Positions 1-64,000 of a stretch of 64,000 bases of DNA are shown in pieces. Under the pieces are notes generated by a model. It was not told the origin of the DNA. It ran no database searches and saw only the letters and a list, made by a program, of their open reading frames with translations. Each line of letters opens with the position of its first letter. Within the stretch, counting starts at the first letter, position 1. The stretch is from NCBI GenBank assembly GCA_016179745.1, contig JACPCP010000008.1:34103-98102 (forward strand), written 5' to 3'. The position numbers and the translations under genes were made by a program. Origin of the DNA: Candidatus Omnitrophota bacterium (GTDB lineage: Bacteria; Omnitrophota; Omnitrophia; Omnitrophales; JACQLI01).

Positions 1-1205
1 AACGTCGGGTGCAAAAGCTGGTCAAGCTGTTCCGCCTTGACCCGCAACAGCGCCTCGGAGGGCGAGATCAATTTTTCACGGACCAACTCAACGGCGGTTC
101 TCACGGCCGCCTGGGCCGTCCGTTTCCCGTTTCGAGTCTGAAGAAGAAAGAGCTTCCCTTCCTGAATCGTGAATTCCATGTCTTGCATGTCCCGATAGTG
201 GCGCTCAAGCCGCTCCCGGATTTTGCAAAGCTGCTTGTAAATTTCGGGCATCTTCGTCTTCAGCTGGTCCAGGGGTTCCGGGGTCCGGATGCCTGCCACG
301 ACGTCTTCCCCCTGGGCGTTGATCAAAAATTCCCCGTAAAATTTGTTCTCTCCCGTGGAGGGATTGCGGGTGAAACAAACCCCCGTGCCCGAGCTTTCAC
401 CCATATTGCCGAAGACCATGGCCTGCACGTTGACGGCCGTCCCGAGAAGCCCCCGGATGCTGTTCAGGTCACGGTATTTGAGGGCCCGGGGATTGTTCCA
501 GGAGTTGAAGACCGCGTCGATCGCCTTGACGAGCTGCTGGTAGGGGTCCTGCGGAAATTCCTCTCCGGTTTCCTCCTGATAGGCCTTCTTATATTGGCGG
601 ACAATGTCCTTCAAATCGTTGGCCTTCAATTCCGTGTCCTGCTTCACGTGGAGAAGTTCTTTTTTCTTCTCAAGAATATGCTCGAAGGTCTCGTGCTTGA
701 CGCCCATCACGACATTCCCGAACATCTGGATAAACCGGCGGTAGGCGTCCCAGGCGAAGCGCTCATTCTCGGTCTTCATGATGAGACCCTGGATGACGTC
801 GGAGTTGAGCCCTAAATTCAAGACGGTGTCCATCATGCCGGGCATGGAGACGGCGGCGCCGCTCCGGACAGAAACGAGCAAGGGATTATTCCGGTCGCCA
901 AAGCGCATTCCCATGGCCTCTTCCAGCCTCGCCAAGTGGGTCTTGATCTGGCCCTCCAAACCCTCTGGCCACTTTTGGCCCTGTTCGTAAAAAAGGGCGC
1001 AGGCCTCGGTCGTGAGGGTGAAACCTGCGGGAACAGGGATCCCGAGCCGGGTCATCTCCGCCAGGTTGGCCCCCTTGCCCCCCAACAGGTTCTTCATCCC
1101 GGCCTCTCCTTCGGCCGCATTTCGACCGAAGAAGTAAACAAATTTTTTAGTTTTTGACTGCCTCTGGGTTTTCTTTTTTGTTTTCATCGTTGCCACACCG
1201 GACAT
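1..1205 (-). CDS. ppdK: Pyruvate, phosphate dikinase, N-terminal ~400 aa (rest of gene lies beyond window start)
   Basis: The minus-strand frame is open to the window edge, so it is missing from the ORF track. My translation from ATG 1205 reads MSGVATMKTKKKTQRQSKTKKFVYFFG..GMKNLLGGKGANLAEMTRLGIPVPAGFTLTTEAC..NPLLVSVRSGAAVSMPGMMDTVLNLG..FTRNPSTGENKFYGEFLINAQGEDVVAGIRTP, a typical PPDK nucleotide-binding region. AAAGGAG lies 7 nt upstream of the ATG. Plus ORF 9..815 is its antisense shadow. Confidence 0.9.
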   Translation of the reverse strand, partial: MSGVATMKTKKKTQRQSKTKKFVYFFGRNAAEGEAGMKNLLGGKGANLAEMTRLGIPVPAGFTLTTEACALFYEQGQKWPEGLEGQIKTHLARLEEAMGMRFGDRNNPLLVSVRSGAAVSMPGMMDTVLNLGLNSDVIQGLIMKTENERFAWDAYRRFIQMFGNVVMGVKHETFEHILEKKKELLHVKQDTELKANDLKDIVRQYKKAYQEETGEEFPQDPYQQLVKAIDAVFNSWNNPRALKYRDLNSIRGLLGTAVNVQAMVFGNMGESSGTGVCFTRNPSTGENKFYGEFLINAQGEDVVAGIRTPEPLDQLKTKMPEIYKQLCKIRERLERHYRDMQDMEFTIQEGKLFLLQTRNGKRTAQAAVRTAVELVREKLISPSEALLRVKAEQLDQLLHPT

Positions 1206-1250
1206 GCAAAAGCTCCTTTCTTGCGTTGAGTGAAATGAAAAAGATTGCGT

Positions 1251-3365
1251 TTACTCTTTGACCTGGGTCAGGAGCGACAAATCTGCCACCCCGTCGGTAT
1301 ACAACCGGTTGATCCGTCTCATGAGCGCCTGACGGTTCCTGCGGACGGAGGCATTATCGACATTGATCATCACCCGGTCAAAGAATTCGTGCAGAGGATC
1401 AAAAAATATCTCTCCATAGGCACGGGTCAGTCCCTCGTAATCCTTTTTCTCCGTAAAACCCCGCAGGCCGGGTTCCTTCTTCTCGATCATTTCAAACAGG
1501 CCCTTCTCGAGGGGATCCTGAAAAAGACCGGGATCGACCGGGCCCAAAGGTTCCTTGACGCCTTTCAAAATATTTCCCGTCCGCTCCACCACCTTGCTGG
1601 TTTTGAAAAAGACCTCCGGCTGCTTCACGCTGAGCCGCTCGAGCATCTCAAACCGGTCGAAGACGTCCGCCAGATCGTCAAACGAGGACTTCATCACGCC
1701 CTGAAGGATTTCGTAGTTTCGGGTGCCGGGCTTGAGTTCCAGCTCAAAGACCGCCCGGGCCTTGAAAAACTCGGCCAATTTTGGGAAAAGTTCCTCAAAC
1801 GAAAGCTCCGATTTTTCCCGATAAAGAGAATGGCTCTTTTGGACCAGAGCGGCCAAAGAAAATCGAAAGGAAAAGGCCCGAAGGAGTTTGACCACACTCC
1901 CGGCCGCCCGACGGAGGGCATAAGGGTCTTCGCTCCCGGTGGGTTCAAGACGGACGCCAAAGGCGCCCGTCAAAAGGTCGATTCGGTCGGCGATCCCAAA
2001 AAGCGCCCCCATCGGGCTCAATCTTTTGGCCAGGACCTGATGACCTTCTGACAAATTTTTCGGAAGGTACTGCTCCCCGATCGCCCGCGCCACCTCTGAA
2101 GGTTCACCGGCCTCTCGAGCGTATTCCCGGCCCACCCTCCCCTGCAGCTCCGGAAATTCCCCCACCATTTGTGTGGTCAGATCCGCCTTGGCAAGCTGGG
2201 CAACCCGGTCCAAATTTTTCTCCCACTCGGGACGGCCGCTGAGTGCGGCAAGCTCCCGCACCAGGCCGCGAAGCCTCTCCGTGCGTTCCGCCACGGTCCC
2301 GAGCTTGCCGATGAAGACCAGCTCCCCGAGCCTGGCCGCTTTCTTTTCAAGCGGTTCTTTCGTGTCCTCATCATAAAAATACTGCGCATCCCGGAGACGG
2401 GACTCCAACACATTTTCAAAATCGCGCCGGATCCCGGCCAGACCCGATCTGCCGCCGTTCAGGACGGCCACAAACCGGTTCACGAGAGCGCCCTTTTCAT
2501 CCCGGCAGGCAAAAATCTTTTGATGCTTCTTCATGCAGGTGGCCAGCACCTCCTCGGGCAAGTCCCGGTAGGTGCCGGAAAATTTTCCCTGAAGAAGAAA
2601 AGGCTCCTCCACGAGGCCGGCGGCCTCCCGGACCAGATCGGGGTCATAATTCTTCTGGCGGAATTTTTTCTCAAGCTCCTGACAGATCCTTTTCTCCCGG
2701 TCCTCCCGGCCAAGGAGGATGTGGCGCTGGCGGAGTCTTTTCTCATATTCCGTCCAATCGGCCCGGGAAACCGAAAAGCCCTGGGGGGCCAGGAACCGGT
2801 GCCCCGCGCTGACACGTCCCGTCTTGACCCCGGCCATGGAAAATGAAATCACCTTTTTCCCGAAAAGGACCACGCCCCATTGGACCGGCCGGGGAAATCG
2901 GAATCCGGATTTTTCCCAGCGCATCGTCTTTCGAAACGGGAGACCCGCCAAAATTTCAGGAACGAGGCGCGGGAGAAGTTTCGCCGTCGGCTCCCCTTTG
3001 CGGATTTTCTCGATCGCGACAACCCGGCCGCGCGGGGACTCCTGGATCTTGATCTTCTCCGGCTTCGCGCCGTGGGCCTTCAGAAACCCCTCCAGGGCCG
3101 GCGTCGGTTTTCCGGCCGCGTCGAAGGCCTTGTCGTGCGCCGGACCGGTGACGATTGATTTTTCCTCTGCCTGCCCGACGGCGAGATCTTCAATGAAGAA
3201 GACAAGCCGTCTGGGAGTGGCCTCGGTCCGGACCTTTCCAAAAGTCAGCCGGTTTTTCTTCAAGAGGCTTTCCGTGACCCCGGCCGCGTGGGTATAAAAA
3301 ATCTCGATCGCGTCCAAAGGAAGCTCTTCCGTTCCAATTTCAATCAGGGCAGAGGGGGCCATCAA
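1251..3365 (-). CDS. glyS: Glycine--tRNA ligase beta subunit
   Basis: 704-aa ORF with N-terminus MMAPSALIEIGTEELP, and the length and overall pattern of GlyS. It starts 1 nt after the glyQ stop. Confidence 0.95.
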   Translation of the reverse strand: MMAPSALIEIGTEELPLDAIEIFYTHAAGVTESLLKKNRLTFGKVRTEATPRRLVFFIEDLAVGQAEEKSIVTGPAHDKAFDAAGKPTPALEGFLKAHGAKPEKIKIQESPRGRVVAIEKIRKGEPTAKLLPRLVPEILAGLPFRKTMRWEKSGFRFPRPVQWGVVLFGKKVISFSMAGVKTGRVSAGHRFLAPQGFSVSRADWTEYEKRLRQRHILLGREDREKRICQELEKKFRQKNYDPDLVREAAGLVEEPFLLQGKFSGTYRDLPEEVLATCMKKHQKIFACRDEKGALVNRFVAVLNGGRSGLAGIRRDFENVLESRLRDAQYFYDEDTKEPLEKKAARLGELVFIGKLGTVAERTERLRGLVRELAALSGRPEWEKNLDRVAQLAKADLTTQMVGEFPELQGRVGREYAREAGEPSEVARAIGEQYLPKNLSEGHQVLAKRLSPMGALFGIADRIDLLTGAFGVRLEPTGSEDPYALRRAAGSVVKLLRAFSFRFSLAALVQKSHSLYREKSELSFEELFPKLAEFFKARAVFELELKPGTRNYEILQGVMKSSFDDLADVFDRFEMLERLSVKQPEVFFKTSKVVERTGNILKGVKEPLGPVDPGLFQDPLEKGLFEMIEKKEPGLRGFTEKKDYEGLTRAYGEIFFDPLHEFFDRVMINVDNASVRRNRQALMRRINRLYTDGVADLSLLTQVKE

Positions 3366-3366
3366 A

Positions 3367-4245
3367 CTATTTCAACAGGGGGAAATTCAATTTTTCCCGG
3401 CTCGCCAGATACCCCTCGGCGCAAGCGCGGGCCAGGGCACGCACGCGGGCAATGGTTCGGGGCCTCTCATTCACGCTGACCGCACCCCGGGCATCCAGGA
3501 GGTTGAAGACATGGGACGTTTTCAGACAAAGATCATAGGCCGGAAGGACCAGCCCTTTTTTCAAAAGCCGGTGGGCTTCCGTTTCGTATTCCTCAAAATG
3601 GCGGCGGTAGATTTCAATCGAGGCCTCTTCGAAATTGAACCGGGAAAACTCCTTCTCCCCTTGAAGATGGACTTCTCCATACGTGACGCCCCCGTTCCAA
3701 TCGATGTCAAAAACCGAGTCTTTGCCCTGCAAAAACATGGCGAGCCGTTCCAGACCGTAGGTGATTTCACAAGAGATGGGGTCCAGGTCGATCCCGCCGC
3801 ACTGTTGAAAATAAGTAAATTGGGTGATCTCGAGGCTGTCGAGCCATACCTCCCACCCCAGTCCCCAGGCGCCGAGGGTCGGGGATTCCCAGTCGTCTTC
3901 CACAAAGCGAAGGTCGTGCGAAAGCGGTTTGATCCCGCAGGCCTCGAGGCTTTTGAGATAGAGTTTCTGTGCTCCCCGGGGGGAGGGTTTAAGGATTACT
4001 TGATACTGATAATAATGCTGGAGCCGATGGGGATTTTCACCATAACGGCCGTCCGTGGGCCTTCGGGAAGGTTCCACGTAGGCCGCTTTCCACGGCTCGG
4101 GCCCCAGGGCCCGCAAAAAGGTGTGAGGCGAGAAGGTACCAGCCCCGACTTCCAAATCATAAGGCTGGACAATCAGGCAGCCTTGATCGGCCCAATAGGT
4201 GTTAAGACGCTGTATTAACTCTTGAAATTTCAGGGGCTTAGGCAT
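3367..4245 (-). CDS. glyQ: Glycine--tRNA ligase alpha subunit
   Basis: Contains [46 protein letters not shown], a GlyQ hallmark. I moved the start from 4341 to the internal ATG 4245 (MPKPLKF), giving 292 aa, because a near-consensus promoter lies inside the longer ORF. Confidence 0.93.
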
Positions 4246-4267
4246 TTTTTTGAAAAAATGTGGCCTG

Positions 4268-4296
4268 ATTCTATCAAGCCCTCCCAGCCCCGTCAA
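4268..4296 (-). promoter_or_regulatory. Putative sigma70-type promoter of glyQS (TTGACG-17 nt-TAGAAT)
   Basis: On the minus strand, TTGACG is at 4296..4291, the spacer is 17 nt, and TAGAAT is at 4273..4268. The glyQ ATG lies 22 nt downstream. Confidence 0.5.
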
Positions 4297-4407
4297 GTCA
4301 GGCGCCCGAAACCCCCGGGGTTCGGGGGTCCGGAAGGGCACGGACCGCGCGAATCCGTGCTTTCCTTCCGAAACGAGAGACCTCGGTTTTGTTCCTCCCT
4401 GAGTTAA

Positions 4408-4719
4408 CTACAGGGTGATTTCTTCTTTGATCCGTTCAAACTTTCCCTGGCCGATGCCGGGGACACGGACCAAATCGTCGAGACGCTCGAATCGGCCGTT
4501 CGCCTCGCGGTATTGGATAATCCGCTCAGCCAGGGCCGGCCCGATGCCTCGAACCGTTTCAAGCTCGCCCGAGTCGGCCTTGTTAATGCTGACCGAGACC
4601 GGCTTTGCCGCCTTTTCAGCGGCTGGCGCAGCCTGAACCCGCTCAAGGGGCATCGCCAAGGAACCCCCCAAGAAGGAGACCGCCACCAGGGCAAGCCACC
4701 ATTGATTCTGTCGCTTCAT
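4408..4719 (-). CDS. comEA: ComEA-like helix-hairpin-helix DNA-binding protein with signal peptide
   Basis: C-terminal INKADSGELETVRGIGPALAERIIQYREANGRFERLDDLVRVPGIGQGKFERIKEEI is a tandem HhH (ComEA) motif. The N-terminus MKRQNQWWLALVAVSFLGGSLA is a signal peptide. I chose ATG 4719 (GGAGG 8 nt upstream) over the track GTG at 4728. Confidence 0.85.
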   Translation of the reverse strand: MKRQNQWWLALVAVSFLGGSLAMPLERVQAAPAAEKAAKPVSVSINKADSGELETVRGIGPALAERIIQYREANGRFERLDDLVRVPGIGQGKFERIKEEITL

Positions 4720-4853
4720 CGCACTCACCTCCTTTCCTCTTCCTTACTTTCACGACAGGGAGGAAGGTACCAGAGACTTACAGTAATGTCAACATTATAT
4801 TTATATTAAACAATAAACCACCTTTCTTCCCTTTTTACAGTTTTGACATTTAT

Positions 4854-4884
4854 TTGTTGCGCACGGTTTCGGAATCCGTATAAT
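4854..4884 (+). promoter_or_regulatory. Putative promoter of the XRE/cupin regulator in the AT-rich divergent region 4729..4882
   Basis: Perfect TATAAT at 4879..4884 with TTGTTG at 4854..4859 (19-nt spacer, suboptimal). A TTGACA at 4843..4848 is too far away for a standard spacer. This is the most AT-rich stretch of the window. Confidence 0.4.
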
Positions 4885-5449
4885 GACCCCCGCTATGTTA
4901 AAAGTGGGGCCTCGCATTCGGGAAATCCGGAAGGGTAAAAAAATTACTTTGATCGAACTTTCCAAACAAACCGGCATTGCCCAGGCCACGCTCTCCCGCA
5001 TCGAGACGGGCCGCATGATCGGAACCGTGGAGAGCCATCAAAAGATTGCGGACGCCCTAGGCCTCACCCTCGCCGCGCTTTACGCGCCGCTCGACCGGCG
5101 TTACGAGGAAGTCGCGGTCTCAAAAAAGGAGACGCCCCGAAAGCTGGTCCATCAGGGCCGGGGCTGTCAGATCGAGCTCCTGACGCAGGAAGTCACCAAG
5201 AAAAAGATCACGCCCCTTTATGTAACCCTCTCCGGAAGCTCAAAGACCGCGTTGGAGGAAAACGAGCGGGGTGTCGAGAAATTTATTTGGATCCAGGAGG
5301 GTGAAGTGGAGGTCAGCCTGGAAAAGGAAGTGCATTCTTTAAAGGAAGGGGAAACGCTCTACTTCGACGCCTCCCTCCCCCACCGGATCACGAATCCCCG
5401 GTCCAAAACCGCGAAGGTCTTCGTCGCGGTCTCTCCCTCAAAAATTTAA
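4883..5449 (+). CDS. XRE-family HTH transcriptional regulator with C-terminal cupin domain
   Basis: N-terminal IREIRKGKKITLIELSKQTGIAQATLSRIETGR is an XRE helix-turn-helix. C-terminal EKFIWIQEGEVEVSLEKEVHSLKEGETLYFDASLPHRITN is a cupin fold. The start may instead be ATG 4895 (MLKVGPRIREIR), because ATG 4883 lies inside the TATAAT box. Confidence 0.85.
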   Translation: MTPAMLKVGPRIREIRKGKKITLIELSKQTGIAQATLSRIETGRMIGTVESHQKIADALGLTLAALYAPLDRRYEEVAVSKKETPRKLVHQGRGCQIELLTQEVTKKKITPLYVTLSGSSKTALEENERGVEKFIWIQEGEVEVSLEKEVHSLKEGETLYFDASLPHRITNPRSKTAKVFVAVSPSKI

Positions 5450-5459
5450 ACCCTCTAAA

Positions 5460-5789
5460 TCAAATTTGGGTCTCGGCCTTGAGCCACTGAAGGTAGGCGG
5501 AGTTCGCCCTGGCACAGGGAAGCGCCACAATCTCCGGCACTGAATAGGGATGATTTTTTTCGAGGACCTGTTTCAGACGGGGAAATAAGGCATTCCGGGT
5601 TTTGAGAATGAGGAGGTATTCCTTTGCCCGTTCGATTTTTTTCTTCCACCGGTAAACCGATTCGATCGGCCCCACCTGTTGGATGCAGGCGGCGAGTCTT
5701 TTTTTGAGAACGAGTTCTGAAAGGCGGCGCGCGTGCAAGCGGTCCGGAAGGGTCGTGAGGACAATCAGGAAGGAACTCGGCACGGACAA
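5460..5789 (-). CDS. cutA: Divalent-cation tolerance protein CutA
   Basis: 109 aa. The pattern LAACIQQVGPIESVYRWKKKIERAKEYLLILKT..HPYSVPEIVALP matches the CutA1 family. Confidence 0.85.
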   Translation of the reverse strand: MSVPSSFLIVLTTLPDRLHARRLSELVLKKRLAACIQQVGPIESVYRWKKKIERAKEYLLILKTRNALFPRLKQVLEKNHPYSVPEIVALPCARANSAYLQWLKAETQI

Positions 5790-5790
5790 A

Positions 5791-5994
5791 TCAACGCTGG
5801 GTCAGCGTCGCACGAAACCCCGTCTGGGCGTCTCCCAAACTGATGTGGCCTTCACGGGCCAGCCATCCCAGGCTCATCAAAAGCAAGCTCCGGTCTTTTT
5901 TGATGGTCTTGGCCAATTCGTCCAAGGTCCCGGAACCTCTCTGGTCCAGGTAGTGCCAAATGTCCCCTGCGGCGATGCCGATTTCAGTAATCAT
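5791..5994 (-). CDS. Small winged-helix protein (DUF2582-like)
   Basis: 67 aa. IAAGDIWHYLDQRGSGTLDELAKTIKKDRSLLLMSLGWLAREGHISL resembles the winged-helix DUF2582 family. It starts 1 nt upstream of the cutA start region. Confidence 0.6.
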   Translation of the reverse strand: MITEIGIAAGDIWHYLDQRGSGTLDELAKTIKKDRSLLLMSLGWLAREGHISLGDAQTGFRATLTQR

Positions 5995-6012
5995 GCCGAC
6001 ATGTTACCACTT

Positions 6013-8817
6013 TCACCGGGCCCTTTCAACCAACCTTCCTGACGGGTCCAGCATTTTCTTCAGAAATTGTCCCGTGTAGGAGCGCGGGTTTTGAGCGACC
6101 TCTTCGGGGCTTCCTTCGGCCACAATTTTACCCCCCTCCTCCCCGCCCTCGGGACCCAAATCCAGAATAAAATCAGCCATCTTGACCACCTCCAGATTGT
6201 GCTCCACCACCAGGACCGTGTGGCCCGAATCCCGGAGTTCAAAAAGCGCCGTCATCAAGTTCTGGATGTCCGCAAAATGAAGGCCGGTCGTCGGCTCATC
6301 CAAAAGGTAAAGGGTGCGGCCAATGGAACGCCGGCTGAGTTCGCTCACGAGCTTGATTCGCTGGGCCTCGCCTCCCGAAAGGGTCGTCGAGGACTGTCCC
6401 AGTTTGAGATAACCCAGCCCGACCTTTTTCAAAAGCTCGAGCCTTTCGCGAAGAAGGCTGAAGTTCGAAAAAAAATCCAGTGCTTCGTTCACAGAAAGCT
6501 CCAAAACCTCCGCAATCGTCTTTCCGTGGTATCTCACCTCCAGCGTCGGCTCGTTGTAACGCCTCCCCCGGCAGACTTCACAAACAACGTAGAGGTCGGG
6601 CATGAAGCTCATTTGGAGTTTTTCCGCCCCTTCTCCCCCGCAAGTCTCGCACCGCCCGCCTTTCAAATTGAAGCTGAAACGGGACGGCGTGTAGTTCCGC
6701 ACCCGGGCCTCGGCGGTCTGGCTGAAAATTTTCCGGATCCAGCCAAAAAGGTCCGTGTAAGTGGCGGGGTTGGAGCGGGGGGTTCGGCCGATCGGAGATT
6801 GATCAATCTCGATGACTTGTTCAATTTGTTCGGCCCCTCGAAGGGATCGAAAACGGCCGACACGGACGTTTGTCTTCCAAAGACGGTTGTGGAACTCCTT
6901 GTAAAGGATGTCGTGGACCAGCGTGCTCTTGCCCGAACCCGAGACGCCCGTCACACAGACCAAAAGACCCAGCGGGATCCTGGCATTGATTTTCTTCAGG
7001 TTGTTTTCGGCGCAGCCGGTCAATTCAAGACACGGGGCCTTTCGCCAGTCTCTCCGTGAAGCCGGCAACGGAATTTTCAGCTGCCCGGTCAGATATTTCC
7101 CGGTGAGGGAACGGGGAGCCCGGGAAAGGTCCGGCACCCTGCCTTCCCCGACCAGTTCGCCGCCTTCCCGTCCGGCGCCCGGCCCCAGGTCCACCACGTG
7201 GTCGGCCCTGCGGATGGTCTCTTCATCGTGCTCGACCACCAGGACGGTATTTTTGAGGTCCCGAAGTTTCTCGAGGGTGTCAAGCAGCCGATGGTGGTCC
7301 CGAGGGTGCAATCCAATCGAAGGCTCATCCAGGATATAAAGCACTCCGCTCAACCCGACCCCGATTTGCGCCGCCAGGCGAATCCGCTGGAGTTCCCCGC
7401 CGGCCAAGGTGGCGACCGAACGATCCAGGGCCAAATATCCCAGACCCACATTTTCCAGAAAGGACAGCCGTTCGCGAATCTCTCTCAAAATAGGGTCGGT
7501 GATCTTCCTTCTTGATTCCGGGAAGGCGAGGTCGGAAAATTGCCGGCCCGCCTCGTCAACGGAGAGCCGGCACCATTCGACGATATTCCTCCCGCCGATC
7601 CTGACGCCGAGATTTTCCTTTCGAATCCGGGCCCCCCGGCATTCCGAACAAACATCCTCTCTCAGGAATTTTCCGATCTTATGACGAACGACTTCGGACT
7701 TCGTCCTGTGAAAAAGGTCCTCCAGTTCATCCACGAGGCCGTAATGATCGTCATCCCCCCAGAAAAAGGCCTCCCGGGCGGACCCGGGCCAGTCCTGAAA
7801 AGGGAGGCGAAGATCAAACCGGTATTTTTCCCTCAGGTCGGAAACAAGATCCTCAATCACATATTTGTTGAAGGAGAAAAAAATCTCCTCGTTAAGCGCC
7901 CCTTGAAAAATGGGCTTCGCCTCATCGCGAAGGACCCCCTGCGACAAAAGCTGGGAAAGCCTCCCCATCCCCTTGCAGCGGGGACAGGCGCCATAGGGGC
8001 TGTTGAAGGAAAAAAGATTGGGCTGAAGCTCCGGAATGCTGATCCGGCACCGGGGGCAGGCGCGCCGGGTCGAAAAGAATTTTTGAGCGCCGGGAGTTTT
8101 GACCGGCACCACCACGCATTCCCCCTCCGCCCATTCCAGGGACCGGCGAAGCGCCGGGTCGAGCCGCTTCTCTTCCGAAGCCCGAAGGGTGAAGGAGTCG
8201 ATGAGGACTTCAATGTCGTGGCGTTTTGTTTTCCGGAGTTTTGTTTTTTTGTCGATCTCACTCATCTCGCCGTCGATCCGGACACGGCTGTATCCTTTTT
8301 TCAAAATTTCCTGGAAGAGTTTCTGGAACTCGCCCTTCCGCCCCCGGACCAGGGGGGCCAGGACCTGAAGGGGTTGACCGAAAAACTGGTCCTTGATTTG
8401 AGCCAGGATTTCTGACGGTTTCTCGCCTCCAAGGGGATTGCCGCAGCGGTAGCAGAAGACCTCCCCCGCCTTTGCGAAAAGGAGCCGGAGATAATCGAAA
8501 ATTTCGGTCACCGTCCCCACGGTCGAGCGGGGGTTGTGGGCCACGGAACGCTGTTCGATGGCGATGGCCGGCGAAAGACCGGTGATCTGGTCCACCTCGG
8601 GTTTTTTGAGTTTCTCGAGGAATTGGCGGGCGTAGGAGGAAAGGCTTTCGAGGTAACGCCGCTGGCCCTCCGCATAAAGGGTGTCAAAGGCCAGCGTTGA
8701 TTTCCCGGAGCCCGAAAGCCCCGTGATGACCGTCAGCCGGTTGCGGGGGATCGCCAGATTCAGATTTTTGAGGTTGTGTTCCCGGGCGCCCCGGATTTGG
8801 ATGAAATCAGCTGCCAA
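6013..8817 (-). CDS. uvrA: Excinuclease ABC subunit A
   Basis: 934 aa. Starts [12 protein letters not shown], has two ABC ATPase modules ([23 protein letters not shown] and [11 protein letters not shown]) and zinc-finger Cys pairs. Confidence 0.97.
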
Positions 8818-9619
8818 GGTGAATCCGGCTGAAAATTTTTCTTAACGTGGCAACGGCGGAAAGGATCGCAAGCTCGCTCGTCTTGGGATTCGAGGCCGAA
8901 GGCCGGCTCCGGACCTCGGCCCGGAGGGTCCCAAAATCCCCTTCGGCCACGACCTCGTGCTGATTTTCACGGTAGGTGGGCGAGGCAAAAACCCGGACCC
9001 GGGTCTTCTCGGCGCCGACCCCGGCCAGGGCGAGAGTCGCCGCCACATTCACATTTTTCGGAAAGGCCCGGATCGCCTCCAGGGCGTTGCCTTCAAAAAT
9101 GAGGGTCGGCTTCTTGATGGCGTCCAGGCGGATCCCCTTCTCATTCAGATACGGTGCGCCCTCCAGTCCCCGGACCGGTTTGCGGGTGGTGAGGGTCACC
9201 TGACGAAGAGTCCCGGCGCCCGCCGCCAGAATACCGTCAATTCCCGCCAAGGCGCCGGAGGGAATCCAGAGCCGGCCTTTGGTTTTCTCAAGCAGAGAGG
9301 CCAAGTCCTTGGCCGCCAAAAGCCCGCCGACACTCAAGATCAAGACCTGCTTGTTAAGCCTGAGCGCTCTCTGGGCAACGGGGAAGGCAATCTCCTGCGA
9401 GGCTGTTTCAATCACTAGATCACTGGACGCCACGAGTCTTTGCCAGCTGAGCGCCCGGGCTTGGGGGGCAAATTTCTTCCGGATCTCCAGAATTTTTTCT
9501 TTCCGGAGGTCACAGAGATAGGCAATGCGTCCCTGCCGGTGAAATTCCCGGGACAGGATTTCAACCAGGCGGGACCCAATGGCACCGAGACCAATGACTC
9601 CGATCTTAAGGGGCTTCAT
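8807..9619 (-). CDS. nadX: L-aspartate dehydrogenase
   Basis: 270 aa. Rossmann start [14 protein letters not shown], plus the C-terminal pattern [26 protein letters not shown]...[12 protein letters not shown]...[12 protein letters not shown] typical of the NadX (Asp-DH, DUF108) family. Confidence 0.8.
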
Positions 9620-9655
9620 ATCTCGGGAAACGGACAGGGTGAGACCGTGGCAAAC

Positions 9656-10036
9656 TTAGAAAGATTCGAGCGGCCGGGTATGTTTCAACGAGAGAATTCG
9701 ATTTTGGCGGTCGACATAAACAACCTTCGGCCGATGGGTCTCGATCTCATTTTCCTCGAGCACCGCAAAGCTCATAATGATGACCAGGTCCCCCTTGGAG
9801 CCATACCGGGCCGCGCCGCCGTTCAAGCAGATCACCCCCGAACCCGCCTCACCCTGAATGGCATAACTTTCGATCCGGGAACCATTGTTCAGATTGGCGA
9901 TCAAAACTTTTTCATAGGGGAGAATGTCTGCCGCCTTGAGGAGCTCTTCGTCAATCGTGATGCTCCCTTCATAGTCCACTTGGGCGTCGGTGACGGTGGC
10001 GCGGTGAATTTTTGACTTCAAGAATTGGCGAAACAT
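9656..10036 (-). CDS. panD: Aspartate 1-decarboxylase
   Basis: 126 aa. MFRQFLKSKIHRATVTDAQVDYEGSITID with the G-S self-cleavage site, then ICLNGGAARYGSKGDLVIIMSF. Confidence 0.95.
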   Translation of the reverse strand: MFRQFLKSKIHRATVTDAQVDYEGSITIDEELLKAADILPYEKVLIANLNNGSRIESYAIQGEAGSGVICLNGGAARYGSKGDLVIIMSFAVLEENEIETHRPKVVYVDRQNRILSLKHTRPLESF

Positions 10037-10045
10037 GGGCTTTTT

Positions 10046-10888
10046 TTAGGGCCACATTATAGCATTATCAATCAACCGTGTCTTCCCAACCCATCCGGCC
10101 ACGGCGATCAAAAAAGGGGCCTTGAGCCCTCTAACCGGTGTTAGATCATCGGGTTCGACAAATTCGACATAATCTATCCTGACCTTCGAAGCCCGGAGCC
10201 GGCGAAGGATCCCCTGCTTGAGAGAAGGAAGACTCCGCTGTCCCTTCCGGACCTCGTCCCGGGCCCACGCGAGGGCACGGGGGATTGCGAGCGCCCGTTT
10301 CCTCTCTCGAGAAGAGAGGTAGCGATTTCGTGAACTCAAAGCCAATCCGTCACGGTCCCTCAAGGTCGGCAAAACTTTGATCTCCAGATTGAAATTCAAG
10401 TCCCGCACGAGCGCTTGCACGATCCGGGCCTGCTGATAATCCTTGGCGCCGAAATAGGCCCGGTGAGGCATCACGAGATTAAAGAGTTTGGTGACGACCG
10501 TGGCCACGCCCCGGAAATGCCCCGGCCGGAAACGGCCGCAAAGCCCCCGGCTTAACTCTCTCGCCTCCACAAAAGTCTGGTGGCCGGAAAGATAAAAGGA
10601 GGGGGCGAGCGGCCGAAAAAGGTAATCTACCTTCTCCTGCCGAAGGGCCCGGCGGTCCTCTCCCAGAGAGCGCGGGTAACGGCTGAAATCTTCCTTCGGG
10701 CCGAACTGAAGCGGATTGACAAAAAGACTGACCACGACGACATCGTTTTCCCTTCTCGCCCTCCGAACCAACGAAAGGTGCCCCTCGTGGAGCGCACCCA
10801 TCGTCGGGACAAAACCAAGGGTCCGGCCGCTCCGGCGAAGCCGTTCCATTTCCCGCTGGAGGGTCTTGGGGTTTTTGATTTCCTTCAT
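10046..10888 (-). CDS. panC: Pantoate--beta-alanine ligase
   Basis: 280 aa. GFVPTMGALHEGHLSLVRRAR, SLFVNPLQFGP and FGAKDYQQ are PanC motifs. Confidence 0.95.
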   Translation of the reverse strand: MKEIKNPKTLQREMERLRRSGRTLGFVPTMGALHEGHLSLVRRARRENDVVVVSLFVNPLQFGPKEDFSRYPRSLGEDRRALRQEKVDYLFRPLAPSFYLSGHQTFVEARELSRGLCGRFRPGHFRGVATVVTKLFNLVMPHRAYFGAKDYQQARIVQALVRDLNFNLEIKVLPTLRDRDGLALSSRNRYLSSRERKRALAIPRALAWARDEVRKGQRSLPSLKQGILRRLRASKVRIDYVEFVEPDDLTPVRGLKAPFLIAVAGWVGKTRLIDNAIMWP

Positions 10889-11358
10889 CGGTTTGACTCC
10901 AAACTTTCCAGAAGCTCTTTGACGGTTTTTTTCAATTTCGGATGGAACTTCCCGGGTGCCAATTCCGCAAGCGGCCCCAAGACAAAGGCCCGCTCGTGAA
11001 GCCGGGGGTGGGGAATTTCGAGAGGGGCCCCGGAGACAACCTCGTCCCCGTAAAAAAGAATATCGAGATCAATCGGACGAGGCGCATTCCTCACGGTCCG
11101 GACCCTCCCGAGTTCGGATTCGATCCCGAGGAGCCGGTCCCGGAGTTCGGGGGCGCCGAGTGACGTTTCGATCTCCCAGACCGCATTCAAAAATTTTCCC
11201 TGCGGCGGGCCGCCCACCGGTTCCGTCTCGATCACCGAAGAGCTTCGAAGAAAACGGGTCCCGGGGAATTTTCCGATTTTGAGCCGGGCCTCTGTCAGGG
11301 TGCGGCCCCGGTCCCCGAGATTGGATCCGGCCCCGATGAAGACGTGTTCCAAGCGCAA
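10885..11358 (-). CDS. folK: 2-amino-4-hydroxy-6-hydroxymethyldihydropteridine diphosphokinase
   Basis: 157 aa. FIGAGSNLGDR...RPIDLDILFYGDEVV...LEIPHPRLHERAFVLGPLAELAP is the HPPK signature. 4-nt overlap with panC. Confidence 0.92.
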   Translation of the reverse strand: MRLEHVFIGAGSNLGDRGRTLTEARLKIGKFPGTRFLRSSSVIETEPVGGPPQGKFLNAVWEIETSLGAPELRDRLLGIESELGRVRTVRNAPRPIDLDILFYGDEVVSGAPLEIPHPRLHERAFVLGPLAELAPGKFHPKLKKTVKELLESLESNR

Positions 11359-11365
11359 CCCCCAG

Positions 11366-12562
11366 TCACTTCCCGTGCCAGTGGGTGTGAATCTTTTCGA
11401 TTCGCCGAAGGGCCTCTTGAATACGTTCTTCGCGAAGGGTCAGGGAGGCCCGGACATAGCCTTCGCCATTGGGGCCAAAGCCATTTCCCGGCGTCACGAT
11501 GATTTGGGCCTCCTCCAAAAGTTTCATCGCCAATTCCTGCGAAGTGTAACCCGCCGGAACGGGGATCCAGCAATAGAAGGTTGCCTTGGGGAGCGGAACA
11601 TTCCAGCCGAGACCTTCCAGCCCCCGAATAAAAAGATTCCGTCTCTTCTGGTAAATTTTGACGAGCGGCTCATAGGCGGCCCGGCCCTCCTCCAGGGCCC
11701 GCTTGCCGGCCAGCTGGACGGCCTGAAAAATTCCGGAATCGATATTCGATTTCACCTTCCCGAGGAGCCGGATCACCTCCCGGTTTCCCACGGCAAATCC
11801 GATTCGCCAGCCGGTCATATTATAAGTCTTGGACAAGGAGTGAAACTCCACGGCCGTCTCCCGGGCGCCTTCGATTTCAAGGAGGCTCAAGGCCCGCTCC
11901 CCGTCAAAGGTCATTTCCGAATAGGCCGCATCCTGAGCAATCAAGATTCCGTGCCCTCGGGCCCAAGCAACGGCCTTTTCAAAGAATTCTCTCGGAGCAA
12001 CCGCTGCCGTGGGATTGTTGGGGTAATTCAGAAAAAGAAGCCGGCTCTTCTCCAGAATCGAAGGTTCGACCGAGTCCAGGTCGGGCAAAAAATCCGCCGA
12101 CCCGAGAAGCGGGAGAAGGTGCGGAACGCCCCCGGCCAGGTGCACGGCCGACTTGTAGACCGGGTAACAGGGGTCGGGCACGAGCGCCACGTCGCCCGGA
12201 TTTAAAAAAGAGAGCGGCAGGTGCGCAATCCCCTCCTTGGAACCAATCAAGGGCAGAATTTCTTCGTGCGGATCGAGTTGGACCCGAAACCGTTCTTCAA
12301 ACCAGCGGGCAAAGGTCTCCCGAAGTTCCGGCAGGCCCTGATCAAGGGCATAGCGGTGGTTCTTGGGGTCCCGGGCGGCCTCGGCCAGGGCCTCGATAAT
12401 GAAATCAGGGGTCGGAAGATCCGGGTCCCCCACCCCCAGGTCAATCACATCTTTTCCCTGGGCCCGGAGCTCCCGCTTTCGCCGGTCCACCTCCACAAAA
12501 AGGTAGGGCGGCAGTTTTTTAAGCCTTTCCGGAGGTTCAAAGGAAACGGGTTTATGTCGCAT
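11366..12562 (-). CDS. dapL: Class I/II aminotransferase, LL-diaminopimelate aminotransferase type
   Basis: 398 aa. The N-terminus LKKLPPYLFVEVDRRKRELRAQGKDVIDLGVGDPDLPTP and the lysine region SLSKTYNMTGWRIG are typical of proteins annotated as DapL-type aminotransferases. Substrate assignment is by family resemblance only. Confidence 0.7.
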   Translation of the reverse strand: MRHKPVSFEPPERLKKLPPYLFVEVDRRKRELRAQGKDVIDLGVGDPDLPTPDFIIEALAEAARDPKNHRYALDQGLPELRETFARWFEERFRVQLDPHEEILPLIGSKEGIAHLPLSFLNPGDVALVPDPCYPVYKSAVHLAGGVPHLLPLLGSADFLPDLDSVEPSILEKSRLLFLNYPNNPTAAVAPREFFEKAVAWARGHGILIAQDAAYSEMTFDGERALSLLEIEGARETAVEFHSLSKTYNMTGWRIGFAVGNREVIRLLGKVKSNIDSGIFQAVQLAGKRALEEGRAAYEPLVKIYQKRRNLFIRGLEGLGWNVPLPKATFYCWIPVPAGYTSQELAMKLLEEAQIIVTPGNGFGPNGEGYVRASLTLREERIQEALRRIEKIHTHWHGK

Positions 12563-12645
12563 CGGAAGTCCTTCTAAGGAAAGGCAGGATTATAACAGAC
12601 TCCCCGGGAAAGAAAAAGGCGGCCGGATTTTCGGAGCGGGGCTCG

Positions 12646-12822
12646 TTAAAAGGCCCGGTCAAACGGGTGGCGGAAGGAGTAATGCGGATTCAATTCCATC
12701 AGTTGTGTGAGGAGCTTGAGACAGGCCACGGCCAGCTGCAACTGATGGGTCTTTTGCCAGGTGGAATAAAGCTGGAGGAGCCGGTCCTCCAAAGATCGGA
12801 ATTTACGGGCCCTTTGGGTCAC
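12646..12822 (-). CDS. Possible small helical protein (58 aa), hypothetical
   Basis: GTG at 12822 is preceded by AAGGGAG with 6-nt spacing, and overlaps the end of the upstream gene by 20 nt. Product: MTQRARKFRSLEDRLLQLYSTWQKTHQLQLAVACLKLLTQLMELNPHYSFRHPFDRAF. I recognise no family. This is the 3' part of track ORF 12646..13008. Confidence 0.3.
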   Translation of the reverse strand: MTQRARKFRSLEDRLLQLYSTWQKTHQLQLAVACLKLLTQLMELNPHYSFRHPFDRAF

Positions 12823-13573
12823 TGAAAACTCCCTTTCCGAACTGGGGATCAAACTGCCTGAGTTTCCCGAGTTCATCATGAATTCTCTGCTCCAGCTGAT
12901 GATCTTTGGTCCGGAGCCACGCCGCATAAAGATCGAGGAATCGGTCAATCCTCTCCTGCCGGGTCGTCTCCTGCTCATAGCGCCCGAACTCTTCCATGAA
13001 CTTGTCAAACGCCTGGTCCCGGAACCGGTTCAGAAAACTGAAGTAATCCCTTCGGACGGTCCGAAGGATATTCGTATAAAGATCAAAATTCCTGGAGAGC
13101 TTCTGGAGGACATCCCCGATGCCGGTTCTCTTCCGATAAATCCGGGCGTGATAATTGGCCGCCTGCTCGTAGTAAAGCCGGCCGAGTTCAGAAAAGTGCC
13201 TTTCAGAGCGCCGGAAAATCCCATGGCGGGCCTTGGCGGCGAGGTCCTCAAAAATAGCGAGGTGAACGAGAAGGTAGTCGGCATTCACCTTAAAAATAAA
13301 ATAGCGGATGGTTCGGTCCTCGGTCGCCTGCACCCAGCGCAGGACATCGCTCGAATCGGTGGAGAGATAGGGTTCGGCCAGTTCGTGATACTCGGGGAGC
13401 GCAATGGCAAAAAGCAGGTGCGACAGATAGACATTCACGTCCTCATCCTCCTGCTCTTCCGAAGGAGCCACCTCCAAATCCATCCGGGAGCGCACCAAAG
13501 ACCCGAGGAGATAACGGATCACCGTGTCTCTCTCCTGCTTGTCGATATCGAAGTAGAAGCAAGGTTCTTTCAT
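12803..13573 (-). CDS. Hypothetical all-helical protein (about 256 aa), no family recognised
   Basis: Long ORF with a non-shadow composition (MKEPCFYFDIDKQERDTVIRYLLGSLV...). ATG 13573 is preceded by GGAGAG at 5 nt. The track start at 13594 is a GTG. Confidence 0.75.
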   Translation of the reverse strand: MKEPCFYFDIDKQERDTVIRYLLGSLVRSRMDLEVAPSEEQEDEDVNVYLSHLLFAIALPEYHELAEPYLSTDSSDVLRWVQATEDRTIRYFIFKVNADYLLVHLAIFEDLAAKARHGIFRRSERHFSELGRLYYEQAANYHARIYRKRTGIGDVLQKLSRNFDLYTNILRTVRRDYFSFLNRFRDQAFDKFMEEFGRYEQETTRQERIDRFLDLYAAWLRTKDHQLEQRIHDELGKLRQFDPQFGKGVFSDPKGP

Positions 13574-13628
13574 TTTCTCTCCACCCCTTCTCACTTAAAT
13601 CTTTTTAAACGCCCTTAATTTAGGTGCC

Positions 13629-13651
13629 AATAAAAAGGCCTTTTCGGCCTT
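13629..13651 (-). terminator. Weak hairpin plus T-tract downstream of recO (possible intrinsic terminator or 5'-UTR stem of the next gene)
   Basis: Minus strand reads CCG-AAGGCC-GAAAA-GGCCTT-TTTATT: a 6-bp stem, a 5-nt loop and a T-rich tail. Confidence 0.4.
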
Positions 13652-13658
13652 CGGAAAA

Positions 13659-13687
13659 AAGATAGCACCCACTTCCGGGCTTGTCAA
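13659..13687 (-). promoter_or_regulatory. Putative sigma70-type promoter (TTGACA-17 nt-TATCTT) between recO and the hypothetical gene
   Basis: On the minus strand, TTGACA is at 13687..13682, the spacer is 17 nt, and TATCTT is at 13664..13659. A second candidate is TTGGCA (13630..13625)-16 nt-TAAAAA (13608..13603). Confidence 0.4.
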
Positions 13688-13731
13688 ATGAGCGAAAAAT
13701 AAGCTCTCTACTTGTATATGAAAATAAGGGG

Positions 13732-14505
13732 TTAAGATATTTTTACGCTGCGGAGTTTGAGGGAGCGGACTTGATTCAGGAAGCGGCGGCTCCGGAGGCG
13801 GCCCCCCAGGCGGTCAGACAAGAACCCCTCCATCAGGTTCCCTATTTCCTTTTCCACCCCCGGATCCAAAGATTGGCGGATCGCCTCCGAGGGGGACTCG
13901 CTCACGACCCTCCTAATAGCCTCCAAGGCCCCGGGATTCAAGGCCTTTGCCCCGGGAGATTTGTGCCGGCACTTGGAACAAAAAAGGGCCCCATGTTTTT
14001 GACTGAAATAGATTTTTTCCAGTCCCTTCTCGCCGCAGCCGAGGCAGCTTTCAAGATGCGGCAGGAGTCCGGCCTCGTGAAGGAGCCTCGTTTCAAAAAA
14101 CAGGACCATGAAGGCGGGTGAAAGCGTCGGCAGGAATTGAAAGGCAAAATGAAGGAGATCGAAAATCGCTTCGTGGGGATCGTGGGGCTGGGTGACCTGG
14201 TCTACCAATTCAGCCAAATAGTAAGCAGTTGCCAGGGTTTCGAGATTGGAACGCAGCGGATTAAAACTTTCCAGGATGGAGGCCTCTGAAATCAAATGAA
14301 TTTCGGAACGGATCTTTTCATAGAAGACAATCTCAAGCAGTGTGAAGGGCTCGAACGTGCCGGGCCGGGGAATCCCCTCTTTGCGCACTCCCTTGGCCAC
14401 CCCCTTCACTTTCCCGAAAGAACGGGTGAAGGTGGTCACCAAAAGGGAGCTGGTCCGAAAGGGCAGGGACTTTAGAACAAAAGCTTCCGATTTTTGGATC
14501 GCCAT
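13732..14505 (-). CDS. recO: DNA repair protein RecO
   Basis: From the internal ATG 14505: MAIQKSEAFVLKSLPFRTSSLLVTTFTRSFGKVKGVAKGVRK (OB-fold start typical of RecO). A zinc-binding CLGCG...CSKC lies in the C-terminal half. The longer track ORF (to 14640) would overlap ybeY extensively. Confidence 0.88.
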   Translation of the reverse strand: MAIQKSEAFVLKSLPFRTSSLLVTTFTRSFGKVKGVAKGVRKEGIPRPGTFEPFTLLEIVFYEKIRSEIHLISEASILESFNPLRSNLETLATAYYLAELVDQVTQPHDPHEAIFDLLHFAFQFLPTLSPAFMVLFFETRLLHEAGLLPHLESCLGCGEKGLEKIYFSQKHGALFCSKCRHKSPGAKALNPGALEAIRRVVSESPSEAIRQSLDPGVEKEIGNLMEGFLSDRLGGRLRSRRFLNQVRSLKLRSVKIS

Positions 14506-14966
14506 CGTGCGCCCAAGACCTTTCTCAGGAGATTCTGCTGCTTCCGATCCATCCGGGCCCTTTGGGCCGGTGTCGAATCCTGCCAGCCCATCAAATGGAG
14601 GATCCCGTGGCAGAGATAAAGAAGCAGTTCCTCGTCCCACCGGTTTCCATATTCGGGGCCGGCCCGCCTTGCCGTTTCAACCGAAACGACCACGTCCCCC
14701 AAAAAGGGCGTCCCCCGTCCCGGAAAGGGCTTACCTTCCTGCTGACCAAAGGCCAGGACGTCCGTCGCACGGTCTTGACCCAGGAACCGGCGGTGAAGAC
14801 GGCGGATTTCGGCATCGTCCACCAAAAGAAGGGAAAGGCCCGCCCGCTTCCACCCGAGCCGTGCCAGAACTTCCCGAACCCGCCGAAGGAGCCGGGGGCG
14901 TAAAATCCGGATTCGCTTCTGGCGGTTTTCAACGGTAATCTCAAAACGGTGCCGGTCGGAGGTCAA
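14472..14966 (-). CDS. ybeY: rRNA maturation endoribonuclease YbeY
   Basis: 164 aa with the metal-binding motif HGILHLMGWQD near the C-terminus. Confidence 0.92.
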   Translation of the reverse strand: MTSDRHRFEITVENRQKRIRILRPRLLRRVREVLARLGWKRAGLSLLLVDDAEIRRLHRRFLGQDRATDVLAFGQQEGKPFPGRGTPFLGDVVVSVETARRAGPEYGNRWDEELLLYLCHGILHLMGWQDSTPAQRARMDRKQQNLLRKVLGARWRSKNRKLLF

Positions 14967-17068
14967 TGGAACTTTGAAAACTGGTCCGATTCAAAAAGGT
15001 CCGGCTGGTGCGGATCGGGTTGGGCGACGGGGTAATTGACACGGGTATGAAAAATTGCCGTCAGGTTCTGGACAAAACTTTCTTGAATCTTATGGAGGTT
15101 TTTCAGCGTGAGGTCGCACTCGTCAAGCTGCCCATCGATAAACTTGTCGTTGATGATTTTCCGCACCAGCGTCCGGATCACGGCTGGGCTTACCTCCTTT
15201 AAAGAACGGCTCGCCGCCTCGACGGAATCCGCCAAAAGGGCCACGGCCGTCTCCCGGCTCTGCGGCTTGGGCCCGGGATAACGGAAATCATCCGGATTCA
15301 CCTTCTCGCCCGGGGCCGCCTGGTCCAGGGCCTTCCGGTAAAAGTAATAAACAATCCCCTGGCCCTGGTGCTCCGGAATGAATCGGACAATCACTTCCTT
15401 CAGCTTGTATTTCCGGGCCAGCGTAATTCCGTCTTTGACGTGATTCATCACCACGAGCGAACTCATGCTGGGAGTCAATTTCTCGTGTTTGTTCCCCGTC
15501 TGCGGCGTCTGGTTCTCGGTGAAATATTCCGAGCGGGCAATCTTTCCGATATCGTGAAAGTAGCACCCGACACGGGCCAGGAGGGCGTTGGCCCCGATCG
15601 CCTCCGAGGCCGCCTCCGCCAGGGTGCTGACCACCAGGCTGTGGTGATACGTGCCGGGCGCCTCAACCACCATTTTTTTAAGGAGCGGGTGGTTCAGGTC
15701 GGAAAGTTCGAGAAGGGTAATGTCGGTCGTCAAATTGAAGAGGGACTCCAGGAGGGGCACCAGGAAAAAAGAAAGCATCGTCACGAGAAAGCCGTTGGCC
15801 AGGCCGAGGGGGGTGATCCCCAGGGCTTCCCTGAATTCCCATTCCTGGAAAAAGGAATAGGCCGCCAGCGCCAGCGTATTGACCAAACCCACCACCAGAC
15901 CCAGCCTGAAGAACTGGATCCTCTTTCGAATTCCCCGGGCCGCAAAAACCGCCGTGAGGGAGCCCAGAAGAATCATAAGAAGGATGTCGATCCGAAACTC
16001 TGCCAGGGGGGCTGAAAAAATGGAGACGGCCAACGCCCCCAAAATTCCCAGCCCGGGGCCCCGGAGGAGCGTCAAAAGGATGGCGGCCACGGCGCCGGGC
16101 AAAAGGTAGACGGAGGAATTTGGAAATAAAAGGGCGGCTTTTTCAACTCCGAGGGTCACGCCAAAAACGGTCAGGACCAGAGCCAGAAAGGCGGGCGAGT
16201 TCTGTTCCCTGGGTTCAAACTGCCCAAGATAAAGGGCCGTCACCAGGAGCCCCAGAAAAATAAAGAGGGCCGAAGACACCAGGCGGCTTTGGACCTGCTT
16301 TTTGGCCATCTTTTTCCGGACCTGACGAAGCCGCTCCTGATCTTCGGCCGTCACAAGGAGCCCCCTCTGCACGATCATCTCTCCCCGCTTGACCACTTCG
16401 GCCGCCGGAGGCACCGAATCCGCCGCCTGCTTGAGGCGTTCTTTCGTTTTGGCTTCATCAAAAACAAGGTTTGGCCGGAGGGCCTTCGAAAAAATCTCAA
16501 GCGCCGTGGAACGCACGGGCCGGTCCTTGAAGCCCTCCCGATCAAGAAGGGCCGCAGCCTTTGCCCTGGCTTCCGAAACGGTCACAAGGGACTTGACCTC
16601 CCGGGGAGCTTCCGCCCTGCCTTCCGAATCCCCGAGCTCGATCCGGAGGGTCCCGGAACCGGACAGCTTTTCTTTGACCGAATCCGGGAAAACCCCCTCC
16701 TTCAGAAATTTCTCCACAAGCCGGGCAACGGCCTTTGAAACCTCCTCCCGGGCCTCCGGTTTCTCCAGGCCTGCCTCGCCGATCTGTTTCTCCGTCTCTG
16801 AAGAAATTTCCCGCTCCACCCGGGGATCGAGGGAGTAAACGCTCAAGACCCCGGCCTCTTTTTCCCGCCGGAGCCGTGCCGTCTCCTCCTCATCGACAAA
16901 AGAGACGTGGATCGGGGAAAAGACAGTGCGGGGCGCCGGCTCACCGATGACAAACTCTGTCTTAATGTCAGGCAGGGATTTCTGAACCACCAGGAGGAAG
17001 GTGCCGAGAAAAAACGCCAGAGCGTAAAGACCCCAGCGGAAAAATCTAGGGCCGTTCGTGCTTTTCAT
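14963..17068 (-). CDS. Membrane HD-domain phosphohydrolase (7TM-HDED plus HD; PgpH/YqfF-like)
   Basis: About 700 aa with an N-terminal TM helix, a long extracytoplasmic region, seven hydrophobic helices, then an HD domain ([11 protein letters not shown]...CYFHDIGK). Start taken at ATG 17068 ([10 protein letters not shown]). It sits in the conserved phoH-pgpH-ybeY context. Confidence 0.85.
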
Positions 17069-17972
17069 AGGCCCGGATAATTTCCTGGACGAGCGGGTGT
17101 CGGACCACATCTTTCTCCGAGAGGAATGCGAATTTGATGCCCTTGATGCCGGCCAGAATGGTCTGGATTTCCACGAGGCCGGAACGCTTGGCGCCCGGAA
17201 GGTCGATCTGGGTCACGTCTCCCGTCACGACGACCTTGGAAGAGAAACCCAGGCGGGTCAAAAACATTTTCATCTGGGCGTGCGTCGTGTTCTGCGCCTC
17301 GTCGAGGACCACGAAGGAATCGTTCAAGGTGCGGCCCCGCATGTAGGCCAGGGGCGCCACTTCGATGATCCGTCTCTCAAAGTAACGGGCCGCCTCGTCA
17401 AAATCGACCATCTCGTAAAGGGCATCGTAAAGCGGCCGGAGATAAGGGTTGATCTTGGCGTAAAGGTCGCCGGGGAGAAACCCGAGGCTCTCGCCTGCCT
17501 CCACGGCGGGGCGGGTCAGCACAATTCGATCGACCTGTTTTTTCTTCAGGGCATCGAGCGCCGCCGCCATCGCCAGAAAGGTCTTTCCGGTGCCGGCGGG
17601 TCCGATGGCAATCACAATGTCGTGCGCCTGGATGGCCTCCAGATAATCCTGCTGGCCCTTGGACTTGGCTTTGATGATCGCCCCTTTGTGGAAAAAACTC
17701 ACCTCTCCACGGCTTGGGACCTCCGGCTTTTTTTCACCGGCGTCCCGCCCCCGAACCTTGGGGGCCTCACCGGATCGAATTCGTTCCAACTGATCGAGGA
17801 AAAAATCGTGGGCCCGGCTGACATCCCGTTTGGCGCCGGTCAAGGTCAGGACGTGGTTGCGGGCGGAGAGGTGGACCCCGAATTCCTTTTCCGCAAAGCG
17901 AAGGTTCTCATCGAGACTCCCGTAAAGCTTGATCGCCTCTTCGTTGGTCCGGAGCTTGAGTGTCTTTTCCAT
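17046..17972 (-). CDS. phoH: PhoH-family ATPase (YbeZ-like)
   Basis: 308 aa. Walker A at [16 protein letters not shown] and LDEAQNTT are PhoH signatures. Confidence 0.92.
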
Positions 17973-18007
17973 TGATTAAAGGATAGCCTGTGTTCCCTTT
18001 TTTTGCT

Positions 18008-19771
18008 TCAAGCCGGCTTGATATGAAGCTCCTTCAATTGCCTCGGAGAAACGCCCGAGGGGGCATCCGTTAAAAGGCAGGTCCCCTTCTGGGTCTTGGG
18101 AAAAGCAATGACCTCCCGGATGGAATCCTTGCCTCGTAGAATGGCAACAAGGCGGTCGACCCCCAGGGCAATTCCGCCGTGGGGAGGGGCCCCGAAACTA
18201 AGGGCCTTCAGGAGAAATCCAAACTTTTCCTCCGCCTCCTGGGCGCTGATTTTGAGGGCCCGGAAAAGTTTTTCCTGCACCGCCCGTTTGTGGATTCGGA
18301 TACTCCCGCCGCCGATCTCTGTCCCGTTCAGGACGAGGTCGTAGGCCCGGGCTTTGACCTTCTCAGGCGCCTCGCCCAGCAAAGGTTCATCCGCTTCCCG
18401 GGGAGAGGTGAAGGGATGGTGAAGCGCTACAAAGCGTTTTTCTTCCTCGCTCCATTCGAGGAGCGGGAACTCAGTGACCCAGGTCCATTCGAAACGGCCG
18501 GGGGGAATCAGTGGATAACGCTCCGCCAAGTGAGTTCGCAGCGCCCCGAGCAAAATGGAGGCCCCGGGGTCCGGACCGGCAACAATGAAGATGACTTGGC
18601 CCGGCCGGGCGGCCAATTTTTTAACGAGGGCGGCGATTTGTCCCGCTTGAAAAAATTTCGCCACAGGCGACTCCACTTCGTCCTCCCGCTTCACCTTGAA
18701 CCAAACGAGCCCCTTGGCGCCGAGGGCCTGAAGATGGGTCGTCAACTCGTCGAAATCCTTTCGAGAGAGCTCGCTCCCCGCCGGCGTTGGAAAGACGAGG
18801 GCTTTTATCTTCCCTCCTCCCTCGATGACTTCGTTGAAAATTTTAAACTCGCTCCCTTTGAGGAGCTCGGTCACGTCCTCCAAAAACATCTCATAGCGAA
18901 GATCGGGCTTGTCCGAGCCGTAACGGGCGAGGGCCTTCTCGTAGGGAATTCGGCGGAAGGGCCGCTCGATTTTCTTCTGAAGGAGTTTCTCGAAAATGTC
19001 GGCCGTCATCCCCTCCACCACATTCATAATGTCTTCCTCCGTGACAAAGGACATCTCCAGATCGATCTGCGTGTGCTCCGGCTGGCGGTCGGCCCGGAGG
19101 TCTTCATCCCGGAAGCAGCGGGCCAGTTGAAAATAGCGGTCAAAGCCGGAAACCATCAAGAGCTGTTTAAAAAGCTGGGGCGATTGCGGCAGGGCGTAAA
19201 AGGCCCCGGGTGTCAGACGGGAAGGGACGAGAAAATCCCGGGCCCCTTCCGGAGTGCTCTTCGTCAAGTCCGGGGTTTCGACTTCGATGAAATCAAGTGA
19301 ATGAAGATGATCCCGGACAATTCGTGTCAGTTCGTAACGGAATCGGAGGCTCTCCTGCATGTCGGGCCGGCGGAGATCAAGGAAACGGTATTTGAGGCGG
19401 AGGTCTTCCGAGATCACGTCGCTCCCGGAAATTTCAAAGGGCGGCGTCGGCGATTCGTTCAGGATTTCCAGCGCTTCGGCCAGGACTTCCACTTCGCCGG
19501 TCGGGATTTTCGGGTTTTCGGTCCCGGCCGGGCGGCGCCGGACTTCGCCCTCGACCCGGACCACAAATTCCGAACGGAGTTTCTCCGCCTGGCCGTGGAC
19601 GGCCGGGTTTGCCTTGGGATTGAAGACAAGCTGCACGATCCCCCAACGGTCCCGAAGGTCAATGAAAATGAGGCCGCCGTGGTCCCGACGGGTGTGGACC
19701 CAGCCGGCGAGCGACACCTTCTTTCCGATCTGGGCGCTTGTGAGAGAGCCTGCGGTGTGGGTCCGAAACAT
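18008..19771 (-). CDS. aspS: Aspartate--tRNA ligase
   Basis: 587 aa. OB-fold start GWVHTRRDHGGLIFIDLRDRWGIVQLVF, then class II motifs (FRDEDLRADRQPEHTQIDLEMSF and GGGSIRIH). Confidence 0.96.
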   Translation of the reverse strand: MFRTHTAGSLTSAQIGKKVSLAGWVHTRRDHGGLIFIDLRDRWGIVQLVFNPKANPAVHGQAEKLRSEFVVRVEGEVRRRPAGTENPKIPTGEVEVLAEALEILNESPTPPFEISGSDVISEDLRLKYRFLDLRRPDMQESLRFRYELTRIVRDHLHSLDFIEVETPDLTKSTPEGARDFLVPSRLTPGAFYALPQSPQLFKQLLMVSGFDRYFQLARCFRDEDLRADRQPEHTQIDLEMSFVTEEDIMNVVEGMTADIFEKLLQKKIERPFRRIPYEKALARYGSDKPDLRYEMFLEDVTELLKGSEFKIFNEVIEGGGKIKALVFPTPAGSELSRKDFDELTTHLQALGAKGLVWFKVKREDEVESPVAKFFQAGQIAALVKKLAARPGQVIFIVAGPDPGASILLGALRTHLAERYPLIPPGRFEWTWVTEFPLLEWSEEEKRFVALHHPFTSPREADEPLLGEAPEKVKARAYDLVLNGTEIGGGSIRIHKRAVQEKLFRALKISAQEAEEKFGFLLKALSFGAPPHGGIALGVDRLVAILRGKDSIREVIAFPKTQKGTCLLTDAPSGVSPRQLKELHIKPA

Positions 19772-21042
19772 CAGAGGAGGGCCTTTAAGGTGGAAACAAG
19801 TTGGGCCCGATCGATTTCCTGCTGCGTGTGTTTTTCCAAATCCTTCAAAGCCAGTTTCCCTTTTTGGACTTCCGACTCGCCGGCAATCAGGACGTGGCGA
19901 AGGCCCAGCCGGTTGGCCCGCTTCAAGTGTTCACTCAAGGAGGTTTCCTGAAGATGGGTTTCAACGGGAAAGCCGGCCTCCCTCAAATTCAGGATCAATT
20001 CACGGCAAAAATTTCGAATCTGCACATTCACCGCCAGGGAGGCGATGTAAAGGGTGCGGGCCTGAACGGCCTTCAAAGGGTCCCTGCCGGATCCCTCGAG
20101 GGCCGTGAGAAGCCTCTCCAAACCGATCGAAAATCCGGTCGCCGGCACACTCTCTCCGCCCAGCGATTCGTAGAGGCTGTCGTAGCGCCCGCCTCCGGCC
20201 ACGGCGTCCTGTGCCCCGAGCCCCGGGCCGGTCACTTCAAACACCGAGCCCGTGTAATAATCAAGGCCCCGCACGAGGCGTCTTTCTATCTGAGGCGTGA
20301 TCCCGTGTTCCGTTTTCAAAACAGTCTTCACCTCGTCAAAATTTTTCCGGCAGTGGGAGCAAAAATCCTCCCACGGCGCTTTTTGGATGACGGGCTGACA
20401 GCCTTCGTTTTTGCAGTCGAAAATCCGGAGGACATTTTTCTCCAGCCGGTAATGACACTCGGCGCAGAGCTTGGCCTTCTCCCCGGAAAAATAATTCTTG
20501 AGGGAAGTCACGAGGGCCGGCCGGTCCTTTGAGCAGCCGAGGTGGTTCAGCTTGAGCGTCGCCCCGTCGAGGCCCGCATAATGAAGGAACCGCCAGAGAA
20601 GTGAAATGACCTCGCCGTCGGCCGCCGGGCCTGATTCATTCACAAGCTCAATCCCGATCTGGTGAAACTGGCGTCTGCGGCCCGCCTGCGGGCGCTCGGC
20701 CCGAAACATGGGCCCCAGGTAGTAAAGCCGGAGGGACTTTGATTTCTTCAAGAGGTGGTTCTCGAGGACGGCCCGGGCCACGGAGGCGGTCATCTCCGGC
20801 CGGAGGGCGATTTTCCGCCCGCCCCGGTCCTCAAAGGCATACATTTCCTTATGGACGATGTCGCTCCCCTCGCCGAGCGAGCGGCTGAAAAGTTCCAGGG
20901 GCTCAACGATCGGGGTGCGGATTTCTTTATAGCCCCCGGCCTCCAGAAAAACCCGGGCCTTCTCCTCGAGCCACTGCCACTTCTCAATTTCCCCCGGGAG
21001 GAGGTCCACCATCCCCTTCAGGACCTGATATTTAGCCGACAT
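19771..21042 (-). CDS. hisS: Histidine--tRNA ligase
   Basis: 423 aa. KGMVDLLPGE, LRPEMTASVARA, YYLGPMFRAERPQAGRRRQFHQIG and GGGRYD are HisRS motifs. Confidence 0.96.
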   Translation of the reverse strand: MSAKYQVLKGMVDLLPGEIEKWQWLEEKARVFLEAGGYKEIRTPIVEPLELFSRSLGEGSDIVHKEMYAFEDRGGRKIALRPEMTASVARAVLENHLLKKSKSLRLYYLGPMFRAERPQAGRRRQFHQIGIELVNESGPAADGEVISLLWRFLHYAGLDGATLKLNHLGCSKDRPALVTSLKNYFSGEKAKLCAECHYRLEKNVLRIFDCKNEGCQPVIQKAPWEDFCSHCRKNFDEVKTVLKTEHGITPQIERRLVRGLDYYTGSVFEVTGPGLGAQDAVAGGGRYDSLYESLGGESVPATGFSIGLERLLTALEGSGRDPLKAVQARTLYIASLAVNVQIRNFCRELILNLREAGFPVETHLQETSLSEHLKRANRLGLRHVLIAGESEVQKGKLALKDLEKHTQQEIDRAQLVSTLKALL

Positions 21043-21094
21043 CAGATTGCCCTCAATAAATGAGTCATCATATCACGGAGTCTTTGCCGGCCCC

Positions 21095-21799
21095 TCACAT
21101 CGATTTGCCGGCCTGGAGGATGAAAAATTCGGCCACGCCGATGAGGAGAATTCCAAAGAGCTGTTTTAGGCGGAGAAGCCAGACGCCGGACTTCGGGAGG
21201 GAGGTAAGGAGGCCCGTAAAGGTCCCGAGGAGCACCAAAAGGGTCCCGAGGCCGAGGGCAAAGGTGAGAAGGAGCGAGGCGCCAAACCAAAGATTCCGGC
21301 TTTGAGCGACAAAGACAAGGAGCGCCCCCAAAACCGGGACCGTGCAGGGCGCCGCCACGACCCCCGAACCGGCCCCCATCAGAAAAACGCTGAAAGCCCC
21401 TCTTTCCCTGCCGCCTGCCCCGGCCTCACCCCACGGGCCCGGAAGTTTGATTTCAAAAAGCCCCAGCATGGAAAGGGCAAAAACAAGGCAGAGATTTCCC
21501 ACCAAAAGATAGGCGATCGGATGGCTTGTGAATTGCCCAAAGATCCGCCCCGTGAGGGCGGCCACGAGGCCCAGGAGAGAATAAGTGACGGCTGTCCCCA
21601 GGACAAAGGCCAAAGAAAGCTGAAAGGCCCTGAGCCGGCTCTTGACGCCTGTGGCGCCGATCACCCCCACCAAAATCGGAATGATCGGGTAAATGCAGGG
21701 GGTAAAACTCGCCCACACACCCCCCAGGAAGGCCACCAAATAAGCCAGCGGCGAGACCTCGGTTAAATACTGGGAGAAATTTTGGAAGAGGGTTTCCAT
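21095..21799 (-). CDS. ccdA: Cytochrome c biogenesis / thiol-disulfide transporter CcdA (DsbD transmembrane-domain family)
   Basis: 234 aa polytopic membrane protein with FTPCIYPIIP and AAPCTVPVLGA, the two conserved Cys-containing helices. Confidence 0.85.
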   Translation of the reverse strand: METLFQNFSQYLTEVSPLAYLVAFLGGVWASFTPCIYPIIPILVGVIGATGVKSRLRAFQLSLAFVLGTAVTYSLLGLVAALTGRIFGQFTSHPIAYLLVGNLCLVFALSMLGLFEIKLPGPWGEAGAGGRERGAFSVFLMGAGSGVVAAPCTVPVLGALLVFVAQSRNLWFGASLLLTFALGLGTLLVLLGTFTGLLTSLPKSGVWLLRLKQLFGILLIGVAEFFILQAGKSM

Positions 21800-21848
21800 G
21801 AAAATTCTCTACGCACGGGGCGCTCGAACGGGGGGCTCAAACTCGGGG

Positions 21849-22022
21849 TCAGAATCTTCTCTTTTTATTGCTCCGGATTTTCCGGTGGCGCTTTTCGCTC
21901 GGTTTCTCGTAGTGCTTGCGGGCCCGAAGGATTTTCAGGATCCCTTCACGCTCCATTTTTTTCTTGAGCCGTCTCAGGGCCTTCTCGAGGGGCTCGTTAT
22001 CTCCGACCAGGACTTTTGTCAC
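21849..22022 (-). CDS. rpsU: 30S ribosomal protein S21
   Basis: Absent from the ORF track (57 aa, GTG start). My translation is (M)[56 protein letters not shown]. This matches the bS21 pattern (xVxVxxNEPxxxALRRFKKxxxxxGIxxExRxRxxYEKPSExR). Confidence 0.9.
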
Positions 22023-22031
22023 AGTGGGGGT

Positions 22032-22078
22032 ATTATACCCGTCCCGTCCTTGAAATCAATCAGCAAGTCCAGTATAGT
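22032..22078. promoter_or_regulatory. Compact divergent promoter pair for rpsU (minus) and comF (plus)
   Basis: Plus strand: TTGAAA (22050..22055)-17 nt-TATAGT (22073..22078), with GTG 22087 only 8 nt later. Minus strand: TTGATT-16 nt-TATAAT (22037..22032), with the rpsU GTG (22022) 9 nt later. Confidence 0.55.
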
Positions 22079-22086
22079 AACGCCCC

Positions 22087-22797
22087 GTGAACTTCCACGA
22101 AACGCTCCCCCGTTACGGGGAGGCCTTGCTCAGACTCTTCTACCCCAGCCGGTGCGCCGCCTGCGAGAAGCTCCTGGAACTCGAAGAGCGGGGGATCTGT
22201 GCGGTTTGCCTCGAGGGGTTTCAAAAACTGAAATTCCTGCCCTCGGAGGAACGGATCCGGGTGCCGCTCACTCACGGAGAGGAGGCGTGGGCCCTTTTCC
22301 GTTACGAGGGATTGATCAAAGACCTTGTCCACCAGATTAAATTTGACCGCCGAAGGGACCTTCTCGAGATTTTCAGCGGGGCCTTGTCGCTTTTCCTGGA
22401 ACGCCGGCCGGGCCTCGGCCGTTACGACCTGATCCTCCCCGTCCCGCTCGACCCCCGCCGCCAATGGCAGCGGGAATTTAACCAATCCGCCCTTTTGGCC
22501 CAAAGGGTCCGGAAATGTCTGCTCTTGAGAGGCCGCGACCTCCCCGTAAAGGAACGGGGCCTCACGAAGAGGCGCTCCACCCCGCCCCAGAGCCTCCTCG
22601 GCCGGGAGGCCCGCAAGCTCAATCTCGACCAGACCTTCCGGGTTTCCTCCCGGGCCCGGGTCCGTTCGAAATCGATTCTCCTCGTCGACGACATCTTCAC
22701 GACCGGGGCCACGCTGGAAGAGGCGGCAAAAACCCTGAAGGCCCAGGGGGCGTCCCGGGTCGGCTGCCTCGCCCTGACCCGGGCCCTCCTTCACTGA
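22087..22797 (+). CDS. comF: ComF-family protein (phosphoribosyltransferase-like, ComFC)
   Basis: 236 aa. N-terminal zinc-ribbon Cys pairs (CAAC...CAVC) and the C-terminal PRTase motif ILLVDDIFTTGATLEEAAKTLKAQGASRV. Confidence 0.88.
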   Translation: MNFHETLPRYGEALLRLFYPSRCAACEKLLELEERGICAVCLEGFQKLKFLPSEERIRVPLTHGEEAWALFRYEGLIKDLVHQIKFDRRRDLLEIFSGALSLFLERRPGLGRYDLILPVPLDPRRQWQREFNQSALLAQRVRKCLLLRGRDLPVKERGLTKRRSTPPQSLLGREARKLNLDQTFRVSSRARVRSKSILLVDDIFTTGATLEEAAKTLKAQGASRVGCLALTRALLH

Positions 22798-22801
22798 TCC
22801 C

Positions 22802-23899
22802 ATGAGGGTCCTCGACCGTTACCTTCTCCGTGAACTTTTTTTTCCGGTCCTGCTCTGCTCGCTCATCTTGGTCTTTCTGGTCCTGATTGCGGATGTCTTT
22901 GACAACCTGGATGCGCTCCTGAAAAATCAAACGTCCCTCGCCCTGATCCTCCGCTATTATCTCCTGCTGATCCCGGTCTCCTTTTCACAGACCATCCCCT
23001 GGGCCACGCTCCTCGGGACGTTTTATCTCCTCGTAAGCTTCAATTTCCACAACGAAATCGTGGCCATGAAGGTGGCGGGGCTTGAGATCAACAGCATTGT
23101 CCGCCCGCTCCTTTTCTTCGGTTTTTTGATCGGCGTCCTCTGTCTCCTCCTGGGCGACACGGTCGTCCCGGCCACTTTCCACGCCGCCAGTGAAATCCGT
23201 GAAATTCACATTGAAAAGAAAAAGGGAGAGGGGGCGGGGCAGGTCGCCGAAAACGTCACCTACTACAGCGAGGGAAACCAGCTTCAATACTACCGCTATT
23301 TTGACTACGGGAAGAGGCGGGTGGAAGATGCCATCCTCCTCTGGCTCGACCCCCAGACCCGCAACACCCGGCGAAAGATGGTGGCTAAAAAAGGGGCGTG
23401 GCGGGAAAACCGCTGGGTCTTCGAAAACGTGACGGAATACGAGATGGACCCCGAGGGGCAAATTCTGGGGGAGCCGAGAAGTTTCGTGACCCGGGTCTAC
23501 GCCGACGTCCGGACCAGCCCCGAGGACCTGCGCCACGCCTCCAGCGAAAGCCAGTTCCTGAGCAGCAAGGAATTAAGGCACTATATCCAAAAGCTCGAAG
23601 AAAACGGTGTGCGGGCTTACAACGAAAAGGTGGAACACCAATACCGCATCGCCGCCCCCTGGCAGTCCCTTGTAATGATGCTGATTGCCTTTCCGCTTCT
23701 CTCCCCCACCCGTTCCAAAAAGGTGATCGCCTTTAACGTCCTGATTTGTCTGGGCGTGGTCTTCCTTTTTCACGTGACGGGGGCCATTACCCTGGCCCTC
23801 GGAAAAACCGGGAGGCTTCTCCCCTTTTTCAGCGCCTGGCTGAATACGATTTTATTTTCGGTGGCGGCGGTGTTTTATCTGGAGAGGGCGAACGAGTAG
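22802..23899 (+). CDS. LPS export ABC transporter permease, LptF/LptG family
   Basis: 365 aa. Starts MRVLDRYLLRELFFPVLLCSLILVFLVLI (YjgP/YjgQ family start), with a central periplasmic domain and three C-terminal TM helices. Confidence 0.88.
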   Translation: MRVLDRYLLRELFFPVLLCSLILVFLVLIADVFDNLDALLKNQTSLALILRYYLLLIPVSFSQTIPWATLLGTFYLLVSFNFHNEIVAMKVAGLEINSIVRPLLFFGFLIGVLCLLLGDTVVPATFHAASEIREIHIEKKKGEGAGQVAENVTYYSEGNQLQYYRYFDYGKRRVEDAILLWLDPQTRNTRRKMVAKKGAWRENRWVFENVTEYEMDPEGQILGEPRSFVTRVYADVRTSPEDLRHASSESQFLSSKELRHYIQKLEENGVRAYNEKVEHQYRIAAPWQSLVMMLIAFPLLSPTRSKKVIAFNVLICLGVVFLFHVTGAITLALGKTGRLLPFFSAWLNTILFSVAAVFYLERANE

Positions 23900-23905
23900 A
23901 AGGAC

Positions 23906-25162
23906 TTAGGTGCCGAGCTCCCAGGAAGCGAGGTAGTGCTTCTGTTCGGGAGTCAGGGAGTCGATGGAAATCTTCATTTCCTTGAGCTTCAGCCGGGCCA
24001 CCTTGGCATCAATCGTCTCGGGGACCCGGTAAACTCTTTTCTCAAGCATCCGGCCCGAGCGGGCCAGGACCTCCACGCAGAAAGCCTGATTGGCAAAGGA
24101 CATGTCCATGACGCTCGCCGGGTGGCCCTCAGCCGTGGAGAGATTCACAAGCCTTCCCTCGGCAAGAAGGTAAATCCGCTTTCCGCCCGAAAGGACAAAC
24201 TCCTCGACATAATCCCTCACGAGACGGCTCTTCCGGGACAATTTCTTAAGCGCCGGGATATCGATCTCGGCGTTGAAATGGCCGGAATTGGCCACGATGG
24301 CACCGTCTTTCATGGCCCGAAAATGTTCCTGGCGGATCACGTTGAGGTTGCCGGTCACGGTCACAAAAATATCGCCCCGGCGGGCCGCCTCTTTCATGGA
24401 CATCACCTGAAACCCGTCCATCACGGCCTCCAGGGCCCGGAGCGGACCGGTTTCCGTGACAATGACGTGCGCCCCCATGCCTCGTGCCCGGGACGCCAAC
24501 CCCCGGCCGCACCAGCCGTAACCGCCCACCACAAAGGTGGAGCCGGCCAGGAGAACATTGGTCGCCCGAATGACCCCGTCAATCGTGGATTGGCCCGTGC
24601 CGTAACGGTTATCGAAGAGATGCTTTGTATCGGCATCGTTGATGGCAAAGATGGGAAAACGAAGAAGCCCCTTGGCCTCAAGGCTCCTCAAGCGGATCAC
24701 CCCGGTGGTCGTCTCCTCGGTCCCGCCAAAGACCCCGTTGGCGAGTGACTTCATCTTTCCGTGGATCTCCGACACCAGATCGGCGCCGTCGTCCATCGTA
24801 ATCTCGGGATGATGCTCCAGGGCAGAACGAATATGGCGGTAATACGTCTTGGAATCTTCGCCCTTCCGGGCAAAAACCGGGATGCCTTCATTTTCCACCA
24901 GGGAAGCCGCCACGTCATCCTGGGTGCTCAAGGGATTGGAGGCGCAAAGAACCACGTCCGCCCCGCCCGCTTTCAGCGTGCGCATCAAATTGGCGGTTTC
25001 GGTGGTGACGTGAAGGCAGGCCGAGATCCGGAACCCCCGGAGGGGTTTTCGCTTGCGGAAATCTTCCAGGATGGAGCGGAGGACGGGCATCTGCCGCTCC
25101 GCCCAGAGGATCCGCTTATTCCCGTGTGGCGCTAAGGAGCGGTTCTTGACGTCGAGTTTCAT
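23906..25162 (-). CDS. ahcY: Adenosylhomocysteinase
   Basis: 418 aa. WAERQMPVL, the NAD-binding segment [27 protein letters not shown], and GHFNAEID. Confidence 0.96.
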
Positions 25163-26336
25163 GAGCAGCAGAACTTTTTTCGGAGTTTAAACCCAGGGCC
25201 TTCCGGATCCTCGGCGCACCGTCAAGCGCCTCCCAGGTAAAGTCTTCCTCGTTCCGGCCAAAGTGCCCATAGGCCGCCGTCTTTTGGTAAACGGGCCGGC
25301 GCAGCTTGAGCTTTTCGATGATCCCCTGGGGCGTGAAGTCAAAGAGTTCCTGAAGGGCCTTCGCAATCTGCAAATCGGACACGACGCCCGTTCGAAACGT
25401 ATTCACCATCACGGAGACGGGCTCCGCAACGCCGATGGCGTAAGCGATCTGGATTTCACATTGCGTTGAGACCCCGCTCGCCACGACATTCTTGGCCAGG
25501 TAGCGGGCGAAATAAGAGGCGGACCGGTCCACCTTGGAAGGGTCCTTTCCGCTGAAAGCGCCGCCGCCGTGGGCCCCGTAACCCCCGTAGGTATCGACGA
25601 TGATCTTCCTCCCCGTGAGCCCCGTGTCGCCATGCGGGCCCCCGACTTCGAAACGGCCGGTGGGGTTGATATAAATCTTCGTGTTAGGATCAAGGTAGAT
25701 CTTGGGGATAATCTCCTGGATGACCCATTTCTTCAGGTCCTGTTCAATTGTCTTGAGGGGGACTTCCCCGTCATGCTGCGCACTCAAGACCACGGTGTCC
25801 ACCCGGACCGGTTTCCCGTCATCATACTCCACGGACACCTGGCTCTTGCCGTCCGGGCGAAGGTATTTAAGGATCCCGGCCTTGCGGATTTCGGTAAGAC
25901 GGCGGACCAATTTGTGGGCAAGGATAATCGGAAGTGGCATCAGCTCTTCGGTCTGCGTGGTGGCGTAGCCGAACATCATCCCCTGGTCGCCCGCCCCGCC
26001 CCGGTCCACTCCCATGGCAATATCCGGGGACTGGCGCTGGACTTCTACGAGGACGCCGCAGGTCTTGTAATCAAAGCCGTAGGAGGCGTCCGTGTAACCC
26101 ACTTCCTTAATGACCCGGCGGGCAATCTCCGGAAGGTCCACCTGGGCGTGGCTCGTGATCTCTCCGGCAATGATGACCGTGCCTGTGGTCACCAGGCATT
26201 CGCAGGCGACCCGGGAGGCCGGGTCCTTGGCCAGATAGGCATCCAGAATGGCATCCGAAATTTGATCGCAAAGTTTGTCCGGGTGACCTTCGGTCACCGA
26301 CTCGGAGGTAAAAAGATGTCTCTCTTTACTTTTCAT
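25116..26336 (-). CDS. metK: S-adenosylmethionine synthase
   Basis: 406 aa. [37 protein letters not shown] and [19 protein letters not shown]-terminal tail of about 20 aa overlaps the ahcY start by 47 nt. Confidence 0.96.
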
Positions 26337-27112
26337 GATCTCCCTTTCCTTATCCTTGTTTGTTTGACGGGGGTCTTCGAAAAGAGCCTTTCCGCTTCCC
26401 GGTAAGTATCGAAGTCACCGATATCAAGCCATTTCCCTTCAAAAGGATACGCATAGACGGCGTCCTCTTTCACGAGCCAGTGGATGAAGTCGCCGATGCG
26501 GTCGGCATTATCGCTTTCACGAATATATCTGTCAAGAAGATCTAGGCTTTCCCGGGCAAACCAGTAGATCCCGGTGGAGGCCAGCGTGGAAGGCGGGACC
26601 TTGGGTTTTTCGACAAATTCCGCAATCTTCCCATCCGGGCCGATACGGACAATCCCGTAGCGGGAGGCCCGATCCCGATCCCGGACGTCCACCACCCCCA
26701 AACTGACGTGCGGACGGCGGGACTCGGCGAACCCGAAAAAATCTCTCAACGAAAAATCAAAGAGGTTGTCCCCGGCCAGGACCGCAAGGTCATCCTGAAT
26801 CGCAAATTTTCGGCGCACCAAACCCAAATCGCCGATCGCCCCGAGGCGTTCCTCCTCGCTCCGGGTGCCGTCACTCACAAGCTCAATCCTATCCGTTGTG
26901 GTCTGTTTCTTCGCCAGCCAATCGTTGAAGCGGGAATGGAAGCGTCCGTTGGTCACGACGAACACCCGATCCACTGCAGGGATCTCTTCGATTTTCTCGA
27001 GGAGGTGCTCTAGGAGGGGCCGGCCGGCCACAGAAAGCAGGGGCTTGGGTTGATTTTCGGTGAGCGGACGAAGCCGTGTCCCGTAACCGGCGCAAAGCAA
27101 AACGACCTTCAT
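26333..27112 (-). CDS. Sugar-phosphate nucleotidyltransferase (NTP_transferase family; substrate unknown)
   Basis: 259 aa. [26 protein letters not shown] is the G-x-G-T-R-L nucleotidyltransferase signature. Confidence 0.85.
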
Positions 27113-28170
27113 TTTGCCCTGGCAAGCTGCTTTTTCAGGTCTTCAATGATCGCAACCGGAGTGGGGTCCACGCCGTAAAAAAGCGCCAGGTAATAGCTGG
27201 TCCAATCCCCCAGGAGAATGGCCGAGAAAAGCCGGGCCAGCCGGCTTTTTCCCTCTGAGTGCATCTCCTGGATTTCAATTCCCCGCTCCGCCAGGAGCTT
27301 CCGGGTAATCTTGAACCGGAGCTGAATGCGGGGGTGGTCTTCTGAATCCCGCAGGAAAACGGCGATCGAGCGGCCAATCACAGTGCCGGGATTCTCCCAA
27401 CCGAGAATTTCATTGTGGTTCATTTCCGGAAGCAGGTGATGGGAGGCCAGGGCCTTGGCATTCTCTTCGATTTGATTCCGGAACCGGAGGGCCGCCGTTT
27501 CAAGGAGTTCCGTTCCGGCGTAGATCGCTACGAACCGGCCCCAGAGGGACTTTGCCGCCTGCCTTGCCGGATTTGATTTCAAGGGGATCTCGGGGGAAAA
27601 TTTTTCGCTGTTCAGTTTTTTGAGGAGCGCCAGCGTTTCCCGGACCGCCGGGGCGTCCCACTTCCACAAATTGAGTTTGGAGAAAAGTTTCAGGATCGGA
27701 AAAACGGAATACCCCAGGGCCGCCCGGGGCGGAAGCCCTTTGGGGATCTCGATCCAGGGAACGGACTGTTTTTGGGCAAGCTGGGCGAGTTCCCCTCCGG
27801 AGGTGATCACCACCCTTCGGAGTTTTCTCTTCATTCCCTCCTGGAAACCCGCCAGGGTCTCCTCGGTATTTCCGGAGTAACTTGAAAAAATGCACAGGGT
27901 TTTTGAATCGACCCAGGACGGGAGCCGGTAATGGCGGGACACACTGAGGGGGAGGGCCGAATCCCGGGCCAGGAGGGAACGGATCACATCGCCTCCGATG
28001 GCCGACCCCCCCATTCCGATAAAGATCACCTTCTCCAGGGGGCCTCGAAGCACTCCGGCGCCGCTGCCGCTGAAACCCTCCCCGATTTGAATGGCGTCTT
28101 CAATTTGCTGGGGAAAATTTTTTAAAAGTCCGGCCATTCCCAGGGAATCCAAACGATCGATTCGAGACAT
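27109..28170 (-). CDS. SIS-domain sugar isomerase, bifunctional phosphoglucose/phosphomannose isomerase type
   Basis: 353 aa with two SIS-like halves (VIFIGMGGSAIGGDV...IFSSYSGNTEETL), as in the PGI/PMI family. Confidence 0.75.
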   Translation of the reverse strand: MSRIDRLDSLGMAGLLKNFPQQIEDAIQIGEGFSGSGAGVLRGPLEKVIFIGMGGSAIGGDVIRSLLARDSALPLSVSRHYRLPSWVDSKTLCIFSSYSGNTEETLAGFQEGMKRKLRRVVITSGGELAQLAQKQSVPWIEIPKGLPPRAALGYSVFPILKLFSKLNLWKWDAPAVRETLALLKKLNSEKFSPEIPLKSNPARQAAKSLWGRFVAIYAGTELLETAALRFRNQIEENAKALASHHLLPEMNHNEILGWENPGTVIGRSIAVFLRDSEDHPRIQLRFKITRKLLAERGIEIQEMHSEGKSRLARLFSAILLGDWTSYYLALFYGVDPTPVAIIEDLKKQLARAK

Positions 28171-29966
28171 TACTCCTCCTCCAGACTTTTCAGAATTTTG
28201 TGCAGTTTTTGGTGTAAAAATTTCTGGACCTCGGCGCCGGTGCCGAACTGAAGGGCCTTTTGGGCCACTTCCCGGGCCAGTTTGTAGGAAACGAGACGGA
28301 TGGCCTTCTTCACCTTCGGCAGGACAAAGGGGCTCGTGCTGATCTCGTCAATCCCGAGACCCATCAGGAGGACCGCAATGGCCGGGTCGCCGGACATCTC
28401 CCCGCAGCTTCCGACCCAAATTTTATTCCTGTGGCCATTCACGATCACTTCCTTGATGAGTTTCAAGATGGCCGGGTGGGTGGGTTCGTAGAGGTAGGCA
28501 ATTTTCTCGTTCACCCGGTCCACGGCCAGGGCATACTGAATGAGATCGTTGGTCCCGATGGAAAAGAAATCAACCTCCCGGGACAGGGAATCGCTTGTCA
28601 GGGCGGCCGAGGGGATCTCGATCATGGCCCCCACCGCCATCTTAGAGTCAAAGGGGATCTTTTTCTTTTTCAGCTCCTTCCGGCATTCGTCCAGGAGACG
28701 GTTGGCGCTCTGGAGCTCGGTCAAATTGGAGATCATCGGATACATCAACTTTAAATTTCCGTGGACGCTGGCCCGGAGGACAGCCCGAAGCTGGGCCTTG
28801 AAAATGTCCACCCTCGCCAGACAGAACCGGATGGCCCGCCACCCCAAGAAGGGGTTCATTTCGTGGGGAACCTCGAGCGAAGAAAGAAACTTGTCTCCCC
28901 CCAGGTCCAGGCTTCGAATGATCACCGGATAAGGTTTCATCCTTTCCGCCACGGTCCGGTAGGCCTCATATTGCTCCTCTTCGAGAGGAAGGTCGGTGCG
29001 GTTCAGATAAAAGTATTCCGTCCGGTAAAGCCCGATCCCCCTTGCCCCGTGAGCCAGCACCGAGGGGATCTCGTCCGGGAATTCAATGTTGGCCGCCAAT
29101 TCAATCCGGTGGCCGTCAGGCGTTTCAGCCGGAAGATTTCTGAGCTTGTCCAGGTCGGAGGTAAATTCGATAAATCGTTTTTCTTCCCGGGTGAATTCCT
29201 CGACCGTCCTCTTGTCCGGGTGGACAACCACGATCCCGTGATTGCCGTCCACGACAAGCAGGTCCCCCGTGTTGACCTCCCGGCTGATTTGTTCCAGGCC
29301 CACCACCGCAGGGATCCCGATTGAGCGGGCCATGATGGCCGTGTGAGAAGTCGGCCCGCCCACGTCCGTCGCAAAGGCAATCACTTTTTGCTTGTCCATC
29401 GTGGCGGTGTCGGAAGGAGAAAGGTCGTGGGCAATCAGGATCACTTTTTCGGTCAGGTGGGCGAGCGGGTTCTGCCCCTTTCCCGCCAGGTTTTCCATCA
29501 GGCGGCGGGCGACATCCCGGATATCGGACACCCGCTCCTTGAGGTATTCATCGTCCACCTGGGTAAAGGCCCGGAAATACTTCTCCACCACCTCGGAGAA
29601 GGCAAATTCCGAGTTGACCTTCTTGTCCTTGATGACCGAGATGACGTCTTCGATTAAACTCCGGTCTTCCAAAATCAGGAGATGGGCCGTGAAGATGTCG
29701 GATTGGTCACGCCCGATTTCGTCCGAGAGTTTCTTCCGGATTCCGAGGATGTCGGCACGGGTCCGGGTCAGGGCATCCTCGAAGCGGGTGATTTCCTCCG
29801 GGATCTGGCGATCCGTGATCTTCAGACGGGGCACATCCAAAAAGTCTTCCGTATGCAGGACAAAGGCCTTGCCGATCGCCACCCCCGAGGAGACGGGGAT
29901 CCCGGTCCACTTTTTGGCCCCGGCCGGCGGCGTCTTTGCTTTCTCAACCTGGCTCTTCTCCTTCAT
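28170..29966 (-). CDS. ptsI: Phosphoenolpyruvate--protein phosphotransferase (PTS Enzyme I)
   Basis: 598 aa. Active-site region FATDVGGPTSHTAIMARSIGIPAVVG and the PEP-utilising C-terminal barrel (GLYRTEYFY, FFSIGTNDLIQY). No GAF domain, so it is ptsI-type rather than ptsP-type. Confidence 0.93.
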   Translation of the reverse strand: MKEKSQVEKAKTPPAGAKKWTGIPVSSGVAIGKAFVLHTEDFLDVPRLKITDRQIPEEITRFEDALTRTRADILGIRKKLSDEIGRDQSDIFTAHLLILEDRSLIEDVISVIKDKKVNSEFAFSEVVEKYFRAFTQVDDEYLKERVSDIRDVARRLMENLAGKGQNPLAHLTEKVILIAHDLSPSDTATMDKQKVIAFATDVGGPTSHTAIMARSIGIPAVVGLEQISREVNTGDLLVVDGNHGIVVVHPDKRTVEEFTREEKRFIEFTSDLDKLRNLPAETPDGHRIELAANIEFPDEIPSVLAHGARGIGLYRTEYFYLNRTDLPLEEEQYEAYRTVAERMKPYPVIIRSLDLGGDKFLSSLEVPHEMNPFLGWRAIRFCLARVDIFKAQLRAVLRASVHGNLKLMYPMISNLTELQSANRLLDECRKELKKKKIPFDSKMAVGAMIEIPSAALTSDSLSREVDFFSIGTNDLIQYALAVDRVNEKIAYLYEPTHPAILKLIKEVIVNGHRNKIWVGSCGEMSGDPAIAVLLMGLGIDEISTSPFVLPKVKKAIRLVSYKLAREVAQKALQFGTGAEVQKFLHQKLHKILKSLEEE

Positions 29967-30238
29967 CGAGAAGGCTCTCCGAATTCGTCCCGGACCAGTT
30001 TTTTGAGACAGGCAACCGCCTGGACGGCATCCGGTCCGGTCGCCCTGATTTTGATTTGGGCCCCCCGTCCGGCCGCCAGCGTCATGATTCCCATGATGGA
30101 TTTTCCGCTGACCTCGGAGCGGCCCTTTCGGACAAAGATCTCACTTTGAAACCGGTTTGCCGCCTGCACAAAGAACGCCGCCGGGCGGGCGTGCAGGCCG
30201 AGCCGGTTGCGGATGAGAAGCGTGGCGGTCCGAGTCAT
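29963..30238 (-). CDS. ptsH: Phosphocarrier protein HPr (or NPr)
   Basis: From ATG 30238: MTRTATLLIRNRLGLHARPAAFFVQAANRF, with the active-site His in GLHARPA and the regulatory Ser region GKSIMGIM. This start lies 1 nt after the yvcK stop. Confidence 0.9.
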   Translation of the reverse strand: MTRTATLLIRNRLGLHARPAAFFVQAANRFQSEIFVRKGRSEVSGKSIMGIMTLAAGRGAQIKIRATGPDAVQAVACLKKLVRDEFGEPSR

Positions 30239-30239
30239 G

Positions 30240-31505
30240 TCAGCGGACGGAGGCAGCGGCACGCTGCCGTTTGAGATAGTGGTCAAAAATCAGGCGGGCG
30301 AGCGCTTCCGGGTCGTGTCTCACCTGGCCGTCCGCCTTGAGGAGCTCCCCTTCAATCACCCGGTATCCCTTCTCACGGATCAGGTCCAGGTCCAGCTTCA
30401 CGAGGCCGGCCCCCCTCTCTTGATACTTCGCCACAATGGCCGGGGGCACGGAATTGACATTCACGATGCAAACATCCACCAAACGGGGATCGGTATGCTC
30501 CACCAGGGTCCGCAAATGATCGTAGGCGCTGAAGCCGTCGGTCTCTCCCGGCTGGGTCATGATGTTGATGACAAAAACCTTGTAGGCTTCGCTCTGAAGG
30601 AGGGCCTCCCGGATTTCTTCGATCAGAAGATTCGGGAGAATGCTCGTGTAGAGGCTGCCCGGTCCCATAACAATGAGGTCTGCGTTTCCGATGGCATCCA
30701 AAGCCTCCGGGGTCGCACGGCATTCCTTGGGTTTTAAGCGAATCGCTCTGAGCGGCTTATGTTCGTCGGTGATGTTGGTTTCTCCCTCGGCCACCGACCC
30801 GTCCATAAATTCCCCCACAAGGGTCACCTTTTCCAGGCTGGAGGGCAGCACCCTCCCCCGAATGGCCAGAACCTTGCTCGAGGCCCGAATGGCCTTCTCA
30901 AAATCCCCGGTGACTTTCGAAAGGGCCGTGATGAAAAGGTTACCGAAGCTGTGTCCGTGAAGGCCGTTGCCTTCTTCGAACCGGTATTGGAAAAGATTTC
31001 GAATCAAGGGTTCGGCATCAGCCAGGGCCACCAGGCAGTTACGAATATCCCCGGGCGGCAGGACGTCCATTTCATCCCGGAGGCGGCCCGAACTCCCGCC
31101 CGTGTCCGTCACCGTCACGATGGCCGTAATGTTATTGGTCATGAGTTTGACGCCTTGTAAAAGGGTGCTGAGACCCGTCCCCCCTCCCAGCACCACGGCC
31201 CGGGGACCCCGGGACAGGGATTCGATCTGTCGCTTTTGGTAAACCAGGTCCACCAAAGGGTCTTCCTGGTAGGGAGACACCAGGGTCCGGACGAAAATCC
31301 GAACCATGTTCCGAATGCCCATATAGACAAGGAAGATTCCGAAAATCAGAAGGGCCGTGGCAAAGGCCCCGAGAAGGATGCTCTTGTGGGTAATGATCTT
31401 GACGGCAAAAAGGGCGACCGCCACGATCAAACCGAGCCCCAGGGCGCACAGGATAATCCAGCGCTTGATGCCGAGCCCGGGGTAAAGCCACTTGAAGAAT
31501 TGCAT
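30240..31505 (-). CDS. yvcK: YvcK/CofD-family gluconeogenesis-factor-like protein with N-terminal membrane anchor
   Basis: 421 aa. The core has VVLGGGTGLSTLLQGVK and DLIVMGPGSLYTSILPNL (UPF0052/YvcK). The first ~95 aa contain three hydrophobic helices. Confidence 0.85.
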   Translation of the reverse strand: MQFFKWLYPGLGIKRWIILCALGLGLIVAVALFAVKIITHKSILLGAFATALLIFGIFLVYMGIRNMVRIFVRTLVSPYQEDPLVDLVYQKRQIESLSRGPRAVVLGGGTGLSTLLQGVKLMTNNITAIVTVTDTGGSSGRLRDEMDVLPPGDIRNCLVALADAEPLIRNLFQYRFEEGNGLHGHSFGNLFITALSKVTGDFEKAIRASSKVLAIRGRVLPSSLEKVTLVGEFMDGSVAEGETNITDEHKPLRAIRLKPKECRATPEALDAIGNADLIVMGPGSLYTSILPNLLIEEIREALLQSEAYKVFVINIMTQPGETDGFSAYDHLRTLVEHTDPRLVDVCIVNVNSVPPAIVAKYQERGAGLVKLDLDLIREKGYRVIEGELLKADGQVRHDPEALARLIFDHYLKRQRAAASVR

Positions 31506-31519
31506 GGATTCCGTCTCCC

Positions 31520-31987
31520 TCAGTGCTTTTTCTCTTCTTCGTTTTTGATCAATTGATGCAGCTCGTCGGCCGATTGACAGCGCTTGATCAATTCACAAAA
31601 ATAGCTGTCCCGGAGAAGCCGGGAAATCCGGGCCAGGGCCTTCAGGTGAGGCCCGGCCGTGTCCTTGGGCGCCACAAGGAGGAAAAAGATGTAGACCGCC
31701 TCCCCATCCAGGGCGTCAAAATTGACACCCTTCCGGCTGACCCCCAGGACCGCCACCAATTCCTTCACCCGGTCCGTCTTGCCGTGCGGGATGGCGATGC
31801 CTTGGCCGATCCCGGTCGACCCCAAACTTTCACGTTCCATCAGCGCTTTCAAAATTTCTTTACGGTCTCCGATGTCCTTCACGGAAGCCAGGACATCCAC
31901 CAGTTCCTGCAAGGCCTCCGGTTTGGTCGTTGCCTTGAGTCCGATCTTGATGGCCTCTGGACTGAGAAATTCGGTGATCTTCGTCAT
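31520..31987 (-). CDS. ptsN: PTS IIA-like nitrogen regulatory protein (EIIA-Ntr)
   Basis: 155 aa. GIGQGIAIPHGKTD (phosphorylatable His) and the fructose/mannitol-type EIIA fold pattern. Located between hpf and yvcK. Confidence 0.88.
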   Translation of the reverse strand: MTKITEFLSPEAIKIGLKATTKPEALQELVDVLASVKDIGDRKEILKALMERESLGSTGIGQGIAIPHGKTDRVKELVAVLGVSRKGVNFDALDGEAVYIFFLLVAPKDTAGPHLKALARISRLLRDSYFCELIKRCQSADELHQLIKNEEEKKH

Positions 31988-32301
31988 TCGCCTTTCCCCC
32001 TTTTGTCTAAATGGTGTCCCTTCAACTTTTCACGAAACTTTTTAAGTTGGACAGCAACCCGGTCACACGCCTGATCGATCGCCGTCAACAAACTTTCCTT
32101 GTCCCGGCCCTCCCCGTAAAGATAGAGATGGCCCCCCAACAAGGTCACTTCCGCCACGTAGAGATATTTTTCCTTCTTGAGAATGACGTGCGACTCCACG
32201 AGCCGGGAAGAATATTTCTCAAACTTCCCAACCTTCTCGAAGACCCAGCTTTTGATCCTTTCCGTGGCGGAAAGGTTTTTGGCCGTAATGTGAATCTCCA
32301 T
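31984..32301 (-). CDS. hpf: Ribosome hibernation promoting factor (short HPF/RaiA type)
   Basis: From ATG 32301: MEIHITAKNLSATERIKSWVFEKVGKFEKYSSRLVESHVILKKEKYLYVAEVTL. The start lies 4 nt after the lptB stop, so the longer track ORF is rejected. Confidence 0.9.
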   Translation of the reverse strand: MEIHITAKNLSATERIKSWVFEKVGKFEKYSSRLVESHVILKKEKYLYVAEVTLLGGHLYLYGEGRDKESLLTAIDQACDRVAVQLKKFREKLKGHHLDKRGKGE

Positions 32302-32305
32302 AAGA

Positions 32306-33058
32306 TTAAGCCAGCGTAAAACGCTCTCCCAGATAAATTTGCCGGGCCCGGCGGTCGGTCGCCAGAAACTGGGAGGACCCGGACACCTCGATCCTTCCCT
32401 CATTCATAATGTAAGCCCGGTCCGTGATCGAGAGGGTCTCCCGGACACTGTGATCGGTCAAAAGGATGCTCAGGCCCTGACGCTTGAGTTTGGTCAAAAT
32501 CTTCTGCACTTCAAAAACGGCAATCGGGTCCACCCCGCTGAAGGGTTCATCCAACAGGATGAGCGAAGGGTTCGTCACAAGGGCCCGTGTCAACTCCAGC
32601 CGCCGCCGCTCGCCGCCGGAGAGGGTGTAGGCCTTGTTCTTCGCCAGGTAGGCGATGTCGAGTTCATTCAAAAGCCGGCCGAGCCGGGCCTCCCGCTCCG
32701 CAGGGGTAATGTCGAGCGTCTCCAAAATGGCAAGGATATTCTCCTCAACCGTCAGCTTGCGAAAGATCGAAGGCTCCTGAGAAAGGTATCCGATCCCGAG
32801 ACGGGCCCGCTGATACATGGCGAGCCCCGTAATGTCTTCGCCTCGAAAATAGATGTGACCGCTGTCGGGCTTGATCACCCCGACCGACATGTAGAAGGTC
32901 GTGGTCTTTCCCGCCCCGTTGGGGCCGAGGAGGCCCACGATCTCCCCCCGAAAGACATTGATGGAAACCCGGTTTACGACCGTCCTTCCCCGGTAACTTT
33001 TCAGGAGCTGCCGGCTCTCCAGGAGGGGGGTCCCCGAAAGATTAGAAGCCGGTTTCAA
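32306..33058 (-). CDS. lptB: LPS export ABC transporter ATP-binding protein
   Basis: 250 aa. GLLGPNGAGKTTTFYM, LSGGERRRLELTRAL and LLDEPFSGVDP, with the LptB-type C-terminus. Confidence 0.93.
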   Translation of the reverse strand: MKPASNLSGTPLLESRQLLKSYRGRTVVNRVSINVFRGEIVGLLGPNGAGKTTTFYMSVGVIKPDSGHIYFRGEDITGLAMYQRARLGIGYLSQEPSIFRKLTVEENILAILETLDITPAEREARLGRLLNELDIAYLAKNKAYTLSGGERRRLELTRALVTNPSLILLDEPFSGVDPIAVFEVQKILTKLKRQGLSILLTDHSVRETLSITDRAYIMNEGRIEVSGSSQFLATDRRARQIYLGERFTLA

Positions 33059-33926
33059 CGGATTTCGTCCCTTCCTTGTAAAGCGCCTCGGCGTCGCCTC
33101 CCAAAATGATTCTCCCCTCTTCCGCCAGGTAAATGACGTTGTCGCTCAAGGTCTGGTGGCCGTCGGGGTTGTCGACGACCACGTTTCCCATCGCCACCAT
33201 CTTTGAAACCCGGCGGGTTTCCTTATTGTAATAAACATCCATCACATCGGCACGAATTTTTCCCCGCTCATCCACGGCCAGCACATTCTCAGTAAACCGG
33301 GCAAGGTTCTCGTCATAATTGACCACGAGGGGACCGTCGCAGGTAATCACGGTGGGGGTCTTGGATTCGGACTCCGGATTTTTCACGATGACCGTCACGT
33401 TCTTTTTGAATTTCACCTTTTTGAGCCGGCTGTCGCCCTGGGCCCCCGTTCCCTCCACATTGATGTTGTCCCGCTTCACCTCCGCCTCCAGGGCCGTGTC
33501 CAAAATCTTTTTCGCCGGAAAGATGTCCAGGGCCTCGGTCAGAAGACGGGTGCCGGTCTCTGTGGTAGCGACCACATTTTTTTCGAGACGGACCCTGCTG
33601 GTGGCCTTGTCGATTTCTCCGGTGTCAGCCGTGATCGTCACGGGGGACTCCTCGGCATAGGCCTTGGCAATGACATTTTTCAGGATCACGTTGCGGGCAA
33701 AGACATCGGCCGAGTCGCCTTCGATTTCAATCTCTTTGTCGCCGGCCGTGGTGTATTTGGAAAAAGAAAAGCTGTAGACCCGGTGGAAGGGGTCTTCGAT
33801 CTCCGGCCCCGGGACCGCCGAACCGCCCCGGGCCTCACGCCGCTCACTCAAAAAAAGCTGGAGCTGGATAATGCCTATGTAAAAAATGATCAGGGCCGCC
33901 GTCATCACCAAAAACCGTTTGATCAT
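33042..33926 (-). CDS. Membrane-anchored LptC/LptA-like (OstA-fold) LPS transport protein
   Basis: From ATG 33926 (ATGA overlap with the upstream stop): MIKRFLVMTAALIIFYIGII is a TM anchor. About 270 aa of beta-rich sequence follow, with two OstA-like stretches (VILKNVIAKAY...ITADTGEID and ITCDGPLVVNYDEN...VMDVYYNKETRRVSKMVAMGNVVV). Immediately upstream of lptB. Confidence 0.7.
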   Translation of the reverse strand: MIKRFLVMTAALIIFYIGIIQLQLFLSERREARGGSAVPGPEIEDPFHRVYSFSFSKYTTAGDKEIEIEGDSADVFARNVILKNVIAKAYAEESPVTITADTGEIDKATSRVRLEKNVVATTETGTRLLTEALDIFPAKKILDTALEAEVKRDNINVEGTGAQGDSRLKKVKFKKNVTVIVKNPESESKTPTVITCDGPLVVNYDENLARFTENVLAVDERGKIRADVMDVYYNKETRRVSKMVAMGNVVVDNPDGHQTLSDNVIYLAEEGRIILGGDAEALYKEGTKSVETGF

Positions 33927-34846
33927 GACACGGCCCCCAGGGCTGAAACTTCCTCCGGCTTTTGGGTCTTCCACCGGCGGTGCATCCAGGCCCATTGATC
34001 GGGGTAGGCCCGGATTTTTTCTTCCATCACTCGAGACCAGCGTTCGGTGTATTCCCGAAGGGCCTCCTCCCGGGTGGTCTTGATTTCAACCCGGATCGGC
34101 TCCTCCACGAGCAGGCGGTAACGATCCCCTTCCCGGACGAGAAAGGTCGGGACGAGCGGGGCCCCGCTCGCCAGGGCCAGTTTCACCGGGGCCGTCATCG
34201 TGTAGGCGGGCCGGCCGAAGAACGGGACAAAAATGCCGTCCGCCCAGTCCAAATCCTGGTCCGCCAAAAGTCCCAGGATCTCATTCCGGCGAAGGACTTC
34301 CAGATATTCTCTCGGAGAGGCGTCCTGATAGAGCGTCTTCAACATCGCCTTTTTTCTCAGACGAAGAATCATTTGATTGAATTTCTCATAGTAAAGGCGC
34401 CGGCCCACCACGGTCCCGGGAAATCCGTTGAAGCAGAAAAGGGCGCCCATGAGTTCCCAATTCCCCAAGTGGCCCGTCAGAAGGATCACACCGTTTCCCT
34501 CGGCAAGAAGACGCCGATACGTCTCAAATCCGTCTCCCACTTCCACGAGACGGTTCAATGCCTCACGATCCAGTTTCGGCAGACGAAGCACCTCTACGGC
34601 CGTTTCGGCAAAATGGATGAAGACCCGCTCTCCCAATTTTTTGATTTCCCCCGGGCTTTTCTCCCCGCCATACGCCCTCGTCAGGTGTTCCAGGGTCTTA
34701 TTCCGCTCCCGGCGGGCCAGGGCAAAGGCCGCCCGGCCGACCCTCCGGGCCAACGAGAGCGAAAAGTTCCGTGGCAGACAGAGCACGACGGCTTGAAACA
34801 GCCGGAGCATCAAATAAAGAGGATACCGGTAAGGCTTGTAACGCAT
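33923..34846 (-). CDS. Lipid A biosynthesis late acyltransferase (LpxL/HtrB family)
   Basis: 307 aa. N-terminal hydrophobic anchor, the catalytic LLTGHLGNWEL (H-x4-E) and the C-terminal YPDQWAWMHRRWK typical of the family. Confidence 0.85.
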   Translation of the reverse strand: MRYKPYRYPLYLMLRLFQAVVLCLPRNFSLSLARRVGRAAFALARRERNKTLEHLTRAYGGEKSPGEIKKLGERVFIHFAETAVEVLRLPKLDREALNRLVEVGDGFETYRRLLAEGNGVILLTGHLGNWELMGALFCFNGFPGTVVGRRLYYEKFNQMILRLRKKAMLKTLYQDASPREYLEVLRRNEILGLLADQDLDWADGIFVPFFGRPAYTMTAPVKLALASGAPLVPTFLVREGDRYRLLVEEPIRVEIKTTREEALREYTERWSRVMEEKIRAYPDQWAWMHRRWKTQKPEEVSALGAVS

Positions 34847-35829
34847 CAGACAAACCCGGCCTTGAGGAGGTCTTGAATATCGAGGAGCCCGACCGCTCTC
34901 CCCCGGCGGTCCACCACGGGAAGTTCATCGATCTTTTTCTCCCGAATCAGGTGGAGCGCCTCGGCGGCGAGCCGGTCCTCGTGGATCACGAGCGGTTTCA
35001 AGGTCGCAAATTCCCGAATGGGCCGCAGCAAAATTTTTTCCCCCTTCTCCCGAAGGCGGCGCCGGAGGTCGCCGTCGGTAAAAATTCCAACGAGCTTCCG
35101 GGAACCGTCCACGACCGTGCAGCTTCCGGCCCGGGCCCGGGTAATCGCAAAGAGGGCCTTTTGGATCAGGGTCTCCTCCCGGACCACGGGAACCTGGCGG
35201 CCGGTCCGCATCAGGTCTTTCACCTTCAAAAGTTTCCGCCCCAAATTCCCGCCGGGGTGGAGCTGGGCAAAATCCTCCTCCCGGAATCCCTTTTTCTTGA
35301 GAAGGGTGAGGGCCAGGGCGTCCCCCATCGCAAGCGCCACGGCCGTCGAGGTGGAAGGCGCCAGGCCGAGCGGGCAGGCCTCCCGGTCAATCGAAATGTC
35401 CAGCACCACGTCGGCATTGCGGGCCAGGGTGGAGCGGGGATTTCCGGTCAGGGCAATCATCTTGACGCCGAGTTTCTTAAAGGGGGAAAGGAGCCGGATG
35501 ATTTCCTCCGTCTCGCCGCTGTGGGAGAAGACCATCACCAGGTCCTCGCCGGTCACCATCCCGAGATCGCCGTGAAAGGCCTCGGCCGGGTGGAGATAAA
35601 GACTCGGCGTTCCCGTAGAAGCCAGGGTGGCCGAGATCTTCCGCCCAATGAAACCGGTCTTTCCCATTCCGGTCACAATGACCCGGCCGGAACACTGGTA
35701 AAGGAGTTGGAGGGCAGATTCAAAATTTTTTCCGATCCGGGGAAGGAGGCGGCGGATGGCGTCCGCCTCAATTTTAAGAATCCTCCGGGCCTCCAGGACC
35801 GTCCGGTTTTTCCGGGGCCTTTTTTTCAT
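34846..35829 (-). CDS. kdsD: Arabinose-5-phosphate isomerase (KpsF/GutQ/KdsD family)
   Basis: 327 aa. SIS domain (VIVTGMGKTGFIGRKISATLASTGTPS, FSHSGETEE) followed by tandem CBS domains. Confidence 0.9.
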   Translation of the reverse strand: MKKRPRKNRTVLEARRILKIEADAIRRLLPRIGKNFESALQLLYQCSGRVIVTGMGKTGFIGRKISATLASTGTPSLYLHPAEAFHGDLGMVTGEDLVMVFSHSGETEEIIRLLSPFKKLGVKMIALTGNPRSTLARNADVVLDISIDREACPLGLAPSTSTAVALAMGDALALTLLKKKGFREEDFAQLHPGGNLGRKLLKVKDLMRTGRQVPVVREETLIQKALFAITRARAGSCTVVDGSRKLVGIFTDGDLRRRLREKGEKILLRPIREFATLKPLVIHEDRLAAEALHLIREKKIDELPVVDRRGRAVGLLDIQDLLKAGFV

Positions 35830-36695
35830 TTCAAGACCCCGTCCAGAACCGGTGCCGCCCGGCGAATTTCGACGAGGACCTTCAGTAATTTCTCAAGTTG
35901 GCTGAGCACCAGCATGTTGGTCCCGTCCGAGAGGGCCCGGGCCGGGTTCTCGTGGACCTCCATGAAAAGGGCGTCGCACCCGGAAGCCACGGCGCAGCGG
36001 GCCAGTGTGGGAATGAATTCCGGCCGCCCGGCCGTGGACGTCCCCTCGCCGCCCGGGAGCTGGACCGAATGCGTGGCATCGAAGACCACGGGATAACCCC
36101 ATCCCCGCATAATGGGAATGGCCCGGAAATCGTTCACCAGGTTCTGATAACCAAAGGCAGACCCTCTTTCCGTGATCAAAATTTTCCGGGTCCCGGCCCA
36201 CTCCAGTTTATCGATGATGTTCCGGACCTCCCAGGGCGAAAGAAACTGCCCCTTCTTGACATTCACAATCCGCTTCGTCCGGCCGGCGGCCAGAATCAAG
36301 TCTGTCTGACGGCAGAGAAAGGCCGGGATCTGAAGGATGTCGAGCACCTCTTGGGCGGGGCCGATCTCCTCTCTGCAGTGGACGTCGCTCAAGACGGGAA
36401 CGCCGAATTCTTTTTTCACCCGGGCAAGGATCGCCAGGCCCTTTTTGAGGCCGGGGCCCCGGAAGGACTTCACCGAAGAGCGGTTGGCCTTGTCGTAACT
36501 CGATTTGAAGACAAAAGGAATTTTGAGGCGCCCGGCGATTTTGGAAATTTTCTCGGCGTGAGAAAACGCCATCCGCTCGCCTTCGATCACGCAGGGGCCG
36601 GCGATCAGGACAAAACTCCTCGGATCTCCAAAGCTGATCTTTCCCAGTTTGACGGTATGCATCGTGGTGGTTGGTAGAACGGGACAGGACTTCAC
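35826..36695 (-). CDS. kdsA: 3-deoxy-8-phosphooctulonate synthase
   Basis: FVLIAGPCVIEG, KSSYDKANRSS and DATHSVQLPGG are KdsA motifs. The track start is GTG 36695; ATG 36662 (MHTVKLGKISFG) is an alternative. Confidence 0.93.
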   Translation of the reverse strand: MKSCPVLPTTTMHTVKLGKISFGDPRSFVLIAGPCVIEGERMAFSHAEKISKIAGRLKIPFVFKSSYDKANRSSVKSFRGPGLKKGLAILARVKKEFGVPVLSDVHCREEIGPAQEVLDILQIPAFLCRQTDLILAAGRTKRIVNVKKGQFLSPWEVRNIIDKLEWAGTRKILITERGSAFGYQNLVNDFRAIPIMRGWGYPVVFDATHSVQLPGGEGTSTAGRPEFIPTLARCAVASGCDALFMEVHENPARALSDGTNMLVLSQLEKLLKVLVEIRRAAPVLDGVLK

Positions 36696-36721
36696 CTTCT
36701 CGTTCGAGGGAACGTCAGGGC

Positions 36722-38431
36722 CTAAGTCACCTCGCTCGCAGCCGGGGCTTCGGTCGGCTCTTTTTTGTTCTCCGCCGAAACACGATTCGGAGAATTTTCC
36801 GCCGAAGCGGCCCCGCCCGGCAGATTGTTTTCACGACGGTCGAGGGCGTGCCGGACAAACTCACGGAAGAGCGGGTGGGGCTGGTCGGGTTTGGATTTGA
36901 ATTCCGGGTGGAATTGGCTCGCCACAAACCAGGGATGGTCCTCAAGCTCCACGATCTCCACGAGCTTGCTTCCCGGCGAGAGGCCGGAGAGGCGGAGCCC
37001 TAAACGGCTGAAGGTCTCCCGGTATTTGTTATTGAATTCATAACGGTGGCGGTGGCGCTCCATCACCAGGTCGGCCTGGTAAGCCTCGTAAGCCAGCGTC
37101 TCTTTTTTGAGATGGCAGGGTAAGGCCCCGAGACGCATCGTCCCCCCCAAATCTTTGACGGACTCCTGCTCTTCCAGGAGGCTAATCACAGGGTGGGCGG
37201 TCTTTTTGTTAAACTCCGTGGAGTTGGCGCCTTTGAGCCCGGCCACGTTCCGTGCAAACTCAATCACCGCACACTGCATCCCGAGGCAGAGGCCCAGGTA
37301 GGGAATTTTATTTTCCCGGGCGTATTGAATGGCCTTGATCTTCCCTTCAATCCCCCGGGTGCCGAAACCACCCGGGACCAAAACGCCGTCGACCTCGTGG
37401 AGATGTTTGTCCGGCTTTCCCCGGTCCAGTTTTTCTGCGCTGACCTTCTTGATTTCAACCGCCGTGTCGCTCGCAATTCCGCCGTGGATCAGGGCTTCGT
37501 AGATGGATTTGTAAGCGTCCTGAAGCTGAATGTATTTTCCGACGACGGCGATTTTCACCTTGTGTTTGGGATGCAGGATTTTTTCCACCACGTCCCGCCT
37601 CCATTCGTTCAAGTCGCCAACCCGGTATTCCAGACCGAGCAGGCGTGAGATGACCCGGTCCAGCCCCTGCTCCTTGAAAATGAGCGGGACCTCATAAATG
37701 GAGGAAACATCACGGGCCTCGATCACGGCCTCCGCCTCAAGGTTGCAAAAAAGGCCGATTTTCGCCTTCAAATCCTTGGAGAGTCTTTTTTCGGTGCGGC
37801 AAAGAAGGATGTCCGGCTGAATACCGATTTCCCGCAAACGCCCGACACTGTGCTGGGTGGGTTTGGTTTTTAACTCTCCGGCCGCCCGAATAAAGGGAAC
37901 CAACGTGAGGTGAATAAAAATTGAATTTTCCCGGCCGACCTCTTGGCGGAATTGGCGCACGGCCTCCAGAAAGGGCAGGGATTCAATATCGCCCACCGTC
38001 CCCCCGACCTCAGAAATGACGATGTCGTAACGCTTGCCTTTGGAAACTTCCCGAATCCGGGTTTTGATTTCATCCGTGATGTGCGGAACCACCTGGACGG
38101 TGGCGCCGAGATATTCGCCTTTTCTTTCCTTGCTGATGACGGTGCCGTAGACTTGGCCCGTGGTCACGTTATTCACCCGGCTTAAAACCGAGGAGGTGAA
38201 ACGCTCGTAATGGCCCAGGTCCAAATCCGTCTCGGCCCCGTCCTCCGTCACGTAGACCTCGCCGTGCTGGTAGGGGTTCATGGTCCCGGGATCGACATTG
38301 AGGTAGGGGTCCAATTTTTGCAGGGCGACCTTGAGCCCCTTGGCTTCCATCAAGCGGCCGATGGAAGCGGAGGCGATCCCCTTCCCGAGGGAGGAGACCA
38401 CGCCGCCGGTGATAAAAATGTGTTTAGGCAT
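36722..38431 (-). CDS. pyrG: CTP synthase
   Basis: 569 aa. [21 protein letters not shown], and the glutamine amidotransferase domain with GLCLGMQ. It carries a low-complexity C-terminal tail of about 25 aa. Confidence 0.97.
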
Positions 38432-39443
38432 AATTCAAGACCCCTTCGTTCTCGAGCGCCTGCCTCAGTTCCGACGGTTCCACGGTCGCCGTTCCAAGTT
38501 TTCCCACCACAATGCCGGCGGCCAAATTTGAAAGAATGGCCGCCTCGGTCAGGGTCGCCCCGGCCGCCAACCCCATTGCAAATACGGCGATCACCGTGTC
38601 CCCGGCGCCTGAGACATCGTAAACTTCCCGGGCCGTGGTCGGAATTTTCACCGTGGGCTGGCTCTTTTCAAAAAGGGCCATGCCCTCTTCGCCGAGGGTG
38701 ATCAAGACCGCCCGGGATTGAAGCCGCTTCAAAAGGGCCCGCCCCACTTCTTCAAGGCTCCGCTGGCGGCCATTTTGAGAACCGCCGAAGGCCTCGTAGG
38801 CCTCGGTCCGGTTGGGGGTGATGGCCGTGACCCCTTGATAAATCGGAAAGTGCATGACCTTGGGATCCACGAGAATCGGCTTCTTGTAAGCCTTGGCAAG
38901 TTTCAAAAGGGGGCGGACCAAAAAGGGTTCGATCAAGCCTTTGCCGTAATCTTCCACGATCACCGCATCGACCTCCTTGATTTTCCTCCGGGCAAATTGG
39001 AGGATCTTTCGGGCATCGGCCTGAGAAATGGGTTCGGCCTTTTCCCGGTCGAACCGGACCACCTGTTGGGAATGGGCAATCACCCGGGTCTTGATGGTCG
39101 TCGGCCGATTGGCGTCCAGGACCACGCCGCCCGTGTCGATCCCGAACTGGCGCATTTTGCGGGCGAGGAGCCTTCCCTGAAGGTCCCGGCCGACCACCCC
39201 GCAGGGAAAAACCGTTCCGCCGAGGGTTCGGATATTATTGGCCACGTTCAAGGAACCGCCGGGCAGGAATGATTCACGATTGACTTTCACGACCGGGACC
39301 GGCGCTTCGGGAGAAATGCGGGAGACTGAGCCCCAGATGAATTCATCCAGGATGAAATCACCCACGACCAAGACCTTCGTCCTGGGGAAACGCTCAAAGA
39401 GGTTCAGCAAACGTTCCGGGGTCGAGCCCGTGGTTATTTTCAT
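38424..39443 (-). CDS. rfaE1: D-glycero-beta-D-manno-heptose-7-phosphate kinase (RfaE domain I / HldA type, PfkB family)
   Basis: 339 aa. [16 protein letters not shown], and the PfkB C-terminal motif [20 protein letters not shown]. No fused adenylyltransferase domain. Confidence 0.85.
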
Positions 39444-39495
39444 AAGTCCTTGTGCTAAAAAAACTTTGGTATTTTAACACCACACCCGGCGGGTG

Positions 39496-40392
39496 TCAAT
39501 TCAAGCCTAACTCGTTGGGGTGCCTGTAGTTAACGAGGCGGGCCGTGACCGAACCCAGAACGGGGACCTTCACGGTCATTTTAAGAGGAATGCGGCGTGA
39601 GTCGAGGGAGAGCCACCCCCGGATCTTTCCCCGCTTCACAAAGATCCCCTGAAACTGGATTTCGGGCTCCACCTCGACCGCTTCAAATTCCGGAAAGCCC
39701 TTTAATTGGACTTTCGTCTCCCTCAAAACCTTTACCCGAAGACTCCAATTTTTTTCGTCGGCGTTGACGGGAATAGAAATTTCCGTCCCGGGCTGAATCT
39801 CCTGCAGGCGGAACCAGAAACCGCACGAAAGCTGGTCCTGAACGTCCGGCGGAATTCTCATTTCCTTCCGGGAACCATTTTTGCGGGAGTAATAAGCGGC
39901 GGTGTGATTCACCTGATCGTATTCCATCACCTCGTCCGCCCGGTAACGGCCCTCCCGCAGGATTTTTTCATAACGGAGCGAGTGCAGCCTCTCGACATCA
40001 ATATAACTGTGGTGGGTGTCCCGCACCTTATAAATCCAGTCGATGATCCGAGCGGAACGAACCTGAATTTCAACGTGGTAGGCGTCCCGGTCACGCACCC
40101 TGACGATCTCCTTCACCTCGGCCTCTCCCCGGCCGACTTCGATCCCGAGCAGGCGGACGGAATAAACCAGTTTTTCCCCGACAAATAATTTTTGGGGAGG
40201 CGTTTCCTCGGCGGAAGCGTTTGGAGCGGCGAGAAGAAGGCAAAAAAAGAGGAAGCTAGCAGGCTGTTTGATAAATTCGTACCCCGTTTTGACCCCCTCT
40301 CCCTCCCCTCTCCCCCTGTGGGGGAGAGGGTTAAGGGTGAGGGGAAGACTAGGTACGAATTTGTCAAACAAGGTACTAGCGGCCGTTGACAC
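39496..40392 (-). CDS. DUF3108-like exported protein; N-terminal region interrupted by a palindromic element
   Basis: Beta-rich protein (LVYSVRLLGIEVGRGEAEVKE...) resembling DUF3108. The signal-peptide h-region ASFLFFCLLLAAPNASA begins only at residue ~44, because residues ~9-41 are encoded by the repeat at 40268..40367. The start (ATG 40392) is uncertain. Confidence 0.65.
   Translation of the reverse strand: MSTAASTLFDKFVPSLPLTLNPLPHRGRGEGEGVKTGYEFIKQPASFLFFCLLLAAPNASAEETPPQKLFVGEKLVYSVRLLGIEVGRGEAEVKEIVRVRDRDAYHVEIQVRSARIIDWIYKVRDTHHSYIDVERLHSLRYEKILREGRYRADEVMEYDQVNHTAAYYSRKNGSRKEMRIPPDVQDQLSCGFWFRLQEIQPGTEISIPVNADEKNWSLRVKVLRETKVQLKGFPEFEAVEVEPEIQFQGIFVKRGKIRGWLSLDSRRIPLKMTVKVPVLGSVTARLVNYRHPNELGLN
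40268..40367. repeat. About 100-bp nested palindromic element, copy 1
   Basis: Outer arms TTGATAAATTCGTACC (40268..40283) and GGTACGAATTTGTCAA (40352..40367). Middle arms CCCCTCTCCC and GGGTGAGGGG. Inner 11-bp stem CCCTCTCCCCC-TGT-GGGGGAGAGGG (40306..40330). Confidence 0.9.
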
Positions 40393-41491
40393 AATTTTTC
40401 CAAAAATTTTTCCGGTCCAGAAATACCTTCACGGCCTCGGGAGGAAGCTCCGTCAGGCATTCCCGGTCCACGCAGGCCGAATTGTAGCGAAAATTCGAGT
40501 AGCACGGCCGGCACGGCAGGTCCCTTCTCATCACCGGGACGGCACGAGGATATGCTGGGAAAGGACCATAAACTTTGGGGTCGGCAGGACCAAAAAGGGC
40601 CACGAGCGGAACATGAAGGGCGTGCGCCAAGTGGACAAGGCCGCCGTCATTGGCAAGGAGGAGCCGGGCCCCCTCCAAAATCGCCGCCGCTACGCCGAGG
40701 GAAACTTCCCCGCAAAGATTGATGACTTTAAAGTCCGGCGGATTTCCCGAATCAGACGCCAAAGTCTGTTCCATTGCTTCGCCGAGACTCCGCTCTCCTT
40801 TGCTTCCCAGGATCACGACCGAGCCGAAATTGACCCGCTTCCGGAATTCCAAAAGGGCCTGGGCAAAATAACAGGCGGGCCAGCGCTTAAAATGGGCGTC
40901 TTTTCCCCAGGACTCCCCGCCGCCCGGTGCTACAGCCAAATAAGATTCATCGGCAGGCCGATGAATCTCCCACGCCCGCTGCCGGTCTTCCTCGGAAACG
41001 TAAAACTCAAGAAAGGGCTCTTCGATCTCAAGACCCACGAGCCGCCCGAGCTCGGCGTAGAATTCGACGACCGAGCGGCCCTCAAATCCCCTCGGCAGAG
41101 AAATGGATTGGGTCAAAAACGTTCCCCGGTGTTTGAAATTAAAACCGATCCTTCTTGGGATCCCAAGAAAGACGCCGCTGTAAAAAGCGGTCTCCCGCTG
41201 GAGCGACAAATCGATCAAAAGGTCGTAGCGGCCTCTGAGTTTTTTCCACCAGAAAAAAATTTCCCTGAGGAGCTCCCTCCTTCCGAGCGAGTGCCACCGG
41301 TCCTTGTCGAGGGTGAAGATTTGGCCGGCGTGAGGGTTATTCCGAAAAATGGCCTCCGTCCGGGAACCGAGCAGAAGATCGACGGACTCGACACTCGGAA
41401 GGGTCCGGAGCGCCCGGAGGAGCGGCGTCGTAAAAAGGGCATCGCCCAGGCCGTAGGGCTGAACGATCAAAACTCGACGGATGGAATTCAT
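40376..41491 (-). CDS. Glycosyltransferase family 9 (heptosyltransferase-like), copy 1
   Basis: 371 aa. RVLIVQPYGLGDALFTTPLLRALR, and the C-terminal LLANDGGLVHLAHALHVPLVALFGP plus a Cys-rich tail. Confidence 0.88.
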   Translation of the reverse strand: MNSIRRVLIVQPYGLGDALFTTPLLRALRTLPSVESVDLLLGSRTEAIFRNNPHAGQIFTLDKDRWHSLGRRELLREIFFWWKKLRGRYDLLIDLSLQRETAFYSGVFLGIPRRIGFNFKHRGTFLTQSISLPRGFEGRSVVEFYAELGRLVGLEIEEPFLEFYVSEEDRQRAWEIHRPADESYLAVAPGGGESWGKDAHFKRWPACYFAQALLEFRKRVNFGSVVILGSKGERSLGEAMEQTLASDSGNPPDFKVINLCGEVSLGVAAAILEGARLLLANDGGLVHLAHALHVPLVALFGPADPKVYGPFPAYPRAVPVMRRDLPCRPCYSNFRYNSACVDRECLTELPPEAVKVFLDRKNFWKNCVNGR

Positions 41492-42518
41492 GCCAAAAAT
41501 TTCACGGCCTTTTTAAAAACATCGTCCACCGAGACCACGTCCAGACACAAAAAATTGATCCGACAGTTGTGGGCCAGACAAACGGGGCAGGCCACCTCTT
41601 TATGAATGACCCTCCCCTCCTCCCCCAAGGGCCCCCAGCGCCTCGGACTGAGGCCGGTCAGGTTCCTCCCGAAAATGGAGATCACCGGCGTGCCAACAGC
41701 CCGAGCCAAATGAACCGGCCCGGAATCGTTTGAAATGAGGAGCCGGGCGCCCTTGAGGAGCCAGCCCAGCAAACCGATCGAAATTTTTCCGCTCAAGTCA
41801 ATACGACCGGAAACCCGAATTTTTCCTGCAGGCGGTCGGCGAGCCGGGCGAAACGCTCGGCGGGCCAGACCTTGGAGGGACAACTGGCGCTCGGGTTCAG
41901 GACCCCGTAAGACCTTGACCCCTCACCCCCACCCTCTCCCCCTCGGGGGGAGAGGGCAAAGGGTGAGGGGGACAAATTCCGAAGTAGAAATTCAAGGGAG
42001 ACACGGTCCCGCTCCTTTAACGGGAAATAGGTCCGGAGTTTTTCCGGCGGTTTGACGTTTAAAAATTTTAAAAGATCGAAGTTGTATTCGGATTCGTGCT
42101 TCAAGCCCTCCCCTTTGCGGTCTTCAATTGTGTGGGTAAGGGCCCACGCATTTTTCTTCCGGTAACCGATTCGGACCGGAATGCCGGCCAGCCAGCTCAC
42201 CCAATGCATCCGGTTCGTCGGGTGGAGGTGGACAACCGTATCAAATCGTTTTTCGGCCAGCCGGCGGGCAAAGCGAAAATTCCCGAACCCGCCCTTCTCG
42301 CCCCCCCGCTTGTCGTAAAGAATCACTTCATCAAGAAAGGGGTTCCCCTCCACGAGCTCCCGGTTTTCCAGAAACGTGAGGCATGCCAAATGGGCTTTCG
42401 GAAATCTGAGACGGAGCGCTTCAAAAACAGGGGTTGAGAGAAGGAGGTCGCCCATTCGGTCCGTGCGGGTGATCAAAATCCGGGAGGGATCCCGGGATTC
42501 AATCAATGCTGGATTCAT
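41488..42518 (-). pseudogene. Glycosyltransferase family 9, copy 2: split by internal deletion and frameshift, and carrying an in-frame palindromic element
   Basis: The N-terminal half is in ORF 41793..42743 (from ATG 42518: MNPALIESRDPSRILITRTDRMGDLLLSTPVFEALR...VWPAERFARLADRLQEKFGFPVVLT-stop). The C-terminal half is in another frame (ORF 41488..41883: IDLSGKISIGLLGWLLKGARLLISNDSGPVHLARAVGTPVISIFG). The ~20-27 aa that paralogs have between VVL-G and the L-x-G-K/E motif are missing. Confidence 0.75.
41902..41979. repeat. Palindromic element, copy 2 (78 bp) inside the GT9 copy-2 reading frame
   Basis: CCCCTCACCC (41919..41928) pairs with GGGTGAGGGG (41961..41970). The inner stem is CCCTCTCCCCC-TCG-GGGGGAGAGGG (41932..41956). 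Flanks ACCCCGT..GACC and GACAAATTC are shared with copy 1. Confidence 0.9.
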
Positions 42519-43437
42519 CAAGAAGCTCCCGGCAGACGGCGTAGACCTTTTCCGGAGCAAGGTCCCGGAGAGAATCGGAATCCGGATTCCGGACAATCCG
42601 CCAAATCTCGTTTTCTCTTCCATATTTTTCGGGCTCGGTCGGGCCGAAGACCGCCACCACGGGACGGCAAAGCTCGTAGCCCAGGTGCATGCAAGCGCTG
42701 TCGTTACTGAGGACGAGGGCTGCTTCCGAGACGAGCGCCGCAAGTTCCCTCAGGGTCAACTCACCGGCCAGACTGACCACACGCCGGGGGTCCACCCCGG
42801 AAATTTTTTCGGCAAGCGGCGCCTCCCTGGAATCTCCCACGGCCGCAAAATTGAAGGAAGAGGTCTCCGCCAGGCCCTTGACGACCTCGGCAAAATTTTC
42901 GACCGGCCACCTCTTGGCCTCGCTCCCGGCGCCGGGCGCCACCACCACGCACGGCACCGAGGGCAAGAAACCTTTCGCTTTGAGTTTTTCAGAAAGGGCC
43001 GCTTCCTCCTCTTTCGAGAAAAAATCAAACTTCACGCTGCCGCCCGGCTTGAGATTCATCATCGGTAAGATCTCCAGATGACGGTCCCGGGCACGCTTCG
43101 AACGGTAATGCCGGAAAATGGGGCTCCGGCGCTCGGCCCGGACGAAAAAGGGCAGGGCGGAATTCCGCAAATCCACGGCCCACTCGTAAAATTCCTCTCG
43201 AAGGACCCGGACCAATCTGAGTTTGTGGGCGAGACCCGCCTGCTTGTCATAGACGAGGAGACGGTCGATCAAACGGCTTTTCTCCAAAAGCGGCGCCGCC
43301 CGGGGTCCCGCCACCACCGTGAGCCGGGCCCAGGGAAAAATCGAACGTAGGGAGGCAATGACCGGCGTCGTCAGAATGACGTCGCCGATATTGCTCAGCG
43401 TGACAAGGAGGATTGAGATTCTTTCCGGGGTCGCCAT
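42499..43437 (-). CDS. Glycosyltransferase family 9 (heptosyltransferase-like), copy 3
   Basis: 312 aa. ISILLVTLSNIGDVILTTPVIASLR, APGAGSEAKRWPVENF and LVLSNDSACMHLG. Confidence 0.88.
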   Translation of the reverse strand: MATPERISILLVTLSNIGDVILTTPVIASLRSIFPWARLTVVAGPRAAPLLEKSRLIDRLLVYDKQAGLAHKLRLVRVLREEFYEWAVDLRNSALPFFVRAERRSPIFRHYRSKRARDRHLEILPMMNLKPGGSVKFDFFSKEEEAALSEKLKAKGFLPSVPCVVVAPGAGSEAKRWPVENFAEVVKGLAETSSFNFAAVGDSREAPLAEKISGVDPRRVVSLAGELTLRELAALVSEAALVLSNDSACMHLGYELCRPVVAVFGPTEPEKYGRENEIWRIVRNPDSDSLRDLAPEKVYAVCRELLDESSID

Positions 43438-44453
43438 AACTCTTCGCTTTGAATTTTTTTAAAAACTTCTTCGGGGGTCATCCGTTCCATCCACCCCCCT
43501 GCCGGAAGGCTCTTCCCCTTCCAGGGGATTGAGTATCCTTCCGGGACAAATTGAATCACGATCTTTTTCCCCGTGCCCCGGGGCCCGGTCAAACGGGGGC
43601 AGGTCGGGCCAAAGAGCGCCACGACCGGGGTCCCCACGCCGGAAGCGATGTGGAGCGGGCCGGAGTCGCTCGAAACCACAAACCGGGCCTTTTGGTAAAG
43701 CGCCCCCAGCACTTTAAGTGACGTGATTCCACAAATAGAGAGCGGTTTTGAGAAGCGGGAATTCCGCAGAATTTCTTCGGCAATTCCCTCGTCACGGCCG
43801 GAACCGGTCAAGACCATCGGGAGTGAAAAATTCTGAGTGATCAGGTCAGCCAACACCGCAAAGTGAGTCGCCGGCCAGCGCTTCGGCTCCCAATTCGCTC
43901 CGATGTGAAAGACCGCAAAAGGTTTTTCCGCCAATCCCTTTGAGTGGAGAAGATTCAAAGCTTCAGCGTTGTGTTCGGGAGAATAGAAAAATTGATACTC
44001 CGCCCCGAATTTCACCCGGAGGCCGGCCCACTTCAAAAGATAAAGGAAGTAATCCACCTGATGCAAAGGCTTCGAAGGGGTCTCCACCGCACGGGTCAAC
44101 ACCCGCCGGCGTTTCGGTGTCGCAAAACCCACTCGCTCTGGAATTCCCCCGAGGGCCGCCAGGAAGGCCCGGGTGAAGGAACGATGAAAAAGGAAGACCC
44201 GGTCGAATTTCTCCCGCCGGAGCCAGGCAATGAATCGAAGCTTTGCAAAGAGGGACCGTTCCCCCTCCCGTTCATCGAATTCCCGCACTTCGTCAAGGAA
44301 GGGCACGGCCTCCAGAATTTCCCGGCAGCGTCCCGGCGCCAGGGCCGTGATCCGGGCCCCGGGAAAATTTTCCCGGAGGGCCTGGAGGGCCGGCACTTCA
44401 AACAGGACGTCCCCCAGCCAATTTTTGGTGAAGACAAGAATTTTCATGCTCAA
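43395..44453 (-). CDS. Glycosyltransferase family 9 (heptosyltransferase-like), copy 4
   Basis: 352 aa. KILVFTKNWLGDVLFEVPALQALR, HIGANWEPKRWPATHF and VVSSDSGPLHIASGVGTPVVALFGPT. Confidence 0.88.
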   Translation of the reverse strand: MSMKILVFTKNWLGDVLFEVPALQALRENFPGARITALAPGRCREILEAVPFLDEVREFDEREGERSLFAKLRFIAWLRREKFDRVFLFHRSFTRAFLAALGGIPERVGFATPKRRRVLTRAVETPSKPLHQVDYFLYLLKWAGLRVKFGAEYQFFYSPEHNAEALNLLHSKGLAEKPFAVFHIGANWEPKRWPATHFAVLADLITQNFSLPMVLTGSGRDEGIAEEILRNSRFSKPLSICGITSLKVLGALYQKARFVVSSDSGPLHIASGVGTPVVALFGPTCPRLTGPRGTGKKIVIQFVPEGYSIPWKGKSLPAGGWMERMTPEEVFKKIQSEELWRPRKESQSSLSR

Positions 44454-46561
44454 ACCGTCAGGGCCGGCAGGGAGGCGAGGTGTTTCTTCGTGGCCTCGAA
44501 GACTTCGTCAACCTCGATCCGTTTGAGGCAGGCCAAAAACTCCGGGTTTTGACAAACCCCCTTGTAGCACGGCTGACAGGGAAGTCTTTTTACAAAGAGC
44601 GTGGTCTGGGGGCTCGGCACGAGGTGGCGGCGGGGGTCGGTCGGGCCAAAGAGGGCCACCCGTCGAGTGCCGAGGGCACTTGCAATGTGAAGCGGTGCGG
44701 TGTCGCCCGTCACAAGCACCCCCAGCCGACGAATCACGGAGACAAGGTCCCGGAGCGAACTCTTGCCGACCAAGTCGAGGACAGCGTCCGAATCTAAATC
44801 AAAACCCTCCACGAGCGGCCGGTCTTCCGGGGAACCAATCAGGACCACCTTCGAGTCCAGTTCCTTCGTGAGGCGGCGGGCCAGGGCCCGGAAGGATTCG
44901 ATCGGCCAGCGCTTCGTCGGCCAGCGGGGGCTCGAACCGATCACGAGCCCCACCCATTTTCCGTTTTCAGAAAACTTCTTTTCCCCGAACCATTGCGTGA
45001 CAAGCGCCTCCGAGGCCGGGTCCGGCCAAAGCTCCAGCCTCTCCTCCATTTGATTGATCCCCAGGCGGGAAAGCAGGCGGAACTGGTGGCGGATCGGCGA
45101 ATCCATCTCGGTAAAAGTGAAATCCGGGTGGGTCAAAAGTCTCCCAAAGATCCCCCGGCTGAAGCCGTGCCGCTCCGGAATCCCCGCAAGCAGGGCCAGC
45201 AAATGCGTCCGCTTCGTGTTTTGAAAATCAATGGCGAGGTCGAAAGCCTCCCGGCGGAGCCGCTTGGCAAACCGGGCGAGCCAAATCCAGGAACGGGACT
45301 TGCTGCGGTTAAAAAGGAGGATTTCATTCAGATAAGGGCAGCCTGCGAGGACGGCGCTGTAACGCTCATCCACCAGGACGCTGAGGCGGGCAGACGGAAA
45401 TTTTTTTCGGATCATCCGGAGGCTCGGGACGGCCAGGATCACGTCCCCCAAGGCCCCGATTTTGATCACGAGGATGCGCTTCTCTCCCCGGACCTCGTGG
45501 TAAACCTCAAGCGTCTTCTCCGTCATCTGATCGAGCGTAAATTGGGTTTCAACTTTCTTGCGAAGCGCCTGGGCCATTCGACCCGCCTCGTCCCGGTGCG
45601 TGAGCAGGCGTTCCATGGCATCGGCCAGGGCGTCCTCATCCCCGGGCGGCACGAGGAGCCCTTCTTTCCCGTCTTCAATAATGTCCACGACCCCGCCGAG
45701 CCGGGTCGCCACACAGGCGGTTCCCACAGCCCCGGCCTCAATCAAGACCCGGCCGAAAGATTCCGGGACAAGGCTCGAAAGCACCAAAAGATCGGCTTCC
45801 CGCAAAAGTTCCGGAATGTCCCGGCGGGTGCCGAGCATTTTCACATTTCTCTCAAGCCCCAGCCGGACCACGGTCCGCTCAATTTCACGGGTGTATTTCG
45901 TCTTCCCTTCCCCTTCGGAGCCCACCAGCCAGGCCTCGACCGGAAGTCCCCGCTCCCGAAGCCGGTGAACCGCACGGAGGAATTCCACCTGTCCCTTGAT
46001 CGGTGAAAAACGGCCCACGTTCAAAATTCGAAAAACCTTGGTCGTCTTCAAATATTTTTCGGAATGAAAAGTGAACCGGCTCAAATCGACTCCCCGGGGA
46101 ATTAAAACAATGCGGTCCGGCGGGACCCCGAAATCATCGATCATGTGACGGGCCATGACTTCGGAAGGAACGATGACTCTTTTTCCCCAGCCCATCACCC
46201 GGCTCAAAAAATGATTGGAATAATAACCGTGGCAAGTGGTCACGAGGGGGACGCCGGCCTTCCGGGAGGCCAGCCAGACAATCCAGGCCGGCACCCGGCT
46301 CCGGGCGTGCACCACGTCCACCCGTTCCTTTTGAATGATTTCCACAAGCCGGGGCACAAGGAAAAGGCTGAAAAGGGATTTCCGGTCCACGGGCAGGGAA
46401 TAATGAGGGATCCCCTCTTTTTGAAGTTCCTGGGCGAGGGCGCCGCCCGCTGAAACAACGACCGACTCCTCTCCCCGGCCCTTGAGGGCCCGGACGAGGT
46501 CCGCTACGCCCCGTTCTACGCCGCCCAGTTCCAGACGGGGAAGGATTTGTAAAATTTTCAC
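44450..46561 (-). CDS. Bifunctional glycosyltransferase: N-terminal GT4 (GT-B, group 1) fused to C-terminal GT9 (copy 5)
   Basis: 703 aa. Residues 1-~358 are GT4-like (MKILQILPRLELGGVERGVADL, ESFGRVLIEAGAVGTACVATRLGGVVDII.DGKEGLLV). Residues ~360-703 are GT9-like (RILVIKIGALGDVILAVPSLRMIR, SSPRWPTKRWPIESF, VTGDTAPLHIASALG). The domain junction is near nt 45484. Confidence 0.85.
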   Translation of the reverse strand: MKILQILPRLELGGVERGVADLVRALKGRGEESVVVSAGGALAQELQKEGIPHYSLPVDRKSLFSLFLVPRLVEIIQKERVDVVHARSRVPAWIVWLASRKAGVPLVTTCHGYYSNHFLSRVMGWGKRVIVPSEVMARHMIDDFGVPPDRIVLIPRGVDLSRFTFHSEKYLKTTKVFRILNVGRFSPIKGQVEFLRAVHRLRERGLPVEAWLVGSEGEGKTKYTREIERTVVRLGLERNVKMLGTRRDIPELLREADLLVLSSLVPESFGRVLIEAGAVGTACVATRLGGVVDIIEDGKEGLLVPPGDEDALADAMERLLTHRDEAGRMAQALRKKVETQFTLDQMTEKTLEVYHEVRGEKRILVIKIGALGDVILAVPSLRMIRKKFPSARLSVLVDERYSAVLAGCPYLNEILLFNRSKSRSWIWLARFAKRLRREAFDLAIDFQNTKRTHLLALLAGIPERHGFSRGIFGRLLTHPDFTFTEMDSPIRHQFRLLSRLGINQMEERLELWPDPASEALVTQWFGEKKFSENGKWVGLVIGSSPRWPTKRWPIESFRALARRLTKELDSKVVLIGSPEDRPLVEGFDLDSDAVLDLVGKSSLRDLVSVIRRLGVLVTGDTAPLHIASALGTRRVALFGPTDPRRHLVPSPQTTLFVKRLPCQPCYKGVCQNPEFLACLKRIEVDEVFEATKKHLASLPALTV

Positions 46562-48507
46562 GAGAGCAGGCCCTCCAGTTTCTCCCGGATCTCATTCCGC
46601 TCTCTTTTGAGGAATTCACCGGCTGGGACCCGCCGGATTTTTCCCAATGTGGCCGCAAGTTCGCCCACCGAAACTACGGGGACGCCCCAATCTTTTTTCA
46701 AACTTTCCTGAAAACGGGTGTGCTTTCGGGGAAGCCCGTCCGAACTCATTTTCACCACGACCACAGCTTTTCCGGAACTCACGGCCTCTGAGATCATCGA
46801 AAGGCTGTCTTCGGTCACAATCAAAAAATCCGCCAGGGCCATCATCCCGGGAACGACTTCCGGACGGCGGTCCTGGGAAGCGATGACACAAAGCTGGCAG
46901 CGGGAATTCTCATTCAGTTGTTCCTGAAGAAACCTGCAGATTTTTTCCGGTGTCCGGCGGCTGGTCGTCACAAGGTAATCCCCGGCAGCGGCCTCACTCG
47001 CCTGTTCCATCTGACGAATCAAGTTTTCCACCTCCGGGAGCAAAAGCTTGAAGCCCCGGGTTTCGCCTCCCAGAAAAAGACCCAGCCGGACCCTCTCCGG
47101 ATTTGGGAGCGACCCGATGAGTTTTCGTTTTGAACTCTCAAGCGCTTCCGGCCCCGCCGGGCTCAAGGCCCCTTGGATCCGGACCGTGCCCCGGGGCAGA
47201 AGCCCCCGGTCGTGGAAAGGCACCAAGGCCAGATCGTAACGGAAAAGGTTGAAGGGGAAGCCGGGTTTCATGACGACCACGGATTTCGAAAGATTTTCCC
47301 GCCCGAGACAAAGATTGAGCGGCACGAGGCGGGTCCCGGCCGAGATGACGATGTCCGGATTCACCTGTTCGATCCTTTCGGCGCATTCGGGAGTCAGAAA
47401 AAACCGGAGCCGGCGAAGCCGCCCCTGGGCCCACGGCATAAAGAAAAGGGCAAAAACCGGAAACAGGCGCCGGCGCCACTTTGAGGCAAACCGGACCTCC
47501 ACCGTTTCCGCCAAAATTTCATAGGGAGGGGCGGCCTTCCCGCCGACGGCCCGGATTTCCTCCAGAAGCGTCTCGGATTGCTTCACGTGGCCCGGCTTCC
47601 CGTCGGAAAGCAGAACGATCCTTTGGGTCCGGTTCCTTTTCCAACGCTTGTGGCCCCAGAGCCACTGCGAAGGATAACGGGCCAGAGTCGATTCCAAAAT
47701 TTCGATGTAGCGCTGGGTGTTGATTTCAATGTCCTTTTCATAATCGCCTGTGCGGACCAGCTCCAGGGCGTCGGGCCTGAAATAAAGATCGTGGCAAGGC
47801 CCCTTTCGCCGGACCATAAAAACCGGCAGCACGGGCACGCCGAACTTCAAGGCCAAGGCCATCGGACCCCGGGGGGCCGTCGTGAGGCGCCCAAAAAACC
47901 GCACCCAGACTCCGTTCTTTCCTCCCGATTGGTCCCCCAAAACTCCGACCGAACCGCCCTGGCGCAGGGTGCGGATCAAATCCCGGATCCCGGACCCCTT
48001 GTCCACCGCACGGGAACCGTAATACTGACGAAAGGAGCTCAAAAGCCGGTCCAACTGCTTGTGTTTCTGCCGGCGGGTCAGCACGGTCATCGGCCGCCCC
48101 CGGAGCCCCTCGGCAATTTGCGAGAGCTCCCAATTGCCCAAGTGCGCCGTCAAAAGAATCAAACCCCTTCCGGATTGTCGAAGTTCGAGATAGTTTTCAT
48201 AACCGTGGTTCGTCACGTAACGATTGATTTCGGATTCGCTCAAGACCGGAACCCTCATGATCTCAACGCCCGACATCCCAAGGTGTTCAAAAAGTTCCCG
48301 GGTCCACTGTTTCCGCTCCCGGGGAGCGCTGTGAGGAAAGGCGGCCTTGAGGTGGGTGTAAGCGACCCGGCGGCGCCGGCTGAAAAAATGGACCGCTCTT
48401 CCGATAGCCCGGCCCAGGGCCAGCGAAGTTTCCAACGGGAGGCGGCGAACCCAAAAGGCAATGAGACGGAGCGTCCAATAGCCCGTCCCGTCTAAAAAGG
48501 CGTCCAC
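46558..48507 (-). CDS. Fusion protein: N-terminal LpxL-type lipid A acyltransferase plus C-terminal ELM1/DUF1022-like (GT-B-like) domain
   Basis: 649 aa. Residues 1-~295 have LLTAHLGNWEL (H-x4-E) and YPSQWLWGHKRWK. Residues ~296-649 have RIVLLSDGKPGHVKQ, LVTTSRRTP and LIVTEDSLSMISEAVSSGKAV, hallmarks of the ELM1 family. The junction is near nt 47622. Confidence 0.8.
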   Translation of the reverse strand: MDAFLDGTGYWTLRLIAFWVRRLPLETSLALGRAIGRAVHFFSRRRRVAYTHLKAAFPHSAPRERKQWTRELFEHLGMSGVEIMRVPVLSESEINRYVTNHGYENYLELRQSGRGLILLTAHLGNWELSQIAEGLRGRPMTVLTRRQKHKQLDRLLSSFRQYYGSRAVDKGSGIRDLIRTLRQGGSVGVLGDQSGGKNGVWVRFFGRLTTAPRGPMALALKFGVPVLPVFMVRRKGPCHDLYFRPDALELVRTGDYEKDIEINTQRYIEILESTLARYPSQWLWGHKRWKRNRTQRIVLLSDGKPGHVKQSETLLEEIRAVGGKAAPPYEILAETVEVRFASKWRRRLFPVFALFFMPWAQGRLRRLRFFLTPECAERIEQVNPDIVISAGTRLVPLNLCLGRENLSKSVVVMKPGFPFNLFRYDLALVPFHDRGLLPRGTVRIQGALSPAGPEALESSKRKLIGSLPNPERVRLGLFLGGETRGFKLLLPEVENLIRQMEQASEAAAGDYLVTTSRRTPEKICRFLQEQLNENSRCQLCVIASQDRRPEVVPGMMALADFLIVTEDSLSMISEAVSSGKAVVVVKMSSDGLPRKHTRFQESLKKDWGVPVVSVGELAATLGKIRRVPAGEFLKRERNEIREKLEGLLS

Positions 48508-48524
48508 GGCGTCCCGCCCCTCCT

Positions 48525-49565
48525 TTAGTTCACTCCGAGCAGGCGGAAAATGCGGTCATTCAGGATTTCTTCGCCCGCCGAGATCTGAAGCCGGGCGGCC
48601 AGGACCAGGGGATTTAAAACCTCGCTGATCACCTGCGGGGCCCGGTAGAAATCCTTCTCGGTCGTCACAATTTCGTCGACCTCGCTTGCCTGACTCACCC
48701 GCCGGATTTCTTCAAGCTCCTCTTTCTTAAAGGCATGATGGTCGCAGAATTCGAAGTTGCGGACGGGGCGGATCCCGAGATGGGAAAGGAGCAGCTGGAA
48801 GGAACGGGGATGGCCGAGGGCCGAGAAGGTGGCGACCCGGCGGTTCCCGAGGCGGTCGAGCGGCACCCGGGTCCGCTGCTTCGAGCGGTAAAAAAACAGC
48901 GGCTCAAAGTAAGACTCCGTGACGGTTGCGTTCGGCGCCAATTTGTGAATTTCTGCCCTGAGACACTCCAATTCCTTGGGCCCCACCAAGTTGGCGTGGG
49001 ACAGCACAATCACACTGGCCCGGCGAAGGGCCCCGAGAGGCTCCCGCAAAATGCCCCGGGGGAAAAGTTTTCCGTTTCCGAAGGGGTTCAGGGAATTCAC
49101 GGTGAGAATTTCCACGTCCCTCTGGATTTTCCAATGCTGGAATCCGTCATCAAGGATCGCCACGTGGATCCGTTCCCGGCGGCTCATGCCCCGTGCCACT
49201 TCGTATCTTTCTTTGCCGACCCCGATCCGGGCGCCGGGCAGGTGGCTTCGAAACTGTTCCACCTCGTCCGAGTTGTAGCCCCGGGTCAGGATGAGCGGGG
49301 TCTTTCCCCGTTCGAGGACCCGCCGGGCGAGGTATTCCACAAGCGGGGTCTTTCCGGTCCCGCCCCACGTCAGATTGCCGACGCTGATCACGGGGAAGGG
49401 CAGTCTCCTTCTCGGGAAAATCCCGTGGCCATAGAAGGCCTTCATCAGACCGACGCCGGCGCCGTAAAGAGCACTGACCCCCGAAAGAAGAGGTTTCAAA
49501 ACGTGAGGGGACAGGCCGACTTGACGGTCTTCGGCCAACAATCGAAAGTAATTTTTAACCGACAT
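48525..49565 (-). CDS. lpxK: Tetraacyldisaccharide 4'-kinase
   Basis: 346 aa. VISVGNLTWGGTGKTPLVEYLARR (P-loop) and ILDDGFQH. Confidence 0.93.
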   Translation of the reverse strand: MSVKNYFRLLAEDRQVGLSPHVLKPLLSGVSALYGAGVGLMKAFYGHGIFPRRRLPFPVISVGNLTWGGTGKTPLVEYLARRVLERGKTPLILTRGYNSDEVEQFRSHLPGARIGVGKERYEVARGMSRRERIHVAILDDGFQHWKIQRDVEILTVNSLNPFGNGKLFPRGILREPLGALRRASVIVLSHANLVGPKELECLRAEIHKLAPNATVTESYFEPLFFYRSKQRTRVPLDRLGNRRVATFSALGHPRSFQLLLSHLGIRPVRNFEFCDHHAFKKEELEEIRRVSQASEVDEIVTTEKDFYRAPQVISEVLNPLVLAARLQISAGEEILNDRIFRLLGVN

Positions 49566-50871
49566 GAGCAGGCACTCCTTTGGTTGTTTTCAAAAAGGGT
49601 TCAATGAAATGAAGGTTTCGCTGGGTGGCGCCCCGAAGCTTCTCCAAAACTTCGAACGCCCGGCGGCCCATCGTTTGCCGCTCCGCCCGGTTGGGAAGAA
49701 TCCGCTTCAGGGTGAGAATGAGCTGGGGTTCTCCGTCGATCCTGAGACTTCCTCCCGCCTCGCCGAGCCGTTGGTAGAGCTCCTCAAAATTGAAGACCCA
49801 GGGACCGTGTAACAGGGCCCGGCCTGTGACGGCCGGCTCCGCCGGGTTCTGCCCGCCGTGAGGGACAAAGCTTCCCCCCATCACCACGACATCAGCGGCA
49901 AGATAAAGTTTCCGAAGTTCTCCGAGTTTGTCGAGAATCAAGACATCGTAGGAGGGCGGGGACGGGGCCGCTTCGCTCATCAGGATTCCCCGGAAACCCT
50001 CCCGCCGGACTTCCTCCAAAATCCGGCGTGACCGCTCAACGTGGCGGGGCGCCAAAACAAGTTTGAGCGGGACCCGTTCCTCCCGGAGAAGGCGGAGGAC
50101 CCGGAGGAGCATCTCGTCTTCCCCGGGGTGCGTGCTCCCCCCCATCAAAACCTGATCGGTCGCTTGAATCCCCCAAGCCTCCCGAAGGGGTTCCCGCTCC
50201 TTTTCCCGGTGCCCCTCCCAATCCAGGGCATCCAGTTTCATATTTCCCGTCACGGTGACTTTCTCAGGCGAGACCCCCAACTCCACCCACCGGGCCCGGT
50301 TCTTCTCTGTCTGGACAAGAAAAAAGGTCACCGACTTAAAGACAGGGGCGAAAATCCAGTGGAAGCGCTTGAAGGCCCGAAAAGATTTTTCGGAGAGGCG
50401 CCCATTCACAATCCCCACCGGAATTCCCCGGGTCCGGGCCTCCCGAATCACATTGGGCCAAATTTCGGTTTCGACGAGGAGGAGGAGTTTCGGTTTGAAG
50501 GTCTGAAAAAACCGGCGCACGGCAAAGCGGAAATCAAAGGGAAAATAGAAAACGCTCAGGCGCCCGCTCTCCCAGGATTTGGCAATCCGCTGACCGGTGG
50601 GGGTCACCGTGGTCAGAACCACTTGAAGCCCCGGCCGTTCTTTGAGAAGGAGGTGAAGGAACTTCTCGACGGCGAGGACTTCCCCCACGCTCACCGCATG
50701 GACCCAGACCGGGTGTTGGGTCCGGAACCGGGAGACCGTCTCCCGGGGAAAAATCCCGAGCCTCTCCTTCACCGAACGGACCGGGTCGTCTGCCTGCCCG
50801 AGCCGCTTGAGAAAGTGAGGAAGCGAAAAAAAGGCAAAGAGAAAAAATCCAAAGTTATAAATCCAACGCAT
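49555..50871 (-). CDS. waaA: 3-deoxy-D-manno-octulosonic acid (Kdo) transferase
   Basis: 438 aa. N-terminal anchor, VWVHAVSVGEV, ETEIWPN and GGSFVPHGGQNPAEPA are WaaA/KdtA motifs. Confidence 0.93.
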   Translation of the reverse strand: MRWIYNFGFFLFAFFSLPHFLKRLGQADDPVRSVKERLGIFPRETVSRFRTQHPVWVHAVSVGEVLAVEKFLHLLLKERPGLQVVLTTVTPTGQRIAKSWESGRLSVFYFPFDFRFAVRRFFQTFKPKLLLLVETEIWPNVIREARTRGIPVGIVNGRLSEKSFRAFKRFHWIFAPVFKSVTFFLVQTEKNRARWVELGVSPEKVTVTGNMKLDALDWEGHREKEREPLREAWGIQATDQVLMGGSTHPGEDEMLLRVLRLLREERVPLKLVLAPRHVERSRRILEEVRREGFRGILMSEAAPSPPSYDVLILDKLGELRKLYLAADVVVMGGSFVPHGGQNPAEPAVTGRALLHGPWVFNFEELYQRLGEAGGSLRIDGEPQLILTLKRILPNRAERQTMGRRAFEVLEKLRGATQRNLHFIEPFLKTTKGVPAHVG

Positions 50872-50879
50872 GGTTCCCG

Positions 50880-51770
50880 CTAAGCCCGGGGGTGCGCCCG
50901 GTGATAAGCCTCCTGAAGACGCCGTGTCGTCACGTGCGTATAAATTTGTGTCGTCGAAAGGTTCGCATGCCCGAGAAGTTCCTGGACGCTCCTCAGGTCT
51001 GCCCCCCGGTCCAGCATGTGGGTCGCAAAGGTGTGGCGCAGGGTGTGTGGTGAAATCCCCTTCTTTAAAGAAATCTGTCTCGCATACTTTAGAATCAGGC
51101 GCCGGACACTCCGGTCCGTCAGCCGGGTCCCGGACCGGTTCAGGAAAAGGGGGTGGCTCAATTCATCGGATTTCCGGCCGGCCGGGAGGGCCTCCAGGTA
51201 ATCCCGGAGGGACCCCAGCGCCTTTTCGCCGATGGGAACGATCCTTTCCTTTTTCCCCTTGCCCCGGATCTTCACAAGGCCGCTCAAAAGATCCAAGTCG
51301 CCCCGGTTGAGGCCCACGAGTTCGCTGACACGGACTCCGGAGCTGTAAAGCGTCTCCAGGATCGAACGGTCCCGCTTCCCCTCCCAATTTTTTCCGGAGG
51401 GGGCCTCCAGGAGATGGGTGATTTCGCCCAGATCGAGAAAGCGGGGCAGTTTCTTGTCCCGTTTCGGCGTGCTGATCCCCAGGACGGGGTTCGCCTGAAG
51501 CTGCTTTTCCCGGGCCAGGAACTTGAAAAAAGACCGGAGCGCCGCCAGCTTTCGGGAAAGGGTTGCCTTCGAACAGCCTCTCGATTTGACCTGCGTGAGA
51601 AAGCTTCGGATCAAGAGCGGATCGACTTCGCTCGTCTTTCTCGTGCCTAGAAACTGAAAAAATTCCCTGAGGTCGGCCCCGTAATTTTTGATCGTGTGGG
51701 GCGAAGCGCCCCGTCCTGCTTCCAAATACTCGAAAAATTGCCGGACCGACGGGTCCATCCTAGACTCCAT
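50880..51770 (-). CDS. xerC: Tyrosine recombinase XerC/XerD family
   Basis: 296 aa. N-terminal SAM-like domain, catalytic R...HTLRHTFATHML..GADLRSVQELLGHANLSTTQIYTHV with the Tyr. Assignment to XerC versus XerD is not secure. An alternative start is ATG 51758. Confidence 0.85.
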   Translation of the reverse strand: MESRMDPSVRQFFEYLEAGRGASPHTIKNYGADLREFFQFLGTRKTSEVDPLLIRSFLTQVKSRGCSKATLSRKLAALRSFFKFLAREKQLQANPVLGISTPKRDKKLPRFLDLGEITHLLEAPSGKNWEGKRDRSILETLYSSGVRVSELVGLNRGDLDLLSGLVKIRGKGKKERIVPIGEKALGSLRDYLEALPAGRKSDELSHPLFLNRSGTRLTDRSVRRLILKYARQISLKKGISPHTLRHTFATHMLDRGADLRSVQELLGHANLSTTQIYTHVTTRRLQEAYHRAHPRA

Positions 51771-54036
51771 TCGCCTCGGGGGGCTTCTCCTCCTCAGCCA
51801 CGGTCTCCTTGTCTCTCGGGAGCCGCCGGGTGACGTAAGTGCACTTGGGATAATTGGAACAGCCGTAAAAGGTCTGCCGGCGCTTTGACTTCCGTTTCAC
51901 CAGATCCCCGTTACAGCCGGGCTGGGGACACCGAAACCCCGTCGGCATGGATTTTGTGTAGCGGCAGGCCGGGAAACCCGAACAGGCCAAAAATTGCCCG
52001 AACCGCCCCCAACGGATGAGCATCTGTTTTCCGCAGAGGTCGCAGACCTCGTCCGTCGGAACGGCCTCCCGGCGGACACTCCGCATTTCGACTTTGGCAT
52101 CCGCCAAATACTTTGAGAAGGGTTCGTAGAAATCCTTGAGAACGGAATGCCATTCGAGCTCCCCCTCTTCAATCTTGTCGAGTTCCTCTTCCATTAAGGC
52201 CGTGAATTGATAATCCAGGATTTTGGGAAAATGTTTGACAAGGAGATCGACCACAATCTCCCCCAGCTCCGTGGGCACGAGGGCGCCTTTCCGCTCCACG
52301 TAGGAACGGTCGATCAGGACATAGATCGTGGGGGCATAGGTGCTGGGCCGTCCGATGCCCTTTTCCTCCAGTGTCCTGACGAGGCTGGCATCGTTGAAAC
52401 GGGCGGGCGGCTTCGTGAAGTGCTGGCTTGCCAGAAGCTCGTGCAGGCGAAGCGCCTCTCCTTCCGCAAGCGGCGGGAGCTCCTGGCTCTCCTCATCCTC
52501 CTCCGAAGATTCGTCCTCCTTCTCGGACTTTTCCGGAATCTCGAAAACAATTCCAAACCCCGGGAACAAATTCCGCCTCCCGCTCGCCCGGAAGAAATAA
52601 CGGTCCCCCGCCTGAATCGTGACGGAGGTCTGCTCGTCAATCGCCGGGACCATTTGGGAGGCGACAAACTTTCTCCAGATCAATTCATAAAGTTTGAATT
52701 CATCTTCATCGAGAAAGCCTTTGATTTTTTCGGGCAGTCTCAAAACGGAGCTGGGCCGGACGGCCTCGTGGGCCTCCTGCGCCCCCTTCTTGGATTTGTA
52801 GACCGGCGGGGCCTTGGGAAGAAACTTGGGTCCGTATTTTTCACCGATCCATTTCCGGGCCTCAGCCTGGGCCGACGGGGCGACATTGACCGAATCGGTC
52901 CTCATGTAGGTAATGAGACCCACGGCCTCGTCGGAGCCGAGCTCCACGCCTTCGTAAAGTTTCTGCGCAACCTTCATGGTCTTGGCGGCCGTGAAACCGA
53001 GACGGGTATAGGCCTCCTGCTGGAGACGGCTCGTGGTGTAGGGGGCCTGCGGCTTCCGGAGCCTTTCCTTTTTCTCGACCTTGAGGACCTGAAAGGGAAG
53101 TTTTTCGATCCGGGATTTGATTTCCTCGGCTTCTTTTTGATTGCCGATCTCGAGCTTCTTCTCGCCTTCCCGGTCGAGACGGGCGAGAAAAATCTTGGCG
53201 TCCTCACCGCCCTTTTCGGAAGAAAGCCGGGCCCGGATCTGCCAATACTCTTTGGGGACAAACTGGCGGATCTCCCGCTCCCTTTCGACAATCAGGCGAA
53301 GGGCCACGGACTGGACCCGGCCGGCGCTCAAGCCCTTCCCGACATTTTTCCAAAGAAGGGGGCTCAGCTCGTAGCCCACCAATCGGTCGAGGACCCGCCG
53401 GGCCTGCTGGGCATTGACCAGCTTGTCATCAATTTCACGGGGGTGTTTGAAGGCCTCCCGGACGGCGTCGGGAGTGATTTCGTTGAAAACGACCCGGTGG
53501 ATTTTTCCGTCGGTCTCGCCGTGAAGAATCGCCGCCAGGTGCCAGCTGATGGCCTCTCCCTCCCGGTCCGGGTCCGGGGCCAGGTAGACGGCCTTTTTCC
53601 CCTTGGCTTCCTTTTTGATCCGGGTCACGGTCTTTTTGGCTTTGGTCATGATGACATAGTCGGGTTTGAATTCGTGCTCAAGGTCAATCCCCATCCGTCC
53701 CTTGGGAAGGTCCCGGACATGGCCCATCGAGGCCTCAATCTGGTAGGCGGGCCCGAGGTAACGCAGGAGGGTCCTGGCCTTGGTGGGTGATTCCACAATC
53801 ACAAGGTTCTCCGCCCCTCCCTTGCCTCCCCCGACGAAATGAACCACCTCGATCTCATCTCCCTCTTCGACCGTGACCCGGTCAAATTCCTCCCGGGGAA
53901 TGACCTGGCGGTTCCGTTCGACCACGACGGAGCGGGGGTCCATCTGGAAGGATTGGAGGAGTCCGGTGACTGTGGTAAGCGGGTTGATCCGTCTTGCTTC
54001 GCCGTTCAACCGGAGCTGGATAAAGCCTGTTTTCAT
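51760..54036 (-). CDS. topA: DNA topoisomerase I with an in-frame N-terminal ThiS-like beta-grasp domain
   Basis: Toprim start LVIVESPTKARTLLRYLG, the type IA core (YMRTDS active-site Tyr region) and C-terminal zinc ribbons (CDLCG.., CPQPGC..). The frame stays open upstream through a ThiS-like segment to ATG 54036; the track start 54054 is a TTG. Confidence 0.93.
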   Translation of the reverse strand: MKTGFIQLRLNGEARRINPLTTVTGLLQSFQMDPRSVVVERNRQVIPREEFDRVTVEEGDEIEVVHFVGGGKGGAENLVIVESPTKARTLLRYLGPAYQIEASMGHVRDLPKGRMGIDLEHEFKPDYVIMTKAKKTVTRIKKEAKGKKAVYLAPDPDREGEAISWHLAAILHGETDGKIHRVVFNEITPDAVREAFKHPREIDDKLVNAQQARRVLDRLVGYELSPLLWKNVGKGLSAGRVQSVALRLIVEREREIRQFVPKEYWQIRARLSSEKGGEDAKIFLARLDREGEKKLEIGNQKEAEEIKSRIEKLPFQVLKVEKKERLRKPQAPYTTSRLQQEAYTRLGFTAAKTMKVAQKLYEGVELGSDEAVGLITYMRTDSVNVAPSAQAEARKWIGEKYGPKFLPKAPPVYKSKKGAQEAHEAVRPSSVLRLPEKIKGFLDEDEFKLYELIWRKFVASQMVPAIDEQTSVTIQAGDRYFFRASGRRNLFPGFGIVFEIPEKSEKEDESSEEDEESQELPPLAEGEALRLHELLASQHFTKPPARFNDASLVRTLEEKGIGRPSTYAPTIYVLIDRSYVERKGALVPTELGEIVVDLLVKHFPKILDYQFTALMEEELDKIEEGELEWHSVLKDFYEPFSKYLADAKVEMRSVRREAVPTDEVCDLCGKQMLIRWGRFGQFLACSGFPACRYTKSMPTGFRCPQPGCNGDLVKRKSKRRQTFYGCSNYPKCTYVTRRLPRDKETVAEEEKPPEANGV
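53824..54036 (-). other. ThiS/MoaD-type sulfur-carrier-like domain (71 aa, ends VGGG) forming the N-terminus of the topA ORF
   Basis: MKTGFIQLRLNGEARRINPLTTVTGLLQSFQMDPRSVVVERNRQVIPREEFDRVTVEEGDEIEVVHFVGGG has ThiS length and motif pattern. There is no stop codon before KGGAEN-LVIVESPTKA. Confidence 0.8.
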
Positions 54037-54126
54037 TCGGGGGATTCTATTCAAATAGTCGGAACATGTAAAGAAAAGTTTATCGGACGCACTAAGAATA
54101 GTCTTAACTTGTTTTAATTCTTTACC

Positions 54127-54489
54127 TTAAGAAATATCTTCCCAACGATCCTCCGATTTGGGCCTCGGAGAGTGGACTTTTTTGGCGGGGTGAGGGGGGA
54201 GTTTGTAGAGGCTTTCAAGCTGGTGGATCTGGGTGTCTTCGATGACTTCCTTCTCGATCTTCTTGATCATACGCTTCAAGACCCCGAGCCTGATCCCAAG
54301 CTTCTCCACGCAGAGGGCCGTCACCAGCCTCGTCAGGAGGTTCAGGTGGACTTCGACGTCTTGAAGCCGCTCCGAAGAATCCTGGGCACGCTCCCAGAGT
54401 TTGTCGACGTGCTTCTTCAGGTATTCGATCTCGTGTCCCTGAAAAAGATCGTCTGCTTGCTTCTCTTTCTTCCGAATCCGTTTTCTCAT
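54127..54489 (-). CDS. Hypothetical protein (120 aa), basic N-terminus and predicted coiled coil
   Basis: ORF bracketed by a strong upstream terminator and the AT-rich topA leader. Sequence MRKRIRKKEKQADDLFQGHEIEYLKKHVDKLWERAQ...; I recognise no family. Confidence 0.6.
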   Translation of the reverse strand: MRKRIRKKEKQADDLFQGHEIEYLKKHVDKLWERAQDSSERLQDVEVHLNLLTRLVTALCVEKLGIRLGVLKRMIKKIEKEVIEDTQIHQLESLYKLPPHPAKKVHSPRPKSEDRWEDIS

Positions 54490-54546
54490 AGGCCTTCGTT
54501 CCTGCTAGAAAAACTAACACAGAGATCGTCAGAATACAAAAGCGCC

Positions 54547-54584
54547 AACAAAAAAGGGGTCAGATCCTGAACGGACCTGACCCC
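54547..54584 (-). terminator. Rho-independent terminator downstream of the RDD gene
   Basis: Minus strand reads GGGGTCAGGTCC-GTTCA-GGATCTGACCCC (12-bp stem including one G-U pair, 5-nt loop), followed directly by TTTTTTGTT. Confidence 0.8.
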
Positions 54585-54615
54585 TCGAAGGACTGTCTTT
54601 GCCTGAAAATTTGCC

Positions 54616-55041
54616 TTAGGCGGTCACCACCCGGGTCTTGGCCCAGCCGTCGGCCACCCGTTCCCCCCTGGTAAGAAGGGACACGATCTCCACAATGTAG
54701 CCCACCACCAGCACAAAGGGAATGATGAGAAGGATGTTCCGGATGAAGGCCTGCGCCAGGGTCACCTTCCCGCCCGCAAGACTCACCAGTTTGGTGCCTA
54801 CCATCTTCCGGCCGGGAGAAAAGACGGCGTCCCGGAAAATCATCCAGAGGATGTTGATCACGATCAACACCACATTCCGAATCCCTTCAGGGGTATTCAG
54901 GAGTAAAAGACCCGCAATGACCCCCAGAAGAATGGGAATGAGAATCAAGTCGATCACCCCGGCGGCAAAGCGCTTCCCCTTGGAAGCGGCGCCGGACTCC
55001 CCCGCCCCCCCTGGGATAGATCCTGAAGAGAATTCTGTCAT
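54616..55041 (-). CDS. RDD-family membrane protein
   Basis: 141 aa. RFAAGVIDLILIPILLGVIAG..., three hydrophobic helices and conserved R/D positions. AAAGGAG lies 6 nt upstream of the ATG. Confidence 0.75.
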   Translation of the reverse strand: MTEFSSGSIPGGAGESGAASKGKRFAAGVIDLILIPILLGVIAGLLLLNTPEGIRNVVLIVINILWMIFRDAVFSPGRKMVGTKLVSLAGGKVTLAQAFIRNILLIIPFVLVVGYIVEIVSLLTRGERVADGWAKTRVVTA

Positions 55042-55084
55042 TGAAAGCTCCTTTCCTTTACAAGCCTAAAAAACGGCACAACCG

Positions 55085-56197
55085 TTAATCGGCTTGAGTA
55101 TAACTTGTTTCCCGGGTTTTCACCACCCGCTCGTAACGGCCGTCGAAGCGCTTCCGGAGGGCCCCTTTCAGCTCAAGCCGGGTCAGAAGTGCAGCGGTCT
55201 TTGAAACCGGGCCCTCGGAAATCCGGGCTGCCTGGGCCATCGAGAGAGGACGATTTCCGAAATAGGAGAGGAATGCCGTTTCACCGGGTTCCAAACCGTT
55301 TCCTTTCTCCTCCGGGACGTGCGCCCAAAGCTGCGAGCTGATTGCCTCAAAAAGTTCCTCGGGAGACTCCACCAAAGCGGCCCCTTCTTTAATCAGCTTG
55401 TGCGTCCCGCCGGAGCCCAATTGATCCACCCGTCCCGGCAGCGCAAAGACTTCCCGTCCCTCGTCCGCCGCCAAATGGGCCGTGATGAGAGAGCCGGAGC
55501 GGGAATGGGCCTCCACGACCAGGACGCCGAGCGAAAGCCCGGCAATGATTCGATTGCGCTTCGGAAAATTTTCGGCGAAAGGCTGGGTCCCCAGCGCAAA
55601 TTCGCTGATCAAAACTCCCCGCTCCCGGATTTCCTCGTAAAGCGCCTGATGTTCCCGGGGATAAATCACATCGAGGCCGGAACCCAGCACGGCCACCGTC
55701 CTTCCGTAGGAAATCTCGAGCGCCCCTTCGTGGGCCGAGCGGTCAATTCCCCGGGCGAATCCTGAAACGATCGTCAAACCCCAGGCGGACAATTTCTGAG
55801 CAAAGCGCTTCGCCTGTTCCTGACCATAGAGGCTCGGGTGGCGGGAACCGACAATGGCCACGGCCGCCTGGTCCGATTCGATCAGTTCGCCTCGCACGTA
55901 AAGGACAAAGGGCGGGTCGGAGGATTCTTTGAGGAGGGCCGGGTAGCGGGGGTCTGTGAAGGGAATCAAGTCGATCCCGAGATTTTCACAGCGTTCAATC
56001 TCCTTTCCGGGATTGAAAATCTTTTCCGTCGCCTTAAGCGATTCCCTCCATCTTGGATTTCCTCCGGATCGAATCCAGTCAAGGACCTCAGCCGGACTCT
56101 TCCCTTCTTCAAAAAGCGGACGAACGCCCGCCGCCCGGATCCCCGGCGTGCGGCTGAGAAGGAGAAGGGCTTCCAATTCGAAGAGTGTTGACATCAT
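55085..56197 (-). CDS. dprA: DNA processing protein DprA (Smf)
   Basis: From ATG 56197: MMSTLFELEALLLLSRTPGI... with VAIVGSRHPSLYGQEQAKRFAQKLSAWGLTIVSGFARGIDRSAHEGAL and SGSLITAHLAADEGREVFALPG. The start lies 4 nt after the stop of the upstream epimerase gene. Confidence 0.9.
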   Translation of the reverse strand: MMSTLFELEALLLLSRTPGIRAAGVRPLFEEGKSPAEVLDWIRSGGNPRWRESLKATEKIFNPGKEIERCENLGIDLIPFTDPRYPALLKESSDPPFVLYVRGELIESDQAAVAIVGSRHPSLYGQEQAKRFAQKLSAWGLTIVSGFARGIDRSAHEGALEISYGRTVAVLGSGLDVIYPREHQALYEEIRERGVLISEFALGTQPFAENFPKRNRIIAGLSLGVLVVEAHSRSGSLITAHLAADEGREVFALPGRVDQLGSGGTHKLIKEGAALVESPEELFEAISSQLWAHVPEEKGNGLEPGETAFLSYFGNRPLSMAQAARISEGPVSKTAALLTRLELKGALRKRFDGRYERVVKTRETSYTQAD

Positions 56198-56201
56198 CAG
56201 C

Positions 56202-57200
56202 TCATGCGACGGTCTGGCGCTCGAGAACCTGCGAGCGATACCAATCAAGGGTCTTCACGATCCCCTCCTCCAGGGTAATCTTGGGCGACCATCCGTAAAG
56301 CGATCGGGCCCGGTCGATATTGAGCTTCAAGCTGAAGGGGATGCTGGGTTTTTTCCGGTCGAACTCGACCTTTAAATTTTTCCCGGAATGTTTGATGATT
56401 TTTGCCACGAGGTCCCGGACGGCGATGGATTCGCCGGAACCCACGTTGATCAATTCAAAACCGCATTCCTGGGAGGCCACCGCCTTTTCCACAAAGGCCG
56501 TCAAATCGTCGACGTGAAGAAGGTCCCTCTCCTCAACCCCCTCGCCCCAAACCGTCACCTTCCCGTGGTCCGGGGCCGCCATCACCTTGGCCACGGTCGC
56601 CCCAAACACGTGGGACCTTTCCGCATCATATTTGTCAAAGGGGCCGTAAATATTGGAGTGGCGGATGACCGTAAACCGGGTCGGGCCAATCTTTGAGTAA
56701 AACTCGCACATCTTCTCGATATAAATCTTGGTCCAGCCGGCGCCAAAATAGGGCCCGGCCATTTGGTAATTAAAATCCGACTCCTGGACCGGCCCTTTTG
56801 CGCCCGGGGGATACACCACCGTGCAGCTAAAAAAAACAAAGCGCTCCACGTGGTTTTCGTGGCAGGAGCGCAGGATGAGAGAATTCATCACCGCATTGTC
56901 GGTCACGTGATGGTGGGGTGCGGCCAAAATCTCCCGGGCCCCCGAGGTCGTGGCGGCCGCCTGAATCACAATCTCCTTGCCCTGGACCGCCCGGTCGACC
57001 TGGGCCGGGTCCGTCAAATCCGCCTGAAGGAACGTCACCCGCCCGTCATTCCGAAGTTGGGCCGGCGGCGGGGTCCGGTGGTAGGTGCCGGTTATTTCAA
57101 ATTCTTCCTTTTTGAGAAAATGGCCCAGCAGATTCCTTCCGATAAACCCTGTGGCGCCGCACAACAAAACTTTTTTCCGTGGCTTAGACGAAGACATCAT
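56202..57200 (-). CDS. NAD-dependent sugar epimerase/dehydratase (extended SDR)
   Basis: From ATG 57200: KKVLLCGATGFIGRNL (Rossmann), with YFGAGWTK in the catalytic Y-x3-K position. About 330 aa. Confidence 0.85.
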   Translation of the reverse strand: MMSSSKPRKKVLLCGATGFIGRNLLGHFLKKEEFEITGTYHRTPPPAQLRNDGRVTFLQADLTDPAQVDRAVQGKEIVIQAAATTSGAREILAAPHHHVTDNAVMNSLILRSCHENHVERFVFFSCTVVYPPGAKGPVQESDFNYQMAGPYFGAGWTKIYIEKMCEFYSKIGPTRFTVIRHSNIYGPFDKYDAERSHVFGATVAKVMAAPDHGKVTVWGEGVEERDLLHVDDLTAFVEKAVASQECGFELINVGSGESIAVRDLVAKIIKHSGKNLKVEFDRKKPSIPFSLKLNIDRARSLYGWSPKITLEEGIVKTLDWYRSQVLERQTVA

Positions 57201-58152
57201 ACCGCTTCCCGGCCTCGGCCTTGTTCTTTTGATACCACTCCACCGTCTCGGCGATTCCGTCTTCAAAGGAAATCTCCGGCTTGAAGCCGAGGGACTCGGC
57301 CCGTGAAATGTCCATCACCCGAACCGGGTCCCCGGCCGGGCGGGACCGGTCCCAAATCACTTCGGGCTTTTTATTCAGGCGGCGCAGAATGACCTCGACC
57401 GCCTCCCGGATGGAAATCCCCGCACCCGTGCTCAAGTTGACCGGTTTCGTGGTTCCGCTTTCGGCGACCCGCAGCATTCCCCGGGCCACGTCCCGGGCGT
57501 GAATAAAATCCCGCTGGGCCGATCCGTCTCCCCAAACCCGGAGGGGGTTCTCCCCCTCCACGGCCCGTTTGATCAACGAGGGAATGACCATTGCATTTTC
57601 ACGGTCAAAATTATCGAACGGCCCGTAGGTATTCCCCGGCCGCACGATGCCGACCCGGTCCCAGCCGTATTGGATCTGATAGGCCTCGGCCTGCAGTTCC
57701 CCCATCCTTTTGGCCCAGCCGGCAAATTTGTCGTTCTCGGAGGGAAAGGTTTTCCAAACGTCATCTTCACGAAGAAGTTCCGCCGGCGAATAAACCGCAA
57801 TGGAACTGGCGTAGAGAAACCCCCTCACACCGGCCCGCCTTGCCGCCTCCATCAAATTAAGACTCAGAAGGAGGGTGGGCAGGAAAAAATTTGCGGGCTT
57901 GGCCGTGGTCACGGCCGGCGAACCTTTCACCCCGAGGAGGTTAAAAACATAATCCATCCCCTGTGAGACCTTTAGACAGTTTTCTAAAGACAAAAGATCC
58001 GTCGAAACAAATTCCGCCTGCCGATGGGCCCGGCCGGCGTCGTCCCGGGAGGCGATCCGGACCCGGGCGCCTTGGGCCACCAACATTTCAACCAGAGGGA
58101 TCCCGATCATCCCCGTGCCGCCGGCCACCAGGACTTTTTGATTCTTGAACAC
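57184..58152 (-). CDS. NAD-dependent sugar epimerase/dehydratase (extended SDR), second copy
   Basis: 322 aa. KVLVAGGTGMIGIPLV, SSIAVYS and FAGWAKRMGE (Y/K region). Confidence 0.85.
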   Translation of the reverse strand: MFKNQKVLVAGGTGMIGIPLVEMLVAQGARVRIASRDDAGRAHRQAEFVSTDLLSLENCLKVSQGMDYVFNLLGVKGSPAVTTAKPANFFLPTLLLSLNLMEAARRAGVRGFLYASSIAVYSPAELLREDDVWKTFPSENDKFAGWAKRMGELQAEAYQIQYGWDRVGIVRPGNTYGPFDNFDRENAMVIPSLIKRAVEGENPLRVWGDGSAQRDFIHARDVARGMLRVAESGTTKPVNLSTGAGISIREAVEVILRRLNKKPEVIWDRSRPAGDPVRVMDISRAESLGFKPEISFEDGIAETVEWYQKNKAEAGKRYDVFV

Positions 58153-58154
58153 GG

Positions 58155-60143
58155 CTAGAAGTGCCCCGCCAGTTGGGGGCCGACGGTCGAGTTGCCGTAA
58201 AGATAGGCCCCTTTTTTATTCCCATACCACACCACCTCCCGATACCACTCCTCCCAGGAGGTCCACGACTCCCGGCTGCGGTCAATGCGGTAACAATGCT
58301 TTTTTTCTTCCAGCGGGATTTTCACCCCCCGGAGCGCCGCCTGATAGACTTCGAAAAGGTTGTAAGAGACCTCGAGGTAGGTATCTTCCTCCTGGAAGGG
58401 ACGCTTGATCAGGGCCCGGTTCAACGCCGCCGACTCCTGAAGGATCTCCGGAGGAAGCGAGACCCCTTTCGATTCCAGGAGCTCGTGGAGCACTTGAACG
58501 GACTCCTCGTAAAAAGTGCCCAGTTTGTTTTCTGCGCAGAGCTTGATAAAAATATACTCGTCCGCCGGCCACCAGATATTCAGCCACTCGATCGAGCAGC
58601 AATATTCGGGGCCCCCTTTCTGAATGTCTTCGGCCTTCTCCAGAAAAAAGGTGCGGATCTCCGAAAGGACGGGAAAGCGCTCCGGCCCCCCCGCTGCGAA
58701 GGCCTCCAGCAATTCACGGTAGCTCAATGAACAGATTTCGTGGATCAGGACAAGGGGGATCTGCAGAAGTTTGTCGAAATGAAGCAGGCCCGTCATCCAC
58801 GAGAAGGCCCGGACCCGGCGCCAGTCCTCCGGAGGCATGGCCTGGGTCGCCACCACCAACTGCTGCGTCTCGTAGATCTCCCCCTCCGATTCCTCCAGGG
58901 AGCCGTGAATATTGACCACCTTGGTTTCGACGCTCTTCATCCCGTATTTTTTCTGGTATTCCGGGTCTCCCATTTCGGCGTTCGGGAGAATCGAGAGATT
59001 ATTGAATTGGATGCGGTTGTGCTGACCGTTTTCGATCACACGGGACACCCCGTCAACAAAGGAGTCGTAGGTCTCCCCGGGCAATGCCAGAATGAGGTCC
59101 GTGTAAGTCTCCACGTTGTCCCGGGTAAACCGCTGCTGCAGCTCCTGAAACGAGGCAGATGAAATATTGGCCCGCTTGACGCTCGTCAGCGTGTTGCGGT
59201 CGATGGATTGGAGCGAGATCGTGACCCCTTTATTCAACCCCGAATCGGCCAGGAGCTTTTGGACCTTGTAGGCACGCTCGGTCGCATTCTTCGTGTTCTG
59301 AACCGAAAGGGCACGGGGGTAGCCACGGCTTTTCTTGACGCCCGCCGCAAACTCGACAATCTCCAGGTCCCGGGGCAGGATGCCGAAATTTGCGTCGCAG
59401 CAAAAAATAAATTCTATCTTCCGCTCTGCGAACCACTCGATTTCTTGATACAACCTCTCCAGCTCAAACGTGAAGACCTTGCTCTGGACGGAGGACCCCC
59501 AGTCGCAGAAGGTGCAGGAGAAGGGGCAGCCCCGGTTCGTCTCCCACAGGATCAGCCATTGCTCCCGGGAATTAGCCTGCATCAAAGCGTCAAAGGTGCC
59601 GTCCAGGTAGGGGGAGGGAATCAGGGCGAGATCCCGGACCCTCTCCGCCTTCGGATGAGAGACGAAAGAACCGTCTTCTCTGAGGAAACTCACCGACGAG
59701 ACCTCTTCCCAGTTCCGTGAGGCCTGGTTCTCCAGGAGGGCTAGAAAAACCCGTTCCCCTTCGCCGTGACAGCACACATCAATGAAAGGGTTCTGCCTGA
59801 GGAAGTCTTCGCACCGGTCCGGGACCTGCGGCCCTCCAAAAATGATCAGGGTCTCGGGCCGGGCCTGCTTGAGGGCCTTCGCAATTTCAAGCGAGATCCG
59901 GATATTCCAAACGTAGGTGCTGAAACCGACGACCCTGGCACCCTGCAACTGCTCAACGGCCTGAGGGACCGTCAAACGGGAGTAAATGGGAAGCAGGAAT
60001 TCATATTGTTCCGGCGTCTTCGCATATTTTTCCACATAGGACTGGAGGAGACCTGCGGAATAGGGAAGGTAATTTTGGTTGGAGAAGCTGTTATTGATCT
60101 GCACCAAACCGACGCAGATCTTTTCGGGATCTCTTGGGGTCAT
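58155..60143 (-). CDS. B12-binding-domain radical SAM enzyme (class B type), function unknown
   Basis: 662 aa. N-terminal cobalamin-binding-like Rossmann region (VVGFSTYVWN...LIIFGGPQV), the radical SAM cluster motif NRGCPFSCTFCDWGS (CxxxCxxC), and a long C-terminal domain. Confidence 0.85.
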   Translation of the reverse strand: MTPRDPEKICVGLVQINNSFSNQNYLPYSAGLLQSYVEKYAKTPEQYEFLLPIYSRLTVPQAVEQLQGARVVGFSTYVWNIRISLEIAKALKQARPETLIIFGGPQVPDRCEDFLRQNPFIDVCCHGEGERVFLALLENQASRNWEEVSSVSFLREDGSFVSHPKAERVRDLALIPSPYLDGTFDALMQANSREQWLILWETNRGCPFSCTFCDWGSSVQSKVFTFELERLYQEIEWFAERKIEFIFCCDANFGILPRDLEIVEFAAGVKKSRGYPRALSVQNTKNATERAYKVQKLLADSGLNKGVTISLQSIDRNTLTSVKRANISSASFQELQQRFTRDNVETYTDLILALPGETYDSFVDGVSRVIENGQHNRIQFNNLSILPNAEMGDPEYQKKYGMKSVETKVVNIHGSLEESEGEIYETQQLVVATQAMPPEDWRRVRAFSWMTGLLHFDKLLQIPLVLIHEICSLSYRELLEAFAAGGPERFPVLSEIRTFFLEKAEDIQKGGPEYCCSIEWLNIWWPADEYIFIKLCAENKLGTFYEESVQVLHELLESKGVSLPPEILQESAALNRALIKRPFQEEDTYLEVSYNLFEVYQAALRGVKIPLEEKKHCYRIDRSRESWTSWEEWYREVVWYGNKKGAYLYGNSTVGPQLAGHF

Positions 60144-60889
60144 AAGACGTTTGGTTCTACATTCGGAGGCGGCCCGATTTTCGTCTTTTTTACTCCTGCA
60201 TAGGCGGGCGCCTCTTTGAAATCCTGATGGCTGAAAAATTCCTTAAGGATCAAAACCAAGATCGCCCATGCGGAGCTAAACTTGTTCACCTTGGAGTTCC
60301 CCCAGATTCTCCGGGGCTCCTCTCCGGGAATTTCTGCGGCCCTCAACCCGTGTTTGCCGCACAAAATACAAAATGCGGGTTCAAATCCCGCTTCACTGAC
60401 ATCGTTTTTTACCCGCCAAAGAAGGTCCCGCCGCCAGGCACGGAACATGACCAGGGAATCGGTGTAGCGGGTGCCAAAAAGGAGGTTGATCGTGCTTGTG
60501 AAAAGCCAATTCCCAAACGCTGACATGAAATCATCGTCAAAGCTTTTCGCCCCCCGGCAATACCGGGAGGCAATCACCATATCGTAACCTTCTCTTATTT
60601 TGTCGAGCAATTCGGGGATCCGTTCCGGAACTGAATTCCCATCCGGACTGAAAGTCAGGATGACGTCTCCAGTGGCCGTTTCGAGGGCCTCCGGATAAGC
60701 CTTGATCGATCCCCGGGATTTCTGACGTAAGGCAATGTAGCCGTGTTCCTGGGCATATTCGAAGGTCCCGTCCGTCGAGTTGCCGTCAATCACGATAATC
60801 TCATCCACCCATTCCCTTTTGATCCGGGGCATGATCTGGCGCATCCCTTCAATCTCATTCAACGTAGGAATGATGAGGCTCACTTTCAT
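60140..60889 (-). CDS. Glycosyltransferase family 2, polyprenyl-phosphate sugar synthase-like (DPM1/GtrB/ArnC type)
   Basis: 249 aa. VSLIIPTLNEIEG...IIVIDGNSTDGT...FSPDGN, with a C-terminal hydrophobic segment FSSAWAILVLILKEFF. ATGA overlap with the radical SAM gene. Confidence 0.8.
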   Translation of the reverse strand: MKVSLIIPTLNEIEGMRQIMPRIKREWVDEIIVIDGNSTDGTFEYAQEHGYIALRQKSRGSIKAYPEALETATGDVILTFSPDGNSVPERIPELLDKIREGYDMVIASRYCRGAKSFDDDFMSAFGNWLFTSTINLLFGTRYTDSLVMFRAWRRDLLWRVKNDVSEAGFEPAFCILCGKHGLRAAEIPGEEPRRIWGNSKVNKFSSAWAILVLILKEFFSHQDFKEAPAYAGVKKTKIGPPPNVEPNVL

Positions 60890-61544
60890 TAGAAGCTTCG
60901 GCCCTCTCCGCCATCGATGGCCACGCAGGTTCCGTTGACGAAGCTTGCCTGTTCAGACGAGAGGAAGACAATGACCTGGGCCACCTCTTCAGGAGTCCCC
61001 AGCCGTCCCAGCGGCAAAGTGGATTGAACCATTTTTTCGAAGCCGGACGGATCTTTCCCTTGGCCATGCTATACCAGGGCCGGCCACCGCCTTCCCGGCC
61101 ATAGAGAGAGGCAACGGTCACAACACGGCCCCAGTGCTGTTTCCGCATCCAGGGCAGGGCCTGTTTCGTAAACCGGAGGGCGGCCGTCACGTTTTTATGA
61201 TAAACGTCCTTCCACACTTCTTCCGGGGTTTCTTCAACGGAATCACTCCCCCAGCGGCCCCCTCCCCCCACATTGTTCACAAGAATGTGGAGGGTCCCCC
61301 ACAAACGGATCACTTCTTTCATCACCCGTTCAATGTCGCCGGCAAGAAGGGCGTCCGCCGAAACCCCGACCGCCTCGACGTCATGGGCCTGGATATCCCG
61401 CACGGCCTGGTTGAGCCGGTCCTCTTTTCTTGCCGTGAGGGCCACGTGGCAGCCCTCCCGGGCCAGGGCGTGTGCGGTCGCTAGCCCGATCCCGTGACTC
61501 CCGCCCGTCACCAGAGCGTATTTACCCTTGATTCCCAAATCCAT
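60889..61544 (-). pseudogene. Short-chain dehydrogenase/reductase with internal deletion and frameshift
   Basis: Frame A: YALVTGGSHGIGLATA...NNVGGG...through the catalytic YSMAK (near nt 61060), then nonsense. The canonical SDR C-terminus KDPSGFEKMVQSTLPLGRLGTPEEVAQVIVFLSSEQASFVNGTCVAIDGGEGRSF-stop is in another frame and ends in TAATG, overlapping the GT2 start. About 30 aa between YxxxK and the PG..T region are absent. Confidence 0.7.
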
Positions 61545-61553
61545 CTTTGAACC

Positions 61554-62594
61554 TCAAAAGGGCCCCTTGAATTTCCGCTCATGACTGTAAAAATCTTCCT
61601 TTGTAAGATCGATCGGGGGCAGCCCGAGTTTTTCTTCCGCCGTCCGGATGATTTCCTCGGCGTTGGGGTAGAACTCATTCTCGAGACAGCGGACGGTCGG
61701 GCAAGGTGTAGGGGCAAAGCCGATTCTCTTCACGGGGGATTTTAACCGGCCAAAACATTTTTCCGAGACCCGGGCCGCCACCTCGGCACTGAAACCGCAA
61801 TCGAGCCAGTCGTTATCGGCCACAATACAGTGTCCGGTCTTTTCGACCGACTGGATCACAAGACGATCGTCAAAGGGGGCAATGGTCCTGGGGTCGACGA
61901 TTTCCAGGCTGACCCCTCTTTTTTCCAAAACCTCGGCCGCCTTCAGGGCCTCCACATTCATCCAGGAAGTAGCGACCACCGTCAAATCGTTCCCCTGCCG
62001 CAAAATATTTCCTTCACCGAGAGGAATCGAAAATGGCTCCTCCGGAACTTCTTCCTCCGCCCAATACAGCCAGCGGTGTTCCAGAAAAAGAACCGGGTTC
62101 TCATCCCGAATCGCTGCGGTCAGAAGCCCTTTCGCATCCTTCGGGGTCGTGGGAAGAACCACTTTCAAGCCGGGAATATGGGCAAAGAGGGCATGAACAC
62201 TCTTGCTGTGTTGATAACCCTGTCCCCACCCCCGCCCCACAACGGCTCGAATCACGAGAGGCACCTTGACGTTCCCACCGTGGCTGTAACTATAGGTAGA
62301 GATCATATTCACCAACTGGTTCATAGCGAGCAGAAGAAAATCAATCCGGATATGAATATGAACGGGACGCATTCCATTGATGGCCGCCCCCAGGCCAAAA
62401 CCGGTCATGGCTTCTTCGCTAATGGGAGTGTCAAAGCACCGTTCGGGACCAAACCTCTCGGCCAGGCCGGCCACCGTGCCAAAAATCTTCGAATGGGCCG
62501 GCACCGTGACCCCATAAACAAAGACCTGGGGGTCCCGCTCCATCTCCTGCCACAGGGCCTCCCGGATCGCTTCGCCGAAATTAATGCGTCTCAT
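61554..62594 (-). CDS. TPP-dependent 2-oxoacid dehydrogenase/transketolase-like E1 component, beta subunit
   Basis: 346 aa. FDTPISEEAMTGFGLGAAINGMRPV, then the C-terminal transketolase-C-like domain (LEIVDPRTIAPFD). Confidence 0.85.
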   Translation of the reverse strand: MRRINFGEAIREALWQEMERDPQVFVYGVTVPAHSKIFGTVAGLAERFGPERCFDTPISEEAMTGFGLGAAINGMRPVHIHIRIDFLLLAMNQLVNMISTYSYSHGGNVKVPLVIRAVVGRGWGQGYQHSKSVHALFAHIPGLKVVLPTTPKDAKGLLTAAIRDENPVLFLEHRWLYWAEEEVPEEPFSIPLGEGNILRQGNDLTVVATSWMNVEALKAAEVLEKRGVSLEIVDPRTIAPFDDRLVIQSVEKTGHCIVADNDWLDCGFSAEVAARVSEKCFGRLKSPVKRIGFAPTPCPTVRCLENEFYPNAEEIIRTAEEKLGLPPIDLTKEDFYSHERKFKGPF

Positions 62595-63486
62595 AAAAAA
62601 CTCCCCGGTGTAAATCTTCGGATGGCGGGAAGGGTGCGGCCTGGGCGTTCCGGAGACTCTTTTCGAGATGGCGGTTGATTTTCTCCTCCTCCTCGGCGAG
62701 CTCCGCTTCGCTCCAGCCCTGACTCAAAAGCCTTTTTCGCTGCAGGGCAATCGTGTCCCGTTTGAACCATTCCTCGAACTCTTCCTTCGAACGGTAGCCG
62801 AGATCAAAGTCCTCTTGGATCCCAATGTGATCGAGATACCGGTAACACTTTAAATGAAGAAACGAGGGCCGCCCCTCAGACCCGATGGCCTCCACGGCCT
62901 GCCGGACCAGGCGGTAAAGGACTTCGACATCCGTTGAATCAGATTGGAAGGTGGAACATTCAAAGTTCCGCACAACCTCCGTAATGGACTTGAAGCCCTG
63001 CCGGACATCCTGTTTGGTATGAATCGCCAATCCGTTGTCTTCGCACACAAACAAAACCGGAAGCTTCATGACCGAAGCGGCGTTCAAACTTTCCCAAAAA
63101 ACACCCTCCTCCAGCGCACCGTCGCCAAAAAAGGCGCATGCGATGCGGCCATTCCCCTTCCTTTTATTTGCAAAGGCCGCCCCGACCGCCAACGGAATGG
63201 AGCTGGCCACCACGGCCGAGGTGCACAGGAGGCCCTTGTCGGGGGCGGCCAAATGCATCGAACCCGCCCTTCCCGAAGCAGAGCCCGTGACCAGGGCGTG
63301 ACACACCGCGGTGGCCGTGGCCTCCTGCCCCATCGACATGTGCATGGGAGTCTTCATCTGGTCTTCGGGATAATGCCGGATGATCAGGCGCTCGGCCTGC
63401 CGGATCAGGTATAACTTTCGATACAAATCAAGACCCGGCCTATTTTCTGTTTTGTTTTTCAAAGTCTCCGTAACTGATTTTTTCAC
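62581..63486 (-). CDS. TPP-dependent E1 component, alpha subunit (shortened: lacks the conserved segment between GQEA and GSMH)
   Basis: 301 aa. MSMGQEATATAVCHALV-TGSASGRAGSMHL...FFGDGALEEGVFWESLNAASVMKLPVLFVCEDNGLAIHT. Only 18 residues separate GQEA from GSMH, versus about 50 in canonical E1 alpha (compared from my memory of PDHA1). Confidence 0.75.
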   Translation of the reverse strand: MKKSVTETLKNKTENRPGLDLYRKLYLIRQAERLIIRHYPEDQMKTPMHMSMGQEATATAVCHALVTGSASGRAGSMHLAAPDKGLLCTSAVVASSIPLAVGAAFANKRKGNGRIACAFFGDGALEEGVFWESLNAASVMKLPVLFVCEDNGLAIHTKQDVRQGFKSITEVVRNFECSTFQSDSTDVEVLYRLVRQAVEAIGSEGRPSFLHLKCYRYLDHIGIQEDFDLGYRSKEEFEEWFKRDTIALQRKRLLSQGWSEAELAEEEEKINRHLEKSLRNAQAAPFPPSEDLHRGVFYETH

Positions 63487-64000
63487 TCCGGTTTCCTTTG
63501 ATAAATCTTGATCGCATGGGAACGGCGGGGATTATTGACTTCCCAGGGCTCGCCGAACCGGCGGACTTCCCGGTAATGATCAAACACGTAGGCCCCCAGT
63601 TTTTTAACGTAAGTTTTTCCAAAAACTCCAAAACCGGACGACTGGCCGTCCAGATTGGTCAGGACAACGAGAGGAACGGGCCGGGCCTGAATTTCATAAA
63701 GCATCCTCTCCTCCTGCCAATCCCGCAGCCAGCCGATTTCCCCGAAATAAATTTCCCGGACCGCATGCCGGCGGCCGGACAAAAAGCAATAAAGGGGGGC
63801 GACGGGCACGGCCAGGATTTCGTCCCCGGGTTTTGTATTTTCCAGAATGAACCGGGTTCCCTTCCGAAGGGCCTCCGTGGTCGACGGATTCTCATCGACA
63901 AGATAGACTCCGCCCCGTTCAAAATCAAGAAAGCGCTCCGGGACATGCGCCGCAAAGGCCTTCTTCACGCTTTGAAGGGGAAGCGCCAGGACCGCCAGAA
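63483..64000 (-). CDS. C-terminal part of a membrane protein (possibly a GT-C/PMT_2-type glycosyltransferase); the 5' end lies beyond the window
   Basis: The frame stays open upstream of the track start, to the window edge (..LAVLALPLQSVKKAFAAHVPERF...). The last hydrophobic helix is followed by a ~160-aa soluble domain. 4-nt overlap with E1 alpha. The functional call is a guess from context. Confidence 0.5.
   Translation of the reverse strand, partial: LAVLALPLQSVKKAFAAHVPERFLDFERGGVYLVDENPSTTEALRKGTRFILENTKPGDEILAVPVAPLYCFLSGRRHAVREIYFGEIGWLRDWQEERMLYEIQARPVPLVVLTNLDGQSSGFGVFGKTYVKKLGAYVFDHYREVRRFGEPWEVNNPRRSHAIKIYQRKPE

Follow-up and report, generated by a model that had tools for sequence, protein, structure and literature searches.

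The ThiS/MoaD sulfur carriers are prokaryotic relatives of ubiquitin, and both adenylation and thiocarboxylation of ThiS require a free C-terminal Gly-Gly carboxylate. In the ubiquitin-ribosomal fusions Ub-eL40 and Ub-eS31, ubiquitin with its Gly-Gly lies N-terminal to an unrelated essential protein and is released by a Gly-Gly protease; in ubiquitin-like domain proteins that are not cleaved, no terminal Gly-Gly is required and it is seldom conserved. Among bacterial carriers, MoaX of Mycobacterium tuberculosis is cut between Gly82 and Ser83, its activity requiring that cleavage (PMC4326299), and MoaD-MoaE of Deinococcus radiodurans is cleaved by the JAMM protease DRJAMM (PMC8832034). Release by a JAB protease was predicted for fused ThiS/MoaD by Iyer, Burroughs and Aravind in 2006, and the known fusion partners, i.e. 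ThiG, ThiF, MoaE, sulfite reductase and AOR, all belong to sulfur metabolism (PMC1779556). The words 'Topoisomerase' and 'Toprim' are absent from that survey (PMC1779556), and no description of a TopA with an N-terminal ubiquitin-like domain was found in the searchable literature, in agreement with the initial annotation of this locus, which knew of no described ThiS-TopA architecture.

In the window, the 64-kb stretch of Omnitrophota DNA analysed here, a ThiS carrier is joined not to a sulfur-pathway enzyme, as in the fusions catalogued before (PMC1779556), but to an unrelated essential DNA enzyme, with ThiS residues 1-71, ending HFVGGG, followed by the six residues KGGAEN and then by a full bacterial TopA. 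An N-terminal ThiS/MoaD-family carrier and Gly-Gly at the junction, with a small residue next in MoaX, are shared with MoaX and MoaD-MoaE, whereas the partner there is MoaE, an enzyme of the carrier's own pathway, and cleavage here is predicted. The ThiS-ThiG, ThiS-ThiF and ThiS-sulfite reductase fusions resemble ThiS-TopA as fusions of neighbouring genes in which the Gly-Gly is retained, and three probable ThiS-ThiG fusions (P0147, P0164 and P0203) read ...HFVGGG-x-LVIAGHxFxSRL.VGTGKY, the ThiG part being assigned by motif only. The closest analogy in logic is provided by Ub-eL40 and Ub-eS31, although the arrangement is not homologous: those fusions are fixed whereas ThiS-TopA is labile (fused, separate or absent), and ThiS, unlike ubiquitin, is a sulfur carrier with no known protein-modifier role in these bacteria. 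The features of the locus are as follows.

51760..54036, minus strand: thiS::topA fused ORF, 758 aa, with ATG at 54036 and stop at 51760..51762
53824..54036, minus strand: ThiS module (MKTGF...EVVHFVGGG), residues 1-71, a complete beta-grasp sulfur-carrier domain by HMM, alignment, and AF2 with Foldseek
53824..53832, minus strand: codons G69-G70-G71, the carrier's C-terminal Gly-Gly(-Gly), now internal, with cleavage predicted after G71
53806..53823, minus strand: linker KGGAEN, residues 72-77, a remnant of the TopA N-terminus and intergenic overlap
53476..53805, minus strand: Toprim domain, residues 78-187 (PF01751, 69 bits), starting at the invariant LVIVESP
52135..53433, minus strand: type IA topoisomerase core, residues 202-634 (PF01131, 424 bits)
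51817..52050, minus strand: two C-terminal C4 zinc ribbons, approximately residues 663-740 (PF01396, two stretches, 83 bits)
54044..54072, minus strand: sigma-70-like promoter match TTTACA-17-TAGAAT, a consensus match only
54079..54090, minus strand: GCGTCCGATAAA, a motif conserved upstream and lying immediately 5' of the promoter-like match

There are no stops or changes of frame across the ThiS-like segment, the KGGAEN linker and LVIVESP, so the stop-free frame into TopA reported in the initial annotation is borne out by the read-through of the ORF and by independent assemblies. The ATG at 54036 is the start also chosen by NCBI, with a longer alternative starting at the first TTG (ORF 51760..54054, minus strand). 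The 758-residue protein is identical to P0268, i.e. NCBI MBI2166833.1, named 'type I DNA topoisomerase [Candidatus Omnitrophica bacterium]', and the in-frame junction is also present in the independent assemblies behind P0001 (97% identical, ENA) and P0269 (93%, Logan). A survey of topA orthologues recovered the same N-terminal extension in 82 of the 119 nearest TopA clusters, all of these fusions being from Omnitrophota, and the 69 loci matching the junction pattern comprised 40 fused and 29 separate forms. The thiS and topA genes lie only a few nucleotides apart in relatives, so that a single-base error could mimic a fusion, but the same junction in P0001, P0269 and P0268 comes from different sources, and dozens of diverged lineages are fused through different linkers. 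Given this recurrence across independent assemblies, loci and TopA clusters, a lost stop or frameshift in the contig is excluded and the chance of a sequencing or assembly artefact is negligible; the ThiS-TopA fusion is confirmed as real, with no assembly error. It is nevertheless unannotated, its database name being only 'type I DNA topoisomerase', and because dozens of entries so named hide a thiS, the scoring of thiS in pathway reconstructions misses the Omnitrophota fusions.

The N-terminal segment was assigned to the ThiS family far above the model cut-offs, with 47 bits against PF02597 in Pfam (cut-off 22.5) and 74 bits against the NCBIfam thiS equivalog TIGR01683 (cut-off 37.45), the latter covering model positions 3-64 of 64; eight divergent modules, both fused and free, scored 57-81 bits against the same model. 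Alignment to Bacillus subtilis ThiS (1TYG_B) ran end to end (E 4e-11), and the GGG is the true C-terminus of that protein, which closes EIVHFVGGG, the same ending as the fused module. An AlphaFold2 model of residues 1-100 (pLDDT 84.7) adopted a beta-grasp fold, and its six best PDB matches in Foldseek were all solved ThiS structures (target TM 0.71-0.90, rmsd 1.6-2.8 A). The module thus shares curated HMM family, fold and length with free ThiS (B. subtilis YjbS 1TYG; Escherichia coli 1ZUD and 1F0Z), and its closest free relatives are located in thiE-thiS-thiG operons. The difference from free ThiS is that the C-terminus is blocked in the primary product, with 687 residues following the GGG of the encoded polypeptide and hence no free carboxylate, and that the window contains no thiF, thiG, thiH or TPP riboswitch. 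HMMs, fold and recurrence all agree with what the initial annotation had read from motifs, i.e. a genuine ThiS-type beta-grasp module fused to TopA with its Gly-Gly buried at the junction.

The remainder of the protein matches TIGR01051 (topA_bact) over its full length, with 798 bits against a cut-off of 456, and is a complete, ordinary housekeeping topoisomerase I in the usual dprA ... topA-xerC surroundings. LVIVESP and DPDREGEAISWH are invariant in the TopA part, as are the zinc-ribbon cysteines 665, 668, 685, 691, 703, 708, 726 and 732; D155, D157, Y377, R379, T380 and D381 are invariant in 120 sequences, and E82 is conserved in at least 90%. The Toprim Glu, the DxD motif and the active-site Tyr have catalytic roles in type IA topoisomerases.

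In the separate forms, the thiS stop lies at -16 to +8 nt relative to the topA start (L081 having a 1-nt gap) and TopA opens MAKN-LVIVESP. The ancestral state is a free thiS with a stop overlapping or abutting the topA start. On the TopA trees, close relatives that share one syntenic locus may be fused, separate or thiS-less, the three states being interspersed, and the covalent link is therefore labile in evolution and looks close to neutral. Four close relatives with identical synteny (L076-L079) have no thiS at the locus, and TopA therefore does not need ThiS. The thiS-topA pair stays adjacent even in loci with other upstream genes, and this adjacency may point to a functional link. Taken as a comparison of loci, the fusion is best described as a phylum-wide, recurrent state of a conserved, translationally coupled thiS-topA pair that arose several times.

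The junction pattern first applied demanded FVGGG with a spacer of 9-24 nt and missed fusions with long linkers, and the conservation of GGG among the loci selected by it is circular because the pattern demanded FVGGG. An exhaustive HMMER search and a full-length homologue search were used to correct this bias. In the resulting sample of full-length homologues, unselected on the junction, the GG was retained in 82/82 fusions, unlike in non-cleaved ubiquitin-like proteins; among 59 diverse fusions G70 and G71 were invariant and G69 nearly so. The linkers beside it are hypervariable and low in complexity, ending G-P/A-K/R-N, and span 5-76 residues in the unbiased set and 4-7 codons in the pattern-selected loci. 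GGG is followed directly by A, S or K in 69/82 fusions and by Pro in only one, yet Pro makes up 13.5% of linker residues, and in the full-length model the pLDDT falls below 50 at residues 68-72, such that the junction is predicted to be disordered. The peptides that span the junction of the fused protein are ...VVHFVGGGK and GGAENLVIVESPTK. Further, 17 of the 29 free relatives, together with L081, carry 1-7 extra residues beyond GGG, so that C-terminal trimming would already be needed in this lineage.

Outside the junction, the ThiS module of the fusions is under purifying selection, with a dN/dS of about 0.17-0.18 in fused clades versus 0.14 for free ThiS, and per-column conservation in fused and free forms is correlated at 0.70. 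Residues N11, G12, E40, N42, E63, G70 and G71 are invariant across fusions that are only 37-84% identical to the N-terminal 100 residues of the window's protein. The ratio of ThiS to Toprim divergence is 2.7-3.0 in fused clades and 1.3 in the largest separate clade, and this faster divergence could reflect relaxed or altered constraint, although the contrast is tempered by the second separate clade, which stands at 2.2.

A probable, if far from certain, explanation for these observations is that ThiS-TopA is a precursor, formed by loss of the stop within the overlapping gene pair, from which a Gly-Gly-directed cut after GGG frees both ThiS and TopA, the sulfur acceptor being something other than ThiG. 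Under such a scheme, the position of thiS directly upstream of topA, with its stop overlapping or abutting the topA start, would provide translational coupling, and small changes in the stop/start overlap would repeatedly have deleted the stop and merged the frames. One polypeptide would then be translated, in which an entire ThiS beta-grasp module is followed by a flexible tail of GGG plus linker and by TopA. Cutting after GGG would be the work of a Gly-Gly-directed endopeptidase, with a JAMM/MPN+ protease of the Mec/DRJAMM type the most plausible candidate, and would give ThiS the C-terminal carboxylate for adenylation by a presumed ThiF/MoeB-type E1 and subsequent thiocarboxylation, and the same cut would release a normal TopA. 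For ThiS to work, cleavage behind its Gly-Gly is most likely necessary, and the kept Gly-Gly would make sense only if the carrier is cut free. Of the three options raised in the initial annotation, release by proteolysis after GGG has the strongest support, by inference: the GG never varies beside a linker that is hypervariable, the module is under purifying selection, small residues are favoured directly after GGG, free relatives carry 1-7 residues beyond it, and MoaX and DRJAMM offer precedents.

The second option, a permanent N-terminal beta-grasp domain with an accessory or regulatory role on TopA and no sulfur chemistry, e.g. one that mediates interactions as a ubiquitin-like module or caps the Lys-rich DNA-binding tail, is considered rather unlikely. 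It would account for an adjacency kept across much of the phylum, even with different upstream genes, and the combination of fused and adjacent forms fits the 'Rosetta stone' logic for interacting proteins, with translational coupling giving 1:1 synthesis; the faster evolution of ThiS relative to TopA in fused clades and the lack of ThiG in most Omnitrophota are also consistent with it. Reverse gyrase likewise has a large module ahead of its type IA Toprim domain, which illustrates that this domain tolerates N-terminal additions. However, a non-carrier would have no requirement for the Gly-Gly found in every fusion beside so variable a linker, the module retains a ThiS score at equivalog level, and relatives of the same synteny have a separate thiS or, as in L076-L079, none. 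The range of linker lengths and the low-confidence junction also argue against a fixed docking geometry, and a rigidly docked ThiS domain is rejected on these grounds. Improbable, too, is that neutral loss of a stop codon has left a functionless ThiS carried in frame ahead of an essential gene, its job being done by another thiS or no longer needed. A change of 1-2 nt in the stop/start overlap would suffice for such a fusion, thiS has been lost outright from the locus in several lineages, and relative divergence is higher in fused clades, but a passenger of this kind would be expected to degenerate or be lost, as happened in the thiS-less lineages, whereas dN/dS is well below 1 (about 0.18), the seven invariant ThiS residues persist across diverged fusions, and deep, independent fused clades keep thiS HMM scores of 57-81 bits.

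Dual expression, the third option of the initial annotation, would have TopA made also or mainly from an internal start near the linker, at the GTG at 53802, with the fusion protein a minor product. The GGN GGN GGN codons with GGAG resemble a Shine-Dalgarno sequence 6 nt before that GTG, and where relatives have two separate genes, these Gly codons immediately precede the genuine topA start. The GTG is, however, codon V79 within LVIVESP, which begins at 53805, so that initiation there would leave a single residue ahead of the catalytic IVESP strand, and no start codon is conserved at L78/V79 since the codons vary within the window's own clade (CTT GTG, TTG GTT, CTT GTC, CTT GTC, CTC GTG and CTA GTC). 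Met occurs in just 1/82 linkers, a sigma-70-like consensus scan found no promoter-like site inside the ThiS segment, and the ThiS C-terminus would stay blocked in any case; dual expression is accordingly held to be very improbable.

No thiF, thiG, thiH, moeB or JAMM gene is present among the ORFs of at least 150 aa in the 64-kb window, as the initial annotation had stated, and its observation that there is no TPP-riboswitch-like leader agrees with a search of the window and of seven loci against Rfam, in which no family, the TPP riboswitch included, gave a match. Approximately 0.6 Mb of related Omnitrophota loci likewise held neither thiF nor thiG; there, tblastn and a scan for the HxH...SxxD motif gave nothing credible for thiG, thiE or JAMM, and no candidate gene for the cleaving protease was found in the window or in these loci. 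A ThiG homologue search, with its query operon from Gemmatimonadota, returned no Omnitrophota ThiG among the best 120 matches. Genes close to the ends of the window, looked up in order to lengthen its 122.5-kb contig, matched only short contigs from read assemblies. The KEGG orthologues K21029 and K21140 are presumed here to be the MoeB-type E1 and the Mec JAMM, respectively. In the KO table of Seymour et al., the examined part of which covers about three genomes, one Omnitrophota genome has thiS, topA, K21029 and K21140 and lacks thiF, thiG and thiH, the JAMM and E1 evidence thus coming from that single genome. The same study gives more than 75% of Omnitrophota as making thiamine, a figure that is unusable for ThiS because the module as scored is limited to thiC and thiD-type kinases. 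Of 176 complete Omnitrophota genomes, no more than 38 have thiG (bioRxiv 10.64898/2026.06.07.730766), and since most of the phylum is without ThiG, the acceptor is probably a different enzyme. The leading candidate would be a Thi4-type thiazole synthase: the gene for one Omnitrophica Thi4 is clustered with thiS and thiF, and in E. coli this enzyme requires ThiF/ThiS (PMC13325395).

If cleavage does occur, ThiS-TopA would be a natural bacterial parallel to the ubiquitin-fusion precursor genes, a GG-specific processing protease would be predicted in Omnitrophota, and ThiS would be working without ThiG, probably with Thi4. A broader and distinctly speculative reading, to which only a small likelihood is attached, is that a ubiquitin-fold Gly-Gly protein is made in the eukaryotic manner as a fusion to an essential housekeeping protein, and that its release by a GG-protease is also regulatory. 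Uncut ThiS, together with the acidic part of the linker, might then mask the Lys-rich DNA-binding tail of TopA, coupling the supply of sulfur carrier, or sulfur/thiamin status, to supercoiling, or the freed ThiS might act as a protein modifier in the manner of SAMP and TtuB.

Upstream of the fused ORF, the promoter-like site matches the consensus at 10 of 12 positions (one site found versus 0.2 expected) and stops 8 nt short of the ATG, leaving almost no leader. Exact copies of GCGTCCGATAAA precede the thiS or topA start in fused (L057 and L059), separate (L080) and thiS-less (L076-L078) loci alike.

The topA frame of the window is a single minus-strand ORF running from 54054 (first TTG) or 54036 (ATG, giving 758 aa) to a stop at 51760, and the following Pfam domains were annotated along thiS::topA:

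Residues 9-71, minus strand: ThiS
Residues 78-187, minus strand: Toprim
Residues 202-634, minus strand: type IA topoisomerase core
Residues about 663-740, minus strand: two C4 zinc ribbons

The first 77 residues matched the NCBIfam thiS equivalog TIGR01683 at 74 bits (cut-off 37.45) and the remainder matched topA_bact TIGR01051 at 798 bits (cut-off 456). ThiS from the B. subtilis ThiS-ThiG complex (1TYG_B) aligned with the N-terminal module end to end (E 4e-11), its real C-terminus falling exactly at the module's HFVGGG. AlphaFold2 modelled residues 1-100 with a pLDDT of 84.7, with six solved ThiS structures as the best PDB matches (target TM 0.71-0.90), and in the full-length model the ThiS module formed a block of pLDDT 78-92, residues 68-72 (GGGK) fell below 50 and Toprim strand 1 lay at 77-81. 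Given the domain matches, the 1TYG_B alignment and the predicted structures, the in-frame ThiS-TopA fusion described in the initial annotation is therefore correct in every detail, the proposed HMM search and structure prediction of the N-terminal segment both having returned ThiS.

In NCBI the identical 758-aa protein (MBI2166833.1, on a 122.5-kb Omnitrophica contig) carries no name beyond 'type I DNA topoisomerase'. The same junction was present in independent assemblies (P0001 and P0269, proteins of 97% and 93% identity), which makes an artefact of sequencing or assembly a practically negligible explanation. A degenerate junction DNA pattern (FVGGG, 9-24 nt, LVIVESP, about 240 nt, WH) matched 21 species-representative genomes and 47 metagenome contigs, the genomes all being Omnitrophota MAGs or Planctomycetia/Planctomycetales-labelled bins with the same locus. 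As FVGGG was built into this pattern, a second sample that was not junction-selected was taken, comprising the 119 nearest full-length TopA clusters at 90% identity. In this survey of topA orthologues, which the initial annotation had suggested, 82 of the 119 clusters were ThiS-TopA fusions of 757-840 aa, and further fusions were recovered by an exhaustive HMMER search. ThiS-TopA is a real, widespread and unannotated architecture. Several bins carrying the Omnitrophota-type locus are labelled 'uncultured Planctomycetia'. At L064 (contig OBEQ011933681.1; P0003), L046 and L043, the topA frame stops not far past the junction (163, 29 and 152 codons), probably because these metagenome contigs contain frameshift errors or pseudogenes. 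The species-representative bin CAYJSE01 (ERP125453_co1_305) holds two different fused thiS::topA genes (L004 and L007) from different sub-clades on separate contigs, suggesting a mixed bin rather than duplication.

Across eight divergent modules, drawn from short-linker clades, long-linker lineages, an AGG variant and free forms, the curated thiS model scored 57-81 bits in every case, and the nearest free relatives outside the set were found in thiE-thiS-thiG operons of Gemmatimonadota. Seven residues (N11, G12, E40, N42, E63, G70 and G71) were invariant over 59 diverse fusions. Estimates of dN/dS, which are rough because synonymous sites are near saturation, put the module at about 0.17-0.18 in the two larger fused clades, free ThiS of the largest separate clade at 0.14 and Toprim at 0.07-0.09. 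With Toprim as the yardstick, divergence of the module was faster by a factor of 2.7-3.0 in fused clades and of 1.3 and 2.2 in the two separate clades, so that some relaxation in the fused clades is possible.

Gly-Gly was retained in 82/82 fusions (GGG in 80, AGG and AGGG in one each) and was followed directly by a hypervariable, low-complexity linker of 5-76 residues, with an acidic or Pro-rich half first, a Lys-rich half second and a G-P/A-K/R-N end preceding LVIVESP. The residue immediately after GGG was Ala, Ser or Lys in 69 of the 82 linkers and Pro in one, compared with 13.5% Pro among linker residues. Free relatives carried 1-7 residues beyond GGG in 17/29 cases, as did the separate thiS of L081; in a carrier that has to expose a Gly-Gly carboxylate, these residues would need trimming. 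A Lys-rich N-terminal tail (MAKAKKSVKAVK...GPKN) of 15-30 residues precedes Toprim in many Omnitrophota TopAs, as seen in the A2 alignment, the thiS-less loci L076-L079 and L081. The basic half of long ThiS-TopA linkers is this same tail, also present in unfused TopAs of the same radiation, and it may bind DNA.

Among 69 pattern-found junctions, 40 were in-frame fusions and 29 were two genes, the thiS stop lying -16 to +8 nt relative to the topA start. In one overlap, GGA TGATGGCT, one frame reads ...GG* and the other MAKNLVIVESP, an arrangement with the sequence hallmarks of classic translational coupling. Gene order was strongly conserved, running from aro and ilv/leu genes through dprA, the gene of an RDD protein and a small ORF to thiS and topA and on to xerC, kdtA and lpxK; one MAG whose upstream genes differ still has thiS 27 nt ahead of topA. 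Fused forms made up at least three clades in the TopA tree of short-linker loci, and fused, separate (L080, L081) and thiS-less (L076-L079) forms were interspersed in the larger set, no thiS remnant being found at L076-L079 by tblastn. Given this interspersion, the covalent link has been repeatedly made, broken and lost at one same locus. The small ORF in the window (54127..54489, minus strand, 120 aa, without a Pfam family), between the RDD gene and thiS::topA, is a conserved gene, since homologues (cluster 15 and unannotated genes of 128-143 aa in L076-L081) share its position in many loci. Putative genes without a Pfam match at E <= 1e-5 lie at 12803..13594 (minus strand, 263 aa) and 22060..22803 (minus strand, 247 aa).

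Upstream of thiS::topA, the sole sigma-70-like match (10/12 positions) ends 8 nt ahead of the ThiS ATG, leaving essentially no leader; with the ATG this close to the -10 element, translation may begin on a leaderless mRNA. At 54044..54090 (minus strand) lies a conserved motif made up of GCGTCCGATAAA and then TTTACA-N17-TAnAAT. It recurs ahead of the start of thiS or topA in L057, L059, L076-L078 and L080, whether the locus is fused, separate or thiS-less; thiS-less loci have a 110-130 nt leader after it. The window and seven loci gave no match to any Rfam family, including the TPP riboswitch, in agreement with the initial annotation. Its suggestion of dual expression, with TopA also made from an internal start, did not hold up: codons 78/79 vary among the window's closest relatives, Met occurs in only 1/82 linkers and no conserved internal start was found, making this reading very unlikely. 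TopA of the fused lineages is thus predicted to be made with ThiS attached.

On indirect but mutually consistent evidence, we somewhat favour a precursor model, in which ThiS would be synthesised at the N-terminus of TopA, cut free behind GGG and used to carry sulfur, probably to an acceptor that is not ThiG. The module stays a textbook ThiS under purifying selection, Gly-Gly persists in every fusion within otherwise free-drifting disordered sequence, small residues are favoured right after it, and free ThiS of relatives already needs trimming; the easy interconversion of fused, separate and absent forms would be expected if the link is irrelevant given a processing activity, and precedents are experimentally established. 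The main rival, a permanent ubiquitin-like domain on TopA, is consistent with the strikingly conserved thiS-topA adjacency, but retention of Gly-Gly, linkers of 5-76 residues and TopAs of close relatives without ThiS argue against it and leave it rather improbable. That the ThiS part is a functionless passenger is considered more doubtful still.

Such a precursor would resemble known fusions. MoaX, a fused MoaD-MoaE, is active only after cleavage at Gly82|Ser83 (PMC4326299), and Deinococcus MoaD-MoaE is cut by a JAMM protease (PMC8832034). Iyer et al. described ThiS/MoaD fused to ThiG, ThiF, MoaE, sulfite reductase and AOR, with release by JAB proposed, and their survey makes no mention of a topoisomerase partner (PMC1779556). 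ThiS-TopA belongs to the same class, but its partner lies outside sulfur metabolism; its logic is like that of eukaryotic ubiquitin-fusion genes. In P0147, P0164 and P0203, ThiS apparently runs on in one continuous frame into the N-terminus of ThiG, the ThiG part being assigned by motif alone (...HFVGGG-x-LVIAGHxFxSRL.VGTGKY). At least one of these proteins, from a Sphingomonadales MAG, is named only 'sulfur carrier protein ThiS, partial' in NCBI.

For sulfur-carrier partners in Omnitrophota, K21029 was taken to be a MoeB-type E1, K21140 the Mec JAMM and K22699 a Thi4-type synthase. Within the portion of the KO counts of Seymour et al. considered here (PMC10066038, supplementary file 6, 'KO counts per genome'), a single Omnitrophota genome (231) has thiS, moaD, topA, thiC, thiE and these three KOs and lists none for thiF, thiG, thiH or moaE, and genome 58 has thiC, thiH and thiE and lists none for thiS, thiG or topA; the 'thiamine' module of that study comprises only thiC and a thiD-type kinase. 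Nearly all of 176 complete Omnitrophota genomes have thiE, thiC, thiL and iscS, but only 38 have thiG (bioRxiv 10.64898/2026.06.07.730766). In prokaryotic genomes that lack thiG, genes for the thiazole synthase Thi4 occur in clusters with thiS and thiF, and complementation of E. coli thiG by an Omnitrophica Thi4 was better with host ThiF and ThiS present (PMC13325395). In the window, a sugar-modification cluster includes a B12-binding radical SAM gene (58155..60143) and, at 61554..63486 (minus strand), thiamine-diphosphate-dependent E1-type subunits (E1_dh, Transket_pyr/Transketolase_C), indicating that the organism needs TPP.
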